A DNA stretch of 64,000 bases from Candidatus Poriferihabitaceae bacterium (GTDB lineage: Bacteria; Pseudomonadota; Gammaproteobacteria; Arenicellales; Poriferihabitantaceae), in assembly GCA_965237995.1 (NCBI GenBank), contig CBDEGO010000005.1, positions 129,341-193,340 on the forward strand. Direction: 5' to 3'. Position numbers and translations under genes: made by a program. The notes under the pieces were generated by a model. It was not told the origin of the DNA. It saw only the letters and a list, made by a program, of their open reading frames with translations, and searched no databases. Below, in pieces: positions 1-64,000 of this stretch (position 1 is the first letter of the stretch; each line of letters starts with the position of its first letter).

Positions 1-505
1 AGCACTTTTCAGTTCGACTCCAGCCATGCACCGCAAAACCCAATGCGCTAAGCGCTTGTGCAGCACTGCCGCCTAATTCACCCAGCCCCAATATACCGAC
101 TCGTCTGTTTGCGGCAGATACTTGTATCTTTTCACTCCATACGCCCTCTTGTTGATTGCGCTCGTAAACATCCATAAACCGGTGATAACGTAAGACATGA
201 AATAACACAAACTCGACCATCCCTGCCGTGAGTTGCTCTTCAACCATTCGAACGACAGGGATATTTGGCGGTACGCAGCCTTCTGGCTTCAAGTGATCTA
301 AACCTGCGCCAATCGAAAAGATAACCTTTAACTTCGACATCTTCGCCAGCACGCCTGGTTCTGGCTGCCATACCAAGGCATAGTCAACATCGTCCAAACG
401 ACCGTTGGGGTTCCACGGCAGCAGTGTGAGGTCAAAATCAGCAAACGCGTCTTCCCAGATCGAAAAACGATCGAAATCAGATTTAATCATCAATACCTGC
501 GACAT
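1..505 (-). CDS. 2-hydroxyacid dehydrogenase, GhrA-like glyoxylate/hydroxypyruvate reductase (N-terminal part; 3' end lies beyond window)
   Basis: Own translation of the minus strand from ATG at 505-503: MSQVLMIKSDFDRFSIWEDAF...DYALVWQPEPGVLAKMSKLKVIFSIGAGLDHL...RRVGILGLGELGGSAAQAL. It is collinear with E. coli GhrA, including the GxGxxG NAD fold. It is absent from the ORF track because it runs off the edge. Confidence 0.7.
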   Translation of the reverse strand, partial: MSQVLMIKSDFDRFSIWEDAFADFDLTLLPWNPNGRLDDVDYALVWQPEPGVLAKMSKLKVIFSIGAGLDHLKPEGCVPPNIPVVRMVEEQLTAGMVEFVLFHVLRYHRFMDVYERNQQEGVWSEKIQVSAANRRVGILGLGELGGSAAQALSALGFAVHGWSRTEKC

Positions 506-932
506 GTTTCTCAATACCTCTGGGTTATTTACGCTCTAGCTCTTGATAGAGCATTTTCGATACTTCACAGCACCTTTATTTTCGCCTAGACTGGATGCCA
601 TGCAAAGCATCGCTACTTTCACCTATTTTACCTAAAAACTGATCTTGTCAGCGTCGAATCACTACAATACGGTCAAAGCGGCGCACGAATACTAATCTGG
701 TTTCTAAACATCTAACCAAATCAGCCAATTGATACAAATGTGGATTGACAGTCTCTGATCGGAAACAACGAGGGCTTTCATGATCGACACCACCAGCTCT
801 TAATCTATTTTCAAGCCAATATGTCCTGAGCACAATTAGCGAGGCCAAACAACGTAGTACGAACTTTCAATACTCTAGTTCTACAGATAAGTGGTAATAT
901 TCGTGCGAACTACTACTCATAAATAGAAAAAT

Positions 933-1967
933 ATGCGTTTTTCAAAACGCCCCCTTATTTGGTTAGCGCTGCTAGCCTTTATTACTTCCCCAATAAGCTT
1001 AGCAGAAGACTACGGCATCGGAATTCTCACCGGCACCAATACTGGTACCTATGTGCAATTCGGGCAAAATATCGCGGCAGTAGCTAAACTTGAAGGCCTG
1101 AATGTAGAGGTTGTAACCACCGAAGGGTCAGTCGAAAACATTCAGCGCTTGATTGACAATGAAAATGCAGGCATGGCTATCGTGCAATCAGATGTGCTTG
1201 GTTATATGCGCAACTCTAAAGACCCAGAGATAAATGGTATCGCAGATAAAATTCGCTTAATTTACCCTTTTTATAACGAAGAAGTACATGTTCTTGCCAA
1301 TCGTTCAATCCAAACCTTTGAACAACTAAACGGAAAACGCGTAGCGGTAGGTTCGTTAGGCAGTGGCACCCGACTAACCGCAAATAATCTATTTCGATTA
1401 GCGGATATTAACCCCAGCGAAAAGCTAAGCGAAAGCACAGCAAAGGCATTAACTATGCTGATTACCAAGCAAATTCACGCGATGATTTACGTCGCCGGCA
1501 AGCCAGTAAAGCTATTTGAAATGCTAGATACTGAAAATTGGTCAGCAGAACTTAAAACTCTGATTAAAGACTTGCATTTTTTGCCGTTAAACAACGAAGC
1601 ATTTAATAATAACTATATCTCTTCTTCAATTTCTCCAGAGGATTACCACTTTATCAAAAGCCCCGTTGATACCGTCGCAATAAAATCTATGCTGGTGAGT
1701 TTTGACTATTCTAGTCGCCAAAATATCTACCAAAATATTCGCTGCGATCAATTAGTTCAGATCGACAAAGCCATTCGTAATAACATCGACACGCTACGTG
1801 AAAACGGTCATACGAAGTGGAAAGAGGTAGATCTAGACCTTCAAGTCGCTGACTGGAAGAAAAACCGTTGCTCGGCTAATGAGGCAATCGTCAGCATCAA
1901 ACCCGTTAAGGTCTCAGAACAACTAAGTGCTGAAATGCAATGTGCATTCTTTAATAACTGCGAATAA
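933..1967 (+). CDS. TAXI-family TRAP transporter solute-binding protein (orphan, with C-terminal extension)
   Basis: Signal peptide, then GTNTGTYVQFGQNIA...TTEGSVENIQRL...AIVQSDVL...EEVHVLA...GSLGSGT, a pattern typical of TAXI/immunogenic-protein receptors. No permease gene is adjacent. Confidence 0.65.
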   Translation: MRFSKRPLIWLALLAFITSPISLAEDYGIGILTGTNTGTYVQFGQNIAAVAKLEGLNVEVVTTEGSVENIQRLIDNENAGMAIVQSDVLGYMRNSKDPEINGIADKIRLIYPFYNEEVHVLANRSIQTFEQLNGKRVAVGSLGSGTRLTANNLFRLADINPSEKLSESTAKALTMLITKQIHAMIYVAGKPVKLFEMLDTENWSAELKTLIKDLHFLPLNNEAFNNNYISSSISPEDYHFIKSPVDTVAIKSMLVSFDYSSRQNIYQNIRCDQLVQIDKAIRNNIDTLRENGHTKWKEVDLDLQVADWKKNRCSANEAIVSIKPVKVSEQLSAEMQCAFFNNCE

Positions 1968-2047
1968 TATCTCAAATAGTATGGCCGTCTAATTGGAATT
2001 TTAGATGCCGCCAAGCCCGATATAGGATACAAGAAGGGGAATTAATC

Positions 2048-2374
2048 CTAGTGCCCGAATTGCACTTTTAGATGATACAAACCTTGCTGGTCCCGCGCAA
2101 AAGCTTGCTCTATGGCTGGATGCCCAACAGGGATATCAGATTCATCAACCACTAAGTTTTGCTCTGAAACATACGCCTCATAAGGAGATTCGTCGTTCTC
2201 AGCGAATAGATGATAAAACGGCTGATCTTTTTCTGGACGCACTTCTTCAGGGATCGACTGATACCAATCCTCTGTATTGCTGAAGGTCGGGTCTACATCG
2301 TAAATAACACCACGAAAATCATAGTGGCGATGCTTAACCACTTGCCCTATATTAAATTTTGCAGTTCTTAACAT
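2048..2374 (-). CDS. hspQ: Heat shock protein HspQ (YccV hemimethylated-DNA-binding domain)
   Basis: AKFNIGQVVKHRHYDFRGVIYDVDP...PFYHLFAEN. Full-length resemblance to HspQ; 108 aa. Confidence 0.85.
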   Translation of the reverse strand: MLRTAKFNIGQVVKHRHYDFRGVIYDVDPTFSNTEDWYQSIPEEVRPEKDQPFYHLFAENDESPYEAYVSEQNLVVDESDIPVGHPAIEQAFARDQQGLYHLKVQFGH

Positions 2375-2494
2375 TTGAATATTGTCTGTAACTTACACTC
2401 TAAAATAACATCTGCTTTCAAAACTTCAAGCACCATTTATCATTCAACTGCATTCATTTTTTATGCAACCGCAACAACACCACTGACCAATCAA

Positions 2495-3133
2495 ATGGCA
2501 ACTCCTCTGTTTAAAAAGCAACAAGTCGCATTGCAGCAAGCACTACAGCAAGCAGCGCGACTCGACCCTGATATCGAGCAAGTAATTAAAAGTCATGGAT
2601 ATCCAGAGCCACGACACCGAGAAAATAGTCTGTCGACGCTGCTACAAATCATTGTATCTCAACAACTTTCCACTCAATCTGCCGCGGCTATCTGGAGTAG
2701 AGTGATCGCCTTGATACAAGATGAAATAACCGCCGATAAGCTTTTATCCTACTCGGATCAAGCGCTGAGAGACTGTGGACTATCCTGGAGAAAAGTTGAA
2801 TACGCGAAAGCACTCGCCCTACAAATACAAAGCCAAGAAATAAACTTAGAGCAACTTGCCACACAAGAGCTTGAAGACATTGTCGCCACGCTCACCAAAA
2901 TCAAAGGGTTTGGTCGATGGTCTGCGGAAATTTATGCCATGTTCTCTTTACAGCACCCAGATATTTATCCTGCGGGTGACCTCGCCTTACAAATCGCCAT
3001 CCAACGCCTAAAAAAATTAGATGAACGCCCCAGCGAACAACAAACCCGTGACATTGCTAAGCAATGGTCTCCTCACCAAAGTGCAGTGTCTTTATTGATG
3101 TGGCACTACTACGGTAGCGCCACTCTAGACTGA
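2495..3133 (+). CDS. DNA-3-methyladenine glycosylase II family protein (HhH-GPD, short AlkA-like)
   Basis: HhH-GPD signature IKGFGRWSAEIYAMFSLQHPDIYPAGDLALQ. I moved the start to the internal ATG at 2495 (MATPLFKKQ). The 40-aa leader of the track ORF abuts the hspQ start and looks non-coding. Confidence 0.7.
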   Translation: MATPLFKKQQVALQQALQQAARLDPDIEQVIKSHGYPEPRHRENSLSTLLQIIVSQQLSTQSAAAIWSRVIALIQDEITADKLLSYSDQALRDCGLSWRKVEYAKALALQIQSQEINLEQLATQELEDIVATLTKIKGFGRWSAEIYAMFSLQHPDIYPAGDLALQIAIQRLKKLDERPSEQQTRDIAKQWSPHQSAVSLLMWHYYGSATLD

Positions 3134-3157
3134 ACAATCGCCTCAGAAACATCGGGC

Positions 3158-5470
3158 TTACTTTTCGTTGATAATCGGCACCGTCAATTCTTGCCCGACA
3201 CGCAAGGTACCCACTTGCGGGTTAAATCGCAATAACAGCCATAGGGGCACATCATGCTTGTTGGCAATCGCACCCAAGCTTTGTCCTTGTTTAACCCGAA
3301 TTGTTTTTTCACCTTCTAGTATAAAGCGATCTTTAAATTCCTCAGATAGCACTTGATGATATTCACTGCGGCGACTTTCGAATTGAATAATTCGTTGAGA
3401 GCTTACTCTTGGAAAAATTATTTTTTCACCCAAACCAATCACCGAAGAGGTTGATAAACCGTTCAACCGACGCATGCCACTGGTGTTGCGGATGCCCAGC
3501 CAATCGCTGTAGTGACCCAAAGTTTCATTTGGCAACACCTTAATACTCTGCCTGCCATTGCTGGTCCTCACCTTAATCTCGCCTAAGTTATCTATACGAT
3601 TGGCCCACTGTAACTGCGAGGCCGAAGTAGACGAAGCCGCAAGCAGACTAGACCCACTGGGTATCTTAAGCATCTGCCCAACTTTGATCAGGCCTTTCTT
3701 GTTTAGCTTATTTTCTCGACGAAGTTTAGAGCAAGCCAAGTCAAACCGAGCCGCAATTTGGCACAAGGTATCACCGCGTCGTACTTTGTAGCGCGTCGCC
3801 TTCGCTGTTGCGACAAAGTTCGATGACGAAGCCGCTAACTGCACACCCGGAATACGTAATTTTTGCCCAACCAAAATTTTTCCTTTACGCCCTAATTTAT
3901 TTAGCCTGATCAGTTCTTTGCAAGAGGCTCCAAATCGTTGGGCAATTTTACAGGCGCTGTCACCACGTTTAACGCGATATAAACCTGATGCTGTGCTAAC
4001 TGCAGCAGCCACCTGGGTACTTGCGGTTGCTACTCTAACTGGAATATCTAAGCGCTGCCCTACTCTAATTTTCCCCTTGCGCCCTAAATTATTAGCGCTG
4101 ATTAAGTCCTTACATTTAACTTTAAAAGCCGAGGCAATTGCGCAAGCCGTATCGCCGCGACGCACACGATAAATTGATTTATTCACGGGTTGCGCTTCAG
4201 GTTTTAATGCTCGCAAACCAGCAATCTGCTTTTTCCATCCAGCTTGATCGACTGGCAAACGCAAGCGATAGCCTGCAGGGATTAAACGCCAGTTATTCCA
4301 AACAAACCGTGTCAACGCAGGGTTCAATGCCTTCAACTGCGCACTGGACAAGTTAAATTGACGCTTGATACGCGTAATAGACACGTCATCTTGCAAAATA
4401 AACGTTTGATAGTTAACCGGGGTTAAGGTCTTAATTTTCGGAAAGTACGTGTCTGCATGAATAGCTAAATGTCGAGCAGCCAAAAAGCTTGCATAAAAAT
4501 TCTTGACCGCCACTTGGAAGTTTGCCGACTTATAATTATTCAGCACCTTATAAAAATCAGGGCCAATTTGCTTGATTGCGCGGCGCATTCCATTCACCCC
4601 ATAGTTATATGACGTCACCATAAACGGGTTGAGCTCCGCGCTAGCGATATTGGGTTTAAGCTCTCTCGCTGCGCTACCCAAGCTCTTTTTCGCTTTTTTA
4701 AAGTAGCGCATTGCTGCGCGGGTTGCCGCTTCTGGATCGAGCCTTTCGTCTAAGGTTGCGTTTAATTCCATCCCCAACGACCGAGCGGTATTTGGCATGA
4801 TTTGCCACATCCCTGCAGCACCAACTTTCGAGTATGCATCGGGGCGATAAGATGACTCAACAAAAGGCAAATACACCAATTCTTGTGGCATGCCCGCCTC
4901 TTGAATTATTCGGCTTGTCATTGGCGAATACCGAGCAAACCTGGCTAACGCCGGCTCATATTGATCTTTAACGCCTAGCTGACAACGCAGATTGTCAGCA
5001 GATGAGCGTACATTTTTACTATTCAAGCGCTCAAATTGCCGCGCCAAATGCGATTGAATTTTTCCTTGTGGAGCACGGTCTAATCTAAGGTTTTCGGCTA
5101 ATGCAAGCAGATTAGCTTTCAGGCGCTTACGTTTGTTTTTAGCCACCCTTTTAGTGCAGCTTGAAGCACCATCAATTACTTCAAAAACGCGCCACGGAGA
5201 GTTAGCGTCATGCAGTATCGCTTGGTTTTTATCCCAACGGCTGAACACCTCAACCCAAAAATCGACTCTACGTTTGATCTGTGGCGGGCATGGAAACTCA
5301 GCAGAGCAATTTAATTGATGATGTCGAACTAAAGTTTGCGCGTGAAGCGGCCCATTAAACAAATAGGGCAGCACGACAATGAGACCTGCGAGCGCAAGCA
5401 ACCACCGCCTCGGCGCGCACGCCCGAAACTGCGAAATAGTTTTCAATAGAAGAAACTGCATATTAATCAA
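3158..5470 (-). CDS. mltD: Membrane-bound lytic murein transglycosylase D with multiple LysM repeats
   Basis: SLT catalytic block YLPFVESSYRPDAYSKVGAAGMWQIMPNTAR. Repeated LysM units follow (YRVRRGDTACAIA, YRVKRGDSACKIA, YKVRRGDTLCQIA, IRVKQGQSLGAIA). Confidence 0.85.
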   Translation of the reverse strand: MINMQFLLLKTISQFRACAPRRWLLALAGLIVVLPYLFNGPLHAQTLVRHHQLNCSAEFPCPPQIKRRVDFWVEVFSRWDKNQAILHDANSPWRVFEVIDGASSCTKRVAKNKRKRLKANLLALAENLRLDRAPQGKIQSHLARQFERLNSKNVRSSADNLRCQLGVKDQYEPALARFARYSPMTSRIIQEAGMPQELVYLPFVESSYRPDAYSKVGAAGMWQIMPNTARSLGMELNATLDERLDPEAATRAAMRYFKKAKKSLGSAARELKPNIASAELNPFMVTSYNYGVNGMRRAIKQIGPDFYKVLNNYKSANFQVAVKNFYASFLAARHLAIHADTYFPKIKTLTPVNYQTFILQDDVSITRIKRQFNLSSAQLKALNPALTRFVWNNWRLIPAGYRLRLPVDQAGWKKQIAGLRALKPEAQPVNKSIYRVRRGDTACAIASAFKVKCKDLISANNLGRKGKIRVGQRLDIPVRVATASTQVAAAVSTASGLYRVKRGDSACKIAQRFGASCKELIRLNKLGRKGKILVGQKLRIPGVQLAASSSNFVATAKATRYKVRRGDTLCQIAARFDLACSKLRRENKLNKKGLIKVGQMLKIPSGSSLLAASSTSASQLQWANRIDNLGEIKVRTSNGRQSIKVLPNETLGHYSDWLGIRNTSGMRRLNGLSTSSVIGLGEKIIFPRVSSQRIIQFESRRSEYHQVLSEEFKDRFILEGEKTIRVKQGQSLGAIANKHDVPLWLLLRFNPQVGTLRVGQELTVPIINEK

Positions 5471-5576
5471 GTAAACTATTTTAGGCAGACTAAGTTATTT
5501 AAGCGAAACCCTATGCTAAACCGTTTTCGTTTTACTGTAAAATTAAATCCTATTTAATCACTTTCCATTCAGCTTA

Positions 5577-7415
5577 ATGGGCGCACTTGTCGACGTAACT
5601 ACACCGGAACAGCAACAAACTTTAATTGACGGCCTGACTGCACTGCTTAGTGACAAAAAAGGGATCGATGAAGCAGTAGCTAAACAACTGCGTAAAGCCG
5701 CAGACAGCATGACAGCGGCGCAAACAATTGAAGGTTCTGAACTTGATGCAAGCTTATCGGAAACAGCAGAAAAATTACTAACTGAAGTTCGCGAAAAAAC
5801 CCATAAACAAATTGAACGCCGCGAGCAAGACTATGAAAAAGTCGTCACCTTATTAGACGAGGCGGACAAGTCGATTAAAGGCAACGAGTTAAGCAAGGCC
5901 GAGGAGTCGGTACATAAACTATTGTCCATACTCGGCACGATACCGGGCTTGTCTGATCAACGCAGACTGAAAATAGATAAGCGCCTCAATCGTATTCAAC
6001 CTCAAATGCGTAAGCTTGAATCGTGGCGCCATTGGGGCACTAGCCAAGCTCGGCAAGACTTAATCGACCAAGTCAAATTACTGGTTGGTTCACGCCTACA
6101 CCCACAAGAGCTAGCCAAAACAATAGAAGACGCACGCAACCAATGGCGCGACTGGGACAAAGGAGGAGACCACTCAAAGCAAGCGCTGTGGACCGAGTTC
6201 GATAACGCCTGTAAAGAAGCCTTTATTCCCTGCAAAGCGTACTTTGACGAGCGTAAAAAAGCCCGTAAAGGTGCACTCGAACAGCGCCGCGCAATCATCG
6301 AGACCATCAACAAGCGCTACGAAGATACAGATTGGAAGTCACCCGATTACAAAGATATCGATAAATGGTTACGCGCGCAACGCCGAGATTTCTTTAAAAC
6401 CGAAAACGTTGATTTTAAACATCGAAAGAAAATCATCTCGGCATTGGACGAAGCAGTCGGTCAGTTTGAAACACACCTTTCGCGCGAGCGTACGCGGTGC
6501 TTTAAGACACGGCAAAAACTAGTCGAAGACGTTCAGGCATTAGAACAACTTGAAGACAATAAAGCCGCCATGGATCAGCTTGAAACACTGAAAAAAGGCT
6601 GGGTGGTGACCGTCATAGAAAAGCGTGGCATGGAAGATAAACTCTGGAAGCAATATCAAAAAGTCTGTGACGCTATTTACGCAAAACGTAAGGAAGCACG
6701 TAAAGAGCAAGACAGTCAATTCAATCAAAACCTGAAAGACAAAAATGCGCTGATAGAACAAATGAGCCAGGTGGTAACGCTTGATCCTCTAGTAATGTTG
6801 AATGAACGCTCTCAGTTTAATCAACTAGTCGATCAATATAAAGAAATCGGCTATGTCCCTAGAAAGCACGAAAAGCCGGTGCAAAACCGCTTTAACCAAA
6901 TGCGTAAGCAGTTTGACAAGGCTTTGCTTGCTGGGGAAAGCGCTAAGCAAAACGAGGCTTTAAATCAGTTAGTTGCACAATCTATATTGTGTAGCCAACT
7001 AGAAGCGGCCATTCAATCAGGGAAGAGCGTTGATTCAATAACGAAAAAATGGCCAGAAAGTGACGTACTAAGCCAAATGCAACAACGTTATGAAATGGCT
7101 CTGCAAGCAAGCGCGGGCAGCGGCTTTGATGATAAGGAACTAAATGCAAGCCATGAAGCCAAACTAGAACTTTGCTTAAAGCTAGAAGTACACTACGACC
7201 TTGATTCACCTGCTGAATTTCAACAGCAAAGAATGGCTTATCAAATACAGCGGCTTTCAGCTTCAATGAAAAAAAACACCGCGGCGCAAGACCAACCAGA
7301 GCAGTTAATTATCCAGATGTTGTGTTTAGGCGCTGTTCCAGCCGAACATAGCGCCGCAATACAAACTAGAATGCAAACCTGCTTCGACAAACACCTACAA
7401 TCAACACAGCAATGA
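5577..7415 (+). CDS. DUF349 domain-containing protein (helical repeat protein)
   Basis: Repeated K/E/Q-rich helical units with W..W spacing (WRHWGTSQARQDLI, WRDWDKGGD, LWTEFDNACKEAF, LWKQYQKVCDAIY), as in DUF349 repeats. The start is uncertain. Confidence 0.6.
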   Translation: MGALVDVTTPEQQQTLIDGLTALLSDKKGIDEAVAKQLRKAADSMTAAQTIEGSELDASLSETAEKLLTEVREKTHKQIERREQDYEKVVTLLDEADKSIKGNELSKAEESVHKLLSILGTIPGLSDQRRLKIDKRLNRIQPQMRKLESWRHWGTSQARQDLIDQVKLLVGSRLHPQELAKTIEDARNQWRDWDKGGDHSKQALWTEFDNACKEAFIPCKAYFDERKKARKGALEQRRAIIETINKRYEDTDWKSPDYKDIDKWLRAQRRDFFKTENVDFKHRKKIISALDEAVGQFETHLSRERTRCFKTRQKLVEDVQALEQLEDNKAAMDQLETLKKGWVVTVIEKRGMEDKLWKQYQKVCDAIYAKRKEARKEQDSQFNQNLKDKNALIEQMSQVVTLDPLVMLNERSQFNQLVDQYKEIGYVPRKHEKPVQNRFNQMRKQFDKALLAGESAKQNEALNQLVAQSILCSQLEAAIQSGKSVDSITKKWPESDVLSQMQQRYEMALQASAGSGFDDKELNASHEAKLELCLKLEVHYDLDSPAEFQQQRMAYQIQRLSASMKKNTAAQDQPEQLIIQMLCLGAVPAEHSAAIQTRMQTCFDKHLQSTQQ

Positions 7416-8932
7416 GTTTAATTAAGCAAGACGACTTTATCGCCAGTGTCGCTGACGCCTTACAATATATTTCGTATTATCACAGCCAAGACTTCATTGA
7501 GGCCATGCATCAAGCTTGGCAAATTGAGCAATCACCATCGGCTAAAGACGCAATAGCTCAGATTCTAATCAACTCGAAAATGGCCGCGGTGGGTAAACGC
7601 CCGATTTGCCAAGATACGGGTATCGTGGTGGCATTTATTAAAGTCGGGATGGATGTTCGCTTTGACACGGCACTGAGCTTGCAAGAACTGGTTGATGAGG
7701 GTGTCCGCCAGGCTTATAGCAATCCTGACAACCCTTTACGCCACTCCGTTGTGTCACCGCCGTTTGGCAAACGGATTAATACGGGCGATAACGCACCTGC
7801 CGTGGTTTATACAGAATTAGTGCAAGGTGACGGCGTCGACATAAAAATTGCAGCAAAAGGCGGGGGTTCAGAAAACAAAAGTAAATTCACCGTCATTAAT
7901 CCGAGCGATAGCATTGTGGATTGGGTAACAGAAACCGTGCCTAAAATGGGCGCGGGCTGGTGTCCGCCGGGCGTATTAGGTATTGGCATTGGCGGGTCGA
8001 CTGAAAAGGCGATGGTACTCGCTAAGGAATCTTTACTCGATCCTATCGACATCACTGAGCTCATTGCACGAGGCCCTGATAACCCAGAGGAAGAACTGCG
8101 TCTTGACATTATGGACGCTGTTAATCAATTAGGGATTGGGGCGCAAGGGCTAGGCGGTCTCACAACGGTTCTGGACGTCAAAATAAATGCCTACCCGACG
8201 CACGCGGCATCTTTACCCATCGCGATGATTCCAAATTGCGCAGCGACGCGCCATATACATTTTCACTTAGATGGCTCAGGGCCCGCGATTCTCACCCCAC
8301 CGGACTTAAACAATTGGCCTGACGTCAACCAGTCTAGTGACGACGTGGGCACGCCTGTGAATATTAATACGATTACCCAAGCCGAAGTAGAGCGTTGGCA
8401 ACCTGGCCAACCTTTGTTGTTATCTGGGTCAATATTGACTGGCCGCGATGCGGCGCATAAACGCATTGCACAGTTGTTAGATAATGGCGAACCTCTCCCA
8501 GTCGAATTCAAAAACCGTTTTATCTATTACGTAGGCCCAGTCGACCCAATTGAAGGCGAAGCCGTCGGCCCCGCTGGCCCGACGACCGCCACGCGTATGG
8601 ATAAATTCACCGAAATGATGCTGGGCGATCAAGTCGGCGTTATGGGAATGATTGGCAAAGCAGAACGCGGAGATGCGGCAATTGACGTGATCAAAAACCA
8701 TAAATCTGTGTATTTAATCGCTGTCGGTGGTGCAGCCTATTTGGTGTCCAAAGCAATAAAAAATGCCAAGGTGCTCGCATTTGAAGACATGGGTATGGAA
8801 GCAATCTACGAATTTGAAGTAGAAAATATGCCCGTCACTGTCGCGGTCGATTCAACTGGTGATGCCGTACACAAAAGTGGCCCTAAAAACTGGAAAGGAA
8901 AAGCACAACCTATTCGTGTGCAATTACACTAG
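7412..8932 (+). CDS. fumA: Fumarate hydratase, class I (Fe-S dependent, fused alpha/beta type)
   Basis: PICQDTGIVVAF, AAKGGGSENKSKF, NCAATRH and the C-terminal beta-domain GPAGPTTATRMD. 506 aa. 4-nt overlap with the upstream ORF. Confidence 0.85.
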   Translation: MSLIKQDDFIASVADALQYISYYHSQDFIEAMHQAWQIEQSPSAKDAIAQILINSKMAAVGKRPICQDTGIVVAFIKVGMDVRFDTALSLQELVDEGVRQAYSNPDNPLRHSVVSPPFGKRINTGDNAPAVVYTELVQGDGVDIKIAAKGGGSENKSKFTVINPSDSIVDWVTETVPKMGAGWCPPGVLGIGIGGSTEKAMVLAKESLLDPIDITELIARGPDNPEEELRLDIMDAVNQLGIGAQGLGGLTTVLDVKINAYPTHAASLPIAMIPNCAATRHIHFHLDGSGPAILTPPDLNNWPDVNQSSDDVGTPVNINTITQAEVERWQPGQPLLLSGSILTGRDAAHKRIAQLLDNGEPLPVEFKNRFIYYVGPVDPIEGEAVGPAGPTTATRMDKFTEMMLGDQVGVMGMIGKAERGDAAIDVIKNHKSVYLIAVGGAAYLVSKAIKNAKVLAFEDMGMEAIYEFEVENMPVTVAVDSTGDAVHKSGPKNWKGKAQPIRVQLH

Positions 8933-8941
8933 CGCAGCGCA

Positions 8942-9850
8942 TTGAGTGAAGTTAGCTCTTTCGCGCACCCGCGCTATTGGTCAAGCTGGTTTGTCGTAGG
9001 CTTATTACGATTATTGGCCTTATTGCCATTTTGTGTAATCTACGCAATCAGCGCCGTACTCGGCGAGTTGTTATTCGCACTTGTCGCCTCGCGCCGTAAG
9101 ATCACCCTCACCAACCTACGTTTATGCTTCCCTGAAAAATCTGAAGCAGAGCGTAAATCTATTGCGCGCAGACACTTTCGCTTATTGGTGTGCAGCATTC
9201 TAGCGATGGGGTTATTCTGGTGGGGGTCGGCAAAGCGCTTAAAACGCTTGGTTCGACTAGAAGGCTTAGAGCATTTACATAACGCGAAAGAACAAAATGA
9301 AAACGTAATTTTGCTCGCACCGCATTTCGTGGCTTTGGATGCAGGCGGTATCGCCCTGTCTATAGAACACCCAATGACTAGCATGTATCAAACCAATCGC
9401 AACCCCTTGTTTAATCGCCTTTCCATACAGCAACGGGGAAGGTTCAACATTACTATGTTCGACCGTAAAGCACCACTTACAAGCTTAATTCGACAAATTC
9501 GCAGTGGCAAACCATTCTATTATTTACCCGATCAAAATGCAGGGGCAAAACATGGTATTTTCGCGCCATTTTTTGGTATCGAAGCTTCAACCTTCCCCGC
9601 ATTAGGTAAAATCGCAAGCGCGGGCAAAGCGGTGGTTATTCCATGCAGTAATCGTATTTTACCGTGGGGTAAAGGCATCGAAACGAAACTCTACGCGCCG
9701 TTAGAGCATTTCCCGCAAGGTGACCCACTGGCTGATACCACCGCAATGAACAAGGTGGTTGAACAACTGGCAGAAGAGCATATCGACGATTACCTGTGGT
9801 CACACAAACGCTTTAAACGCCGCCCTGAAGGAGAAGAGAGTCTTTACTGA
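8942..9850 (+). CDS. lpxL: Lipid A biosynthesis lauroyl/myristoyl acyltransferase (LpxL/LpxM family)
   Basis: Collinear with E. coli LpxL: HPRYW..W, NLRLCFPEKSEAER, APHF (HX4D-type region), YYLPDQN, WSHKRFKRRPEGE. TTG start. Confidence 0.8.
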   Translation: MSEVSSFAHPRYWSSWFVVGLLRLLALLPFCVIYAISAVLGELLFALVASRRKITLTNLRLCFPEKSEAERKSIARRHFRLLVCSILAMGLFWWGSAKRLKRLVRLEGLEHLHNAKEQNENVILLAPHFVALDAGGIALSIEHPMTSMYQTNRNPLFNRLSIQQRGRFNITMFDRKAPLTSLIRQIRSGKPFYYLPDQNAGAKHGIFAPFFGIEASTFPALGKIASAGKAVVIPCSNRILPWGKGIETKLYAPLEHFPQGDPLADTTAMNKVVEQLAEEHIDDYLWSHKRFKRRPEGEESLY

Positions 9851-10479
9851 TGATGACCTTCGATACTTGGAGCCTTTTTGCTTTAGCGATATTAGCCGCT
9901 TCGATCTCACCGGGACCTAATGTGTTGATTGTCAACACCGTTAGGTACGGCTTTCGCGGTGCATTTTTCACCATCTTAGGCAACTTAACTGCGCTTTTCT
10001 TTGTCGCTTCGTTAGCAGCTTTAGGGGTCGGCACACTGATTAAAACCATGCCTATCGCCTATATCATGATGAAATGGGTTGGCGGTGCTTACTTAATTTG
10101 GATGGGTTATAAATTGATTGCCTCTTCTTTCATGCTAACAAGTTCACAAGCTAAACCCATCGAACATCACCAGACCAATCCACGCTCTAGCGCAGTCTAT
10201 TCTCAAGCGATCGCAGTTTCATTGAGCAACCCTAAATCCATACTATTTTTATCGGCCGTCTTTCCTCAGTTCCTATCCACCGATCAAGCCATTATTCCCC
10301 AATTTGCGGTGATGTTCGCTAGCATCATTTTTGTTGTTGCACTGGTGCATGGAATATACGCGTGGTCCAGTTTATGGCTAAAAGACAAGCCATTGGGGCA
10401 ATCGACCAGAAAGTGGTTAGCTAGACTAACAGGCGGCGCTTTTATTGGTTTAGGTAGTGCCGTTGCCTTTAACGAATAA
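9850..10479 (+). CDS. LysE/RhtB family amino-acid exporter
   Basis: 209 aa with about 6 hydrophobic segments. N-terminal SPGPN motif and mid-protein NPKSILF motif typical of the LysE family. Confidence 0.75.
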   Translation: MMTFDTWSLFALAILAASISPGPNVLIVNTVRYGFRGAFFTILGNLTALFFVASLAALGVGTLIKTMPIAYIMMKWVGGAYLIWMGYKLIASSFMLTSSQAKPIEHHQTNPRSSAVYSQAIAVSLSNPKSILFLSAVFPQFLSTDQAIIPQFAVMFASIIFVVALVHGIYAWSSLWLKDKPLGQSTRKWLARLTGGAFIGLGSAVAFNE

Positions 10480-10492
10480 TCGATACACTTCT

Positions 10493-11119
10493 ATGATTCC
10501 ATTCGATGTACTCACCAGTTTTTTCGCAGTGTCAGTCGTGCTTGCTTTGTCTCCGGGGCCAGATAATATTTTTGTCCTAACGCAGTCACTACTACACGGG
10601 CGCTTTGCTGGCTTGATAGTTACCGTGGGTTTGGCCAGCGGCATTTTAATTCATACCGCCGCAGTTAGCTTAGGCGTGGCGGCCTTGCTCGTCGCCTCAC
10701 CTGCGTTGTTTAATGCTTTAAAGTTTATCGGTGCAGCCTACTTATTGTATTTAGCATGGGGGGCATGGAACGCGACTGCGATTGATAAGACGACTGGGGA
10801 CGCTCCAAAATTAAGTACGATAAAGCTATACTTTAGAGGCTTTATCATGAATGTCACTAATCCAAAAGTGACGATATTCTTCCTCGCGTTTTTACCGCAA
10901 TTCACCGATGCCGCACGTGGCTCTGTGCCCATGCAAATCGTGTTATTGGGCGCTACTTTTATAGTGGCCACCTTATTGATTTTTGGTGCAATTGCATTAT
11001 TAGCAGGGTTGCTCGGTCCCAAATTACAAAACTCTGACCGATTTCAAAAAGTTCTAAATCGCAGCGCAGCTGTCATTTTTACTGGGCTTGCATTAAAGCT
11101 TCTAACCGCGCAACTATAG
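10493..11119 (+). CDS. LysE/RhtB family amino-acid exporter (second, tandem paralogue)
   Basis: SPGPDNIFV and NPKVTIFFLAFLPQF motifs. Start moved to the ATG at 10493 (MIPFDVLTSFF) to avoid overlap with the upstream gene. Confidence 0.75.
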   Translation: MIPFDVLTSFFAVSVVLALSPGPDNIFVLTQSLLHGRFAGLIVTVGLASGILIHTAAVSLGVAALLVASPALFNALKFIGAAYLLYLAWGAWNATAIDKTTGDAPKLSTIKLYFRGFIMNVTNPKVTIFFLAFLPQFTDAARGSVPMQIVLLGATFIVATLLIFGAIALLAGLLGPKLQNSDRFQKVLNRSAAVIFTGLALKLLTAQL

Positions 11120-11122
11120 GCC

Positions 11123-11150
11123 AAAAAAAACCCGCTAAGAAGCGGGCTTT
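11123..11150 (-). terminator. Rho-independent terminator of etfBA (also usable on the + strand after the LysE gene)
   Basis: A8-CCCGCT-AAGA-AGCGGG-CTTT. On the minus strand the hairpin is followed by U8. Confidence 0.7.
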
Positions 11151-11170
11151 ATCATTTCAGCCGGCTTGCT

Positions 11171-12100
11171 TTATAACGCAGCTTCCAACGCTGGGATTAC
11201 GTCAAATAAATCTGCAACTAAACCATAACTAGCAACCTGAAAAATTGGTGCATCTTCGTCGGTATTTACCGCAACGATTACCTTACTTTCTTTCATGCCC
11301 GCTAGGTGCTGAATCGCTCCAGAGATACCAAACGCGATATACACATCCGGTGCAACAACCTTACCTGTTTGGCCAACTTGCAGCTCGTTTGGCGCATACC
11401 CGGCGTCAACCGCTGCGCGGGATGCACCAATCGCAGCTCCTAGTTTTTCGGCTAATGGATCAAGAATTTTGAAGTTCTCTTCGCTGCCCATCCCACGGCC
11501 GCCAGAAACGACAATCTTCGCGCTCACTAAATCTGGGCGATCAGATTGACCAATTTCTTCAGAAACAAATTGTGTACCGCCAAACGCAGTTTCAGCAGCA
11601 ACACTTTCGACACTGGCAGAACCCGCCCCTTCTAGCGCTTCAAAAGAAGTGCTGCGCACAGTAATAAGTTTTGTAGCATCGCTACTTTGCACTGTGGCAA
11701 CGGCATTACCCGCGTAGATTGGACGCTCAAAGGTATCAGCGCTTACTATTGCAGAGATATCTGAAATCTGCTGGACATCAAGTTTGGCAGCTACACGCGG
11801 CATCCAGTTTTTGCCCGATGCAGTGGCAACCGCTAAAACATGGCTATAATCATCTGCTAGGCGACAAACCAAGGCAGACATATTTTCCGCAATGGCATTG
11901 GCTAAGCTAGCATCATCTGCATGCAGTACCTTACTTACGCCTGCCGCTGCGGCCACTTCTTGCGCTACCGCGGCGCAATCACTACCCGCAACTAATACGT
12001 GGACATCTGCATCACCTAATTGGCTGGCTGCGCTAATAGCGCTCAAAGTCATGCCATTTAATTCGCTGTTATTATGTTCAGCAACAACTAGTACGCTCAT
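11171..12100 (-). CDS. etfA: Electron transfer flavoprotein subunit alpha
   Basis: 309 aa, C-terminal FAD-binding block [39 protein letters not shown]. Confidence 0.92.
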
Positions 12101-12849
12101 GATATTACCTTCTCAACGTTACGTAATTTTTCGATTAACTCTTCAACGCTACCCACGATAATGCCTGGTTCACGCTCAGCAGGTTCTTCTACTTTAACCA
12201 CCTTTAAGCGAGGAGAAAAATCAACACCCATGCTCTCTGCTTCAATCACCTCAAGGGGCTTTTTCTTCGCCTTCATGATGTTGGGCAGGTTCGGATAACG
12301 TGGCTCATTTAAGCGTAAATCGGTTGTAATAATCGCGGGTAACGATAGATTTAAAGTTTCGATACCATCGTCAGTCTCGCGGCTTAGCGCAACACTACCA
12401 TCAGAGAATGCAGCCTTAGAAGCAAATGTACCTTGAGGCCAATCTAGCATAGCGGCCAGCATCTGGCCGGTTTGGTTCGAATCGTCGTCAATGGCTTGTT
12501 TGCCTAAAATGACGACACCCGGGCCCATATCATCAACCGCTTTTTTCAGTAGCTTGGCTACGCCTAAGGGCTCAACAGCTGCATCAGTTTTAATGAGTAC
12601 GGCTTCGTCTGCGCCCATTGCAAGAGCCGTGCGAAGAGTTTCCTGTGACTTTTCAGTGCCGATAGAAATGGCAACCACTTCAGTGGCAACCCCCGCTTCG
12701 CGCATACGCAACGCTTCTTCTATAGCTACTTCGTCAAACGGATTCATCGCCATTTTGACATTTTCGGTTTCTACACCGGATTGGTCAGACTTAACGCGAA
12801 TCTTCACGTTGTAGTCAATGACCCGTTTTACTGGTACCAAGACTTTCAT
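12097..12849 (-). CDS. etfB: Electron transfer flavoprotein subunit beta
   Basis: [19 protein letters not shown] is the canonical EtfB N-terminus. Start set to the internal ATG at 12849. 4-nt overlap with etfA. Confidence 0.92.
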
Positions 12850-13116
12850 GTGCGCTTTACAGTTGAGATTAAAAAAGTGGCGGGATATTAGCATACGCGG
12901 GTTCACGCTTTAAGCCATAGAAAGGGTTTAACCGCGTCTTGCTTATGTGTTGTAGCGACACGCTTTACATACAGTGTCTTTTTCACTCTCAAACAATTAG
13001 AAAGTGACCGCTTTTATTTGCCTGTCATACCAATATACTACCACTAATAGCGTGATTCACTTAAAAGCATCAGCTATAATTATTGTTAATATAAATTTCA
13101 CTATAGGTATCTACAT

Positions 13117-13320
13117 ATGTCAGTAGCAAGAGTTACAGAGATTATCGCCTCTTCAGATAAAGGTTTCGATGACGCCATTAAAAACGGCATCAGTCGCGCC
13201 ACCAAAACATTAAAAAATGTTCGTAGCGCATGGGTTAAAGATCAAAACGTTAACGTTGTTGACGGCAAAATCGAGTCTTATCGCGTGTCAATGCACGTCA
13301 CATTTGTTTTAGAAGACTAA
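13117..13320 (+). CDS. Dodecin-family flavin-binding protein
   Basis: 67 aa. VARVTEIIASSDKGFDDAIKNGISRATKTLKNVRSAWVKDQ matches the dodecin fold family pattern. Confidence 0.7.
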   Translation: MSVARVTEIIASSDKGFDDAIKNGISRATKTLKNVRSAWVKDQNVNVVDGKIESYRVSMHVTFVLED

Positions 13321-13335
13321 CACCCCGCAAGACTT

Positions 13336-13362
13336 TGCTGCTTGTTTACGCAAGCAGCATAT
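13336..13362 (+). terminator. Possible terminator after the dodecin gene
   Basis: TGCTGCTTG-TTTACG-CAAGCAGCA hairpin with a weak U tract. Confidence 0.4.
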
Positions 13363-13439
13363 CACTTCCCAAATAGTAAAATTAAAAATACCCGCCCGCG
13401 GGTAGAGACCCGTCATCACAATAGTTAGTTAACAAATCA

Positions 13440-15074
13440 ATGAGCAATCTAAATCAACACCTTGAACAACTCGGCATTACCCATAGTACCGAGTTGGTTT
13501 ACAACCCCAGTTACGAACAGCTGTTTGAAGAAGAAATGGACGCCACCTTAGCCGGTTACGAAAAAGGCAAACTAACTAACATGGGCGCCGTGTCAGTTGA
13601 CACTGGCATCTTTACTGGTCGTTCGCCTAAAGATAAATACATCGTGCGTGACGATACTTCACGTGACAACGTATGGTGGTCTGATCAAGGCAAAAATGAC
13701 AACCAACCCATGTCTCAAGAAACTTGGGAAGACTTAAAAGGCAAAGTCACTCATGGTCTATCAAACAAGCGTTTGTTCGTCGTTGACGCGTATTGCGGCG
13801 CAAACCCAGCCACTCAGTTAAAAGTACGCTTCGTCATGGAAGTGGCCTGGCAAGCGCATTTTGTCAAGAACATGTTTATTCGCCCAACGGATGAACAGCT
13901 TACGGATTTCACCCCCGACTTCACCATTTTGAATGGTTCTAAAACAGTAAATCAAGATTGGCAACAGCAAGGGCTAAATTCTGAAAATTTTGTTGCTTTT
14001 AACTTAAGCGAAGGTATGCAGCTAATTGGTGGCACTTGGTACGGCGGCGAAATGAAAAAGGGCATGTTCTCGATGATGAACTACCTACTTCCACTGAAGG
14101 GCATTGCCTCAATGCATTGTTCGGCTAACAAAGGCGCAGATGGCGATACCGCCATCTTCTTCGGATTGTCTGGTACAGGAAAAACAACTTTATCCACAGA
14201 CTCTACCCGCCAACTAGTCGGTGACGACGAGCATGGTTGGGATGATGATGGCATCTTTAATTTTGAAGGGGGTTGTTACGCAAAGACCGTCAATTTAAGT
14301 GAAGAAGCCGAACCAGATATTTTCGGTGCAATTCGCCGCGATGCGCTACTTGAAAATGTGGCGGTTGCCGCAGATGGCACCGTCGATTTCAACGACACGT
14401 CGGCCACAGAAAACACTCGCGTTTCCTATCCGATATATCATATCAATAATATCGTCAAACCGATTTCCCGTGCAGGGCACGCCAGCAAGGTTATTTTCTT
14501 GTCTGCCGACGCATTTGGCGTACTACCACCCGTTGCTAAGCTAACGCCAGAGCAAATGCAGTATCACTTCCTGTCTGGCTTCACCGCCAAACTAGCTGGC
14601 ACAGAACGCGGTGTCACAGAGCCAACGCCTACTTTTTCTGCTTGCTTTGGGGCTGCTTTTTTGAGCTTACACCCAACCCGTTATGCGGAGACATTGGTTA
14701 AGCGCGTTGAAAACGCAGGCGCTCAAGCCTATCTAGTCAACACCGGCTGGAATGGCACAGGCAAACGTATTTCAATTCAAAACACCCGTGAGATTATTAA
14801 CGCGATATTGGACGGCTCTATTGAAGAATCAGAAACTATTCAATTGCCGTACTTTGATTTTGCAATCCCCACCGCATTAAGCGGTGTTGAAACTAATATT
14901 TTAGACCCACGCAACACCTATGCTGATGCAGCACAGTGGGACACTAAGGCAGTTGACTTAGCCAAGTTATTTATCGCAAATTTTGAGAAATATACTGATA
15001 CAGATGCTGGAAAAATGCTGGTAGCGGCAGGGCCTCAAGAAGTGGACCCCATGAATAGGACAGTTTGGTGTTAA
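13440..15074 (+). CDS. pckA: Phosphoenolpyruvate carboxykinase (ATP); the last 12 codons are supplied by an IS fragment
   Basis: [19 protein letters not shown] and [13 protein letters not shown] motifs. Ends ...[19 protein letters not shown], then [11 protein letters not shown] read from IS-derived DNA starting at 15039. Confidence 0.93.
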
Positions 15075-15112
15075 AGCTAAGGAGTTATTTTCTGTTTTAT
15101 AATTGTTCAAAA
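15039..15112 (+). mobile_element. Solo left-end fragment (74 bp) of the IS3-family element that is complete at 20769-22033
   Basis: GAAGTGGACCCCATGAATAGGACAG...TTGTTCAAAA aligns to 20769-20842 with 3 mismatches. Identity stops at 15113. Confidence 0.85.
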
Positions 15113-15352
15113 GGGTAGAAGTTTATGCATAGACTCTTCCAATATATGCAACTTAATCAGCTTAGACTCTAATTCATTTTTCAGGGTATTAGACAGTGAT
15201 TTGCGCTTTCGGTTATCTAGATTCCTCCTTTCTAGAGAAAGCGCCTTTAAGATATAATCTTGCTCAGATGTTATGCTTTCACTAGAAGACTCGGCTATTG
15301 CGATTATATTTTGTATTTCCCTTATTTCATCGTCAAGGCAACCCTGCTTCAT
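15107..15352 (-). CDS. Hypothetical small coiled-coil protein, possibly a 3'-truncated remnant
   Basis: 81-aa ORF in AT-rich island DNA. Its stop codon (15107-15109) lies inside the IS fragment, so the C-terminus was created by the junction. Confidence 0.3.
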   Translation of the reverse strand: MKQGCLDDEIREIQNIIAIAESSSESITSEQDYILKALSLERRNLDNRKRKSLSNTLKNELESKLIKLHILEESMHKLLPF

Positions 15353-15432
15353 AATGAAGTTTGTTATAATTCTCTAGATTGTTTAACTTAATGTCGTCAT
15401 TTTTCATAGCCATGTAGATGTAAATCTAAATA

Positions 15433-15500
15433 CTGTCGAATTGTTTGAAATTACTCTACTGCCAATTAGAGTATTTTCTGATTTCAAAACAATTCGACAG
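15433..15500. repeat. Long imperfect inverted repeat (about 68 nt hairpin) just downstream of the 15516 gene; possible terminator or MITE-like element
   Basis: CTGTCGAATTGTTTGAAAT-TACTCTA-CTGCCAAT-TAGAGTA-TTTTCTG-ATTTCAAAACAATTCGACAG. Confidence 0.5.
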
Positions 15501-15515
15501 ATCCAAGAAATCCAG

Positions 15516-16241
15516 TTAAGCAGCAATATCTGCAATTAGCTTATTTTCTTCTACTATAGTTTGGTCATAGAGTTCTTGAAAATACTCTCGGAAATATTTA
15601 GATATACTTTTAAGAATCTTGGTAAATTCTTCAAGGTGGTCATTTGATCTAAGTAAGGAATAGCTAATTTCAAATATCATTTCTAGATGATCTTCATTTA
15701 CATCAAATTGTACATGAGCCTTAGAGCCTTTTACGTGTTTAGAAGAAAACTTTTCCTCTGCTTTTTCTACTACGCTAGGTGAATATCGATCAGAATTCCA
15801 CTCCACAAATAGAGAATATCCAACTGCCCCGAGCGGTTCTCCTCCCGATATTACATTCGCTAAATATTCACCCATGTTTTTTGTTGCCTCGAAGGGAGTA
15901 ATCGAATTAACATATTCAGGGCTAAGGTTGTGTTTTTTGATATCAGTCAAGAACATTTTATCGTGATTCATTTCCTGTACGGTGTATAATCCCCATTTTC
16001 GTGCCATTGGGTAATTAATTTTGGCAATTTGTGAAAGTGCTAATGCATCTGTTGATGTAGTCATTCTAATGCGCTTAACTGTTTCAACTCTATGACGCAA
16101 ATAATATTGCTCATTGAGTTCATGTTGTTTATTTGTCAAATGATCTGCATAATCTACTATATTGAAATAGATTTGCAATTCAGATTCAAATAATCTTTCG
16201 ATGTTTTCTTTAAAGTCTTGATATTTCATTAATGGTTTCAT
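15516..16241 (-). CDS. Hypothetical all-helical protein, tentatively heme-oxygenase-like (HDO / Haem_oxygenas_2-like) fold
   Basis: His/carboxylate-rich helices (VDYADH, FVEWNSD, HVQFDVNEDH with H-x3-D spacing). Start chosen at the ATG at 16241, 9 nt after GGAAGGA; the track ORF begins at TTG 16259. The family call is an inference, not a confirmed match. Confidence 0.35.
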   Translation of the reverse strand: MKPLMKYQDFKENIERLFESELQIYFNIVDYADHLTNKQHELNEQYYLRHRVETVKRIRMTTSTDALALSQIAKINYPMARKWGLYTVQEMNHDKMFLTDIKKHNLSPEYVNSITPFEATKNMGEYLANVISGGEPLGAVGYSLFVEWNSDRYSPSVVEKAEEKFSSKHVKGSKAHVQFDVNEDHLEMIFEISYSLLRSNDHLEEFTKILKSISKYFREYFQELYDQTIVEENKLIADIAA

Positions 16242-16281
16242 ATTCATACTTCCTTCCAATAGGGTTAGTGTGATTTGGGTA

Positions 16282-16325
16282 GCCGGGCTAGGGCCAAACT
16301 TTACAGCGAATGGCCCTAGCTCGGC
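16282..16325. repeat. GC-rich 15-bp inverted repeat (REP-like or RNA-stabilising hairpin) in an AT-rich spacer
   Basis: GCCGGGCTAGGGCCA-N14-TGGCCCTAGCTCGGC with one mismatch. No U-tract on the minus strand. Confidence 0.5.
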
Positions 16326-16409
16326 CTATTCAACAATTATTTAATGGTGTCCATCTTTCGCCTCCAAATGGTTAAAGTTAATGAAATTCGCAGTGTAGAT
16401 AGATATACA

Positions 16410-17291
16410 CTACGACCGAAATCGCTTTGATATACACATGTATATACCAGCGAATATAAATACTGAGGCTATTGTGAGTTCGATTGTTAGTACTTCATCA
16501 GCGAATACAATGCCTAAGGCCAGAGCAACTATAGGTATCAAATAGTTGTTCATAGTGAAATATGTTGCTCCTTTAGAAGCAATTAGACCGTACATAATTA
16601 CAAATGGAATAGCAGTGCTGATCACTCCTAACGCGATAGTCGCGTATAGAGAATTCAAGCTGAACTGCGGAAAATTAGGCTGTTCATAGATAACAGCTGG
16701 TACTAATGTAATTGCAGCAATGAATGTGACTGCGGTTGCAATCATCTCCGGCTTAACGTTCTTAACTTTTTTAGCTAGTATTGTTGAAATGGCATACGCA
16801 ATAGCGGCAAGAACAGCCGATAGTATAGCAATCATGTTTTCAACGTTATTAAAAGATATTTCAGGATAATAAATAATTCCAACACCAATCAATCCCAATA
16901 CGACACCAAATACTTTAGCTTTATCTATGGCTTCGTCTTTCGCTAAAAAGAAAGCTAGGATAAAGACAAACATTGGTACCGTTCCGATTAATAGACCAGT
17001 AAGGCCGCTGTCAATATGTTTTTCGGCAAAGGATACAAGTGAAAAAGGTATAACGTTTCCTACTATGCCTATAATGATGATAACCCTCCAAGACTTGGAA
17101 TCGCCACTAAAGCTAATTCTCTTAACCAATAAATAGCCGCCTAAGACTACTGTTGCAATAGCAACCCTAAGAAACACTAAAGTAAATATTGGTATGGTAT
17201 CAATACCATACTTTATAAATAAGAATGATGCACCCCGACACAAAGCAATCAAAAAAATCAACAATATGGGCGTTAGAAATGGACTCAGCAA
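16410..17291 (-). CDS. DMT superfamily (EamA-like) transporter
   Basis: 293 aa with about 10 hydrophobic segments in two EamA-like halves. Overlaps the upstream N-hydroxylase gene by 7 nt. Confidence 0.75.
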   Translation of the reverse strand: MLSPFLTPILLIFLIALCRGASFLFIKYGIDTIPIFTLVFLRVAIATVVLGGYLLVKRISFSGDSKSWRVIIIIGIVGNVIPFSLVSFAEKHIDSGLTGLLIGTVPMFVFILAFFLAKDEAIDKAKVFGVVLGLIGVGIIYYPEISFNNVENMIAILSAVLAAIAYAISTILAKKVKNVKPEMIATAVTFIAAITLVPAVIYEQPNFPQFSLNSLYATIALGVISTAIPFVIMYGLIASKGATYFTMNNYLIPIVALALGIVFADEVLTIELTIASVFIFAGIYMCISKRFRS

Positions 17292-18577
17292 CTGACTATC
17301 TCCTCTAGATTATCCCACACCACAAATTCTTCACGATCTGGCACGGTAAATATCTCCCTCTCACATATACTATTTAAGATCAATGAATTTCTCCAAGGTG
17401 ACATTCCCAAATTTGGTTCTGCTATACCGTTTTTGCTCTTTGTCATTCCTTGTAAATATATTTTATTTCCATTATGTTTATCTGATATCAAAGAAAAGTC
17501 ATCATTTACATCAAAGCCATCCATATTAATTCCGCTATTAGAGGCAATATTCGACATAATATCCGGGAGTACAGCTTTTTGGCCCAGAGATAATACAACG
17601 TAATCTGATTCAATATTCTCCCGCTTTCCATTTGCTAGATGGTGCAATTTCAATTTCCAACGCGAGTCTTCACATGCCAACGCTTTTAGTTCTCTATCTG
17701 GTGCGATAATGTACTTACAATGGTGTTGTTCAACATAAATACGCCTATAAAGGTCTTTATATATTTCTCCTAACGTCTCTAATGAAATTCCATCACTAGC
17801 TAATTTTTGCGAATTATTTTTACTTTTTCTCGTTGTTTCCTTCAGCGAGCTAAAATACCTCGCATAAGAAGGGGTATACAGTTCGTTAACGAATGGCGAG
17901 TCATCAAAAGGCAGTAAGTTTTCTCTTCTTGTTAGCCAAATAATCTTACTTATTTCTTGATCGTCTGATCGAGATAGTAAGTCAATAAATATTTCGGCAC
18001 TAGTCTGACCACCTCCTACTAAGGCGACGACACCAGAGATATTCTCAGGGGAGGAATGTAAATATTTCCTAGCCATTATAATGCGGTCATCCTTAACACA
18101 TTCCGCTATAAACTCTTGCCCCGCTTCATATTGTCCTGTTCCAAGTACTATGTGCTCTGAATAGTATTTTCCACTGGTTGTATTTACGCAAAATACATCT
18201 TCCATAAAATCAACGGTAATAACATTACACGAATAACAAACGTTCGATAAAGAATTGGATACCCAGTTCATATATCTAGCGAATTCCTTTCTCGGAATAA
18301 ATTCATAATCCGCATTTAAGAATTTATATAATCGCCCATTTTTATGGAGATAATTCACGAAACTATATTTGCTTTGCGGGTTCGCTAATGTAACAAGGTC
18401 TTTAATATGAGAGGTTTGTAGTGTTGCATTCTCAAAAAGGAGACCATTATGCCAATACGAGCCAATATCTTTTTTTTCAAAGAATAAGGAGTCTATATCG
18501 CCCAACTCTTCAGATAAAGCAGCTAAGCTCAAATTGAATGGCCCTAACCCTACTCCAATAACTTTATATGTCTTCAA
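17285..18577 (-). CDS. Flavin-dependent N-hydroxylating monooxygenase, IucD/PvdA (lysine N6-hydroxylase / ornithine N5-oxygenase) family
   Basis: GVGLGPFNLSLAAL...SYWHNGLLF...LQTSHIKDLVTLANPQSKYSFVNYLHKNGRLYKF is collinear with IucD. NADPH motif VGGGQTSAEIF. Confidence 0.8.
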   Translation of the reverse strand: MKTYKVIGVGLGPFNLSLAALSEELGDIDSLFFEKKDIGSYWHNGLLFENATLQTSHIKDLVTLANPQSKYSFVNYLHKNGRLYKFLNADYEFIPRKEFARYMNWVSNSLSNVCYSCNVITVDFMEDVFCVNTTSGKYYSEHIVLGTGQYEAGQEFIAECVKDDRIIMARKYLHSSPENISGVVALVGGGQTSAEIFIDLLSRSDDQEISKIIWLTRRENLLPFDDSPFVNELYTPSYARYFSSLKETTRKSKNNSQKLASDGISLETLGEIYKDLYRRIYVEQHHCKYIIAPDRELKALACEDSRWKLKLHHLANGKRENIESDYVVLSLGQKAVLPDIMSNIASNSGINMDGFDVNDDFSLISDKHNGNKIYLQGMTKSKNGIAEPNLGMSPWRNSLILNSICEREIFTVPDREEFVVWDNLEEIVSC

Positions 18578-18642
18578 CGCATACTCCTTCTATTCCAAAT
18601 ATTATTGTTACTCAAATATAGAAAATATGAAGTCAATATATC

Positions 18643-19611
18643 CTAGTTATATTCGATTCCATATCTATTTGACAAATTCAGATTTGTTTTTCTGTAATAA
18701 TCTTTGACCTTCTTTGAAATGGGACTAGGTAAAATATACCTAGACTTTTCTTGCTTTACCAGAAGGCCATTATAGATCCTGTCTACAACCTTCTTTAAGG
18801 TATCATTCTTAATTACATGAAAATTACTATGGTATTTACTCAATTGGGTATATCTCTCAGGGTCTTCTTTGAATATTTTTCTACCTAATCTTTGAAAGAG
18901 AGGTATCCGAACTTCGTATGAGCACATATATGGTTTGAACTCATATGTGTCATATATATCAGAACTTATTTCTAGAAAAGTACATATTTTTCTCATAACA
19001 GCTTTTGGCTGACTTGCCATTTCTTCTAAAGTCCCAAAGTAAATGTTTTCTCTCCCTATAGCCTCTATCCAGCGTGTAATGTGGTCTTCGTAGCATCCCA
19101 TTTCTAGCTCTAGATTAAATATTTCTTTGAAGAAGTCCTTTTTAATCTTTCTAAGATATAAATCCTTCTTCTCGTCACCATCAAATAGTGCGGTTACAAA
19201 TTCTTCATATGTTGATTCTGGATATTCTTGATAGACATTCTTAAAGTATCTAAAGCTTGATAGCAATCTATCGGCGGGGTTGCGAATTGTAAATATGACC
19301 TTACTACCACTTTCTTTCGCGTACTCTAAGGCACGATTTTGAGAATAGTAGCAAGGCGTAGCATCTAGCAAATACTTTTCTCCTTGACGGTGACGATATA
19401 AACTTGCAATTCCACCTTGGGACCCATCTGCTGTTTTTTCTAACGCCTTACTCATTGAGTCGAACGGCGAACCCTGATCTACATAATGGTAAAGCTCCTT
19501 AGCAAACGGCACACAAATTTCGCCATGTTCAGATAAGTACTTTGATAGTGATGTAGTCCCGCATTTGTAGAAACCCACTATTAGTAGGTTTGGTGAAGTT
19601 AATCCAATCAT
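18643..19611 (-). CDS. PAPS-dependent sulfotransferase
   Basis: 5'-PSB loop FYKCGTTSL and 3'-PB motif IRNPADRLLSSF. Confidence 0.75.
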   Translation of the reverse strand: MIGLTSPNLLIVGFYKCGTTSLSKYLSEHGEICVPFAKELYHYVDQGSPFDSMSKALEKTADGSQGGIASLYRHRQGEKYLLDATPCYYSQNRALEYAKESGSKVIFTIRNPADRLLSSFRYFKNVYQEYPESTYEEFVTALFDGDEKKDLYLRKIKKDFFKEIFNLELEMGCYEDHITRWIEAIGRENIYFGTLEEMASQPKAVMRKICTFLEISSDIYDTYEFKPYMCSYEVRIPLFQRLGRKIFKEDPERYTQLSKYHSNFHVIKNDTLKKVVDRIYNGLLVKQEKSRYILPSPISKKVKDYYRKTNLNLSNRYGIEYN

Positions 19612-19612
19612 A

Positions 19613-19706
19613 CTATTTAACCTTATTTATTTAACCCTATTTATTTAACCCTATTTATTTAACCCTATTTATTTAACCCTATTTATTTAACCCTATTTAT
19701 TTAACC
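19613..19706. repeat. 14-bp tandem repeat, about 6.6 copies (CCCTATTTATTTAA), immediately 5' of the sulfotransferase start codon
   Basis: Six full head-to-tail units at 19621-19704, plus a partial unit at 19613-19620. The unit nearest the start forms the putative RBS (AAGG on the minus strand). Confidence 0.95.
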
Positions 19707-19710
19707 TTCA

Positions 19711-19740
19711 TAAAAGTTATAAAAGTTATATAAGTTATAT
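19711..19740. repeat. 9-bp tandem repeat x3 (TAAAAGTTA)
   Basis: TAAAAGTTA TAAAAGTTA TATAAGTTA TAT, directly after the 14-bp array. Confidence 0.85.
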
Positions 19741-19870
19741 ACCACCTAATATCGTGAATATACACACTTTAGGAATATATTTCCACTCTCTTCTTAAGAA
19801 GTGTAATCCCCCCGAAAATTAAGGGTATTTAAAAGTAGAGAATTCTATTCACTTAATTTAGGATTTTCAG

Positions 19871-20137
19871 ATGAAGAAATCACGATATACAGATAGCCAG
19901 ATCATGGCGATCTTGAAACAAAATGAGTCAGGGGTTAGCGTAACTGATCTATGCAGAGAGCACAGTATGAGCCAAGCTGCGTTTTACCAATGGCGCAGCA
20001 AGTACGGCGGCATGGATGCCTCTTTGATGAAAGCAATTAAGGAACTTAAGGCTGAAAATGCTCGACTAAAACGCATGTATGCCGAAGAAAAGCTTAAAGT
20101 TGAAATAGCCCGTGAGGCCATTGAAAAAAAATGGTGA
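19871..20137 (+). CDS. IS3-family transposase OrfA (HTH)
   Basis: MKKSRYTDSQIMAILKQNESGVSVTDLCREHSMSQAAFYQWRSKYGGMD, a typical IS3/IS407 OrfA with a leucine-zipper tail. Confidence 0.85.
   Translation: MKKSRYTDSQIMAILKQNESGVSVTDLCREHSMSQAAFYQWRSKYGGMDASLMKAIKELKAENARLKRMYAEEKLKVEIAREAIEKKW
20125..20131 (+). other. Candidate -1 programmed frameshift heptamer A AAA AAA (orfA to orfB)
   Basis: The heptamer is in the X XXY YYZ register of orfA (codons AAA at 20126 and 20129). The -1 frame continues as KKMVTPSRR into orfB. Confidence 0.6.
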
Positions 20138-20784
20138 CGCCGTCTCGACGCAAAGAGATGGCGACAAGAGTAACCGAGCAATACCCAGTTTCAATTCGAG
20201 CTGCCTGTATTGTGTTTTCTATTAGCGAGACCTGTTATCGCTATCAGGCTAAATTATCTACTGAGAATGCGCTAATCGGTGATTGGTTGCTGAGATTAAC
20301 GACCACCTACAAACGCTGGGGCTTTGGTTTGTGCTATTTGTACCTGCGTAACGTCAAAGGCTATGGCTGGAACCATAAGCGGGTATATCGTATTTACCGA
20401 GAGCTTGAACTAAACCTAAGAATAAAACCTAGACGCCGTATTAAACGAGATAAGCCAGATGCACTAAGTGTACCTCTACAGGTTAATGATGTTTGGTCGA
20501 TGGGCTTTATGAGTGATTCGCTTAACGATGGACGAACGCTACGCACCTTCAATGTGATTGATGATTACAATCGAGAATGTTTAACCATCGATGCTGATTT
20601 ATCGTTGCCTAGCTTAAGAGTGATTCGAGCACTTGAACAGGTAATGGAGTGGCGTGGTAAACCCAATGCTATTCGTTGTGATAATGGCCCTGAATACGTA
20701 AGCAACCAAATAGTTGAATGGGCTAATAAGCATCAAATAACGTTGCTTTACATTCAACCGGGCAAACTGAAGTGGACCCCATGA
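20131..20784 (+). pseudogene. IS3-family transposase OrfB (rve integrase core), truncated
   Basis: ...IRCDNGPEYVSNQIVEWANKHQITLLYIQPGK, then LKWTP* read from the inserted IS. The region that normally carries the catalytic Glu is missing and is not found after 22033. Confidence 0.8.
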
Positions 20785-20855
20785 ATAGGACAGTTTAGTG
20801 GTAAAACTAAGGAGTTATTTTCTGTTTTATAATTGTTCAAAACGAGGAACAGAAA

Positions 20856-21137
20856 ATGAGTAGAAAACGTAGAAATCATTCACCACAATTCAAAGCCAAA
20901 GTAGCGCTTGCTGCAATCAAAGGAGATGAAACATTAAGCGCTCTTGCTAGTCGTCATGATATCGCTGCTAATCTTATTGTTAAATGGAAGAAGCAATTGC
21001 TTGACAGCTCAACTGATGTCTTTGCTTCAGGCACTGGTTTAGCGCCCGATAGAGAATCAGAGATTAAATCATTGCAAGCTAAGATTGGTGAGATCACTAT
21101 GGAAAATGATTTTTTGTCCAAAGCGCTCGGTCGTTAA
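20856..21137 (+). CDS. IS3-family transposase OrfA
   Basis: MSRKRRNHSPQFKAKVALAAIKGDETLSALASRHDIAANLIVKWKKQLL, HTH plus coiled coil. Confidence 0.85.
   Translation: MSRKRRNHSPQFKAKVALAAIKGDETLSALASRHDIAANLIVKWKKQLLDSSTDVFASGTGLAPDRESEIKSLQAKIGEITMENDFLSKALGR
21110..21116 (+). other. Candidate -1 programmed frameshift heptamer T TTT TTG
   Basis: In X XXY YYZ register with orfA. The -1 frame reads FFVQSARSLNRLQRKAMINK without a stop, directly into orfB. Confidence 0.55.
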
Positions 21138-21157
21138 ACAGACTGCAGCGCAAAGCC

Positions 21158-21982
21158 ATGATTAATAAAACCAATGAATTATCGTTAGTTCGTCAGTGTA
21201 AGCTGTTGGAAATTCATCGATCTAGCGTTTACTACAAGCCTACACCAGCTACTAATGACGACTTGGAGCTAATGCATCTGATAGATCGAATTCACCTCAA
21301 TCGGTCTTTCTTAGGCAGTAGGCGTATTCGCGATGTATTGCAAGATGTTGGCCACCGAGTTGACCGTAAGCATGTGCAGCGTTCAATGCGTAAGATGGGC
21401 ATTAAAGCTATCTACCCTAAGCCGAATACCAGTAAGAGAAAGGCTGGCCATAAGGTTTATCCTTATCTGCTAGGCGGATTGAATATTAAACGCCCTAATC
21501 AAGTGTGGGCTACGGATATCACCTACATACCAATGCCTAATGGCTTTGCGTATCTCACGGTGGTGATGGATTGGTATTCTCGTAAAGTATTGTCATGGCG
21601 CCTTAGCAACAGCATGGACAGTTCATTCTGTGTTGATGCCTTAGAAGAGGCGCTGCATTACTATGGTAAACCTGAAATCTTTAACAGTGACCAGGGCGTA
21701 CAATTCACTAGCGAAGCCTTTACAAACGTGTTTAAAACAAACAATATTCGCATCAGTATGGACGGCAAGGGTGCTTGGCGTGACAATGTGTTTGTTGAGC
21801 GTTTATGGCGCAGTATTAAATATGAGGAAGTTTATCTGCAATCTTACCAGACGATGAGAGAGGCAAAAGAAGGCATTGGTGCTTGGATACAATATTACAA
21901 TCAAGAGCGAAAACATCAAACCTTGGGCATGGTGCCCGACATGATGTATGATCCATATCATGGCCTGAAACTAGCCGCATAA
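21158..21982 (+). CDS. IS3-family transposase OrfB (DDE/rve), probably made as an OrfAB fusion
   Basis: DDE context WATDITYIP ... FNSDQGVQFTS ... VERLWRSIKYEEVY. Confidence 0.88.
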   Translation: MINKTNELSLVRQCKLLEIHRSSVYYKPTPATNDDLELMHLIDRIHLNRSFLGSRRIRDVLQDVGHRVDRKHVQRSMRKMGIKAIYPKPNTSKRKAGHKVYPYLLGGLNIKRPNQVWATDITYIPMPNGFAYLTVVMDWYSRKVLSWRLSNSMDSSFCVDALEEALHYYGKPEIFNSDQGVQFTSEAFTNVFKTNNIRISMDGKGAWRDNVFVERLWRSIKYEEVYLQSYQTMREAKEGIGAWIQYYNQERKHQTLGMVPDMMYDPYHGLKLAA

Positions 21983-22071
21983 TCAGGTGGAAATAACTCC
22001 TAAGCAACCTGTCCTAAAAATGGGGTCCACTTCTTCACCTTAGCTAACGATAGAATGTTAAGCTCTTCGAC

Positions 22072-22275
22072 ATGAAGAGCCAAACAACAATTAAAGCGTG
22101 CAGAATTCTGTGCGCTTTATTTTTATCTAGCTTTTACCACTCAGCGTTGGCTAGCGAGCTAGAGACACTGCTGAATTTAACTGCTGACAATTGGCTAACA
22201 CCGAGCTATCGAAACATTAAACCCAATCATGATCAGCAGCTAGATAAGTTCATAAAAGTAACCGTATTACCCTAA
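22072..22275 (+). CDS. Hypothetical small secreted protein
   Basis: 67 aa with a signal-peptide-like N-terminus (ILCALFLSSFYHSALA/SE). No recognisable family. Confidence 0.3.
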   Translation: MKSQTTIKACRILCALFLSSFYHSALASELETLLNLTADNWLTPSYRNIKPNHDQQLDKFIKVTVLP

Positions 22276-22296
22276 TCACGAACTCACGCTTTAACC

Positions 22297-22935
22297 ATGC
22301 CACAAACACCTATTTCACTATATTTGGCACATGACCCGATGTGTAGCTTTTGCTGGGCGTTTCGACCTATTTGGGAAGCAGTCAAACCACGACTTGCTGA
22401 AAACATCACCGTGGTTTCAGTTGTAGGTGGTTTGGCTCCGGATTCCGATGAACCGATGCCAATGGAGATGCAGCAAAAGCTTGCCGGCACATGGAAGTAT
22501 ATCGAGCAATCGATCCCTGCCACTACATTCAACCATGCGTTCTGGACAGACTGCCAACCACGAAGATCAACCTACCCCTCGTGCCGTGCAGCGCTGATCG
22601 CCAGAAACAACGCGGAAGAACTGGAAGACAAGATAACGCTGGAGATTCAAAAGGCCTACTACCTTAACGCGCAGAACCCTTCTGACGCTGACACGTTAAT
22701 CAACGCTGCAGTTAACATCGGATTAGATAAAGAAGAATTCACAAAAGCGTTAACCAGCGAAGATATTGACACACAACTTAGGCAAGAGCTAATGAAGGCG
22801 AGGAGATTAGGTTTAAATAGCTTCCCCGGCATTCTAGTGACCAATGGCGACACGGGTTCACATGTCGCCATTGAGTATAACGATGCAGACTTAATGCTTA
22901 ACCAAATTAATAGTGCAATTGACCAGATAAGCTAA
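22297..22935 (+). CDS. DsbA-family thioredoxin-fold protein
   Basis: N-terminal CSFC (CxxC) motif in YLAHDPMCSFCWAFRPIW. C-terminal GLNSFPGILV is typical of DsbA/FrnE-like proteins. Confidence 0.7.
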   Translation: MPQTPISLYLAHDPMCSFCWAFRPIWEAVKPRLAENITVVSVVGGLAPDSDEPMPMEMQQKLAGTWKYIEQSIPATTFNHAFWTDCQPRRSTYPSCRAALIARNNAEELEDKITLEIQKAYYLNAQNPSDADTLINAAVNIGLDKEEFTKALTSEDIDTQLRQELMKARRLGLNSFPGILVTNGDTGSHVAIEYNDADLMLNQINSAIDQIS

Positions 22936-22999
22936 GCGCGTTGTTTACTCTCTATTTTAATGGGGTAAAATCTGACGATCAGCTAACCTTACAACCACT

Positions 23000-24274
23000 A
23001 TGAAATTCTCGAAATTTGGTAGTCGCTTGAGCAGCGACAGCGGCATCCTGCAATTAATGGATGACTTAGGCAACGCCGTCAACACCGCTCCAGGAGAAGA
23101 ACTCTATATGCTTGGCGGTGGTAACCCTAGCCATATCCCTGAGGTACAAAGCATTTTGCAAGAAGAGCTGCGCGCCGTGGTTGAGAACAAAGCAAGCTTC
23201 AATAATCTAGTGGGCGATTACGACGGTCCGCAAGGTAACGAGACATTTATCAAAGGTCTGACTGAAATGTTTCGCGGCGAATACGGCTGGGATATAGACG
23301 AATCACATATTGCCATCACCAACGGCAGCCAATCTAGCTTTGGCCTCATTTTTAATCTACTAGCAGGAGAATTCCCAGACGGTAGCTATAAAACGATCAT
23401 GTTGCCATTAGTGCCTGAATACATCGGCTACGGTGATGTCGGTTTGTCAGACGCGCCTTTGTTTTCCGCAGTTAGGCCACTCATCGATATCGGCGAGGAT
23501 GGCTTTTACAAATACCGTGTTGATTTCGACAACGTAGATTTAGACGATTCCGTTGGGGCCGTGTGCGTATCACGCCCCACCAACCCAACTGGTAATGTCA
23601 TCACCGATGAAGAAGTCCACAAGCTCGCTAAATTGACCAAAGCAGCGGGCATCCCGATGGTTATCGATGGCGCCTATGGTCTGCCATTTCCCAATATCGT
23701 ATTCAATGAAGCCACACCCTATTGGGACGAGAACGTTATTTTATGCCTAAGTTTATCTAAGTTAGGTTTACCCGGCGTACGCACCGGCATCGTCATTGCC
23801 AACCCAGCACTCATTCAAAAGCTAACGGGGGCCAACGCTATTTTTAGCCTAGCACCTGGCAGTCTAGGTCCACAAATGATGACGCGCTTAGTGCAAAACC
23901 GAAAACTACTAGACATCAGTAATAATCAGATACGACCCTACTATCAAAAACAAGTGCAAGTTGCAGTAAAGGCTGTGCAAGAGAGCATGCAAGATTTACC
24001 TGTGTATATCCATCAGCCGGAAGGCGCAATTTTCTTATGGCTTTGGTTTAAAGGCCTGCCCATTGATAGTGACGAACTCTATCGAAGATTAAAGGAGCAG
24101 AATGTATTGATTATTGCTGGACAGCACTTTTTCCCGGGCATTGATGACAGGGATTGGGCGCATCAATATGAGTGCATCCGCGTTAGTTATGTGGCTGATG
24201 AGGAGACCTTAAAAAAGGGAATTCGGAAGATTAGTGAAGTGGTTAGGGCTACGTTTGAAAACATTCAGGTTTGA
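23000..24274 (+). CDS. avtA: Valine--pyruvate aminotransferase
   Basis: Collinear with E. coli AvtA from the N-terminus (MKFSKFGSRLSSDSGILQLMDDLGNA...GGGNPSHIPE). PLP lysine context LSLSKLGLPG. Confidence 0.8.
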   Translation: MKFSKFGSRLSSDSGILQLMDDLGNAVNTAPGEELYMLGGGNPSHIPEVQSILQEELRAVVENKASFNNLVGDYDGPQGNETFIKGLTEMFRGEYGWDIDESHIAITNGSQSSFGLIFNLLAGEFPDGSYKTIMLPLVPEYIGYGDVGLSDAPLFSAVRPLIDIGEDGFYKYRVDFDNVDLDDSVGAVCVSRPTNPTGNVITDEEVHKLAKLTKAAGIPMVIDGAYGLPFPNIVFNEATPYWDENVILCLSLSKLGLPGVRTGIVIANPALIQKLTGANAIFSLAPGSLGPQMMTRLVQNRKLLDISNNQIRPYYQKQVQVAVKAVQESMQDLPVYIHQPEGAIFLWLWFKGLPIDSDELYRRLKEQNVLIIAGQHFFPGIDDRDWAHQYECIRVSYVADEETLKKGIRKISEVVRATFENIQV

Positions 24275-24545
24275 TTTTTCCGATCAAATTACCTGATCTG
24301 ATGTTTTCTTCCTCAGACGGCATCTGAATTTTTTAGTAGTAACTTGAACTTATCTATCGATAGCGATGAACTCGATTGCAGATTAAATGAACAGAGTATG
24401 TTGATATTGCGGGCTAGTACATTTCCTCTAGAATTGAGACAAAAACTAGGAACATCATACGAGTTATGTAGTTGATGGGGAGGCATTGACGACGGAGATT
24501 CCGAAAGTTGGTCAAGTCGAGGAACTAAATAATTTCTAGTTGACG

Positions 24546-25994
24546 CTACCAAATTTTCTCTCTTGTAGTGAATTCGGTTACAACCGAAGAATAAGTTACG
24601 TCAACACTAGCAATTTGCCAATAATTGTCTGAACGATCTGCATTTCTATCTCTACACACACCCGCATAGTGAATAGGTGTAGCTAGATTAATAAATGATT
24701 TACCCTTTTCCGTCAAAAACACTCTATCGCTGTTTGAATATACCAGCTTATTTTCAATCAGAATTCTAATCGCCTCATTAAATTCTGAAGGTTGAATAGT
24801 AAAAGTTCGAGTTCGGCCACTTACCAAATACCTTGTATGTTGGTTTCTTCTCTCTGTTGCCGTGTGAAGTAAACCTTTCAATCTAGTTGGATTACTCGCG
24901 AAATTGATTAAATTCAACAAATCAAAAACCAATGGTGTTTCCAAGCTTGTAACTCGAAACTTGGATTTATGTAAATCTGGGATTTTTTTCGTAACATACA
25001 AAGCAGCAGTTACACCAGTTCTTATATATGTCTGAAGTGCCCTTTCTGATTGACCTCCTGTAACTGAAAACCCTTTTGGTTTTCTAAGCTCAAGTAGTTT
25101 TGCTAAAACATCCATACCTGCTCGAATACTTCCATCGCAAACGGGTAAAATTAATTCGTCGCATAGTTCTTTAGAAAAAGGATTTATTTTTTTAAAGTCC
25201 GACGATCCAGTTGTATTTAGTATTCGTTTTTCGATAACCTTATGTAATGAGACTAAAGGAAGCTCCTCATGATTTGTCACAAAAGAGTCGATTCGAGTTA
25301 ACTGCTTACTCGTAAACTTCTCAAGGGTTTCAGGTCTAACAATAAGCCACTTCTTTATTCCTCCAGGCTCAATCGTGCTGTTGATAAACTCAAAAATATC
25401 CATGAGTCTATTCGCATCATCTATAGTATCGATATTGTCTAAAATAAATACTAAAGTTCTTGAAAATTTTCCTTTGTTTGCAGGATTAAATACGTAGTTT
25501 TTAAGCTCGAGAACCTGAGCTGCAAGCCCTTGCTCGCTATCCACAATTTCACAACACAGTCGGTCAAAAACATTACCTTGCTCTGATTCTTCGTACAGTT
25601 CAAACAAAGATTCTTTAATTTTTTCAAGAATTTGGTACCTCCAGTTTTCACCTTTAGCATTATTAGCGTGACATATGTAAAACTTGTACTGCGCATTTAG
25701 TTGCTTATCTTTGGTTGCATGATCCAGCAAGGTAAAGAGAAACGTTGTTTTTCCAATTCCTGGATTTCCCTGCACGAGCATCATAGTACCTGCAGCAGAG
25801 GTATGTTGTAATTTGAGCTTCAAATTGCTAGCAAACTCTTTGAGTTCATCTGAGGAGTAATACCGAAGGTCAAATTCTTTTGTTCGCCCCTCAGTTAACA
25901 GCGAATGACAATTCCCTAAATCAGGGTAACTTATCCACCCAAGTAGCTTAAACCATTCTGTAACACCCACCTCTTCGTCGAACAAACCACTCAT
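24546..25994 (-). CDS. P-loop AAA+ ATPase, ORC/Cdc6-like, with C-terminal winged-helix domain
   Basis: Walker A GNPGIGKTT (aa 76-84). Walker B LVFILDNID (aa 181-189; Asn sits where the catalytic Glu is usual). Lid/sensor-2-like DGSIRAGMDVLAKLL (aa 287-301). wHTH-like FNEAIRILIENKLVYSNSDRVFLTEKGKSF (aa 405-434). AGGA RBS 9 nt upstream. Confidence 0.7.
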   Translation of the reverse strand: MSGLFDEEVGVTEWFKLLGWISYPDLGNCHSLLTEGRTKEFDLRYYSSDELKEFASNLKLKLQHTSAAGTMMLVQGNPGIGKTTFLFTLLDHATKDKQLNAQYKFYICHANNAKGENWRYQILEKIKESLFELYEESEQGNVFDRLCCEIVDSEQGLAAQVLELKNYVFNPANKGKFSRTLVFILDNIDTIDDANRLMDIFEFINSTIEPGGIKKWLIVRPETLEKFTSKQLTRIDSFVTNHEELPLVSLHKVIEKRILNTTGSSDFKKINPFSKELCDELILPVCDGSIRAGMDVLAKLLELRKPKGFSVTGGQSERALQTYIRTGVTAALYVTKKIPDLHKSKFRVTSLETPLVFDLLNLINFASNPTRLKGLLHTATERRNQHTRYLVSGRTRTFTIQPSEFNEAIRILIENKLVYSNSDRVFLTEKGKSFINLATPIHYAGVCRDRNADRSDNYWQIASVDVTYSSVVTEFTTREKIW

Positions 25995-26015
25995 AAGTCA
26001 CATCCTATAATTATT

Positions 26016-26675
26016 TCACCAAATCCATCGCATCGCTCTTACCGCATGCGGACCATATATGCAAATCACGCCACTTAGTAAACATATTGTACATACCGTC
26101 CGCACAAGTAGTGTTGACGAGTCATATACTACGTATTTAATTGATGCCAAGCTTCTAGCAAGCTTGAGCTTATTAAGGTTCATTCCTACATTATTGACTG
26201 GCTTTTTAGAATCAGATTCTTTATCTTCTGTGTCAGCAAGTTCATCATTCAAAGCATAATCGTAAAATTTTTTCTTGTAATCATTTATTTTCGGAACTTC
26301 TTTAAGCTCCTCTAAAAAAGTAAAATTCAGCCCACTTTTCCTCCAAATGGGCAAATTTATTCGTTCACCTGTAACTTGACCGAACTCCTCATAGATACTC
26401 AATGCATTACTTGTTGCTAGACTTAATATTTTCAACTCATAATCTAGAAACTTCGGATAAGACCGTTGCAATGACGGCACAAAGAGTTGGTAAATTAAAT
26501 TAGCTATAACTACCAGCAAAGCACCAAACATTGCTACTCTAAGCGATGAAAATAACGTATCAGGGAAGAAAGATAGGTAGGTCAGCGGCGAAAGCACCGC
26601 AATAATAGTAGTGGACCTTCCAAAAACACTATCAAGAAGTGATTTCAGGTCGCTCCATAGTGGAATCCATTGCAT
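26016..26675 (-). CDS. Hypothetical membrane protein (2 N-terminal TM helices plus 1 C-terminal TM helix)
   Basis: Hydrophobic segments at about aa 22-38, 46-66 and 188-207. An acidic/lysine-rich loop lies between (DELADTEDKESDSKK). AGAGGGA RBS. Stop is 21 nt before the ATPase start. Confidence 0.6.
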   Translation of the reverse strand: MQWIPLWSDLKSLLDSVFGRSTTIIAVLSPLTYLSFFPDTLFSSLRVAMFGALLVVIANLIYQLFVPSLQRSYPKFLDYELKILSLATSNALSIYEEFGQVTGERINLPIWRKSGLNFTFLEELKEVPKINDYKKKFYDYALNDELADTEDKESDSKKPVNNVGMNLNKLKLARSLASIKYVVYDSSTLLVRTVCTICLLSGVICIYGPHAVRAMRWIW

Positions 26676-26744
26676 TTAAATTATATCCCTCTTTCATTAA
26701 AGTCTTAGCAACTCGCTTATTATGCATAATTTCAGTGTTTGCTA

Positions 26745-27023
26745 TTATAAGTTTTCCTGTATTCTGCGTGATTCCAGTATCACTAATTCAAAGAGTTTCT
26801 CAGAAAAATTTACATCGATATTCATTTGTTCAGATTGCGATCTTAGTACCTGTAATTTCTCTCTCTCCCTTTGAGAGTCAAGCACGTTAGCATTAGTAAT
26901 TCGTTTCAGCTCTGCGATTCGCTCGGATACTTTCGCTCGTTTTGATAAGCAATCTAAAATGTCAGAATCAATTTTGTCTATCTGTATTCTTAATTGACTT
27001 AGCCTAGTTGTAGTTTCAGTCAT
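26745..27023 (-). CDS. Stand-alone AroQ-class (type II) chorismate mutase
   Basis: 92 aa, collinear with the E. coli PheA CM domain. R12, R29, K40, D49, R52, E53, S85 and Q89 correspond one-for-one (offset +1) to EcCM R11, R28, K39, D48, R51, E52, S84 and Q88. Confidence 0.8.
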   Translation of the reverse strand: MTETTTRLSQLRIQIDKIDSDILDCLSKRAKVSERIAELKRITNANVLDSQREREKLQVLRSQSEQMNIDVNFSEKLFELVILESRRIQENL

Positions 27024-27049
27024 GATCTATTTCTGCTGGTTTCAAAACC

Positions 27050-27078
27050 ATGATAAAGGCACTAAAATTAATAGTCAA
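27050..27078 (-). promoter_or_regulatory. Candidate sigma70 promoter of the CM / TM-protein / ATPase operon
   Basis: Minus strand reads TTGACT-17 nt-TATCAT, about 26 nt upstream of the CM start codon, followed by the GGTTT-TG-AAACC dyad. Confidence 0.45.
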
Positions 27079-27264
27079 ACTAAAAAGAAAATGAGTTTAG
27101 TTTAAGCCCAACGAAGAATATGAGGAAAAATATAAGCAAGTAGTCTGGGACAACCCACTAGCATTAGCAACAAAGCTTCCAATTAGTGGCTATACACCAA
27201 CATTTCCTCTCTTCATCACCAAGTTTAAATAAGAATTATGACTGTCTTATCTCAACGTTGAGAG

Positions 27265-28560
27265 TCATACAACGAGCTTCTCTTCGATTTCATTTACCAC
27301 CGATGCTATTTGCTCAGCTATGTCTGAAGCACCCACCAAGTCACCATAATACGGTTCAGCAAGACCCCCAATGACAAAAACACTGTTAATACAATTGCCC
27401 TGTGCGCTTATCAGTTGGCACCTGGAAGAAATAGTTAACCCTGTCTTATTTTTGCTTACACAAGCACCTCTTACCTCAGTCAACTTTGACACCAATGAGT
27501 TGAGCAGCCTTCGAGGTCCAGAGCAATTAATCACTCCATCGAATTTATCAATGGAGGAGTCTCCTAATTGAACTAGACTCTTTTCTCCGATTAGTTGCAG
27601 TGATTGAACTCTTTTGCCAGCCAACCGATAGCGCTTAGCGCTAAGTTGATGCTCCATAAAGGCGAACAAATCAGGCGCCATTCGATATCGGTGGATAAAC
27701 CAAAACTTGCGTAGTTTGCTATCTAGCCTCTCTTGCACTTTGCTTGAAAGCTTTGGCCACAGCTTCAGAAATTCACCCTTAAAGTCATTAAAGCCTACTT
27801 GCCATTCGTCGTATTGCGCAATTCCAGAGCGCATTTTCTTGATGAGTTGTAAGGCTTGCTGATTCGCAGATGAGCTTTTGTTAAATGATAAATCAAATGC
27901 ATCTTTTTCACCTAAAGGCGCGTCAGCCAGTGGAAATTTTGCCTGTTTTGAAAAGAAGGTAATTTTTCCCGTAAAACCTTCGTCTTCCAGTACAGCGGCA
28001 GCGTCGCAGGCACTTAATCCCGTACCAATAATAGCTAGTTCTTTATGTTTTGCTAAGCGTCTAATTGCTTCTACATCCCAAGGGTCATTAACGATTAAAT
28101 CGCTTTCTCCTTCGTGGAAAGATTTTGACTGCCCGTTTCCTAGGCAAAGGAATATCTTATTAAAACCCTGCGGCAATTTAGTCACCCACTCTCGCTTATG
28201 GGTAAACTCACCAGCATAACTTGCAATGGTTCTCCCCAGCAATTCTTGAATAAAATCCCCATAGACGTAGCGTGGTAAATACGTACGCTCTAAGAGATTT
28301 AGATCTAATAATTCTGGATTTTTCTGTTGTAGCCAAGCTGAAAACTCATGCTCTTCTTCCACGCCAATATTCATTCGAGTCGGAGGCACATTGAGTCTCA
28401 AATTGTCATCTCGGACGCCATAAGCCAAACCCAAGCCAAGGTATTCTCTCGGTTCATAAATAACGATCGAGCTTGGTGGGTTAGCTAATCGCATTAGATG
28501 AATGGCACACACGGCCCCCGCAAAACCGCCCCCAATAATGGCTATCTTCTCATTAGTCAT
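27265..28560 (-). CDS. FAD/NAD(P)-binding domain protein (YdhS-like, PF13454-type)
   Basis: N-terminal dinucleotide fold KIAIIGGGFAGAVCAIHL and second fold ELAIIGTGLSACDAAAVL. No specific function can be assigned. Confidence 0.6.
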   Translation of the reverse strand: MTNEKIAIIGGGFAGAVCAIHLMRLANPPSSIVIYEPREYLGLGLAYGVRDDNLRLNVPPTRMNIGVEEEHEFSAWLQQKNPELLDLNLLERTYLPRYVYGDFIQELLGRTIASYAGEFTHKREWVTKLPQGFNKIFLCLGNGQSKSFHEGESDLIVNDPWDVEAIRRLAKHKELAIIGTGLSACDAAAVLEDEGFTGKITFFSKQAKFPLADAPLGEKDAFDLSFNKSSSANQQALQLIKKMRSGIAQYDEWQVGFNDFKGEFLKLWPKLSSKVQERLDSKLRKFWFIHRYRMAPDLFAFMEHQLSAKRYRLAGKRVQSLQLIGEKSLVQLGDSSIDKFDGVINCSGPRRLLNSLVSKLTEVRGACVSKNKTGLTISSRCQLISAQGNCINSVFVIGGLAEPYYGDLVGASDIAEQIASVVNEIEEKLVV

Positions 28561-28689
28561 GCACCTACCTGCTTAGTCATTATCCTGAGAAAATGAGTTG
28601 TGGTAACCATTGTATTATTCAGACAGTTAGCTAGGAGATTATCGTTTCCGTTAAACTACAGACATTATAAAGAAGCCTAAGCTTGCATC

Positions 28690-29835
28690 ATGACTTATCT
28701 TAGTTACGACACCAAATATCCCGCAATTCCAGACCTTAAAGCCAAGGCAAAAAAGCGTATTCCTAATTTTGCTTTCGATTATGTAGATGGCGGAATCGAC
28801 CAAGAAGATGGCAAGCGGCGTAACCGAGAAGCTTGGCATACCCTAAACCTAGTGCCGCGTTATTTGAAAGACGTAACACAAGCAGATTTAAGCACCACAC
28901 TCTTTGGTAAAGACTATTCTATGCCGTTCGGCATTCCCCCTATTGGCTTAGGAAACATGATGTGGCCAGGCGCCGAATTGGCCTTGGCAAGCGCTGCGCA
29001 AAAGGTAAACATACCTTATATTTTAAGCACGTTCAGTACTACCAAACTTGAAGACATCGCAAAGGCCGCGCCTGACGTCTGTTGGTTTCAGCTATACGTG
29101 CCTAAAAAGATAGACGTGATGAAAGACATCTTGGCTAAGGTAAAAAACGCAGGCTATAACGCCTTGGTAATCACCCTAGATATCCCTGTCGGAGCCAAGC
29201 GAAATCGTGAATTGAAAAACGGCTTAAAGCTGCCTTTTAGCTTTACCCCAAAAATTGTTTGGCAATGCGCTACTCACCCAACTTGGGCACTGCGTATGCT
29301 TGCTGAAGGCCAACCAGATTTCGTTAATGTGATGCAATACAATGAAGGACTTAACGAAGGATTAGGCAAGTTCATTACTCAGTTTAATATGTGCGGTGTA
29401 ACGCGTGAGCGCGTAGAAATGATTCGCGACTTATGGGACGGGCCGTTAATACTTAAAGGCGTACAGCACGAACCAGACATGGTTGCCGCAAAAGAAATCG
29501 GCATTGATGGCGTGATTATCTCAAACCACGGCGGACGCCAATTAGACGCTGCACCCAGTACGGTCGAAAGCCTAAAAGCGTTAGTCGGTCATGCCAGTGA
29601 CGACATGACCATCATGGTAGACAGTGGCATTCGCACTGGCACCGATGTGGTACGTGCAAAAGCGTTGGGCGCACAGATGTCTTTTTCTGGACGAAGCTTC
29701 TTTTGGGGAATGGGCGCGTTAGGCACTGCGGGTGCAGAGCAAGTGATCGGTATTTACCAAGATGAAATAGACCGCACCTTGAAACAAATTGGGTGCGGAT
29801 CGATTAACGATATGGATTCAACTTGGTTAGGATAG
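28690..29835 (+). CDS. FMN-dependent alpha-hydroxy acid dehydrogenase (L-lactate dehydrogenase LldD-like)
   Basis: Collinear with E. coli LldD: FDYVDGG, WFQLYV, ITLDIPVGAKRNRE, ISNHGGRQLD, DSGIRTGTDVVRAKALGA. Confidence 0.85.
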   Translation: MTYLSYDTKYPAIPDLKAKAKKRIPNFAFDYVDGGIDQEDGKRRNREAWHTLNLVPRYLKDVTQADLSTTLFGKDYSMPFGIPPIGLGNMMWPGAELALASAAQKVNIPYILSTFSTTKLEDIAKAAPDVCWFQLYVPKKIDVMKDILAKVKNAGYNALVITLDIPVGAKRNRELKNGLKLPFSFTPKIVWQCATHPTWALRMLAEGQPDFVNVMQYNEGLNEGLGKFITQFNMCGVTRERVEMIRDLWDGPLILKGVQHEPDMVAAKEIGIDGVIISNHGGRQLDAAPSTVESLKALVGHASDDMTIMVDSGIRTGTDVVRAKALGAQMSFSGRSFFWGMGALGTAGAEQVIGIYQDEIDRTLKQIGCGSINDMDSTWLG

Positions 29836-29844
29836 TGATTCTAG

Positions 29845-31227
29845 CTACTTCGACAGCGCCTTAATGACTTTCTGCGCTTTCGCTATTTGATCAATACTCA
29901 ATTCAGAATAATGCGCGTGGCTTAGCTGCCTGAATACATCACTAACTGTTTCTAATTCTTCTAAGGATTGACGCGCTATTTCGACGCTTCCCTTCGCTTC
30001 AGCTAAGCCTCGACGTGCTACGCCTAAGTTCGCCATGGTCATCGCCCATGCCATTGGATAGGCTTCACGCGTCCACTCTTGCAGCGTATTTTCGTAAGCT
30101 TCAATGGCTTCTGTCATGATGTTTGCAGAATTATCTTCACGCTCTGCCAGTTTGTGTAATGCCGCACCAAGGTTGTTTTGGGTCATCGCCCATTCTTGAG
30201 AGAAACACTCTCTAGTGCGTTCTGTCAGCGCACTTTTGTAGGCGGCTACCGATTGCTCTAGGGTTCTCGGGCCTTTGCGTTGTTCGCCCAACAACCTTAG
30301 CGCAGTACCGAGATTATCTGCGGTGGTTGCCCATTGCTGAGGAACGGTTTCCCGCGTCCAAACCAGCATGATTTCTTTATAAGCATCGACTGCTCGCTTA
30401 ATCAATTTAGAGTTTTTGTTTCTTTGACCTGTGGCTTGCAACATCGCTGCTAGATTATTCGTTGTGCTAGCCCAATCATTTGGCACAGCGTCACGTGTAC
30501 GCTCTTCAAGTGCTTGCTCAAACGCCGTAACAGATTGGCTTAGCATCTCTAAATCATTTTGGCGGTGTGCTAAAGCACCTAATGAATTACCAAGGCTATT
30601 TTGCGTTTCTGCCCATTGTAATGGATGCGTCATGCGGTCACGCTTCGACAGTGAAGCTTCAAAAGCTTCTATCGAGTATTCCAAGTTCTTAGTGCCACCT
30701 TGGCGCTGGCCTAATATCGCCCTAACGCTGCCTAGCAGTTGCAGCGAGGCAGAATATTCTTGAGTTTTGTTCTCTCCTTGAACCAGAGGCATCACATCGT
30801 CTTCAATCAAATAGATGGTTTGTTGCAAAGCATTGTTATCACTGAATTCGCGCCCTAACTCCAACAACATCTGAGCGCTTTGCATATAATAATGCCACTG
30901 TGACTGACCACCCGAACCCACTTCATTAGCGGCTTGCATATAACAATCGGCTGCTTGCTGGTATTCAAGTTGCGTCGACGCCAATAAAGCTCGTTGCATT
31001 ATTTTTGTTAAGTCTTTATTACCCTCAACCGCGTCTTCACCCTTTTGCGTAATACTGCGCAACTGTATTAAGCGCCCGTAGGCTTGGCTCAATAACCCCG
31101 GTATTTGCGGTAAAGATGCACCTGTTGCTGATACGTAAGTCATTAAATGCTCGATATCGGCGTTATCCGCATCTAAGTTCTTGACGCTTAATTCAAGCTC
31201 CCGTTGTATATACGCTTGTTGCTTCAT
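29845..31227 (-). CDS. Tetratricopeptide-repeat protein
   Basis: At least five repeats of about 42 aa with the pattern P..WA.T.NNLG.AL..L....(N)..L..SV.AY..AL.E.TRE. Confidence 0.7.
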   Translation of the reverse strand: MKQQAYIQRELELSVKNLDADNADIEHLMTYVSATGASLPQIPGLLSQAYGRLIQLRSITQKGEDAVEGNKDLTKIMQRALLASTQLEYQQAADCYMQAANEVGSGGQSQWHYYMQSAQMLLELGREFSDNNALQQTIYLIEDDVMPLVQGENKTQEYSASLQLLGSVRAILGQRQGGTKNLEYSIEAFEASLSKRDRMTHPLQWAETQNSLGNSLGALAHRQNDLEMLSQSVTAFEQALEERTRDAVPNDWASTTNNLAAMLQATGQRNKNSKLIKRAVDAYKEIMLVWTRETVPQQWATTADNLGTALRLLGEQRKGPRTLEQSVAAYKSALTERTRECFSQEWAMTQNNLGAALHKLAEREDNSANIMTEAIEAYENTLQEWTREAYPMAWAMTMANLGVARRGLAEAKGSVEIARQSLEELETVSDVFRQLSHAHYSELSIDQIAKAQKVIKALSK

Positions 31228-31296
31228 GGGTTTGTTTGGCTCTAAACTATTTTTACTTGGAACGATGTTAAAAAGAAGCGAGAAGTGCGCTGCCTC

Positions 31297-31334
31297 AAAA
31301 ATAACAAAAGCGCCTGCGAGTTTGCCGCAGGCGC
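31297..31334 (-). terminator. Rho-independent terminator of aprMBA
   Basis: Minus strand reads GCGCCTGCG-GCAAACT-CGCAGGCGC followed by TTTTGTTATTTTT. Confidence 0.75.
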
Positions 31335-31395
31335 TTCAATTATAAAACTACTTGCAAGTTAGCGGATAAAGTACCCGCTTTATTGCGCGCTAGTG

Positions 31396-33228
31396 TTAGT
31401 CAACAATATGATAAACAGGCGCTTTTTCCATCTCCCATTCGCCAGACTCACGGTCACGACGAGAAAGAGTGAGTGAATGCCAGTTTTCGTCATCCAACTG
31501 CATATGGTCACCACGGTAGTAATAGCCCGGCCATCTAGTTTCTTTACGGTATAAAGTATGCTGAACCACACATTCAGAGGCAATCGCGCGGTGTTTAAGC
31601 TCCCATGCACGTTGTAACTGGTGTAAGTCTTCTGCACCGATGTGCTCAAGATCTTCGTGTAATGTCGCTAATAACTCTAAACCGCGAAGCAACAATGGCT
31701 CGTTAGTCATGTAGTTTACGCTGATACCGCCTGCGTACTCGTCCATGATCTTCTCAAGACGTTGCAGGCCTTGGATAGGCAATAAATAACTAGGCGAAAC
31801 CGTTCCGCCCGTGATTTCGTTACGACCAACGGTGTAGTTCTCCATAGGCTGGAAGATTTCTTTCTTGAAGTCTTCCATTTGCTTATCAGAGATTTTGATC
31901 TGCTCTTTACCCATGTCACGAACATACTTAACCGCCGCTTTGGCAGCCAAACGACCTTCCGTAAATGAACCTGATGAGAATGCGTGAGCGGTGCCGCCCA
32001 ATGCATCACCCGCACCAAATAAGCCGTCAACCGTCATCATACGGTTGTAACCCCATTGGTACTCATCAGGAGAAATATCTTCTGGACCAGAAGCCCACGC
32101 ACCCGAGCAAGTCGCATGCGAACCCATCACATAAGGCTCAGATGTGGTTAATTCAGGATTGATGTACTTAGGGTCGATATCTTGTGACGCCCAAACGACC
32201 GCCTGGCCGACTGTCATGCCTAAGAAGTTTTCCCAACCCACTGTTTCTTTATGTGGGTCTTGGAACGCCTCTTTGGTTACCATGTGAATCGGGCCACGGC
32301 CTGCTTTCACTTCTTCAATAAAAGCGTGGTTACGCAAACACGTTGGCGTTGGTTGGTGATCGATGTAATCACCTACCATGCCTTTAGTTTGCTCGTACCA
32401 TTTTGACTCGTACTCTTCACCATAGGCGTTTTGAGTATACGTTTTCAAGTGTAGGAAGTACGCGCCAACTGGGCCGTAACCATCTTTAAAGCGGCACAAT
32501 ACAATGCGGTTTTCCATTTGCGTCATTTTCGCACCCGCCATGATAGGCAATGCGTAAGCAGAAGCAGAACTCCAAGGCGCGTACCAAGTACGGCCCATGC
32601 CTTCGCCCGTTGAGCGTGGCTTAAAGATGTGCGATGCACCACCGGCACCAACAATAGTCGCCTTGGCGCGAAATACGTGATAATCACCCGTACGAACGTT
32701 AAAACCAACAGCACCGCCGCAACGGTTGTCTTTGCCTTCGTCCATCAAAAGGTGCGTCACCATGATGCGGTTGTAAATTTTATCCGCCGACTTACGTGCT
32801 GCTTCCGCAACGATTGGCTTGTAGCTCTCACCGTGTATCATGATCTGCCACTTGCCTTCACGCAAATAACGACCTTCATCATTCTTCATGAACGGGAGGC
32901 CCCATTCGTCGAACTTATGTACGGTTGAGTCAACGTGGCGAGCCATGTCAAATGCCAAATCTTCACGCACCATGCCCATCAAGTCGTTACGTGCATAACG
33001 TACGTGATCTTCTGGTGAGTTCTCATCCCACTGCATGCCCATGTAGCAGTTGATCGCATAAAGACCTTGAGCAACCGCACCACTTCGATCGATGTTGGCT
33101 TTTTCAGCCACCACGATCTTCATGTCACGACCCCAATATCTCGCTTCGTAAGCAGCACCTGTGCCGCCCATTCCGCCGCCTACTACGAGGATATCGCAAT
33201 CTTCGTATACTGTATTGATTTTACCCAT
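31396..33228 (-). CDS. aprA: Adenylylsulfate (APS) reductase, alpha subunit (FAD)
   Basis: CDILVVGGGMGGTGAAYEA...RSGAVAQGLYAINCY. 610 aa with full-length AprA character. Its start codon shares one nucleotide (33228) with the aprB stop codon. Confidence 0.9.
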   Translation of the reverse strand: MGKINTVYEDCDILVVGGGMGGTGAAYEARYWGRDMKIVVAEKANIDRSGAVAQGLYAINCYMGMQWDENSPEDHVRYARNDLMGMVREDLAFDMARHVDSTVHKFDEWGLPFMKNDEGRYLREGKWQIMIHGESYKPIVAEAARKSADKIYNRIMVTHLLMDEGKDNRCGGAVGFNVRTGDYHVFRAKATIVGAGGASHIFKPRSTGEGMGRTWYAPWSSASAYALPIMAGAKMTQMENRIVLCRFKDGYGPVGAYFLHLKTYTQNAYGEEYESKWYEQTKGMVGDYIDHQPTPTCLRNHAFIEEVKAGRGPIHMVTKEAFQDPHKETVGWENFLGMTVGQAVVWASQDIDPKYINPELTTSEPYVMGSHATCSGAWASGPEDISPDEYQWGYNRMMTVDGLFGAGDALGGTAHAFSSGSFTEGRLAAKAAVKYVRDMGKEQIKISDKQMEDFKKEIFQPMENYTVGRNEITGGTVSPSYLLPIQGLQRLEKIMDEYAGGISVNYMTNEPLLLRGLELLATLHEDLEHIGAEDLHQLQRAWELKHRAIASECVVQHTLYRKETRWPGYYYRGDHMQLDDENWHSLTLSRRDRESGEWEMEKAPVYHIVD

Positions 33229-33698
33229 TAGTAATAAACTCCTTGTTTGAATTTATCTTTAGCAATCGTACGAAGGCCAGCTTCTACGTTGATAACCGCT
33301 GGCTCATAGCATAAGTGTTCAGAGTCCACCATTTCTTGATCTGGCATTGGAAGATCACCAACCGGTTCAATCTTCTCACCCCAAGGTTGCGTAGTAATTG
33401 GCGAAACGAAATCTTTAACACGGCCATCACGGAACTTGATCTTCCAAGAGATGGTGCCTTTTTCTTCTTCGCGGCGAACTCGTACGCTATGCCCTAGTGG
33501 AGCAAAGTCGGCGTAACCACGCACGTCAATCGCATTTTGTGGGCAAGCTTTTACGCAGGAATAACACTCCCAGCAAAAGTTTGGTTCGATGTTTACAGCA
33601 CGACGATATGTTTCGTCTATGTGCATAATATCTGAAGGGCAGATATCTACACAGTGTCCACAGCCGTCGCAGCGTGTCATGTATACAAAAGTTGGCAT
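33228..33698 (-). CDS. aprB: Adenylylsulfate reductase, beta subunit (2x[4Fe-4S])
   Basis: MPTFVYMTRCDGCGHCVDICPSDIMHID...CWECYSCVKACPQNAI. Confidence 0.9.
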   Translation of the reverse strand: MPTFVYMTRCDGCGHCVDICPSDIMHIDETYRRAVNIEPNFCWECYSCVKACPQNAIDVRGYADFAPLGHSVRVRREEEKGTISWKIKFRDGRVKDFVSPITTQPWGEKIEPVGDLPMPDQEMVDSEHLCYEPAVINVEAGLRTIAKDKFKQGVYY

Positions 33699-33769
33699 TT
33701 TATTATTTACTCAAAATTAGTTAATGAATAATCAGCGTAGTGCGCCAATTGATCAGTTTATCGTGACGT

Positions 33770-34522
33770 TTAGTAATTCTTAGGTGCGGCACGCTTGATA
33801 CCTAAACCAAATTGCTCTGGTGCATCAGCTGGAGGTGGTAAGTTGTTCATGGTGCCATCAGCAACTGACAACTTCTTTTCAAAAGCAGCCGCTGGTTTAA
33901 AGAACATATGCGCGAACTTCGACCATGGCACGCCACCAAACAACACCGTAGCAGATAGGATAAATAGGCCAAATAGCACCACACCGCCAAAAATGGACCA
34001 CAGCAAGGCGAATGTGCTCATTGCCATTAGTGACAAGACGAATAAGTCGGCTTTCATTATTCTAAAAGGTGAATTGCCTTCTGCGGCGACATCAACGCGG
34101 ATACAAAACCAAAACCAGTAACAACCAACGGCCAAGGCCAATGCGCCCAAATGCCATAAGAACGGCCAAAGCGCTGAAGCGGTGTTACAGAACACCATCA
34201 CTGCCGTGGCTACGGCAAACACAATGAAGCCATACATAGTAAGAAGATGAGCAAGACGCCGCTTTGGATTGCAAAACTCAGAGGAAGTCAGCACTTCATT
34301 TGAAAGTACTTTAACAGCAATAGCCGCTTTTTCGCCGCCACTCACTTGTCGTGCACCATTTTTCTTAGCGCGTTCCATATTCTCAAAAAAGTATTTACCA
34401 CTCTTCTTGTGAATAACATCAAATATAGTGCCACCGATCACTAACAGAACCATAATAACCACATAGGTTTTCATGGCGCCTGCTGATAGGGCAAGTTCGG
34501 AAAAAGGATTGGTAGTCAACAT
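33770..34522 (-). CDS. aprM: APS reductase membrane anchor AprM
   Basis: 250-aa polytopic membrane protein (about 5 TM) directly upstream of aprBA, matching the known aprM position. The family call rests on context plus topology. Confidence 0.65.
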   Translation of the reverse strand: MLTTNPFSELALSAGAMKTYVVIMVLLVIGGTIFDVIHKKSGKYFFENMERAKKNGARQVSGGEKAAIAVKVLSNEVLTSSEFCNPKRRLAHLLTMYGFIVFAVATAVMVFCNTASALWPFLWHLGALALAVGCYWFWFCIRVDVAAEGNSPFRIMKADLFVLSLMAMSTFALLWSIFGGVVLFGLFILSATVLFGGVPWSKFAHMFFKPAAAFEKKLSVADGTMNNLPPPADAPEQFGLGIKRAAPKNY

Positions 34523-34768
34523 TAATTCTATGCTCCTAATTGTTGGATAATGAGCGCTTTATACGTAACGCTTCGGTTAAATAAAGTTTTCCGCCAAATT
34601 ACTTAGCGTCCCGCATTGTCGGCGAAGTGCTAGGCCAATTCAAACGGGTAATTTCATTGGGGCCGATAAAATTTATTTATGTTGGCTTCGGCAAAGCGCC
34701 TATCGCCACTCCCTTATCTGGTGTAATTGAAGTAGAGACTTGAAGCCCAAGTAAAGACCACGACTCTA

Positions 34769-35425
34769 TCACTCATTCAGTAGAAACAGCAACGAGCCGA
34801 CCATCAAACTGCTGTGTTGCGCAGACGGCTGGAATGCCTCTGCTTGATAACTTTGGTCTTCAACAAGCCCGTTTGTATGCGGGCGCGTGTTGAAAAAGTT
34901 GATCGGGACCGTATCGCAATCCAGACACTCAAGCACTTCGAAGTGCAAATGAGGTTCTGAGCTATCCCCCGTATTGCCGCTTAATGCAATGACTTCCCCT
35001 TGGGCAACTTGGCTACCGACAACAGGCATCACCCCATCTTTGGTTAAGTGATAATAGCCAGACACCTTATTGTCATCGTGTTTAACGATAAGATAATTTT
35101 CTTTCCCCGGCTCTCCGTTCCCATCGACAAAGCTTTCTTGTAGCTCAACCACCACCCCAGCCTGAGTGGCAGTGATTGCCGTGCCGATTGGCATATCAAA
35201 ATCATATGCATAAGCTTGATCAAACCCAATTTCATGCGATCCGTCAGTACAGTTTCCTTGCCCAACCACATAACTCTTCCCGACCGCATAGGGCAACGCA
35301 TAACCTGAGGTAGCTTGATCGGGGTAACCGCTAATGCACTGAGCATAGCTATTCAACGCTATTGCAAAATACATCAATGAGATTGCGATACAACGAACGT
35401 ACAATATTTGTATAAACATAATCAA
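34769..35425 (-). CDS. M23-family metallopeptidase
   Basis: HEIGFDQAYAYDF (HxxxD) and GNTGDSSEPHLHFEV (HxH) motifs. N-terminal signal/anchor; the exact start is uncertain. Confidence 0.75.
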   Translation of the reverse strand: MIMFIQILYVRCIAISLMYFAIALNSYAQCISGYPDQATSGYALPYAVGKSYVVGQGNCTDGSHEIGFDQAYAYDFDMPIGTAITATQAGVVVELQESFVDGNGEPGKENYLIVKHDDNKVSGYYHLTKDGVMPVVGSQVAQGEVIALSGNTGDSSEPHLHFEVLECLDCDTVPINFFNTRPHTNGLVEDQSYQAEAFQPSAQHSSLMVGSLLFLLNE

Positions 35426-35466
35426 TAAGCGACGCTTAACTAGCCAGACTCAGATAGTTCACCAAC

Positions 35467-36894
35467 TCACTCCAAGGTTAGGTAGTGTTCAATGCCGTCT
35501 ATCTTATCATCAAGGCGATGATTAACATAAATGACTGCTGTTGCGGAGCCAGCACAGATTTTTTCTATTAACGCAAGAACGAGTTGCCGATTCATGTCAT
35601 CTAAGCCCAGACAAGGTTCATCTAGAATTAGCAATGGCGGATGCTTAACCATCGCTCGTGCTATTAATAGTAAACGTTGGTCTCCGTAAGACAGCTTATT
35701 AAATGGTTGGTCGGCCCGGTCGCTTAAGCCCAGCAAACTGAGCCATTGGTCAGCAATGGCACGCTGCACATCAGAGCTTTTCGTATACATACCGATGCTA
35801 TCGTAAAAACCAGAGACAATTACGTTTCTAAGACTTGCGCTAACCCGATACTCCCACTGCAAAGCAGTAGACACGTAACCGATGTACTGCTTAATTTGCC
35901 ATATGCTCTCACCCTTTCCGCGCTGATAACCAAATACAAAAATATCGTTCACATAACATTGCGGGTGATCACCCGTTATAAGCGAAAGTAAGGCGGTTTT
36001 ACCACTGCCATTAGGGCCACTTAGTTGCCAGTGTTGATTGCGCTCTATGGTCCAATTGATGTCTTTAAAGATTTCCGCTTCTGCATATTTAACGCCGACG
36101 TTGGTCAACTTAACCAATGGTTGGCTAGGGTCTAATTCCGGCAAATTTGCCGACGGGTCAGCAGCAGGAATTTGCAAGTCCGTTGTTTTTAAATGCAGTA
36201 GTTGATACAGATCAGCATAGGCTTTTTCATCGCTGCGCTTCACGGTATGCTGAAGTTGCCCGTTCTCGACGTAAGCTATATCAGTAATAAAATCTGGGCA
36301 TTCGTCAAAGCGATTTAACACCAACACCATCGGAACGTTACCCACTAAGGTGTTAAGGTGGGCTTGTAAGATCGCCAACGTATTAAAGTCTAATCCATCA
36401 AATGGTTCATCCAACACCAGCAAGTCAGGCTTGCAGGCCAAGGCGCGAATCAACAAAACCTTGCGTGATTCACCTGTGGAGAGTTTTCTAAAAGCGCGAT
36501 CTAATAGCGGCGTTAAACCAAATTTCTCGACTAGCTGTTCTGCTAGGAGTGCGTCCTCGCAAACCGCAGATAACATCTCACTAACGGGCGTACCTTCGGA
36601 AATAACATCTACAATGTCTGCATCATCTTTTCGCAGCTCCGCAGCGATCAACTCAGCTTGCGCTTCAAACGACACCACACCCACCTTAGCCGGCAAGTTT
36701 TCAACTTGGCCGCTGACCACTTTCCCCGCGCCTGATAGTACCGCCGCTAAGGCCGACTTTCCCGCACCATTGGCACCGGTAACCATCCAATTTTGTTCAG
36801 GTTTGATCTCCCAATAAATTGAATGCAATGTAAAGCGCTCATCAAAATTGACCGTTAAATCAGCGAGCTTAATCGTAGCTTGTGTTTTTGACAT
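35467..36894 (-). CDS. modF: ModF-like ABC ATPase (two fused ATP-binding cassettes, no TMD)
   Basis: Collinear with E. coli ModF: GANGAGKSAL...LSTGESRKVLLIRAL...LVLDEPFDGLD...VLVLNRFDE and GPNGSGKTALLSLITGDHPQ...LSYGDQRLLLIARAM...LILDEP. Confidence 0.8.
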   Translation of the reverse strand: MSKTQATIKLADLTVNFDERFTLHSIYWEIKPEQNWMVTGANGAGKSALAAVLSGAGKVVSGQVENLPAKVGVVSFEAQAELIAAELRKDDADIVDVISEGTPVSEMLSAVCEDALLAEQLVEKFGLTPLLDRAFRKLSTGESRKVLLIRALACKPDLLVLDEPFDGLDFNTLAILQAHLNTLVGNVPMVLVLNRFDECPDFITDIAYVENGQLQHTVKRSDEKAYADLYQLLHLKTTDLQIPAADPSANLPELDPSQPLVKLTNVGVKYAEAEIFKDINWTIERNQHWQLSGPNGSGKTALLSLITGDHPQCYVNDIFVFGYQRGKGESIWQIKQYIGYVSTALQWEYRVSASLRNVIVSGFYDSIGMYTKSSDVQRAIADQWLSLLGLSDRADQPFNKLSYGDQRLLLIARAMVKHPPLLILDEPCLGLDDMNRQLVLALIEKICAGSATAVIYVNHRLDDKIDGIEHYLTLE

Positions 36895-36923
36895 ATCGCT
36901 AAGTAATAACGCGCTAAAGGTTC

Positions 36924-36958
36924 AAATACAAAAAAGGCCAAGCACGCGTCTTGGCCTT
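36924..36958 (-). terminator. Rho-independent terminator of ilvC
   Basis: Minus strand reads AAGGCCAAG-ACGCGTG-CTTGGCCTT followed by TTTTGTATTT. Confidence 0.75.
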
Positions 36959-37001
36959 TAATCGAAATAGCGCCTTCAATATTTGAAGGTGAGTGAGCGG
37001 C

Positions 37002-38477
37002 TTAAACGATTTTCTTCATGTCCGCCATATAACCGCGCAATTCACGGCCAATGACCTCAACAGGGTGGTTATATAGTGCCGCGTTAATCTCAATCAAGCG
37101 TGCGTTATCGACCCCGTTATCGTCTAGGTCTAAACCACGACCGATCACGTCAGTTTTAATGCCTTTCATAAAATCAGCCAGTAACGGAACACAGGCATGA
37201 TTGTATAAATAACAACCGTATTCCGCCGTATCTGAAATGGTTGCATTCATTTCATATAGCTTCTTGCGCGCAATGGTATTGGCAATCAGTGGCGTTTCGT
37301 GTAACGACTCATAGTACGCCGAATCAGCAATGATGCCTGCTTCGGTCATCGTTTCAAAGGCAAGCTCAACACCAGCCTTAACCATTGCTACCATCAAGAT
37401 ACCGTTATCAAAATATTCTTGTTCAGAAATCTCCATGTCACCCGCAGCAGTTTTTTCATATGCAGTTTCAGCAGTCTCTGCTCTCCAACCCAATAAGTTT
37501 TTATCATCATTAGCCCAATCTTCCATCATGGTACGCGAGAATGTACCGTTCATGATGTCATCTTGATGCTTGTGATATAGCGGGCGCATGATGTCTTTCA
37601 TTTCTTCAGCCAAATCAAACGCTTTGATCTTTGCAGGGTTTGACAAGCGATCGAGCATATTGGTCACCCCACCATACTTAAGCGCTTCAGTGACGGTCTC
37701 CCAACCGTATTGAATTAGCTTTGACGCGTATCCAGCTTCAACGCCTTCTTCGATCATCTTATCAAAACACAGTAACGAACCTGTTTGCAGCATACCGCAT
37801 AGGATAGTTTGCTCACCCATTAAATCAGACTTCACTTCAGCGATGAAAGAAGACATTAGTACACCGGCCTTGTGTCCACCTGTACCAACAGCGTAAGCCT
37901 TAGCCAGCGCTAAGCCTTCACCTTTAGGGTCATTGTCTTCGTGTACCGCAATTAAGGTTGGCACGCCAAAACCGCGCACGTATTCTGCACGCACTTCAGA
38001 CCCTGGGCACTTCGGCGCAACCATAATAACGGTTAGGTCATCACGCACTTTCATGCCTTCTTCAACAATGTTAAACCCATGAGAATAAGACAAACAGGCG
38101 CCTTGTTTCATTAACGGCATCACTGAGTTTACGACAGCGGTGTGTTGCTTATCTGGTGTGAGATTCAACACAATATCCGCTGTTGGGATTAGCTCTTGGT
38201 AGGTACCTACCGTGAAACCATTGTCGGTCGCATTCTTCCAAGACTGGCGCTTTTCCGCAATGGCGGCATCGCGCAACGTGTAAGAAACATCCAAGCCGCT
38301 ATCACGCAAATTCAAACCTTGATTTAAGCCTTGCGCGCCGCAACCGATGACGACCATTTTCTTGCCCTTGAGCGCTTCTACGCCGTCCGAGAATTCCTCA
38401 AGGTGCATAAACCGACATTTGGCTAATTGCTCTAATTGCTGACGCAATGGTAAGGAATTGAAGTAGTTATTTGACAT
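37002..38477 (-). CDS. ilvC: Ketol-acid reductoisomerase (class II, long form)
   Basis: 491 aa. [15 protein letters not shown]..., [17 protein letters not shown]. Full-length IlvC class II. Confidence 0.93.
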
Positions 38478-38605
38478 GGCTTGCTTCCAATTTGTTGAGA
38501 GTAATTTGATAGGTTAGCGACTCTATATCATGCCAATTGTTTCGTAAATTGATATATATGCAACATGCATCCCACATATTGCAACATTTGCGTTACTATC
38601 AAAGC
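38478..38605. promoter_or_regulatory. Divergent ilvC / ilvY control region
   Basis: 128-bp spacer between divergent ilvC and ilvY. In enterobacteria IlvY binds operators in this spacer. I did not identify specific operators here. Confidence 0.4.
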
Positions 38606-39484
38606 ATGAATGAACGACATTTGAGCAATTTCTTAGCCCTTGCCGAGCACTTGCACTTTGGCCGAGCGAGTGACGCTTGCAACATGAGCGTGTCAGCACT
38701 ATCACGCCATATCCGCCAACTAGAAGACGAAGTTGGCGCGCTGTTGTTCTATCGAGATAATCGTTCTGTCACTATCACCAAAGAAGGCCAGCGATTTGTA
38801 AAATACGCTCGTGAAGCAATCAAACAATGGCAATCAATACGTGGTGAGCTCAGTTCGCAAACGGGCGACCTGCAAGGTGAAATAAGCGTGTATTGCTCGG
38901 TTACCGCCAGCTACACCATCTTATATGGCTTACTTAATCGTTTTCGCGAGGACCACCCTAGCATCGAAATAAAACTACATACTGGCGACCCAGAAGAGGC
39001 CATTGCTCGCGTGATAAATGCAGATGAAGACATCAGTATCGCCGCCCACCCAAATACCTTACCTCGTGGTATCGCGTTTAAAGCGATTACCACCTCTCCA
39101 CTATTATTCATTGCACCCAAAGAATCAAACGACCTCGCTTTAAAAAACCTGCCGCCTAAATCAACGCAGGCGTGGGCAAGTGTCCCAATGATTTTAGCTG
39201 AAGGTGGCATCGGGCGAGACAGAGTCGATGCATGGTTTAAACAACTTGGTATTGCACCAAACATTTACGCGCAGGCTGCGGGCAATGAAGCCATTGTTAG
39301 CATGGTGAGTTTAGGGCTTGGTATTGGCGTGGTACCAAAAATAGTGTTAGACCATAGCCCCATGGTTGATCGTATTCAAACACTTGACGTACTGCCACGC
39401 TTAGCGCCGTACCGAATAGGTTTATTCATCCAAAAAAAGAATTTGAAAAACCCGTTGCTAAAACCATTTTGGGAGTTAGACTAG
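38606..39484 (+). CDS. ilvY: LysR-family transcriptional activator IlvY
   Basis: MNERHLSNFLALAEHLHFGRASDACNMSVSALSRHIRQLE, an HTH of LysR type. Divergent from ilvC. Start moved to the ATG at 38606. Confidence 0.8.
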   Translation: MNERHLSNFLALAEHLHFGRASDACNMSVSALSRHIRQLEDEVGALLFYRDNRSVTITKEGQRFVKYAREAIKQWQSIRGELSSQTGDLQGEISVYCSVTASYTILYGLLNRFREDHPSIEIKLHTGDPEEAIARVINADEDISIAAHPNTLPRGIAFKAITTSPLLFIAPKESNDLALKNLPPKSTQAWASVPMILAEGGIGRDRVDAWFKQLGIAPNIYAQAAGNEAIVSMVSLGLGIGVVPKIVLDHSPMVDRIQTLDVLPRLAPYRIGLFIQKKNLKNPLLKPFWELD

Positions 39485-39502
39485 CCGACCCGCTTAGCGA
39501 AA

Positions 39503-40270
39503 TCATCCGTTAATTTGCGCTAAGTTTAGGTAATCCTCAATACTCAATTTTTCTGGTCTATCCGCTGGGTTGATGCCCACTGATTCTATTTGTTCCGCAC
39601 TCAGGTACTCTTTGATCGCGTTACGCAGGGTCTTTCTACGTTGGCCAAATGCAGCGCCCACTATCCGAGCCAAGCGGCCTTGTATTTCTGGTGCGATAAC
39701 GCGTTGAGTGGGTGTAAGCCGTACCACGCTGGAAGTCACTTTAGGTTGCGGGAAAAAAGCGCCCGGCGGCACGTTGAACAAACGCTCACTATTCAAGTGT
39801 AAGCCCGCCATTACACTGAGGCGGCCATAAGTTTTGTCACCAGGTGGGGCAACAATTCTATCGACTACTTCCTTTTGCAGCATAAACACCATTTCACTAA
39901 TGTGTTGCAAAGAAGCAAGCAAGTGGAAAATAAGCGGTGTTGAGATGTTATAGGGCAAGTTGCCGATAATCGCTAATTTTTGCTGCCCCGCCAGTTGCGA
40001 AAAGTCCACCTTTAACGCATCACGCTCGATAATACTTAAACCTTGCTCAGCGTATTGCATTTGTAGACTTGCCGACAAATCTCTATCCATTTCAATGGCC
40101 GTTAACTTGCCGTATTCTCTTAACAAATGAGCGGTAATCGCGCCTTGACCAGGCCCAATCTCAACGAGATGGTCACCTTTTCGTGGTTGAATACTTGACG
40201 CAATACGTTGCTGATAAGCCACATCTTGCAAAAAGTTCTGACCAAAACGCTTGCGCGGCTTATGCTTCAT
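39503..40270 (-). CDS. rsmA: 16S rRNA (adenine1518/1519-N6)-dimethyltransferase
   Basis: KRFGQNFL...VEIGPGQGAIT...GNLPYNISTP. Confidence 0.92.
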   Translation of the reverse strand: MKHKPRKRFGQNFLQDVAYQQRIASSIQPRKGDHLVEIGPGQGAITAHLLREYGKLTAIEMDRDLSASLQMQYAEQGLSIIERDALKVDFSQLAGQQKLAIIGNLPYNISTPLIFHLLASLQHISEMVFMLQKEVVDRIVAPPGDKTYGRLSVMAGLHLNSERLFNVPPGAFFPQPKVTSSVVRLTPTQRVIAPEIQGRLARIVGAAFGQRRKTLRNAIKEYLSAEQIESVGINPADRPEKLSIEDYLNLAQING

Positions 40271-40282
40271 GCAACTCTTGCT

Positions 40283-41290
40283 TCACCTAAACCCCTGCTT
40301 AGTCGCCGTACTCGCCTTGGCCATTTCGATGGCCTTTTCTATGGCACAGATTAAACTGCTGACTTTGGCTTTTCCGGTGCCCGCAATATCTAATGCCGTA
40401 CCGTGATCAACTGAAGTTCGTATGATAGGCAGGCCAAAAGTAATATTGACGATCTCGCCAAAACCCATCGACTTAATCACGGGCAAACCTTGGTCGTGAT
40501 ACATAGCCAGTACCGCGTCTGCATTCGCTAGTTTTTCAGGTGTGAAGGCGGTATCCGCAGGTAATGGACCCATTAAGTTCATCCCACCTGATCGTAAGGT
40601 ATCGAGAGTCGGCTCAATAATCTCAATTTCCTCCATGCCTAAATGCCCACCTTCCCCTGCGTGCGGATTCAGACCACAAACTAATATTCGAGGTTTAGCA
40701 ATGCCAAATTTTTGTTGTAAGTCCGCATTCAATACATGCAATACGGACGTGATACGCGCTGGCGTAATAGCGTTACTTACTTTCGACAATGGTAAATGGG
40801 TGGTAAGCAATGCAACGCGCAGGTGCTTGTTGGTTAACACCATCACTGGCTGAGGCGCCTTGGTCACTTCAGCAATCAATTCTGTATGCCCCGAAAAAGC
40901 GATGCCCGCATCATTAATAACTCCTTTGTGCACTGGCCCTGTCACCATGGCATCGTAACCGCGCTCAAGACAAAGCTCTGCAGCCGACACGATTGAACGA
41001 TAAACGTATTCACCATTGCCGGTATTTAATTCACCGCACTTAACAGGCACCGCTAGGGAAGAAGATTTGCGTACACAAAGTGACCCTTTGGTATGTATTT
41101 GGGATTCATCGTCATGTAGCAGTACTTCACGCCCGAGAAGTTCGGCTCGGCTTTGAATCAAAGCCGGGTCAGCCAGCAAGCTTAGGTGACAAGGTAGATC
41201 GTAATCAGCTAACATGATTGCGAGGTCAGGGCCAATACCTGCTGGCTCGCCCGGGGTGAGCACCAATCTTGGCACTAAGGAACTAGTCAT
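40283..41290 (-). CDS. pdxA: 4-hydroxythreonine-4-phosphate dehydrogenase
   Basis: TPGEPAGIGPDL...GHTE...LNPHAGE...DHGTALDIAG. Conserved pdxA-rsmA pairing. Confidence 0.92.
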   Translation of the reverse strand: MTSSLVPRLVLTPGEPAGIGPDLAIMLADYDLPCHLSLLADPALIQSRAELLGREVLLHDDESQIHTKGSLCVRKSSSLAVPVKCGELNTGNGEYVYRSIVSAAELCLERGYDAMVTGPVHKGVINDAGIAFSGHTELIAEVTKAPQPVMVLTNKHLRVALLTTHLPLSKVSNAITPARITSVLHVLNADLQQKFGIAKPRILVCGLNPHAGEGGHLGMEEIEIIEPTLDTLRSGGMNLMGPLPADTAFTPEKLANADAVLAMYHDQGLPVIKSMGFGEIVNITFGLPIIRTSVDHGTALDIAGTGKAKVSSLICAIEKAIEMAKASTATKQGFR

Positions 41291-41323
41291 TAGTTAAACA
41301 ACACGCACTGCAATGATTTGAAA

Positions 41324-41680
41324 CTAGCCCAAACCTGGTTCTTCAGGTTCATGCAAATAATCTTCAAATGTGGGTTGCCAGCGATATTTATTGAAGTCAA
41401 TTCGCCCAGAATCAGAAAATAACACGCCTTCCGCCAATAATGCTTCTCGCTGCCGTGGGTCTGGCGCACCATCAGCGCGCGCACTGAGTTTTCCCTGAGA
41501 GTTGATTACTCGATGCCATGGAACACTTGACCCATCTGGCACCGCTGCCATCGCATACCCTGCTTGCCTAGCGGTGCACTTTCCGGACATTTGGGCAATT
41601 TGTCCGTAGGTGGCAACCTTACCAGCTGGTATACGCTCGACCACCGACTGCACGCGTTTGTATAAAGAATCAGTCGACAT
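41324..41680 (-). CDS. Alkyltransferase-like protein (MGMT-family DNA-binding domain lacking the acceptor Cys; YbaZ/ATL type)
   Basis: IPAGKVATYGQIA...VPWHRVIN. PWHRV replaces the PCHRV active site. Confidence 0.75.
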   Translation of the reverse strand: MSTDSLYKRVQSVVERIPAGKVATYGQIAQMSGKCTARQAGYAMAAVPDGSSVPWHRVINSQGKLSARADGAPDPRQREALLAEGVLFSDSGRIDFNKYRWQPTFEDYLHEPEEPGLG

Positions 41681-41715
41681 TTAAAACTGACCACGTCATC
41701 AATCTAATCATACTG

Positions 41716-42315
41716 CTAGGCACCACATGGTTCTAAATCTTTAGGTAATTTAATCTCGCGCTGCAACTCTGTAGAAACGCCATCATAAATAAGTTCTATT
41801 GACTGCCCTGACTCACTATTATTCTTTAATAAGGCTGATAGATACGGCTGCTTACCCTCTATATGCCAGTGATAAGTTTTGTCCCAGAACAAATTGCACC
41901 CGTAAACTTCACTCATATACTTATCACTTTGCGTTTCAAGAAAAGATTGCGTTGGCACGTTAGTAATTGCAATTGTATTTTGTACATTAAGCACCTCAGC
42001 TTTCACTCCTTCAACCGCTTTAGCCAATTTACCTTGGACAGTAATTAAGTGACCCGCTAACGATTTATTTACTTTTCCTGTTAATGTAACTGTTCTGTTT
42101 CGTAAATCTTCCGATAACAAACTAAAGCGCGGACCACAGCCAGAAGAAACCAAACAGTCCTCATCATTGAGGACCATTAGCACCCCTACGCGCTCCACCA
42201 GTTCAGATGAGCTGCTACCAGCAGATTGAGAAGAGATAACGTCTTTAACAGAATCAACCGTATGACACCCGCTTAAGAGTAGTGACACCAGGGTAAACCA
42301 TGTGAGCTTTTTCAT
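41716..42315 (-). CDS. Hypothetical lipoprotein
   Basis: Lipobox LLLSGC at the N-terminus. No recognisable family. Confidence 0.5.
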   Translation of the reverse strand: MKKLTWFTLVSLLLSGCHTVDSVKDVISSQSAGSSSSELVERVGVLMVLNDEDCLVSSGCGPRFSLLSEDLRNRTVTLTGKVNKSLAGHLITVQGKLAKAVEGVKAEVLNVQNTIAITNVPTQSFLETQSDKYMSEVYGCNLFWDKTYHWHIEGKQPYLSALLKNNSESGQSIELIYDGVSTELQREIKLPKDLEPCGA

Positions 42316-42429
42316 CAGTAAATACTAGAATTCTAGTTTTAGTTTTGATCGCAAAATTATCGCAGATAATGATGTACTTTGTCTGCTATTCTCGCGCGCT
42401 CATCCTGAACCCTAGCGCAATCTAATCGC

Positions 42430-43791
42430 TTGAAAACTTCAATCCTAACGGAAGCCAAAGGAATTTTAGCTTTGGCCACGCCGATCATTTTAGCTTCGTT
42501 GGTGCAAGTGCTCATGCACTTAACCGATATGCTGATGCTTGGGCGTTATGACTCCGTTCAATTTGCGGCGGCGGGCCTTGCTGGGGCGATGTGGTATACC
42601 GCGCTGTTAATTATCATCGGTTCACTACAAGGGGTCGCGGCCATTATCGCCAACCAAATTGGTGAGGGCCGTGAAGATAAAGTAGCTAACACGTTTCAAC
42701 AAGGGGTTTGGCTGGCCATTGGCGTCGCCTTACTGACGACCTTGGTCATTCCATTATGCGGACGACTATTGTTAATCAGCGATGTTCAAGCACAGATCAC
42801 CTATCACGCATTGCAATATTTAGACATTATGGCGCTAACATTGCCGGCGGCGAGTGCGTATATGGTTATGCGCTACTTCAGCGAAGGCATCGAGTTTGTA
42901 TATCCGATGATGGTGATTCAAATCGTCATTTTGCCGCTTAATTTTATCGGTAACTACGCGCTTATCTACGGTAACTGGGGCTTTCCGGAATTGGGTTTGC
43001 GCGGAGCTGGTTGGTCAACGGTAATCGGCTTTTACCTCAGTGCAATCGCTCTATTTCTAGTGGTACGCTACTCCAAACGCGCCTTACGCTATAAGCCCTT
43101 TGCAGCGTTCTCTAAACCCAAGTGGGCGCCCATCAAAATGCAACTAGCATTAGGTGCTCCCATTGCGGCTTCATTATTTTTAGAACATAGTCTATTTTTA
43201 GCCTCATTCGTCATGATGGGGTATATCGGCACCATTGAGGCCGCCGCCCATAATATCGCAATGAGTTACACTGAGCTTACTTTCATGGTGCCGATGGGCA
43301 TTGCTAGCGCGCTGACCGTTAAAGTCGGCAATGCCAGAGGTAGAAAAGAATTAGGCCTAGCCAAGTTAAGAGGCTGGACAGGCATTGGATTAGCGGCCGT
43401 GTTTATGTTGTTCTCAGCGCTTGTCATTTTGCTGTTTCGCAATCAAATCGTCACGCTTTACACGCCGGACAACGACATCATTCTATTAGCGGCAGGTTTT
43501 TTAATTCTGGCTGCTATTTTTCAGGTATCAGACGGAACACAAGTCGCCGCCGCTGGCGCACTACGAGGCATGGAAGACACCCGTATTACTATGTACGTGT
43601 GCCTAATCGCTTATTGGCTGATTGGCTTGCCAGTATCGGCACTACTCGGCTTTACCTTTGGATATGAAGGAGAGGGTATTTGGTCGGGGTTAATCGTCGG
43701 GCTAACCGTCGCATCGCTATTGATGATATGGCGATTCAAATGGATAGTTTGGTTTGAGTCTAAACAAGCCGATTTCAACTTAAACAAGTAG
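42430..43791 (+). CDS. MATE-family multidrug efflux transporter (NorM-like)
   Basis: 453 aa with 12 hydrophobic segments. AGALRGMEDTR motif of MATE proteins. TTG start. Confidence 0.8.
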   Translation: MKTSILTEAKGILALATPIILASLVQVLMHLTDMLMLGRYDSVQFAAAGLAGAMWYTALLIIIGSLQGVAAIIANQIGEGREDKVANTFQQGVWLAIGVALLTTLVIPLCGRLLLISDVQAQITYHALQYLDIMALTLPAASAYMVMRYFSEGIEFVYPMMVIQIVILPLNFIGNYALIYGNWGFPELGLRGAGWSTVIGFYLSAIALFLVVRYSKRALRYKPFAAFSKPKWAPIKMQLALGAPIAASLFLEHSLFLASFVMMGYIGTIEAAAHNIAMSYTELTFMVPMGIASALTVKVGNARGRKELGLAKLRGWTGIGLAAVFMLFSALVILLFRNQIVTLYTPDNDIILLAAGFLILAAIFQVSDGTQVAAAGALRGMEDTRITMYVCLIAYWLIGLPVSALLGFTFGYEGEGIWSGLIVGLTVASLLMIWRFKWIVWFESKQADFNLNK

Positions 43792-43860
43792 GCGGCTTGG
43801 CGGCAACACCTTTACTTCTAGTTATTCGCTCCTGTAAATCAACGGGAGCAGAAGCAGAAG

Positions 43861-45186
43861 TTATAGAATATAACGCGACAAATCTTGGTCTTGCACCAAT
43901 TCCAATAAATGGTCATTCACATAAGTTGCGTCAACGGTCACACTCTCACCTGAACGGTCAGAAGCTTCGTAGGAAATTGTCTCAAGCAGGCGTTCCATCA
44001 CCGTATGCAAACGCCGTGCACCGATATTTTCAGTGCTGTCGTTCACCTGCCAAGCCACCTCTGCGATTCGCTTTACGCCATCATCGCTAAAGTCTAACTC
44101 AACGCCTTCCGTTTGCATCAACGCGGCATATTGCTCAGTTAAACTGGCATCGGGCTCGGTTAGAATGCGGATAAAATCTTCTACTTCTAATGCGCGCAAC
44201 TCAACCCGAATTGGCAGCCTACCTTGCAACTCCGGAATGAGGTCAGAAGGTTTAGCCAACTGAAATGCACCCGAGGCAATAAATAATATATGATCCGTCT
44301 TAACACTGCCGTGTTTGGTTGAAATTGTTGAACCTTCAACGATCGGCAACAAGTCACGTTGCACCCCTTCGCGCGAGACCTGCCCACCACTTTGGCTTTG
44401 CCCTTCTCGCCCAACTATTTTATCAATTTCATCAAGAAACACGATGCCGTGCTGCTCAACGCGGTCAATGGCTTCTGCCTTAATATCATCTTGGTTAACT
44501 AGCTTACCGGCCTCTTCTTCGGTCAGGGCTTTAAGCGCATCTTTCACCAACATCTTGCGTGGCTTCTTTTTATCTTTACCAAAACTCTGGAACATTTCTT
44601 GCAGCTGATTCGACATTTCTTCCATGCCGGGAGCGCCCATAATCTCGACTTGGGGCGCAGCTAGCTGCACGTCAACTTCAATTTCTTTTTCGTCTAAATC
44701 GCCTTCGCGTAGCTTCTTGCGAAACAGCTGCCTAGCCGCACTGTTTTTATCATCGCTGTCCGCATCCCTTGCCGGGGGGACGAATACATCTAATACGCGC
44801 TCTTCAGCTGCGTCTTCCGCTCGCGCATTGAACTTAGCCATCGCTTGTTCACGCGTTTGTTTAATCGCCATTTCAACCAAATCACGAATGATTGAGTCTA
44901 CCTCACGGCCCACATACCCCACTTCGGTGAATTTAGTCGCTTCCACTTTGATAAATGGAGCATTGGCTAACTTCGCTAAGCGGCGCGCAATTTCTGTTTT
45001 ACCGACGCCGGTCGGCCCGATCATTAAAATATTTTTCGGAGTGATTTCGCCGCGCAACTGCTCGTCAACCTGGCTACGACGCCAGCGATTACGTAACGCA
45101 ATCGCGACCGCACGCTTGGCATCGCTTTGCGCAACGATATAGTTATCTAACTCGTTTACTATTTCACGTGGGGTCATCTCACTCAT
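43861..45186 (-). CDS. hslU: ATP-dependent protease ATPase subunit HslU
   Basis: [34 protein letters not shown]...[15 protein letters not shown]. Confidence 0.95.
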
Positions 45187-45198
45187 ACGGTGTACCTC

Positions 45199-45744
45199 TT
45201 AAACCTCTAGCTCTTCGATGGTTAAATTGTGGTTAGTGTAGACGCAAATATCTCCTGCAATTTTCAAGCTTTTTTCTACGATATCACGAGCGCTCATGTC
45301 AGTATTTTCGGTTAGCGCCAGTGCAGCAGACTTAGCAAAAGAGCCGCCAGAACCAATTGCCATTACGTCATTTTCAGGCTCAATCACATCACCATTGCCT
45401 GATAAAACAAGTGAAGCGGACTCATCAGCAACCATCAACAACGCTTCTAGTTGGCGCATACTGCGCTCAGTGCGCCAATCTTTTGCAAGTTCAACGGCTG
45501 CGCGAACCAAATGCCCTTGATGCCGTTCTAACTTGCCTTCAAAACGTTCAAACAAAGTAAATGCATCGGCGGTGCTCCCTGCAAAACCCGCGATCACTTT
45601 ATCGTGATATAGACGGCGTACTTTCCGTGCGTTGCCCTTCATGACCGTGTCACCCATAGAAACCTGACCGTCGCCACCTATCACGACTTTGTTGCCGCGT
45701 CTGACAGATAATATAGTGGTGCCCTTAAATTGCGCCATAGCCAT
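45199..45744 (-). CDS. hslV: ATP-dependent protease subunit HslV
   Basis: ...[24 protein letters not shown]..., with an 8-residue N-terminal extension (MAMAQFKG) before the catalytic Thr. Confidence 0.93.
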
Positions 45745-45847
45745 TAAAACGATTACCTAAATTGGGGAAAATAAATACGCCGAAACGTAAACGTTACCAC
45801 AAGATAAGGACTAAGCCAGATTAATCAAGCCCAGCCTCATCTGCTAA

Positions 45848-46357
45848 CTAATCAACTAACTTAAGTGAGGGCTTACTCGACCCCTTCTTCTTTTTTGGGG
45901 GTTTTGACTTGGTTACAGATTGCAGCGTGCGTGCGCCCTCTGTCTTCTTCGGCGCTGTGTTTAGTTTGGCTTTGCTCTTTTTTAGTACACTAGCGTTCTG
46001 CGTTTCAGAGCTAGTCGGGTTAAACGATACCGACTGAAGTGAGGTTGCGTCTGTTTCTGGGAACAAACAACCTTGGCCATTTTCCTTGGCGTATATCGCG
46101 CGCACTGCTTCGATAGGAATATTAATGTCTTGAGCACTACCATTAAATCGAGCGCTAAATAAAACCCACTCGTTACCCATCTCTAAGTGATGAACCGCGC
46201 TGTGATCGAGGTTCATCACAATGGTGCCATCGGTCACTAAACTCATAGGAACCACGACACCCTCAACGGTTGCATCAACCAACATATAAGGTGTGAAACC
46301 CTGATCAGAGCACCATTCATGAATGGCGCGGACCATGTAGGGCGTAGTGCTTGTCAT
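45848..46357 (-). CDS. sspB: ClpXP adaptor, stringent starvation protein B
   Basis: PYMVRAIHEWCSDQGFTPYMLV at the N-terminus and a basic tail ending LKLVD (ClpX-binding type). Confidence 0.88.
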   Translation of the reverse strand: MTSTTPYMVRAIHEWCSDQGFTPYMLVDATVEGVVVPMSLVTDGTIVMNLDHSAVHHLEMGNEWVLFSARFNGSAQDINIPIEAVRAIYAKENGQGCLFPETDATSLQSVSFNPTSSETQNASVLKKSKAKLNTAPKKTEGARTLQSVTKSKPPKKKKGSSKPSLKLVD

Positions 46358-46364
46358 ATCAACC

Positions 46365-46997
46365 TTAGAACTCTTCGTTAAGCTCCATTTCTTGCTGACT
46401 TAAGCTCATTTGAAACTGCTCTCGTGCAAATAGGCGACTAGCGTAATCTTTAATGGGTTGCGCTTTTTCTGGCAGCTCAATCCCTAGAGATTTAAGCCGC
46501 CATAAAAGTGGGGCAATGATTACGTCCACCAAAGTATAGTCTTCGCCAGTAAAGTACGGCTGATGGTTAAATAGCGGCGACAAAGAAGTTAAGCCATCGC
46601 GAATACTTTGACGTTGCTCTTTAGTGAGCTCTTTACCATCTTCTGATGCCGCGTCAACATGATCAATCCAATCACGCTTCATTCTTGCAATAGTTAGACG
46701 CGCTTTACCGCGCCCAATTGGGTCAGCCGGTAAAAGAGGCGGGTGCGGGAAACGTTCGTCCAAATACTCTACCACTGGGTAAAATTCGTACAACACCATT
46801 TCACGGTCAATTAACACCGGTGTTTCTGCGTACGGGTTTAACTCCGCCACAACTTGCTCACGTTCAGCAGAATTGACATAGCGCATATCGCAATCTACGT
46901 CTTTATCGCGTAATAATATTCTCAGGCAATGTGATGAAATGCTATTCACGTCGGAATGCAATGTCATCGCTGATTTTTTTGCGACATCAATACTCAT
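46365..46997 (-). CDS. sspA: Stringent starvation protein A (GST-like)
   Basis: MTLHSD..SHCLRILL..K.V......V...E.......NPY..TPVLIDRE. Conserved sspA-sspB pair downstream of petABC. Confidence 0.9.
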   Translation of the reverse strand: MSIDVAKKSAMTLHSDVNSISSHCLRILLRDKDVDCDMRYVNSAEREQVVAELNPYAETPVLIDREMVLYEFYPVVEYLDERFPHPPLLPADPIGRGKARLTIARMKRDWIDHVDAASEDGKELTKEQRQSIRDGLTSLSPLFNHQPYFTGEDYTLVDVIIAPLLWRLKSLGIELPEKAQPIKDYASRLFAREQFQMSLSQQEMELNEEF

Positions 46998-47070
46998 AAT
47001 TATAGACCTTTATAAAACGTAAGTGGGCGGGTGCCCAAAAGCTAGACAGCTAGCTAAATTTACACCGCGA

Positions 47071-47775
47071 TTAATGAACGTCGCGCCAGTATTCTTTCTT
47101 TAACGCATAGGCTAATACGAAAAATAACGCCAAGAAAATCAAGGTGTAAGTTCCGTATTTTTTGCGCACTAACTTTGCCGGTTCGCCCACATAACTTAAA
47201 AAATTAGTTATATCGTGTGCGGCCTGTGCGTATTCTTTATTGTCCATAGAGCCGGCAGAAGCTAGCTCTAGTTTGTGATCTTCGTTCATCACCTGTACGC
47301 CCTGCAACCCAGACAACACGTGCGGCATGGCAACGTTCGGAAAATACTGATTGTTCCAGCCGCTGGGTGTACTGCTATCTTGGTAGAAACCAATTAGATA
47401 ACTATATATCCAGTCGTCACCACGCAAACGCGAGGTTAAGCTTAAGTCAGGCGGCGCAACACCAAACCATTCAGCTGCTTTATCAGCTGGCATGGTGTTC
47501 GTCATCGGGTTGCCAATTTTATCGGTGCCGATCAGCAAATGCTGCTTCGCCAATTTTTCAGGAATCCCTATATCTTTAGCCAAACGACTGACCCGCATGT
47601 ACTTCGCTTCATGACAACCTTGGCAATAGTTAACAAATAACTTAGCACCACGCTGTAAAGAAGCCTTGTCGGTTAAGTCAACATTAGCCCAATGTAAAGG
47701 AATACTCGACCCACCTGCTGCGCTAGCCAATGCAGGTAGCGCAAGTAGAACTAAACCTACGAAAGCTTTTTTCAT
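47071..47775 (-). CDS. petC: Cytochrome c1 of the ubiquinol-cytochrome c reductase
   Basis: Heme motif CQGCHE, C-terminal TM anchor, ATGA overlap with petB. Confidence 0.88.
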   Translation of the reverse strand: MKKAFVGLVLLALPALASAAGGSSIPLHWANVDLTDKASLQRGAKLFVNYCQGCHEAKYMRVSRLAKDIGIPEKLAKQHLLIGTDKIGNPMTNTMPADKAAEWFGVAPPDLSLTSRLRGDDWIYSYLIGFYQDSSTPSGWNNQYFPNVAMPHVLSGLQGVQVMNEDHKLELASAGSMDNKEYAQAAHDITNFLSYVGEPAKLVRKKYGTYTLIFLALFFVLAYALKKEYWRDVH

Positions 47776-49202
47776 CCTTCTATCCTCTCTGGAACCGCTT
47801 TAACTGGGTCCGCTTTAATGAACAAAGGCTTTACACCCAATACAAAACCAATAATCAGGGTGAGCACAGAGTATATGATAATCGAATTGGTAAGAGATTC
47901 TTCACCAGTAAAAGCCGCTAGTGTTGCGGTCCACCAATAAAACAAGGTGCCCAACACCATAATGACCGAAATGCCAAAAAGAATCATCGTAGATAAGGAA
48001 CGCTCACCTTCCGCACGGGTATATGCTGGCATCAAAAAGAAAAACAAGAAATAGATCAACGTAAAGAACTGAGCCATCAAAGTCAAAGAACCGGTTGCTG
48101 GCTTCACACCTAAATACCCTAAGACCACAAATGCGATTACAAATACCGCCACGGCTAGCCGAGTCAAACCCCCTTTATAGCGGATTGACTTAATTGGACT
48201 GCGATCTAACCACGGTAAGGTAAACATCACGATAATTGCCGCGAACATCGCCAACACGCCCCAGACTTGTGTACCAGCAAAGCTAGGTACTGCACGCAGG
48301 ATTGCATAAAAAGGCGTAAAGTACCAAACAGGTGCAATATGCTCGGGTGTCTTTAGTGGGTTGGCAGGCTCAAAGTTTGGCGCTTCTAAGAAATAACCGC
48401 CCATCTCTGGCGCAAAAAACACCACGATAAAGAATAAGAACATAAACCCAACCACGCCCATAATATCCTTTACGGTGTAGTAAGGGTGAAAAGGAATACC
48501 ATCTGCTGGGGCGTTTTCATCCCACTTGTTGCCTTTAGGGCCTTTCTTTATTTCAATGCCTTCGGGGTTGTTTGAACCCACTTTATGTAAGGCAACGATA
48601 TGCACGAATACCAAACCGACCAATACAAAAGGCAATAGATAATGCAAAGCATAGAAGCGATTGAGCGTAGCATCGCCGACCACATAGTCGCCGCGTATCC
48701 ACAATGACAAGCCTTCACCGATGATTGGAATTGCATTAAACAAGTTTACGATCACTTGCGCACCCCAAAATGACATTTGGCCCCAAGGCAATAAGTAACC
48801 CATAAAGGCGGTTGCCATCATCGCAACATAAATGATCATACCAAATATCCACACAAGCTCACGTGGGTTTTTATACGACCCGTAAATCAAGCCGCGGAAC
48901 ATGTGTAGGTAGATCACCACGAAGAACGCCGAGGCACCTGTAGAGTGCATATAGCGGATAAACCAGCCGCCCGGCACGTCGCGCATAATGTATTCAACCG
49001 ATGCAAAGGCAAGCTCCGTATCAGGCTTGTAGTTCATCGCCAGCAAAATACCGGTGACAATTTGCAACACCAATACCACTAGCGCTAGTGAGCCAAAAAA
49101 ATACCAGAAGTTAAAGTTTTTCGGCGCGTAATACTCGCTAATGTGTTCTTTCCAGACTTTAGTCGCTGGAAAACGATCGTCGATCCAATCCATAAAAGCC
49201 AT
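47772..49202 (-). CDS. petB: Cytochrome b of the bc1 complex, with an extra C-terminal extension of about 85 aa and 2 TM helices
   Basis: FNFWYFFGSLA, RYMHSTGAS, PEWYF-type VWYFTPFYAILR. Extension ...STMILFGISVIMVLGTLFYWW...IIIYSVLTLIIGFVLGV. Confidence 0.9.
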   Translation of the reverse strand: MAFMDWIDDRFPATKVWKEHISEYYAPKNFNFWYFFGSLALVVLVLQIVTGILLAMNYKPDTELAFASVEYIMRDVPGGWFIRYMHSTGASAFFVVIYLHMFRGLIYGSYKNPRELVWIFGMIIYVAMMATAFMGYLLPWGQMSFWGAQVIVNLFNAIPIIGEGLSLWIRGDYVVGDATLNRFYALHYLLPFVLVGLVFVHIVALHKVGSNNPEGIEIKKGPKGNKWDENAPADGIPFHPYYTVKDIMGVVGFMFLFFIVVFFAPEMGGYFLEAPNFEPANPLKTPEHIAPVWYFTPFYAILRAVPSFAGTQVWGVLAMFAAIIVMFTLPWLDRSPIKSIRYKGGLTRLAVAVFVIAFVVLGYLGVKPATGSLTLMAQFFTLIYFLFFFLMPAYTRAEGERSLSTMILFGISVIMVLGTLFYWWTATLAAFTGEESLTNSIIIYSVLTLIIGFVLGVKPLFIKADPVKAVPERIEG

Positions 49203-49798
49203 TATGCCGCCCCTCCATCGTCACCAATTAGCAAGAGCGTCTCGGTAAGATATTGATACGGCGGCACCACTAAGTTAGTGGGCGCAGGCACACCCTTATA
49301 AACCCGACCAGCCAAGTCAAAACGGGAGCCATGACAAGCGCAGAAGTAACCACCTTGCCAATCAGCCCCTAAATCAGTAGGCGCTAGTTCTGGACGATAT
49401 TTTGGAGAACAACCTAAGTGCGTACAAATACCCACCAGCACTGAAATCTCAGGGTTTTCATCGCGTGAGCGATTAACATTCTTCGCATAGTTGGGCTGTT
49501 GATCTAACTTAGAATCAGGGTCAGCCAATTTGCTATCTAGCTTAGGTAAATCATCAACAACTGACTTTGGACGCTTAACAATCCATACTGGTTTACCGCG
49601 CCATTCGATTGTCAGTTGTTGCCCTTCTTCTAACAAACTGATATCTACTTCAATCGGTGCACCCGCTGCGCGAGCGCGCTCGCTCGGCATCAAGCTCATA
49701 CCAAATGGTACAACCATTGCAGCTGAGCCAATCGCACCAGCTCCTGCCGTCGCGACAGTCAACATTCTCCTGCGACTATGGTTAACTTCATTACTCAT
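49202..49798 (-). CDS. petA: Rieske iron-sulfur subunit of the bc1 complex
   Basis: Tat-like RRRMLTV, Rieske boxes CTHLGC and CACHGS. Confidence 0.92.
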   Translation of the reverse strand: MSNEVNHSRRRMLTVATAGAGAIGSAAMVVPFGMSLMPSERARAAGAPIEVDISLLEEGQQLTIEWRGKPVWIVKRPKSVVDDLPKLDSKLADPDSKLDQQPNYAKNVNRSRDENPEISVLVGICTHLGCSPKYRPELAPTDLGADWQGGYFCACHGSRFDLAGRVYKGVPAPTNLVVPPYQYLTETLLLIGDDGGAA

Positions 49799-50095
49799 CG
49801 TAATACCTCAAAAAACTATAATTTGGTCGTTAGGGGCTCTTATTTCATCAAACCGCCATTCATCGCGGGAGCCAGCCTCAAAAAAATAAGGCGCGCGATT
49901 ATAACAAACCTAAACGAATTTAAGTGCAACAAATCAGCGACTCAAGTCAAATAATATACGTTAATTATTCGATGCTTATTTAGCTTTCGTTCAGCTTATC
50001 CTACTCGACTAACAAATAGGCCATCCGAATTACGTTACAATAACGCTTATCGCCCACAATTTGCCTGCATTATCAACAAACAGTATCTACTTCTT

Positions 50096-51316
50096 TTGGC
50101 TTTAGCGGGGATCGCTATCGCAGCAGTGAGCGGTCTGGATTTACGCAAAGCACCTAAAAAGTCGAACGAACATACAACTCCGACACAAAGTATTCTCGCA
50201 CTTAGTACTGAAGGCGCACCCAAATCGGCACTTAACTTTGAAACAACGGATACACTTAAACTTCAGGCAGACAGTGCGACTCTAGCGATCAATGACACTG
50301 ACAACGCCCCGCTCTATTCGACTAACCACAAACGCCCTATTTCAAGCAAGCAAAGCGCGGACATCGCAGTAACCCCACCAATCAATGAATCACCGCAACC
50401 ACCCAAGCAGCAACCAACTGCAACAGAAAATGCATCAGATGGCAGCATTCGCGTTACCGGATCAGTCGTCGACGAATACGGCAAAGGCATAGCGAAACAG
50501 CTTGTCAGGCTGCGTAGTAAAAGCAACAACAACCTAAAGTTGCAAGCGGTTACCGATGAGCGAGGTCATTTTTTGATCGAAGGCGCCAGACCCGGTAACG
50601 ATTACCTTGTTCGACTAATTGTAAAAGGCGCCTACAGGCCCAAACAGTTGCGACACCCGCCGCTATCAGTGTATGACAACATGCCGGCCTTACGGTTAGA
50701 CGTCGAATCAACGGGAACAGGCGCGCTAGGGCTGTATATAACAAAAACCGATGGCTACCCACTTAGCAAGCATCAATTCGATTTGTTCCATTTACGTACG
50801 CTTGTTGATACCCAGTTAACTGATGATGCTGGATTTATTCTGTTCGAAAACGTACCGGCGACAGGTGGCCGGACAGAATTAACACTGCGCAATCGAATAT
50901 CACCTATCATCAAAATTTCTGATCTAGCACTAACGCGCGATGAACGTAACGAATCGATTAGAGCCAATGTTAACCACGGCGAGGCGCGCTTATTAGTAAA
51001 CGTGAAGAGCACTTCGGGCAAGACTTTAACAGACATCAACGCGAGGTTACGTTGGGTTGACCAAAGCAACAGAATAAAGGCCGAAACCTTAAGAGTGATT
51101 GATAATAGCGAAAATGGTCGCAACGAGGTGCCACTTGCGCAACAACAACCAAGCAACCCAGAGCGCACTGTCATCCAATTTATCAATCTAAGTCTGGGCA
51201 CTTACCGTTTAGAACTAGATTCACTCGTCCATGCTACTTACGGCGAACCCATTATTGTTGATGAGCTTCAACAAACTGTAGAGATCACGTTACAATCTAT
51301 CGGTGCGACCTACTAA
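50096..51316 (+). CDS. Hypothetical membrane-anchored/secreted protein with carboxypeptidase-regulatory-like beta-sandwich segment
   Basis: IRVTGSVVDEYGKGIAKQLVRLRS...AVTDERGHFLIEG resembles CarboxypepD_reg repeats. The start is uncertain: a TTG, and the hydrophobic segment extends upstream of it. Confidence 0.4.
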   Translation: MALAGIAIAAVSGLDLRKAPKKSNEHTTPTQSILALSTEGAPKSALNFETTDTLKLQADSATLAINDTDNAPLYSTNHKRPISSKQSADIAVTPPINESPQPPKQQPTATENASDGSIRVTGSVVDEYGKGIAKQLVRLRSKSNNNLKLQAVTDERGHFLIEGARPGNDYLVRLIVKGAYRPKQLRHPPLSVYDNMPALRLDVESTGTGALGLYITKTDGYPLSKHQFDLFHLRTLVDTQLTDDAGFILFENVPATGGRTELTLRNRISPIIKISDLALTRDERNESIRANVNHGEARLLVNVKSTSGKTLTDINARLRWVDQSNRIKAETLRVIDNSENGRNEVPLAQQQPSNPERTVIQFINLSLGTYRLELDSLVHATYGEPIIVDELQQTVEITLQSIGATY

Positions 51317-51344
51317 GCCGTTAGGCTTACCCAACCAGTATTGT

Positions 51345-51737
51345 CTAGTTAATAAACCGTGTGCTTTCTAACGAATAGACCTCACTACCATCTGGCAATG
51401 TGATAGATACAAAAAAGAAACGCTCGGTGATTGGCGGGCGCTTAAAGTTGGCAGCCAGCGCATTGGTCTCTTCTAGCCAGCGGTCTAAGTCTTCCTGACC
51501 GCGCCGCATCTTAATCATATGGCTTTTGTCGGGAATGGATATGTGCGCACAATTACCTGACTGCGTATGTTCGCTCAGCAACGCTTGTAATTTAAGCATG
51601 GCATTTTTAATGTACAGCCTAGCAAAGGTATGCGTGGTATCAAACGACTTACAAGCCATTGTATTTACCTCAGCCTGCGCCACAGAGAACACTAACAATA
51701 AACTCATACTAAAGGCGAGATTCTTTGCGACAGACAT
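51345..51737 (-). CDS. Hypothetical secreted protein
   Basis: 130 aa with signal peptide (LLLVFSVAQA/EV). No recognisable family. Confidence 0.45.
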   Translation of the reverse strand: MSVAKNLAFSMSLLLVFSVAQAEVNTMACKSFDTTHTFARLYIKNAMLKLQALLSEHTQSGNCAHISIPDKSHMIKMRRGQEDLDRWLEETNALAANFKRPPITERFFFVSITLPDGSEVYSLESTRFIN

Positions 51738-51945
51738 TTTTATTTTTTGGGTTTAACCTGCGAAGCCTACTATACTTCTTAATAACAACACTAATAGCAC
51801 TGCTTATTTATAACGGAAATAGGTAGTCTTCCTATGGTGCAATCTTAAGTTAACACGTCGTTAATTTGTATCTAGTTTTTTATGGAAAGAAGGTGCTATA
51901 TTTGCCTACCCAAATTTAATCATTCACTTAAGGAGGTACACCATT

Positions 51946-52338
51946 ATGATAATTCGAAAATATTCTGCTGCACTATTGGCGGTATTTTTTTCCTTCGCTA
52001 CTTCTGTAGTCGTAGCTCAATCTTATACTAGCAATCCAATACAAATCGGGAATAATTTCCCGGGAACCAATATAGCTTCTTATGTGTCTGCTCCATTAAC
52101 TGGTTCGACCGACATTTTCGCTGTATCTCTAGGGTCTAACTTCCTTTCCGTAAGCGCTATCGACCAACAAACTGGGCGTAGGTTTCACTGTACTAATTCA
52201 GCTCAACATGCAAATTTTGCACATAATGCGGACATCATTAAACAACTAAAAGAACACTCGTACGTGCGAGTTTTTAGAGCTAGCGCGACATCTAATGCGT
52301 GCAATAAAATGTTTTATGGCTTTAGTGTTAGCTACTAG
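51946..52338 (+). CDS. Hypothetical secreted protein
   Basis: 130 aa with signal peptide (FFSFATSVVVA/QS). AGGAGG RBS upstream. Confidence 0.5.
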   Translation: MIIRKYSAALLAVFFSFATSVVVAQSYTSNPIQIGNNFPGTNIASYVSAPLTGSTDIFAVSLGSNFLSVSAIDQQTGRRFHCTNSAQHANFAHNADIIKQLKEHSYVRVFRASATSNACNKMFYGFSVSY

Positions 52339-52524
52339 CCAATAGCCAATAAGTTATTACCTTATCATCGGAAAGCCCTAACTAAATGTACGGCTTAGTT
52401 AGGGCTACCATTTCTTGACGGCTTGCAAAGGCACTACCTTGTTACTAAAAACACATCTAGTTGTTTAATTTAATACAGGCCTAAGCAAATTTGTAAAATA
52501 TGACTAAACTACAAGCGTAGCTAT

Positions 52525-53112
52525 ATGAATAAATACGGAATTCTTTTCATATCTTTATTGCTGATCACCTTAATAAGCAGTACAACTTGGTTATATTTAA
52601 GTGTAAATAAATTAACTGGCCTAATATCTACAGCTATAGAGGGCTCAACAAGCGTGAACCAACCTACAATTGACGTAGAGGCAAGTGTTCGAAAAATCCT
52701 CGATGAAAAGTTTGAAGCCCTTGAAAGCCTCTACCTTGCATCATCAACCCCAATTCCATCTAATGAAGACAGCGTTCATTCTGAGGCGAGCTGTGAAGAG
52801 GTTTCGGCTGCTTTTTTCCAACAAGTAGTTAGTGCACTAGCAGATTTTAAACCCATAGCCAGATTGGACGATTTGGCGTCAGAACAGCAGGAGCAAACGC
52901 TAACACAAGAAACCACATACGAGTCTGAAGCTGGGTATCTTGACGCTAGTCAAATGCTAGAAAATGCAATAGCAGTTGGAAAGTGGCAAGACGGTGACAG
53001 CGAAAAGCTATCTAGATATACAGATAAAATGACTGGTGAACATCTAGCCAAGTGGCTGGATGCGTATGGCAAGGCATTTACAGATGGAAAAATAGGTTTT
53101 TTAAGCTTCTAA
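52525..53112 (+). CDS. Hypothetical membrane-anchored acidic protein
   Basis: 195 aa with an N-terminal TM (ILFISLLLITLISSTTWLYL) and an acidic helical remainder. Confidence 0.45.
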   Translation: MNKYGILFISLLLITLISSTTWLYLSVNKLTGLISTAIEGSTSVNQPTIDVEASVRKILDEKFEALESLYLASSTPIPSNEDSVHSEASCEEVSAAFFQQVVSALADFKPIARLDDLASEQQEQTLTQETTYESEAGYLDASQMLENAIAVGKWQDGDSEKLSRYTDKMTGEHLAKWLDAYGKAFTDGKIGFLSF

Positions 53113-53265
53113 TCTAAGCTTTAAACTGGAAAAAGCATAAACCAAAGAGCTATACCGCCATCAGCGCCCTTAATAATGTGTAGCAAAGACTCGTTCTGAG
53201 GTCAGATCAAAAACCACTTGATTACAAAATCAAGCGGTTTCCAATTTTTACTTATTAGGTGCTGC

Positions 53266-53778
53266 ATGAGCTTTAAAGAAATATACAAGGCGCGTCAACA
53301 GCTATTTGCCGATGAACCCCAAAGGGCAAATGCCACGGTTTATGCACGTAGCGAATTAGTTGAAGCATTTAGATCGGCGGTACAAGTGCGTGATTTCGAG
53401 GTAGTGGTCGACCAACCACGGGGGATGGGTAGCACCAACTTAGGGCCACGGCCCAGTGAGTATGTTTTAGCTGCGTTAGCCGCCTGCCATGAAGTTACAT
53501 ATCGTTTATACGCTGATGCACTGGACATTCCATTAGAATCTGTTTCAGTCTCTGTCGCAGGACATTCAGACGCAAGAGGTTTTTTTGGGCCTGACGATAG
53601 CATTAGGGCAGGGTTTTCGTCGATTACTGGCGATATACAAATAGAATCGAGCGCTAGCGACGAGCAGCTTGAGCAATTACGGCTCGCTGTCAATCAACAC
53701 TGCTCCGTGTTGGATGATTTAAGCAAACCGGTGGAGGTTAAACTCGATTTGGTGCGTACAACCACAAAAACAGATTAA
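53266..53778 (+). CDS. OsmC/Ohr-family peroxiredoxin-like protein
   Basis: GPRPSEYVLAALAACHEVTYR and LAVNQHCSVLDDL, the two conserved Cys contexts of the OsmC family. Start moved to the ATG at 53266. Confidence 0.7.
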   Translation: MSFKEIYKARQQLFADEPQRANATVYARSELVEAFRSAVQVRDFEVVVDQPRGMGSTNLGPRPSEYVLAALAACHEVTYRLYADALDIPLESVSVSVAGHSDARGFFGPDDSIRAGFSSITGDIQIESSASDEQLEQLRLAVNQHCSVLDDLSKPVEVKLDLVRTTTKTD

Positions 53779-53926
53779 TCATTGTAAGAATAGCTAGCAG
53801 GGTTAATCAGTTACGCCTGAAGCACGACCACCACGCGTATAACAGTTATATACCTTGCTTTTCACAATGCACTTTATTTCGGGGAATGAATGATGCAGGC
53901 ACGACTAGTTAGCTCTGCCGCCAGAC

Positions 53927-54199
53927 TTAATCCTGTGGTTTACCAAAACGGTCGATCAGATATTCTACAATATCGTCTGATTCTGGCATCCAAATTGATT
54001 CGCCATCTACATCAACAATTCTAAGCACTGGAACTGTTCCTCTACCTGTAGCGGCCTCTAATTCATCGTATATGTCGTCGTCTTCCCATATATTGCGCCG
54101 CTCAAGCTCAATGCCAAGTTTGTTTATTACTGCATCAACACGGCCACAAAACGCGCAATAATCGCGATGGTAAAATATAAGCTGTTCCTTGTTCATCAA
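53927..54199 (-). CDS. Glutaredoxin-family protein
   Basis: 90 aa. YHRDYCAFCGRV (CxxC) ... GRGTVPVL. Confidence 0.7.
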   Translation of the reverse strand: MMNKEQLIFYHRDYCAFCGRVDAVINKLGIELERRNIWEDDDIYDELEAATGRGTVPVLRIVDVDGESIWMPESDDIVEYLIDRFGKPQD

Positions 54200-54229
54200 A
54201 TAAAGTAAGTGATATCGTACTATCGAAGA

Positions 54230-54757
54230 CTACTGCAAACTAGCCATATCCAATTTAACATTTGGGTTAGCTAACAATCGACTGGCGGTAAACCCCTCAG
54301 CCACCTCAAGTGCATACATGAATGGACCTTTAGCTCTGTAGTACTGTGGCTTACCTTGCGTGTTCGCTTCCGGACGCATATACATTGAATCTACCAAGCT
54401 TCCAGACCGATTAAAAAACAAAATAGCTAACGGAACGTAGACATTACGCATATGAAACAACGTATGTATCATGCCATCAAAAGGAAAGAGCATAGCCGTG
54501 TCGGTCGTGTTGTCAGGGCAAACCCATTGATACCCAGCGTGTCGCTCATGCTTTTCGTCAGCGATGAGTGTTGTCAAGGTAAGCTCAGCGTCACCGCCTA
54601 ATTTCAGCACAAGCTCTTTTTTATGCATACTCGCCCATTCTTCCGGTTGCGGTTTACAACCTGCATACGGGTCTAGTTGCGCCTTCAAACTTAGCGAAAA
54701 TATAGCAATAGTTAGACCAATAAATAGTCTGAATTCAGTTCGTCTACGAAAAATCAT
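54230..54757 (-). CDS. DUF192 domain-containing protein
   Basis: Signal peptide; TADTAMLFPF...MRNVYVPLAILFF...YALEVAEGF resembles the DUF192/COG1430 pattern. Confidence 0.6.
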   Translation of the reverse strand: MIFRRRTEFRLFIGLTIAIFSLSLKAQLDPYAGCKPQPEEWASMHKKELVLKLGGDAELTLTTLIADEKHERHAGYQWVCPDNTTDTAMLFPFDGMIHTLFHMRNVYVPLAILFFNRSGSLVDSMYMRPEANTQGKPQYYRAKGPFMYALEVAEGFTASRLLANPNVKLDMASLQ

Positions 54758-54840
54758 TTATTTTCTAATGATATAAAATACGCACCGAGTATAGACAAAG
54801 CCCGCGATAGTTTCATCATAAGGAAAGACATTTAAACGTC

Positions 54841-55668
54841 TTACGTTTGACAGCGCTTACAGTAATACGTAGCACGCTGGCCTTGGACAATTTTTGCAAT
54901 TTTTACAGTTTGGCAGTTAACGCACGTTTCTGCTTCCCGACCGTACACCATCAGCTCTTGCTTAAAATAACCGGGCTTTCCATCACTGTCAGTAAAATCG
55001 CGCAAACTGGTGCCTCCAGCCTCAATGGCCTTCTTGAGCGTCGTTTTTATCGCAGTAGCTAACTTTTGGTAACGGGCGCAAGACACCTTAGCCGCCGGTT
55101 TTTCTGGCGAAATACCGGCTATAAACAAAGATTCACTTGCGTAAATATTACCTACGCCCACCACCACCGCTTGATTCATAATGAATATCTTAATCGCAAC
55201 ATTACGGTTACGAGACTGACGGAACAAATACGCTCCATCAAACTCATCACACAATGGCTCAGGCCCTAAGTTTTTTAATAAACGATGCGTTGCACCTTGA
55301 TCTACCCACAGTAAGCAACCGAAGCGCCTTGGGTCGTTGTATCGAACGATATGACCATTACTCATCGTAAAGTCAAAGTGGTCATGTTTTTTAATCTCGG
55401 CTTCACTGGAGTGCTCGTTTTTAATCACACGCATTGAGCCAGACATACCCAAATGAATGATCAAAGTTCCACTCGCTAACTCGATTAGCACATATTTTGC
55501 CCGCCGAGAAACCGATACGACTGACTGATTGGCTGCAAGGCTTTCTAGATTGGCTGGTACTGGCCATCGCAATCGTCGATCTCTTACCACCAAAGATTCA
55601 ATTTGAAACCCTACCATACTGGGCGCTATGCCTTTACAGGTAGTCTCTACTTCTGGTAATTCAGGCAT
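54841..55668 (-). CDS. mutM: Formamidopyrimidine-DNA glycosylase
   Basis: MPELPEVET N-terminus and C-terminal zinc finger CVNCQTVKIAKIVQGQRATYYCKRCQ. Confidence 0.93.
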   Translation of the reverse strand: MPELPEVETTCKGIAPSMVGFQIESLVVRDRRLRWPVPANLESLAANQSVVSVSRRAKYVLIELASGTLIIHLGMSGSMRVIKNEHSSEAEIKKHDHFDFTMSNGHIVRYNDPRRFGCLLWVDQGATHRLLKNLGPEPLCDEFDGAYLFRQSRNRNVAIKIFIMNQAVVVGVGNIYASESLFIAGISPEKPAAKVSCARYQKLATAIKTTLKKAIEAGGTSLRDFTDSDGKPGYFKQELMVYGREAETCVNCQTVKIAKIVQGQRATYYCKRCQT

Positions 55669-55781
55669 TGGAAATCAGCAACAATAAAAAACAGGAAATG
55701 GGCAAAAACGAGAACAGAAAAGCAATGCACCTATTTTAATTTTAAAATAAAATTGCCCGCTATTTCGTCACTTGCCAAATT

Positions 55782-56807
55782 ATGACATACACAATCACCA
55801 ACGCGCAAAATCAATCCAGTTATACCGCTAACGAAGGCGAAAGTATTCTCGCCGCTGCTCTACGCAATGGTCATATGTATTCTTATGGCTGCCAAGCAGG
55901 TGTCTGTGGTGCCTGCAAAGCAAGTATTGTTAGTGGTGATATCGACTACGGGTCTGCTGACCCGAGCACCTTAACTGAGGACGAAAAAGCACAAGGTAAA
56001 TGTCTACTCTGCCAAGGCGTTCCCTTAAGCGACGTGGTGATAGATGTTAAAGAAATTGAAGTAGCCAATAGCATAGAAATTAAAACTATGCCCACTCGGG
56101 TATCGGAAAAAGTGCTACTCGCACCCGATGTAGTTCAATTATTCCTAGCGTTGCCGAAAACCCAGACGTTCAATTTCTTAGCGGGGCAATACCTGCAAAT
56201 TCAACTAAAGGATGGTAAGCATCGCAGCTTTTCTATCGGGAATAATGCCAGCTCAGTCAGTGAAAACGGCATAGAACTGCACATTCGCATCGTACCCGAT
56301 GGACATTATTCTCCTTACGTATTAGACCACTTAAAAGTCAAAGATATTTTGCGCATACAAGGGCCTTTTGGCACTTACTTTCTTCGAACTGACGAGCAAC
56401 GACCTATCATCATGGTAGCCGGTGGCACCGGTTTTGCACCTATAAAGGGCCTCATAGAAGAAGCCATCGAAACGAATCACAATCAGCCCATTCATTTATT
56501 TTGGGGTGTACGGGCGAAAAAAGACCTGTACCTAGACGCACTTGCCAAACAATGGGCTAAGCAATACGACTTTATTCAGTACACGCCCGTGCTATCGGAA
56601 CCACTAGAAGAAGATAACTGGGAAGGTGACACCGGCTTTGTTCACGAGGTGGTCGCAAACACCTATGACGACGTAAGCGCCTATAGCATTTATGCCAGTG
56701 GGCCGCCCATTATGACTGATTCGGTATTAGACGCCTTGAAGTCGAAAAACCTAAATACCGATTACTATCATTCGGATGCGTTTGACTACGCTGCCGTCAC
56801 CGAATAA
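55782..56807 (+). CDS. 2Fe-2S ferredoxin / FAD / NAD(P)-binding oxidoreductase (Fre/AscD-like)
   Basis: Plant-type ferredoxin CQAGVCGACK...C, RSFSIGN (RxYS-type FAD site) and VAGGTGFAPIKG NAD(P) site. Confidence 0.75.
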   Translation: MTYTITNAQNQSSYTANEGESILAAALRNGHMYSYGCQAGVCGACKASIVSGDIDYGSADPSTLTEDEKAQGKCLLCQGVPLSDVVIDVKEIEVANSIEIKTMPTRVSEKVLLAPDVVQLFLALPKTQTFNFLAGQYLQIQLKDGKHRSFSIGNNASSVSENGIELHIRIVPDGHYSPYVLDHLKVKDILRIQGPFGTYFLRTDEQRPIIMVAGGTGFAPIKGLIEEAIETNHNQPIHLFWGVRAKKDLYLDALAKQWAKQYDFIQYTPVLSEPLEEDNWEGDTGFVHEVVANTYDDVSAYSIYASGPPIMTDSVLDALKSKNLNTDYYHSDAFDYAAVTE

Positions 56808-56936
56808 ACCTTAGAGGCCCAAGACTAGAACCCGATTATGTTTACATCAATCTACAGCTTGAAGATCTAACCGGCTTTTTTTCGCAGTGAGTTCGATCAA
56901 CTAACGAACCTAGCTTTTATTGCTTATATCGAGAGC

Positions 56937-58298
56937 TTAAGCTTTCTCAACAGGCTCGGCCTCGATCACTTCAACTGCGTCCACTTTACTTGGTGTTGCC
57001 GCGTTTACCGCTACTAATTTATGATCATCTAGTCCTGGTGTCACAACGGATTCTAGTTTCGCGGCATCTGCGTCAGCAGAAGCGTCAGGTAAGCTCACCA
57101 CCTCATTCGTCATGCCTAATGAAGTCGTTGCCTGCAACCCTTTTTTATAATAACTAAAGGCTGCATTTTGGTCACCATTCTCTTCATGGTAAGCACCTAA
57201 TTCATAAAAAGCTTCGTCGCCTGCGCCTAATTCGATCGCTCTTTGATAGTATTTTTGGGCTTTCTCGACTTGATTATTCGCCATATTTAAACGCGCCAAA
57301 CTTAATTGCACGTTGGCATCATCTTCATGTTCTGCCAACCAAGTTGTGGCTAAATTAATTTGACCGCGTAAATCACGAGAGGAACGGGTTCGCCCAAATA
57401 AACCAGCCAATTCGCTCGTCCAGTTTTTACCAATCGCTTTGCGAACGACCGCTTCAGCCTTCGATAACTCACCTTCCTTGATTAATTTCTTTGCGTACAT
57501 GGCTGCCATGCTTGCATCCGTTTTACGCTTACGGGGCAAGGCTTTGTATTCTTGCTCTGTGGTCTGTCCAGTGCCATCAAGTGCATCAGACATCTGTGAT
57601 TCACGCGATAACACATCCAACTGACAAACTTGGGCGTGATCCAAAGCCTTACTCTTTTCTAGCTTGGGTAACAAACCAGAAAGCGACTTCCAATCCTGAG
57701 TATTTTTATATACATCGGACATTAAACGTAATACTGACTTATTAGCGGGCGCTAATTCGTGCATCGATTCCAATAAGGTCTTCGCATTGCCGTAATCACC
57801 CGCTTGCGCCAACATTCTAGCACGCGTTAAGTCAACTGCCATACGGTTTGCTGAGTCACTCTTTTCCGCTAGATCAAGATACTTATCTCGCTTGTCGTAA
57901 TCTTGCTGTTGCTGCGCCGCATAAGCTGCGCCAAGATAATTAAGCAATGGGGTTTTACAGTGATCTAGCCGCTTAGTGAGATCTTTTTCACCTGCATTCC
58001 AATCCCCCTCAATCAAACGCGCATAACCGCGTAACGTATCGTTTTGAGCATTCTTGCTTTGACGTTGCTTATTCCATTGCGCCGCCTTTTTGGGCGCACG
58101 AAAGATACTAAACAGATAACTAGCAAGTAGGTAAAGTACAGCGAATGCAGCAATAGACCCTAAAATAAACAGCGCTAGCGGCATTTCAATTAAGTAAGGC
58201 TCACGCGCAATGGTAATTAAACCTGGGTCATTTAAAGAAGCATGGCCAAACCAGATGCCAAATGCTAATACGGCGATAACAATCAGTAATATTTTCAT
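56937..58298 (-). CDS. hemY: HemY protein (TPR-containing, heme biosynthesis-associated)
   Basis: Two N-terminal TM helices, then TPR-like repeats. Located directly downstream of hemX. Confidence 0.75.
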   Translation of the reverse strand: MKILLIVIAVLAFGIWFGHASLNDPGLITIAREPYLIEMPLALFILGSIAAFAVLYLLASYLFSIFRAPKKAAQWNKQRQSKNAQNDTLRGYARLIEGDWNAGEKDLTKRLDHCKTPLLNYLGAAYAAQQQQDYDKRDKYLDLAEKSDSANRMAVDLTRARMLAQAGDYGNAKTLLESMHELAPANKSVLRLMSDVYKNTQDWKSLSGLLPKLEKSKALDHAQVCQLDVLSRESQMSDALDGTGQTTEQEYKALPRKRKTDASMAAMYAKKLIKEGELSKAEAVVRKAIGKNWTSELAGLFGRTRSSRDLRGQINLATTWLAEHEDDANVQLSLARLNMANNQVEKAQKYYQRAIELGAGDEAFYELGAYHEENGDQNAAFSYYKKGLQATTSLGMTNEVVSLPDASADADAAKLESVVTPGLDDHKLVAVNAATPSKVDAVEVIEAEPVEKA

Positions 58299-58301
58299 TT
58301 T

Positions 58302-59783
58302 TTATTCTCCTGCAACAACTGCATCAAAGGCGGCTTTGACACCCGATATATCTGGAATGCTTGTATTAAGCTTTAATGAAGTTAGGGCTTTCACTTCTTC
58401 CGACCATTTGGTCACTGGCTCAGCACTTTGGTCAAAATACTCTACCGATGCCGCTAGTGCTGCGTTTAACTCAGCTTGATAAAGGCTTTCATTTTTGCTC
58501 AATAACGCTAATTGCGCAGCCTTTATATTAAGGCGCACCGATTCATTCATCATGAACTTAGCGTTTGAATCTAACTTCGCTGATGGCGTTTTATCAATAT
58601 TTTGAATCTTAACTAAGTCGCTTAAATCTGCAAATAATTTTTTTCCAACCGCTTTAAACGAAGAAGTTTGCGCAGCTTCCTCTCCCGCTTGCGAAGAATC
58701 AATCGAGGTTGATTTCGGCTGTTGCGCGCGTAAAGCTGCATCTTGGATAAAGGGCAATTCAACCACTTTTGCGCTAAGTGCTGCCAGCTGGGCATAAGGC
58801 GTATTTATATCTAGCACAGGCACTTGTTTTAATGCAGTTACTGCGGTGTTCAATTGTTCAACCACAGCAGTGTATTTTGCGTCATCAAGTTGCTTGCCCA
58901 ACAAACTCAAACCTTCTGCGGCCTGAGTCGTATTGCCTGTCCATGCCAAATTTCGCTCAACCGCACTCAACACCGACGCCAGTTCTTGCTGCTGCCATTT
59001 AGTAGCCGTTTCGCCAAACTGAATACTAAGCGCATTAATTGATTCTTCTGATTCAGTTTGTAACTGCATTGCGTGCTGCTCCAAAGCCTTTGATTGTTCA
59101 GCCAGCGGCGCAGTTTCTTGCTCCATCGTTGCAGTTTGCTGCTGCAACAGTTTCACCGACTCACTGTGCTGTGCTAAGCCCGCTGTTACTTCACTAAACT
59201 GCTGAGTGACCCCTTGCTCTACCTCGTCAATGCGTACTCCTACACTTGAAAGTGCTTCGGTCGTTGTTTGTTGTTCAGTCGCTAACGAAGCTATCTGAGA
59301 GTCGATAGTATTTACTTTTGCACCATTTGATTGCTGATTCAACGTGCTCTGATAATAAGCATAACCCCCTGCAGCCAACCCACCTAAGCTAAACAATAAG
59401 GCAAGCCATGCTATTCCATTGCCACTCTTTGGGGCATGTTCAGAAGACACAGAGCGCTCAGGCACAACAGTTTTAGCTTGTTTATTAGCCAGCTTTTTTG
59501 AACCGCCAGCATCAGAGTTTTTAGCAGTTGCAGAAGCTCTACTATCGGCATTGATACTTGATTCGGGGTTGGATTTAGCAGCCGCCTTTGATTTTACAGC
59601 CTCAGACTTAGCGCCCGATTCACTGCTTTTAACCTTTTCAGGCAGGGTTTCTAACTCTGTCTTAGCGACCTCTTTAGTCTTATCAACCGCAGTTGAGACT
59701 TTACTCTGCACCTTTTTTCTCGATGTTTTTTTCTTTGTAGCCACGCCCTTTTTCGGCGTACCTTTATTACTTGATTGTGCCAC
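58302..59783 (-). CDS. hemX: HemX-like protein with a K/S/A-rich N-terminal extension
   Basis: Single TM (IAWLALLFSLGGLAAGGYAYY) followed by a long Q/A-rich coiled coil, the HemX architecture. Paired with hemY. Confidence 0.65.
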   Translation of the reverse strand: MAQSSNKGTPKKGVATKKKTSRKKVQSKVSTAVDKTKEVAKTELETLPEKVKSSESGAKSEAVKSKAAAKSNPESSINADSRASATAKNSDAGGSKKLANKQAKTVVPERSVSSEHAPKSGNGIAWLALLFSLGGLAAGGYAYYQSTLNQQSNGAKVNTIDSQIASLATEQQTTTEALSSVGVRIDEVEQGVTQQFSEVTAGLAQHSESVKLLQQQTATMEQETAPLAEQSKALEQHAMQLQTESEESINALSIQFGETATKWQQQELASVLSAVERNLAWTGNTTQAAEGLSLLGKQLDDAKYTAVVEQLNTAVTALKQVPVLDINTPYAQLAALSAKVVELPFIQDAALRAQQPKSTSIDSSQAGEEAAQTSSFKAVGKKLFADLSDLVKIQNIDKTPSAKLDSNAKFMMNESVRLNIKAAQLALLSKNESLYQAELNAALAASVEYFDQSAEPVTKWSEEVKALTSLKLNTSIPDISGVKAAFDAVVAGE

Positions 59784-60068
59784 GATTTTTTCTCACTCTA
59801 TATAATTTAGCTACCTAGATAGCGTTGCTGTCGTAAAGATATCTAGGTTCAACCTGTTAATTTTACACGGTTAAAGGCGACCTTTTATCTAAATATTTAG
59901 TTATTTGGTCGGATTAGTTCTTAAATCAAGTTTAATCTATCTTACTTTAATTTACCTTTTGCACAAAAATGCCTCTAAAAACTAGCAATGCGACCTAAAT
60001 CGCTTTTACATGCATCACCGCATACTTTTGCCAAAGAATCACCAACTGTAGTTGGTTTGTTACTGATG

Positions 60069-60692
60069 TCAAGCTTCAGCGTAATTTAACCAAGTGGTCG
60101 CTATGTACTTCACCCCAGATTGCAATAGTGAATTTCGATGAACATGCGTCCAATAAGGTGGAAACAAAATCAACCTACCCTGTTCTGGCTGAATCGACAA
60201 GTTTTGAAAATTAAATTCAGTTGCTCCGCCAGGCCCGGGCACATCATTTAAATACCAAAGCGCAACCAGCACCCGTTGACTAAGCGGCCCAGCTCCCTCA
60301 TCTACATGCCAGTGGTAGTATTCTCCCTTGTTCGTCCTCTGCACATTGTAACCACTATCTTTTAGGCGAGTTGCCGAGAAAAATGGATGCTGTTTGGCCA
60401 TCTCTGCCAACGCGCTATATAAAGACTGATGCAAGCATTGATCAATTTCTTGCCATTGTGGTCGGCCACTAATATAAATATCCGTCGACCGTTTAATGGT
60501 GTCTATGACCTGTTGCTCTGCGCCTACTCTTCCTTGAACTTGTTGATCTTCGTATTGCTCGAACAGTTCAACCATACGCTGACAAATGCGCGCTTCTATT
60601 GCTTTATCTATCACATAAATAAAACTACCCGGCGCTGCTTCTTGCAAACGATATGGCGAGCTAGAAACAGGATGACTTGACATAGCAGACAA
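60069..60692 (-). CDS. 2OG-Fe(II) oxygenase superfamily protein
   Basis: HWHVDEG (HxD) and distal His in YWTHVHRNS. Confidence 0.6.
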   Translation of the reverse strand: MSAMSSHPVSSSPYRLQEAAPGSFIYVIDKAIEARICQRMVELFEQYEDQQVQGRVGAEQQVIDTIKRSTDIYISGRPQWQEIDQCLHQSLYSALAEMAKQHPFFSATRLKDSGYNVQRTNKGEYYHWHVDEGAGPLSQRVLVALWYLNDVPGPGGATEFNFQNLSIQPEQGRLILFPPYWTHVHRNSLLQSGVKYIATTWLNYAEA

Positions 60693-60799
60693 TGCAATTT
60701 AGTTCAACAAAGACATTTCTAATTATATCTGTAAAGCTTTTGCCCAACAGCGCTTAGTCTAGTAAAATTGATTGTTGCAATCACCCCAATAAAAATTCC

Positions 60800-61318
60800 A
60801 TGCAACGACAAAGCAAGTTTAGTTACGATGAAATAATCGCCTGCGGCAAGGGGGAACTGTTCGGTGAAGGCAACGCCAGATTGCCATTGCCAAATATGTT
60901 AATGATGGACAGGATAACCCATGTCTCCGACCAAGGAGGCGAATTTAACAAAGGTGAAATTATTGCTGAATTAGACATCCATCCAGACCTTTGGTTTTTT
61001 GCCTGCCATTTTGAAAGCGACCCCGTTATGCCGGGTGCATTAGGCCTAGATGCATTATGGCAACTGATCGGGTTCTACCTCGGATGGATAGGTGGCCCAG
61101 GCAGAGGTCGTGCGCTGGGCGTGGGCGAAGTTAAATTCACAGGGCAAATACTGCCGACTTCAAAAAAAGTAACTTATCACTTAAACCTTAAGCGCGTTAT
61201 TTCTCGCCGTTTGTTTATGGGCATTGCTGATGGCACTGTCGCCGTTGACGGAGAAACCGTATACAGTTGTCATGACTTACGGGTAGGTTTGTTTGAAGAC
61301 ACCGACCAAGCAGGCTAA
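60800..61318 (+). CDS. fabA: 3-hydroxydecanoyl-ACP dehydratase/isomerase
   Basis: [16 protein letters not shown]...[14 protein letters not shown] with the active-site His context. 172 aa. Confidence 0.93.
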
Positions 61319-61321
61319 ACC

Positions 61322-62539
61322 ATGAAACGAGTCGTAGTTACAGGTTTAGGCATCGTATCGAGCATTGGCAACAATAAAGAAGAAGTACGAACCGCACTAA
61401 AAAATGGGCAATCTGGCATTGTCACTGCTCCAGATTATCAAGAGTTAGGTATGCGCTCCCATGTGCACGGGGCTATCAAGATGGACCCCAGTGAGCAGAT
61501 TGATCGTAAAATATACCGCTTTATGGGCGACGCCGCCGCATTCACCTATATTGCAATGCAAGAAGCAATTGAAGATGCTGGCCTGAAAGAAGCCCAAGTT
61601 GAGTCTGAACGAACCGGATTGATACTTGGCACAGGTGGTGCCTCACCTGAAAATTTAGTGAAAGCCGCCGACATTCTGCGTGACAAAGGCATACGACGCG
61701 TTGGGCCTTACATGGTGACTAAAACGATGTCGAGTACTGTGCCTGCTTGCATCAGTACGCCTTTTAAAATTAAAGGTGTTTCGTACTCTATCTCTTCCGC
61801 TTGTTCGACAAGTGCGCACTGCATCGGTCATGGCGCCGAGCTAATTCAACTTGGCAAGCAAGATGTTGTTTTTGCAGGTGGCGGCGAAGAAGTTCATTGG
61901 ACTATGTCCGTCTTATTTGACGGCATGGGTGCATTATCTAGCAAATATAATGACAGACCGACTGTCGCCTCGCGTCCTTACGACGTAGACCGAGACGGCT
62001 TTGTTATCTCTGGCGGCGGCAGCGTGTTGGTATTGGAGAGTTTAGAACATGCGCAAGCGCGCGGTGCTAAGATTTATGGGGAATTAACTGGTTATGGCGC
62101 CACTTCTGATGGCTACGACATGGTGCAACCCTCTGGAGAAGGCGCCGCACGATGCATGCGCATGGCAATGCAAGATATTGACCAGCCGATCGACTACCTC
62201 AATGCGCATGGTACTAGCACGCCAGTGGGTGACACCAAAGAACTACAAGCCGTTAAAGAAGTGTTTACTGACTACGCTCCAATTATCACCTCAACTAAAT
62301 CAGTCAGTGGTCACGCACTTGGGGCAGCAGGGTCGAATGAGGCAATTTACTCCTTATTAATGATGGAATCTGATTTTATCGCAGGCTCGGCTAACATTGA
62401 AAATATTGACCCTGAAGCAGCAGATTTTAATATCGCAAAAGACCGGATTGATAACATCCAACTCAACACCGTTATGTCAAATAGTTTTGGTTTTGGCGGT
62501 ACTAATTGCTCGCTAGTTTTTCAACGCTATACAGATTAA
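61322..62539 (+). CDS. fabB: Beta-ketoacyl-ACP synthase I
   Basis: [18 protein letters not shown], active-site [32 protein letters not shown]. Follows fabA. Confidence 0.92.
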
Positions 62540-62629
62540 ATTGTTTCAGCTTTGGGTAGCTGACAATCAAATCATTTGAGGTTAGAATACAGCTATTATC
62601 CTAATCAACAGATACCCATTAATTTAGAT

Positions 62630-63832
62630 ATGAAAACTAAATCGGTTTCAAGCATCATCAAGGCAACAGCCGCCGTTATGTTATTTGCCAGCTTCAGCAA
62701 TCAAGTGATCGCTGCAGGCTACCAAAAAATAACGCGTTTAGGTGGCCAAGCTACTTCAATTTGTCGACCTGCAATTAACACTGGCGCAGAACTGCAATCT
62801 TTTGCACTTAATCAAGCACAAGATGTTCGCGATATTCTCAACTCAGCGGGTTGGTCCGGTAATAGCGCAGACTTACTTAGTGCCTTAGAAAATGGCCAAT
62901 TTACCGAGAAATCATATCCGGTTGGTTCAAAATTTGAATGGATGGGCCAACGCCAGTCTGGAAAGGTCATAGCCAAATCAAATAAAATTTGGGCCGGCAA
63001 GCAAGCATTTGAGGCGTTTGAAGTGAATCTAGTTTCAAATTGCCAAGTCCATAAAATCGTTATTCCTAAAGCGTGTTGTAACATATCGTTGGTTGCCAGC
63101 TCGGCGCTTAGCCATCCAAAACCATCTGTCAGATCAACCGTTAATGGCAACATGGTTACCGTCAATGTACAAAGTAATGGCAACAAAACCATTACTGAAT
63201 TAATTCATCCAAACGGCACCAAAGAAATATTGGACACCACTGGCGGTAGCTGGACAGGCGAGTTAATCCCCGGTACCTATCGTGTGTCATCTAAAACAGT
63301 CAGTGACTGCGGCGCATCTGCCCCGGTAGTTGACGTCTTTACCGTTGCCGCTATCCCAGTGGTTGTTGCACCCACAGCGTCAGTACCTACTGGCTTATTC
63401 TTTGCCCCATTTATTGGTCGCCAAGTACGCGCGATTGATCCTCCACTGATTGGTGGACAAGTGGGTTACCTTAAGCCGATCAGTAAAAATGTTGACTTCC
63501 TAGTACAAGGCGGCGCATCTTATAACATCAAACATGACGAGTTATCCTTATTCGTTGATGTAGGCTTAGAGCGCAGAATTGGCAGCAACGGTGGATTTAT
63601 TGGTGGCGGCGTCGGACTGTGGGATTTCCAAACCAATGACTATTTAATCAACGGCGAAAATAAGTACACCAGAGAAGATACCAGCTACTTTATCCATGGC
63701 GGCGCTAATACTAAATGGAGCTATAATGGAAACGCTGTTCAGTGGTTTGCAGAAGGGCGCGTATTCAGCGACTTCACTGACGACCTAGCCCATCATAACG
63801 TATTCAAACTAGGTCTGAGATATCACAAATAG
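62630..63832 (+). CDS. Hypothetical secreted / outer-membrane protein
   Basis: Signal peptide (AAVMLFASFSNQVIA/AG). The Gly-rich C-terminal half has alternating hydrophobic strands, suggesting a beta-barrel. Start moved to the ATG at 62630. Confidence 0.45.
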   Translation: MKTKSVSSIIKATAAVMLFASFSNQVIAAGYQKITRLGGQATSICRPAINTGAELQSFALNQAQDVRDILNSAGWSGNSADLLSALENGQFTEKSYPVGSKFEWMGQRQSGKVIAKSNKIWAGKQAFEAFEVNLVSNCQVHKIVIPKACCNISLVASSALSHPKPSVRSTVNGNMVTVNVQSNGNKTITELIHPNGTKEILDTTGGSWTGELIPGTYRVSSKTVSDCGASAPVVDVFTVAAIPVVVAPTASVPTGLFFAPFIGRQVRAIDPPLIGGQVGYLKPISKNVDFLVQGGASYNIKHDELSLFVDVGLERRIGSNGGFIGGGVGLWDFQTNDYLINGENKYTREDTSYFIHGGANTKWSYNGNAVQWFAEGRVFSDFTDDLAHHNVFKLGLRYHK

Positions 63833-63851
63833 GACACTGTTCTCACTTAAC

Positions 63852-63879
63852 AAAAAAGCGGCTTTTTAGCCGCTTTTTT
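63852..63879. terminator. Bidirectional rho-independent terminator
   Basis: AAAAAAGCGGC-TTTTTA-GCCGCTTTTTT sits between convergent genes. Confidence 0.75.
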
Positions 63880-63919
63880 ATCGCCTATCCGTTTTGTATT
63901 TTTGCTGCGCTAACTCTAA

Positions 63920-64000
63920 TCAACATAATAAGCTCTCGCAGGCGATACGGATCACCGCTAAGCCTTCATTCACTTCTTCTTCGCTAATAATAAGTGGTGG
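63920..64000 (-). CDS. C-terminal 26 codons of a probable class-III (omega) aminotransferase; 5' part lies beyond window
   Basis: Own translation of the minus strand: PPLIISEEEVNEGLAVIRIACESLLC*. PPLxIxxxExxEGL is the typical C-terminal strand/helix of class-III aminotransferases. Confidence 0.4.
   Translation of the reverse strand, partial: PPLIISEEEVNEGLAVIRIACESLLC

Follow-up and report, generated by a model that had tools for sequence, protein, structure and literature searches.

An insertion-sequence-borne sulfotransferase, N-hydroxylase, EamA exporter and MboA-like oxidase cassette with a conserved five-codon gene: a possible minimal peptide-tailoring pathway

What is made by a gene set in which an N-hydroxylase of a siderophore-associated family lies beside a sulfotransferase and an exporter, with no siderophore synthetase nearby? 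The question is raised by a segment within a 64,000-nucleotide stretch of DNA (hereafter the window) from a Candidatus Poriferihabitaceae bacterium. The original prediction described a minus-strand string of a sulfotransferase (ST), a flavin N-hydroxylase (NMO), an EamA exporter and a heme-oxygenase-like protein (HDO), and the ORF list indeed places four intact ORFs there, at 15516-19611 (Table 1). Our best explanation, held with moderate confidence, is that this IS-borne, horizontally transferred cassette encodes a very small RiPP-like pathway tailoring the C-terminal Lys of a ribosomal pentapeptide.

Table 1. Features of the cassette and its borders in the window (-, minus strand; +, plus strand)
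Feature	Position	Strand	Remarks
Copy of the left end of an IS3-family element, 74 nt	15039..15112	+	96% identical to 20769-20842
Low-GC ORF, 81 aa	15107..15352	-	downstream of HDO; cassette membership doubtful
MboA-like heme-oxygenase-like diiron oxidase (HDO)	15516..16247	-	start ATG 16247 or 16241
Hairpin 2, GC-rich (0.64), 16-17 bp stem	16282..16326	-	10 nt past the mini-ORF stop
Shine-Dalgarno GGAGG (16365-16361) and five-codon mini-ORF (16354-16337)	16337..16365	-	conserved across lineages
Hairpin 1	16388..16416	-	at EamA stop codon; stem kept in L001 and L002 despite different sequence
EamA/DMT exporter, 293 aa	16410..17291	-	PF00892 E=1e-35
Flavin N-hydroxylase (NMO), SidA/IucD/PvdA family, 430 aa, intact	17285..18577	-	PF13434 E=1e-88
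PAPS-type sulfotransferase (ST), 322 aa	18643..19611	-	PF00685 E=9e-20
14-nt tandem repeat (TATTTAACCCTATT x6.6)	19614..19706	.	directly upstream of ST start
Two IS3-family elements	19871..22035	+	truncated one interrupted by intact one
Truncated IS3-family element	orfA 19871-20137, orfB' 20131-20784	+	ORF list
Intact IS3-family element	20769-22035; orfA 20856-21137, orfB 21158-21982	+	ORF list

The segment carrying the four genes is low in GC (0.356 against 0.45 elsewhere in the window) and is flanked by IS ends on both sides. One island boundary is marked by the 74-nt IS3 end copy, which forms an inverted repeat with 22005-22035 and from which pckA takes its final 11 codons; the terminal inverted repeats of the intact IS3-family element lie at 20769-20796 and 22006-22033. 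The identical gene order recurs in two further assemblies with unrelated flanks, and cassette copies have GC values of 0.36-0.40 against 0.45-0.57. Values of dN/dS between copies range from 0.11 to 0.20 for every one of the four genes, which are under purifying selection. The grouping is far beyond chance and represents a genuine horizontally moving, IS-borne cassette. The view of a compact, conserved and horizontally acquired small-molecule cluster, with no NRPS or NIS genes among the nearby ORFs scanned, is supported. The tandem repeat ahead of ST probably serves the operon as promoter or regulatory region, and the 81-aa ORF showed no family match and no homologue in any related locus.

The sulfotransferase carries the two motifs that had been recognised in it, K16-C-G-T-T-S21 (5'-PSB loop) and R110-N-P-A-D-R-L-L-S118 (3'-PB), which together with K38-E39 are invariant across a tiny ST family (16 matches in 5.8e9 proteins). 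In structure comparison the ST model was likened to heparan-sulfate 3-OST and NDST domains; its predicted fold has counterparts among both kinds of heparan-sulfate-type enzyme, O- and N-sulfotransferases, and its acceptor may be an N-hydroxyl, a C-hydroxyl or an amine. The exporter also matches the carboxylate/amino acid/amine transporter model TIGR00950 (92 bits), and its first 7 nt overlap the end of NMO (17285-17291), as had been noted.

The placement of NMO in the lysine/ornithine N-oxygenase family holds. Its best solved structures, at 183-204 bits, are 7us3 (a putrescine N-hydroxylase), 5o8p (a desferrioxamine-pathway enzyme) and 6xbb, deposited merely as 'Monooxigenase', which we take to be FbsI. 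Relatives at 36-39% identity and about 290-317 bits are closer, and MetRS-like and cupin hydrazine-synthetase genes adjoin all four of the nearest relatives sampled outside the cassette. These relatives serve hydrazine (N–N) synthetases and not siderophore pathways, in agreement with the earlier doubt that NMO is a typical siderophore enzyme. A scan of 20 window ORFs outside the cassette, each of at least 381 aa, brought up none of the NRPS, IucA/IucC and TonB-receptor domains whose absence had been claimed; PckA (13440-15074) was inspected by eye only. Free L-lysine is the substrate of known NMO relatives (PMC11705231). In hydrazine-synthetase chemistry O-activation turns the N-OH into a leaving group (bioRxiv 10.1101/2025.08.22.671884), which makes the earlier idea of an activated N-O leaving group chemically reasonable.

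The pairing of NMO with ST, from which O-sulfonation of an N-hydroxy amine had been suggested, is not the conserved core in the related loci. NMO is cleanly absent from the close relatives L030 and L031, which keep ST-EamA; it is damaged in L001 (52-aa deletion) and L002 (frameshift), and the deeper relatives L004 and L005 carry EamA-HDO-ST without it. NMO is an accessory gene; the constant core is formed by ST and EamA, joined in most cases by the mini-ORF and HDO. Most of the enzymes varying between lineages act on amines: besides NMO, of lysine-N6-hydroxylase type, they include a GNAT in place of HDO in L030, an opine dehydrogenase in four loci with long precursors and a carbamoyltransferase in eight loci.

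The fourth gene is no loosely attached extra but encodes a diiron oxidase related to MboA. Its longest ORF opens at TTG 16259 (15516-16259). The match to PF14518 (E=2.9e-5) is under the Pfam cut-off, the assignment being secured by other evidence: HDO aligns with MboA (PDB 9ypi) at E=2.4e-22 and 30.7% identity over 189 gapless residues, its family profile matches MboA at E=6.8e-37, and the AF2 model has a heme-oxygenase-like fold (pLDDT 94.3). The invariant residues E96, H99, D100, E153, H182, D186 and H191 align with MboA E86, H89, D90, E143, H172, D176 and H181, and Y92 with Y82, such that all six MboA metal ligands (3-His/3-carboxylate) are kept along with the D90 and Y82 equivalents. The closest characterised relative of HDO is thus MboA, the mangotoxin acetylenase. 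MboA acts on a tripeptide that binds Fe1 through its carboxylate, and it desaturates the Arg at the C-terminus (PMC13185094). Among the three guanidinium-binding residues of MboA only D61 is kept (D71 here); the changes of N57 to T67 and D139 to S149 would be expected if the basic side chain differs from Arg. An identity of 31% places the type of reaction beyond prediction.

The 168-nt length given earlier for the EamA-HDO spacer (EamA stop at 16410 to ATG 16241) was accurate, but the spacer is not plain: it holds a five-codon ORF and two hairpins, and no other part of the cassette is as well conserved. The mini-ORF reads ATG GAC ACC ATT AAA TAA (M-D-T-I-K) in the window and MDIIK elsewhere. 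In seven lineages the HDO gene is preceded, at a distance of 78-149 nt, by an MDIIK/MDTIK mini-ORF whose Shine-Dalgarno sequence is strong and optimally spaced (5-7 nt); the differences are nearly all synonymous, and the chance expectation is 0.008 matches (2.5 Mb searched). Nine further lineages, which are more distant, have the motif [M/L/F]-D-h-h-K at the end of an ORF of 44-68 aa (or longer) just upstream of HDO, a leader-plus-core architecture; D(-4) and the C-terminal K are the sole invariant residues of these tails. Neither form was found in about 7 of the 24 HDO lineages under the criteria used. The mini-ORF travels with HDO: in L030 spacer and HDO were swapped out jointly, and in L031 both fall inside a single deletion.

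The spacer folds at -58.6 kcal/mol (z=-4.07), none of 200 shuffles being as good, and a hairpin stands 3' of the mini-ORF in six of the seven lineages (z -2.4 to -6.0). A terminator-like signal, its T tail weak, was also picked up at hairpin 1. Hairpin 2 covaries, 9 of 41 predicted pairs being changed on both sides between the window and L001/L002; in the spacer folding it has no U-tract, and the HDO ribosome-binding site is not sequestered by it.

Since the spacer contains a conserved five-codon gene, what the cassette makes and exports is probably neither a siderophore nor a free-amine product but a tiny modified peptide, and the MboA-like HDO with a conserved mini-ORF ahead of it suggests the C-terminal Lys of a ribosomal peptide as the likely substrate. 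The mini-ORF would be translated into (f)Met-Asp-Thr-Ile-Lys, and the hairpin that follows it would probably stabilise or attenuate the transcript, like that of mccA in the microcin C system. HDO would then hold the C-terminal carboxylate at Fe1 and oxidise the Lys side chain by desaturation or hydroxylation; NMO, being lysine-N6-hydroxylase-like, could N-hydroxylate the same Lys, ST could O- or N-sulfonate it, and EamA would export the product, probably an antimetabolite or signal. We infer these roles. Against them speak the HDO lineages with neither form of the ORF, the action of known NMO relatives on free L-lysine, and L030, which keeps the ST-EamA pair without HDO or mini-ORF, so that ST may have a separate substrate.

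Free lysine, ornithine, cadaverine or putrescine had been proposed as the substrate, and a free amino acid or amine is a rather improbable starting point: NMO would form a hydroxylamine, ST would O-sulfonate it to give a sulfated product or, for N-N or N-C chemistry, an activated N-O-SO3 leaving group, HDO would oxidise the product, EamA would export, and the mini-ORF would be a regulatory leader for HDO expression. This agrees with the hydrazine pathways of the nearest NMO relatives, where free N6-hydroxy-lysine is O-activated, with the export of amino acids by EamA relatives and with the action of most characterised HDOs on free amino acids (PMC13108848). A leader peptide, RiPP recognition element, protease and MboB-like reductase were not found in the window cassette, which speaks against the peptide reading, the first three absences also suiting a free substrate. 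However, both the closest and the deeper relatives can do without NMO or have none, whereas ST, EamA and HDO persist; a regulatory leader fails to explain the pentapeptide as the C-terminus of much longer ORFs in other phyla, and hairpin 2 lacks the U-tract and leaves the ribosome-binding site free. The C-terminal Lys of a peptide is therefore the likelier substrate, given the MboA-like HDO and the mini-ORF.

It is doubtful that the peptide is instead a pearlin- or LysW-like scaffold, to whose C-terminus a substrate is joined, or whose Lys is modified, before cleavage and export of a modified amino acid by EamA. The long forms with their conserved tail, the typically amino-acid-sized cargo of EamA and, in L004, two ATP-grasp genes directly upstream of EamA, mini-ORF and HDO speak for it. 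The ATP-grasp ligases of L004 and L005 also count against the main reading, since they could make a peptide substrate non-ribosomally, in the manner of mangotoxin, the mini-ORF then being regulatory. The window cassette, however, has no ATP-grasp, PEARL or peptidase genes, and we know of no five-residue scaffold. Still less probable is a detoxification or resistance island in which ST, NMO and HDO inactivate a toxic amine or peptide, EamA pumps it out and the leader ORF senses it by ribosome stalling. Inducible resistance leaders do combine a short conserved uORF with a hairpin, as in this spacer, and the mobile, IS-associated island joins an efflux protein to modifying enzymes, with a GNAT replacing HDO in L030; yet the HDO-precursor pairing is found across many phyla, and genes of biosynthetic type lie next to it (carbamoyltransferase, ATP-grasp, opine dehydrogenase, P450), and no resistance family was matched in the searched set, which lay outside PADLOC and the resistance libraries. 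That NMO supplies N-hydroxy-lysine or an N-hydroxy-diamine to a hydroxamate siderophore synthetase elsewhere in the genome, as PF13434 membership and the matches to 7us3 and 5o8p might suggest, is very improbable in view of its translational coupling to EamA within a foreign low-GC cassette, its closer hydrazine-type relatives, the scan of the 20 large window ORFs, without NIS, NRPS or TonB genes, and its loss from sister cassettes.

The proposed peptide-tailoring cassette was also compared with known systems. Hydroxamate siderophore clusters (IucD/PvdA/DfoA with IucA/IucC or NRPS) share the Pfam family and FAD/NADPH motifs of NMO, whereas the cassette has no synthetase, acyltransferase or receptor and differs in genomic partners and nearest relatives. 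The hydrazine pathways (Spb38-40 / Tri26-28, Lys N6-hydroxylase with MetRS-like/cupin; PMC11705231; PMC12376268; bioRxiv 10.1101/2025.08.22.671884) contain the nearest outside NMO relatives and share the concept of hydroxylamine O-activation, but the cassette has no cupin, MetRS-like or DAO gene and carries ST in place of an O-aminoacylating enzyme; 'sulfotransferase' and 'sulfat-' do not occur in a review from 2024 (PMC11705231) devoted to N-N bond enzymes. Microcin C (PMC4231749; PMC6495379) likewise has a very short precursor gene with a strong Shine-Dalgarno sequence, then a hairpin and a modifying-enzyme gene, a dedicated exporter, a mobile locus and a modified C-terminal residue (proposed here); it differs in its MccB-type adenylyltransferase, absent here, in the seven codons of mccA against five, in an MFS exporter against EamA, and in its modifying enzymes, to which those of the cassette (HDO, NMO and ST) bear no resemblance at all. 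From the mangotoxin mbo operon of Pseudomonas syringae (PMC13185094, PMC3355146) the window differs in having no ATP-grasp ligases, MboB reductase or MboE, in an apparently ribosomal five-codon peptide ending in Lys and not Arg, in the added ST and NMO and in two of the three guanidinium-binding residues. The two systems nevertheless share homologous oxidases (31% identity) with the same 3-His/3-carboxylate ligands, their pairing with an EamA exporter (MboF in mangotoxin; PMC3355146), ATP-grasp ligases in the case of L004 and L005 and, as proposed for the cassette, a short peptide substrate with a basic C-terminal residue.

The four minus-strand ORFs described in the original prediction, which encode a sulfotransferase (ST), a SidA/IucD-type N-hydroxylase (NMO), an EamA exporter and a heme-oxygenase-like diiron oxidase (HDO), were all found in the window exactly as described (see table). 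The GC content is 0.34-0.36 at 15-20 kb versus ~0.45 in the remaining window. Domain scans outside this cassette covered 20 window ORFs, each of at least 381 aa, which encode mostly housekeeping proteins (fumarase, lipid A acyltransferase, IlvC, HslU, cytochrome b, HemX/Y, FabB-like) and include one NACHT/STAND NTPase and one protein without a family; PckA and EtfAB were identified from translations. Genes for NRPS, IucA/IucC, acyltransferase and TonB receptor were absent from the cassette and the 20 scanned ORFs, in agreement with the earlier claim that siderophore partners are lacking. An 81-aa ORF matched no family and was conserved in none of the related loci, and an Rfam scan of 14.5-22.5 kb detected no known RNA family in the EamA-HDO intergenic region (hereafter spacer) or in the upstream region. 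A 482-aa ORF in a second low-GC patch (~24-27 kb) matches PF05729 and PF24883 as a NACHT/STAND-type P-loop NTPase and may constitute a separate defence-type islet adjoining IS elements.

Coordinates of the features in the window and in related loci
Feature	Locus	Position	Strand	Remarks
ST	window	18643-19611	minus	322 aa; PF00685, E=9e-20; PAPS-binding motifs K16CGTTS21, R110NPADRLLS118
NMO	window	17285-18577	minus	430 aa; PF13434, E=1e-88
EamA exporter	window	16410-17291	minus	293 aa; PF00892, E=1e-35; 7-nt overlap with NMO stop
HDO	window	15516-16259	minus	247 aa; PF14518 weak, E=2.9e-5, under Pfam's cut-off
Hairpin at EamA stop	window	16416-16388	minus	in spacer
Shine-Dalgarno GGAGG	window	16365-16361	minus	upstream of mini-ORF
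Mini-ORF	window	16354-16337	minus	in spacer; ATG GAC ACC ATT AAA TAA = M-D-T-I-K
GC-rich hairpin	window	16326-16282	minus	3' of mini-ORF
81-aa ORF	window	15107-15352
14-nt tandem repeat	window	19614-19706		directly upstream of ST start codon
9-nt repeat	window	19710-19739		3.3 copies; after the 14-nt repeat
74-nt direct repeat	window	15039-15112; 20769-20842		copies 96% identical
Intact IS3-family element	window	20769-22035		terminal inverted repeats (22005-22035 at far end)
Truncated second IS3 copy	window	19871-20784
482-aa NACHT/STAND ORF	window	24546-25994	minus
HTH regulator gene	L030	9213-10004		263 aa; ArsR/HTH_20-type
Regulator remnants	L001	~8230-9016
Additional MDIIK match	L001	~10336	minus	antisense inside NMO gene
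Larger clusters	L004; L025	1-11761; 2634-15717
Opine dehydrogenase genes	L014; L017; L020; L024	8501-9535; 10865-11935; 10339-11622; 4379-5539
Hydrazine-type set	L113/L114	7001-14598		Vibrio cholerae
LuxRI-ST string	L042	3922-8682

The cassette lies between the two directly repeated copies of a 74-nt IS-end sequence; one copy forms the left end of the intact IS3-family element, and the other encodes the final 11 codons and stop codon of pckA, whose product thereby has an IS-derived C-terminus. The ST-NMO-EamA-HDO order recurs in an Arenicellales MAG (L001, the same as L003) and in a second assembly (L002), with 91-92% nucleotide identity between these two cassettes and unrelated flanks; here also the insert is of low GC (cassette 0.39-0.40 versus 0.51-0.57). 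The dN/dS values between these two copies (ST 0.15, NMO 0.19, EamA 0.11, HDO 0.11) indicate that the genes have been under purifying selection. Several of the related loci represent MAGs or low-coverage assemblies. Directly upstream of ST, the 14-nt tandem repeat (TATTTAACCCTATT, 6.6 copies, 98% identical) occupies the place of an HTH regulator gene that precedes ST, and overlaps its start, in the related locus L030; the repeat could set promoter spacing, act in phase variation or offer several protein-binding sites. Remnants of the regulator persist in L001, an ORF of 200-212 aa without a family takes its position in L002 and the related locus L031, and the window has lost it.

Co-occurrence of ST, NMO and EamA, which the original prediction proposed to check, was borne out in part, the same order being present in L001 and L002 and NMO being absent from L030, L031 and two deeper relatives. 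L030 and L031 come from genomes in synteny with L001 and L002 and show a clean absence of NMO from the stretch between ST and EamA. HDO has given way to a GNAT and an AbiEii gene in L030, and a deletion joins EamA to the HDO C-terminus in L031. The L001 NMO carries a 52-aa in-frame deletion right after the NADPH motif GGGQTSAE, and that of L002 is frameshifted, possibly by sequencing error in an assembly of only 3.97x coverage. EamA, HDO and ST occur without NMO in a Mariprofundaceae MAG (L004) and a Rhodobacteraceae MAG (L005, the same as L025). These NMO-less or NMO-damaged relatives identify ST and EamA, usually with HDO, as the constant unit, and NMO as a lineage-specific addition, intact in the window only. 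Both deeper relatives carry a larger cluster around EamA, a five-codon mini-ORF, HDO and ST, with a 715-aa second HDO (no solved relative found for that of L025), a carbamoyltransferase, two LysE exporters and a TauD-type oxygenase, to which L004 adds two ATP-grasp ligase genes and L025 a class-III aminotransferase and a DHDPS-like gene. This orphan cluster has the look of a mangotoxin-type peptide pathway that includes sulfation and carbamoylation.

The AF2 model of HDO is all-helical (pLDDT 94.3) and its best Foldseek matches are 3dde, UndA, CADD, TenA, PqqC and BesC (TM ~0.7), so that HDO is predicted to adopt the seven-helix heme-oxygenase-like fold. A family of 75 homologues was gathered, and residues E96, H99, D100, E153, H182, D186, H191 and Y92 were invariant in the 22 homologues checked. 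The family is rare (39 representatives at E≤1e-30 among 1.84 billion) and spread over many phyla. Its profile matches the mangotoxin protein MboA (PDB 9ypi) with E=6.8e-37, and the window HDO alone does so with E=2.4e-22 (30.7% identity over 189 residues, gapless). MboA is a heme-oxygenase-like diiron oxidase that desaturates Cβ-Cγ of the C-terminal arginine in Leu-Ala-Arg, the C-terminal carboxylate of the peptide ligating Fe1; its ligands are E86, H89, E143, H172, D176 and H181, D90 is an exchangeable ligand, and Y82 has been proposed to act as the base (PMC13185094). All of these match the invariant HDO residues at a gapless offset of +10. Among the guanidinium-binding residues N57, D61 and D139 of MboA, only D61 is kept in HDO (D71), the others being T67 and S149. 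No MboB-type flavin/Fe2S2 reductase or ATP-grasp ligase domain was detected in the cassette ORFs, ATP-grasp genes occurring only in the related locus L004.

The spacer is better conserved between the window and L001/L002 (81% column identity) than the genes themselves (~66-71% nucleotide identity), and contains a mini-ORF encoding MDTIK in the window and MDIIK elsewhere. Folding of the whole spacer gave z=-4.07, and its consensus fold carries compensatory substitutions between the window and L001/L002, with 9 of the 41 predicted pairs altered on both sides. A search of 2.5 Mb of fetched loci recovered the mini-ORF just upstream of HDO in seven lineages against a chance expectation of 0.008, namely the window, L001, L002, L004, L005, another gammaproteobacterium (L006) and Sorangium (L029). 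A Shine-Dalgarno sequence lies at 5-7 nt in all seven and a significant hairpin follows 3' in six; variation is nearly all synonymous (GAT/GAC, ATT/ATC, AAA/AAG, TAA/TAG), with one Ile/Thr change. The possibility that the GC-rich hairpin is an intrinsic terminator was ruled out, as no U-tract follows it. The mini-ORF moves with HDO, for the spacer and HDO are replaced together in L030 and lie within one deletion in L031. One extra exact MDIIK-coding 18-mer (ATGGACATTATCAAGTGA) is present in L001, antisense inside NMO; it is likewise unexpected by chance (0.008), lacks a counterpart in L002 and the window, and its Shine-Dalgarno sequence is badly spaced.

In nine more distant HDO loci (Breoghania, Novosphingobium, Massilia, Paraburkholderia, Chitinophagaceae, Fibrobacteria, Bdellovibrionales, Thermoanaerobaculia and Chloroflexi) the ORF ending directly upstream of HDO bears the same motif at its C-terminus (...ARLPNGMDLIK, ...ARLPNGMDIVK, ...QLPVGLDLVK, ...KLPFGFDIVK, ...AQLPFGMDLVK, ...NLPHGMDISK, ...ALDVIK, ...GLDVIK and ...RLPGGMDVIK, each followed by the stop). 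Seven of these ORFs encode 44-68 aa, those of Chloroflexi (L015) and Paraburkholderia (L013) being longer or of uncertain start. Their alignment shows a common N-terminal part resembling a leader, and invariance is confined to the Asp at -4 and the C-terminal Lys; no family was matched in Pfam or NCBIfam. A mini or longer ORF ending in D-h-h-K thus directly precedes HDO in 16 of ~24 lineages; by the criteria used, none was found in ~7. The long-form layout matches that of a precursor or scaffold peptide whose core lies at the C-terminus; in the window lineage only this core seems to remain, provided with a ribosome-binding site of its own. Leader parts are present only in the long forms of distant relatives; the window ORF is core-only (5 codons), and no RRE or protease domain was detected in the cassette. 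An opine (octopine/nopaline) dehydrogenase, an enzyme acting on amines, is a conserved neighbour of HDO in four long-form loci, among them those of Breoghania (L014) and Massilia (L020).

NMO carries the FAD motif GVGLGPFN (GxGxxN) and the NADPH motif GGGQTSAE (GGGQS/T). The closest solved structures (183-204 bits) are 7us3, a putrescine N-hydroxylase, 5o8p, a desferrioxamine-pathway enzyme deposited as L-lysine 6-monooxygenase, and 6xbb, which we take to be FbsI and which is deposited only as 'Monooxigenase'. Uncharacterised proteins are nearer (36-39% identity, ~290-317 bits), and an exact-protein look-up of the window NMO returned no record. Genomic context was sampled for four relatives (P0004, P0007, P0025 and P0056; pairwise identities 37-42%, one pair 65%) from a metagenome, Vibrio cholerae, Sorangium and Legionella hackeliae. 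In all four, MetRS-like and cupin genes adjoin the NMO relative, in some with a DAO-type oxidase and NRPS. MetRS-like, cupin and N-hydroxylase genes make up the bacterial hydrazine synthetase set, in which an amino acid is coupled to N6-hydroxy-lysine via an O-aminoacyl-hydroxylamine (PMC11705231; PMC12376268; bioRxiv 10.1101/2025.08.22.671884). This shared context argues that NMO is a lysine-N6-hydroxylase of the N-N-pathway rather than the siderophore type; the cupin and MetRS-like hydrazine synthetase is absent beside the window NMO. A siderophore reading was rejected, since the cassette and the 20 scanned ORFs yielded no partner genes and the nearest relatives belong to the hydrazine type. 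In V. cholerae, a compact hydrazine-type set (NMO, ATP-grasp, cupin-MetRS fusion, saccharopine-dehydrogenase-like, MFS and GNAT) lies beside RecT, SSB and YqaJ recombination genes and a transposase, which suggests a mobile N-N-bond cluster.

In ST the PAPS features K16xGTTS, R110...S118 and K38-E39 are invariant, and a 5'-PSB loop, a 3'-PB motif and a catalytic base were recognised. The model is of moderate confidence (pLDDT 74) and its predicted fold resembles 3-OST and NDST, thus both O- and N-sulfotransferases. The family is tiny (16 matches among 5.8 billion clusters). Relatives at 40-49% identity, from soil metagenomes, occur without NMO, EamA or HDO, in the contexts LuxRI, DegT and AEC; CysN/APS kinase, alkylsulfatase, MFS and GNAT; and ABC and NRPS. 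These contexts point only to PAPS use, which the CysN/APS-kinase genes linked to the relative in L033 fit, and to export. One string (LuxR, LuxI, DegT-aminotransferase, ST of 43% identity, AEC-transporter) may direct a quorum-sensing-controlled sulfated amine product.

From sequence comparison, we consider it about an even call that the tailored substrate is the C-terminal lysine of a small ribosomal peptide. This reading draws on the homology of HDO to an enzyme acting on a basic C-terminal residue of a short peptide, the conserved Lys-ending peptide gene that accompanies HDO, the lineage-specific amine-acting partners (Lys-type N-hydroxylase, opine dehydrogenase, GNAT, carbamoyltransferase), the EamA exporter, which recalls MboF, and a tiny-gene-plus-hairpin layout like that of microcin C mccA (PMC4231749; PMC6495379). 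A fuller scheme is put forward tentatively, as a possibility on the doubtful side: an undescribed RiPP-like class would combine an MboA-like diiron oxidase with a precursor ending in D-h-h-K, shrunk to five codons in the window lineage (mccA has seven), the C-terminal Lys being N6-hydroxylated and sulfonated, so that a pentapeptide would carry an N-O-SO3 (or sulfamate) Lys warhead as the biological equivalent of hydroxylamine-O-sulfonic acid chemistry. The main rival, the cryptic amine cluster of the original prediction, would direct the N-O-sulfonation to a free amine and make the mini-ORF a regulatory leader. The N-O-sulfonate idea is chemically attractive, since NMO relatives feed pathways that O-activate hydroxylamines, and is not demanded by the conserved core; the free-amine model is judged rather unlikely. 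Ranked below that model are a scaffold-peptide variant, a role in detoxification and a siderophore role.

Should the mini-ORF encode the substrate, it would rank with the shortest known functional protein-coding genes and provide the first case found of a heme-oxygenase-like diiron oxidase acting on a ribosomal peptide, and would join HDO, a lysine-type N-hydroxylase and a PAPS sulfotransferase, which have not been characterised together before. A key component of such clusters escapes gene callers and readers, and, as the HDO family spans many phyla, a single experiment would give an annotation to an entire orphan family. Even a regulatory mini-ORF would make the uORF-hairpin unit a new cis-element tied to this family. 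Literature searches on sulfotransferases combined with N-hydroxylase or HDO clusters, and on a RiPP precursor combined with HDO, brought up no such system. With microcin C the window shares solely a tiny gene followed by a hairpin (PMC4231749; PMC6495379); there an MccB-type adenylyltransferase acts on a 7-aa precursor, whereas no ThiF/MccB domain was detected in the cassette. The mangotoxin mbo operon ends with the EamA-family exporter MboF (PMC3355146), and the window cassette likewise includes an EamA exporter. All four enzyme families and an HDO-containing small peptide cluster, that of mangotoxin, are already known; what appears to be new is the apparently ribosomal five-codon precursor, its family-wide link with HDO and the ST and NMO tailoring set.
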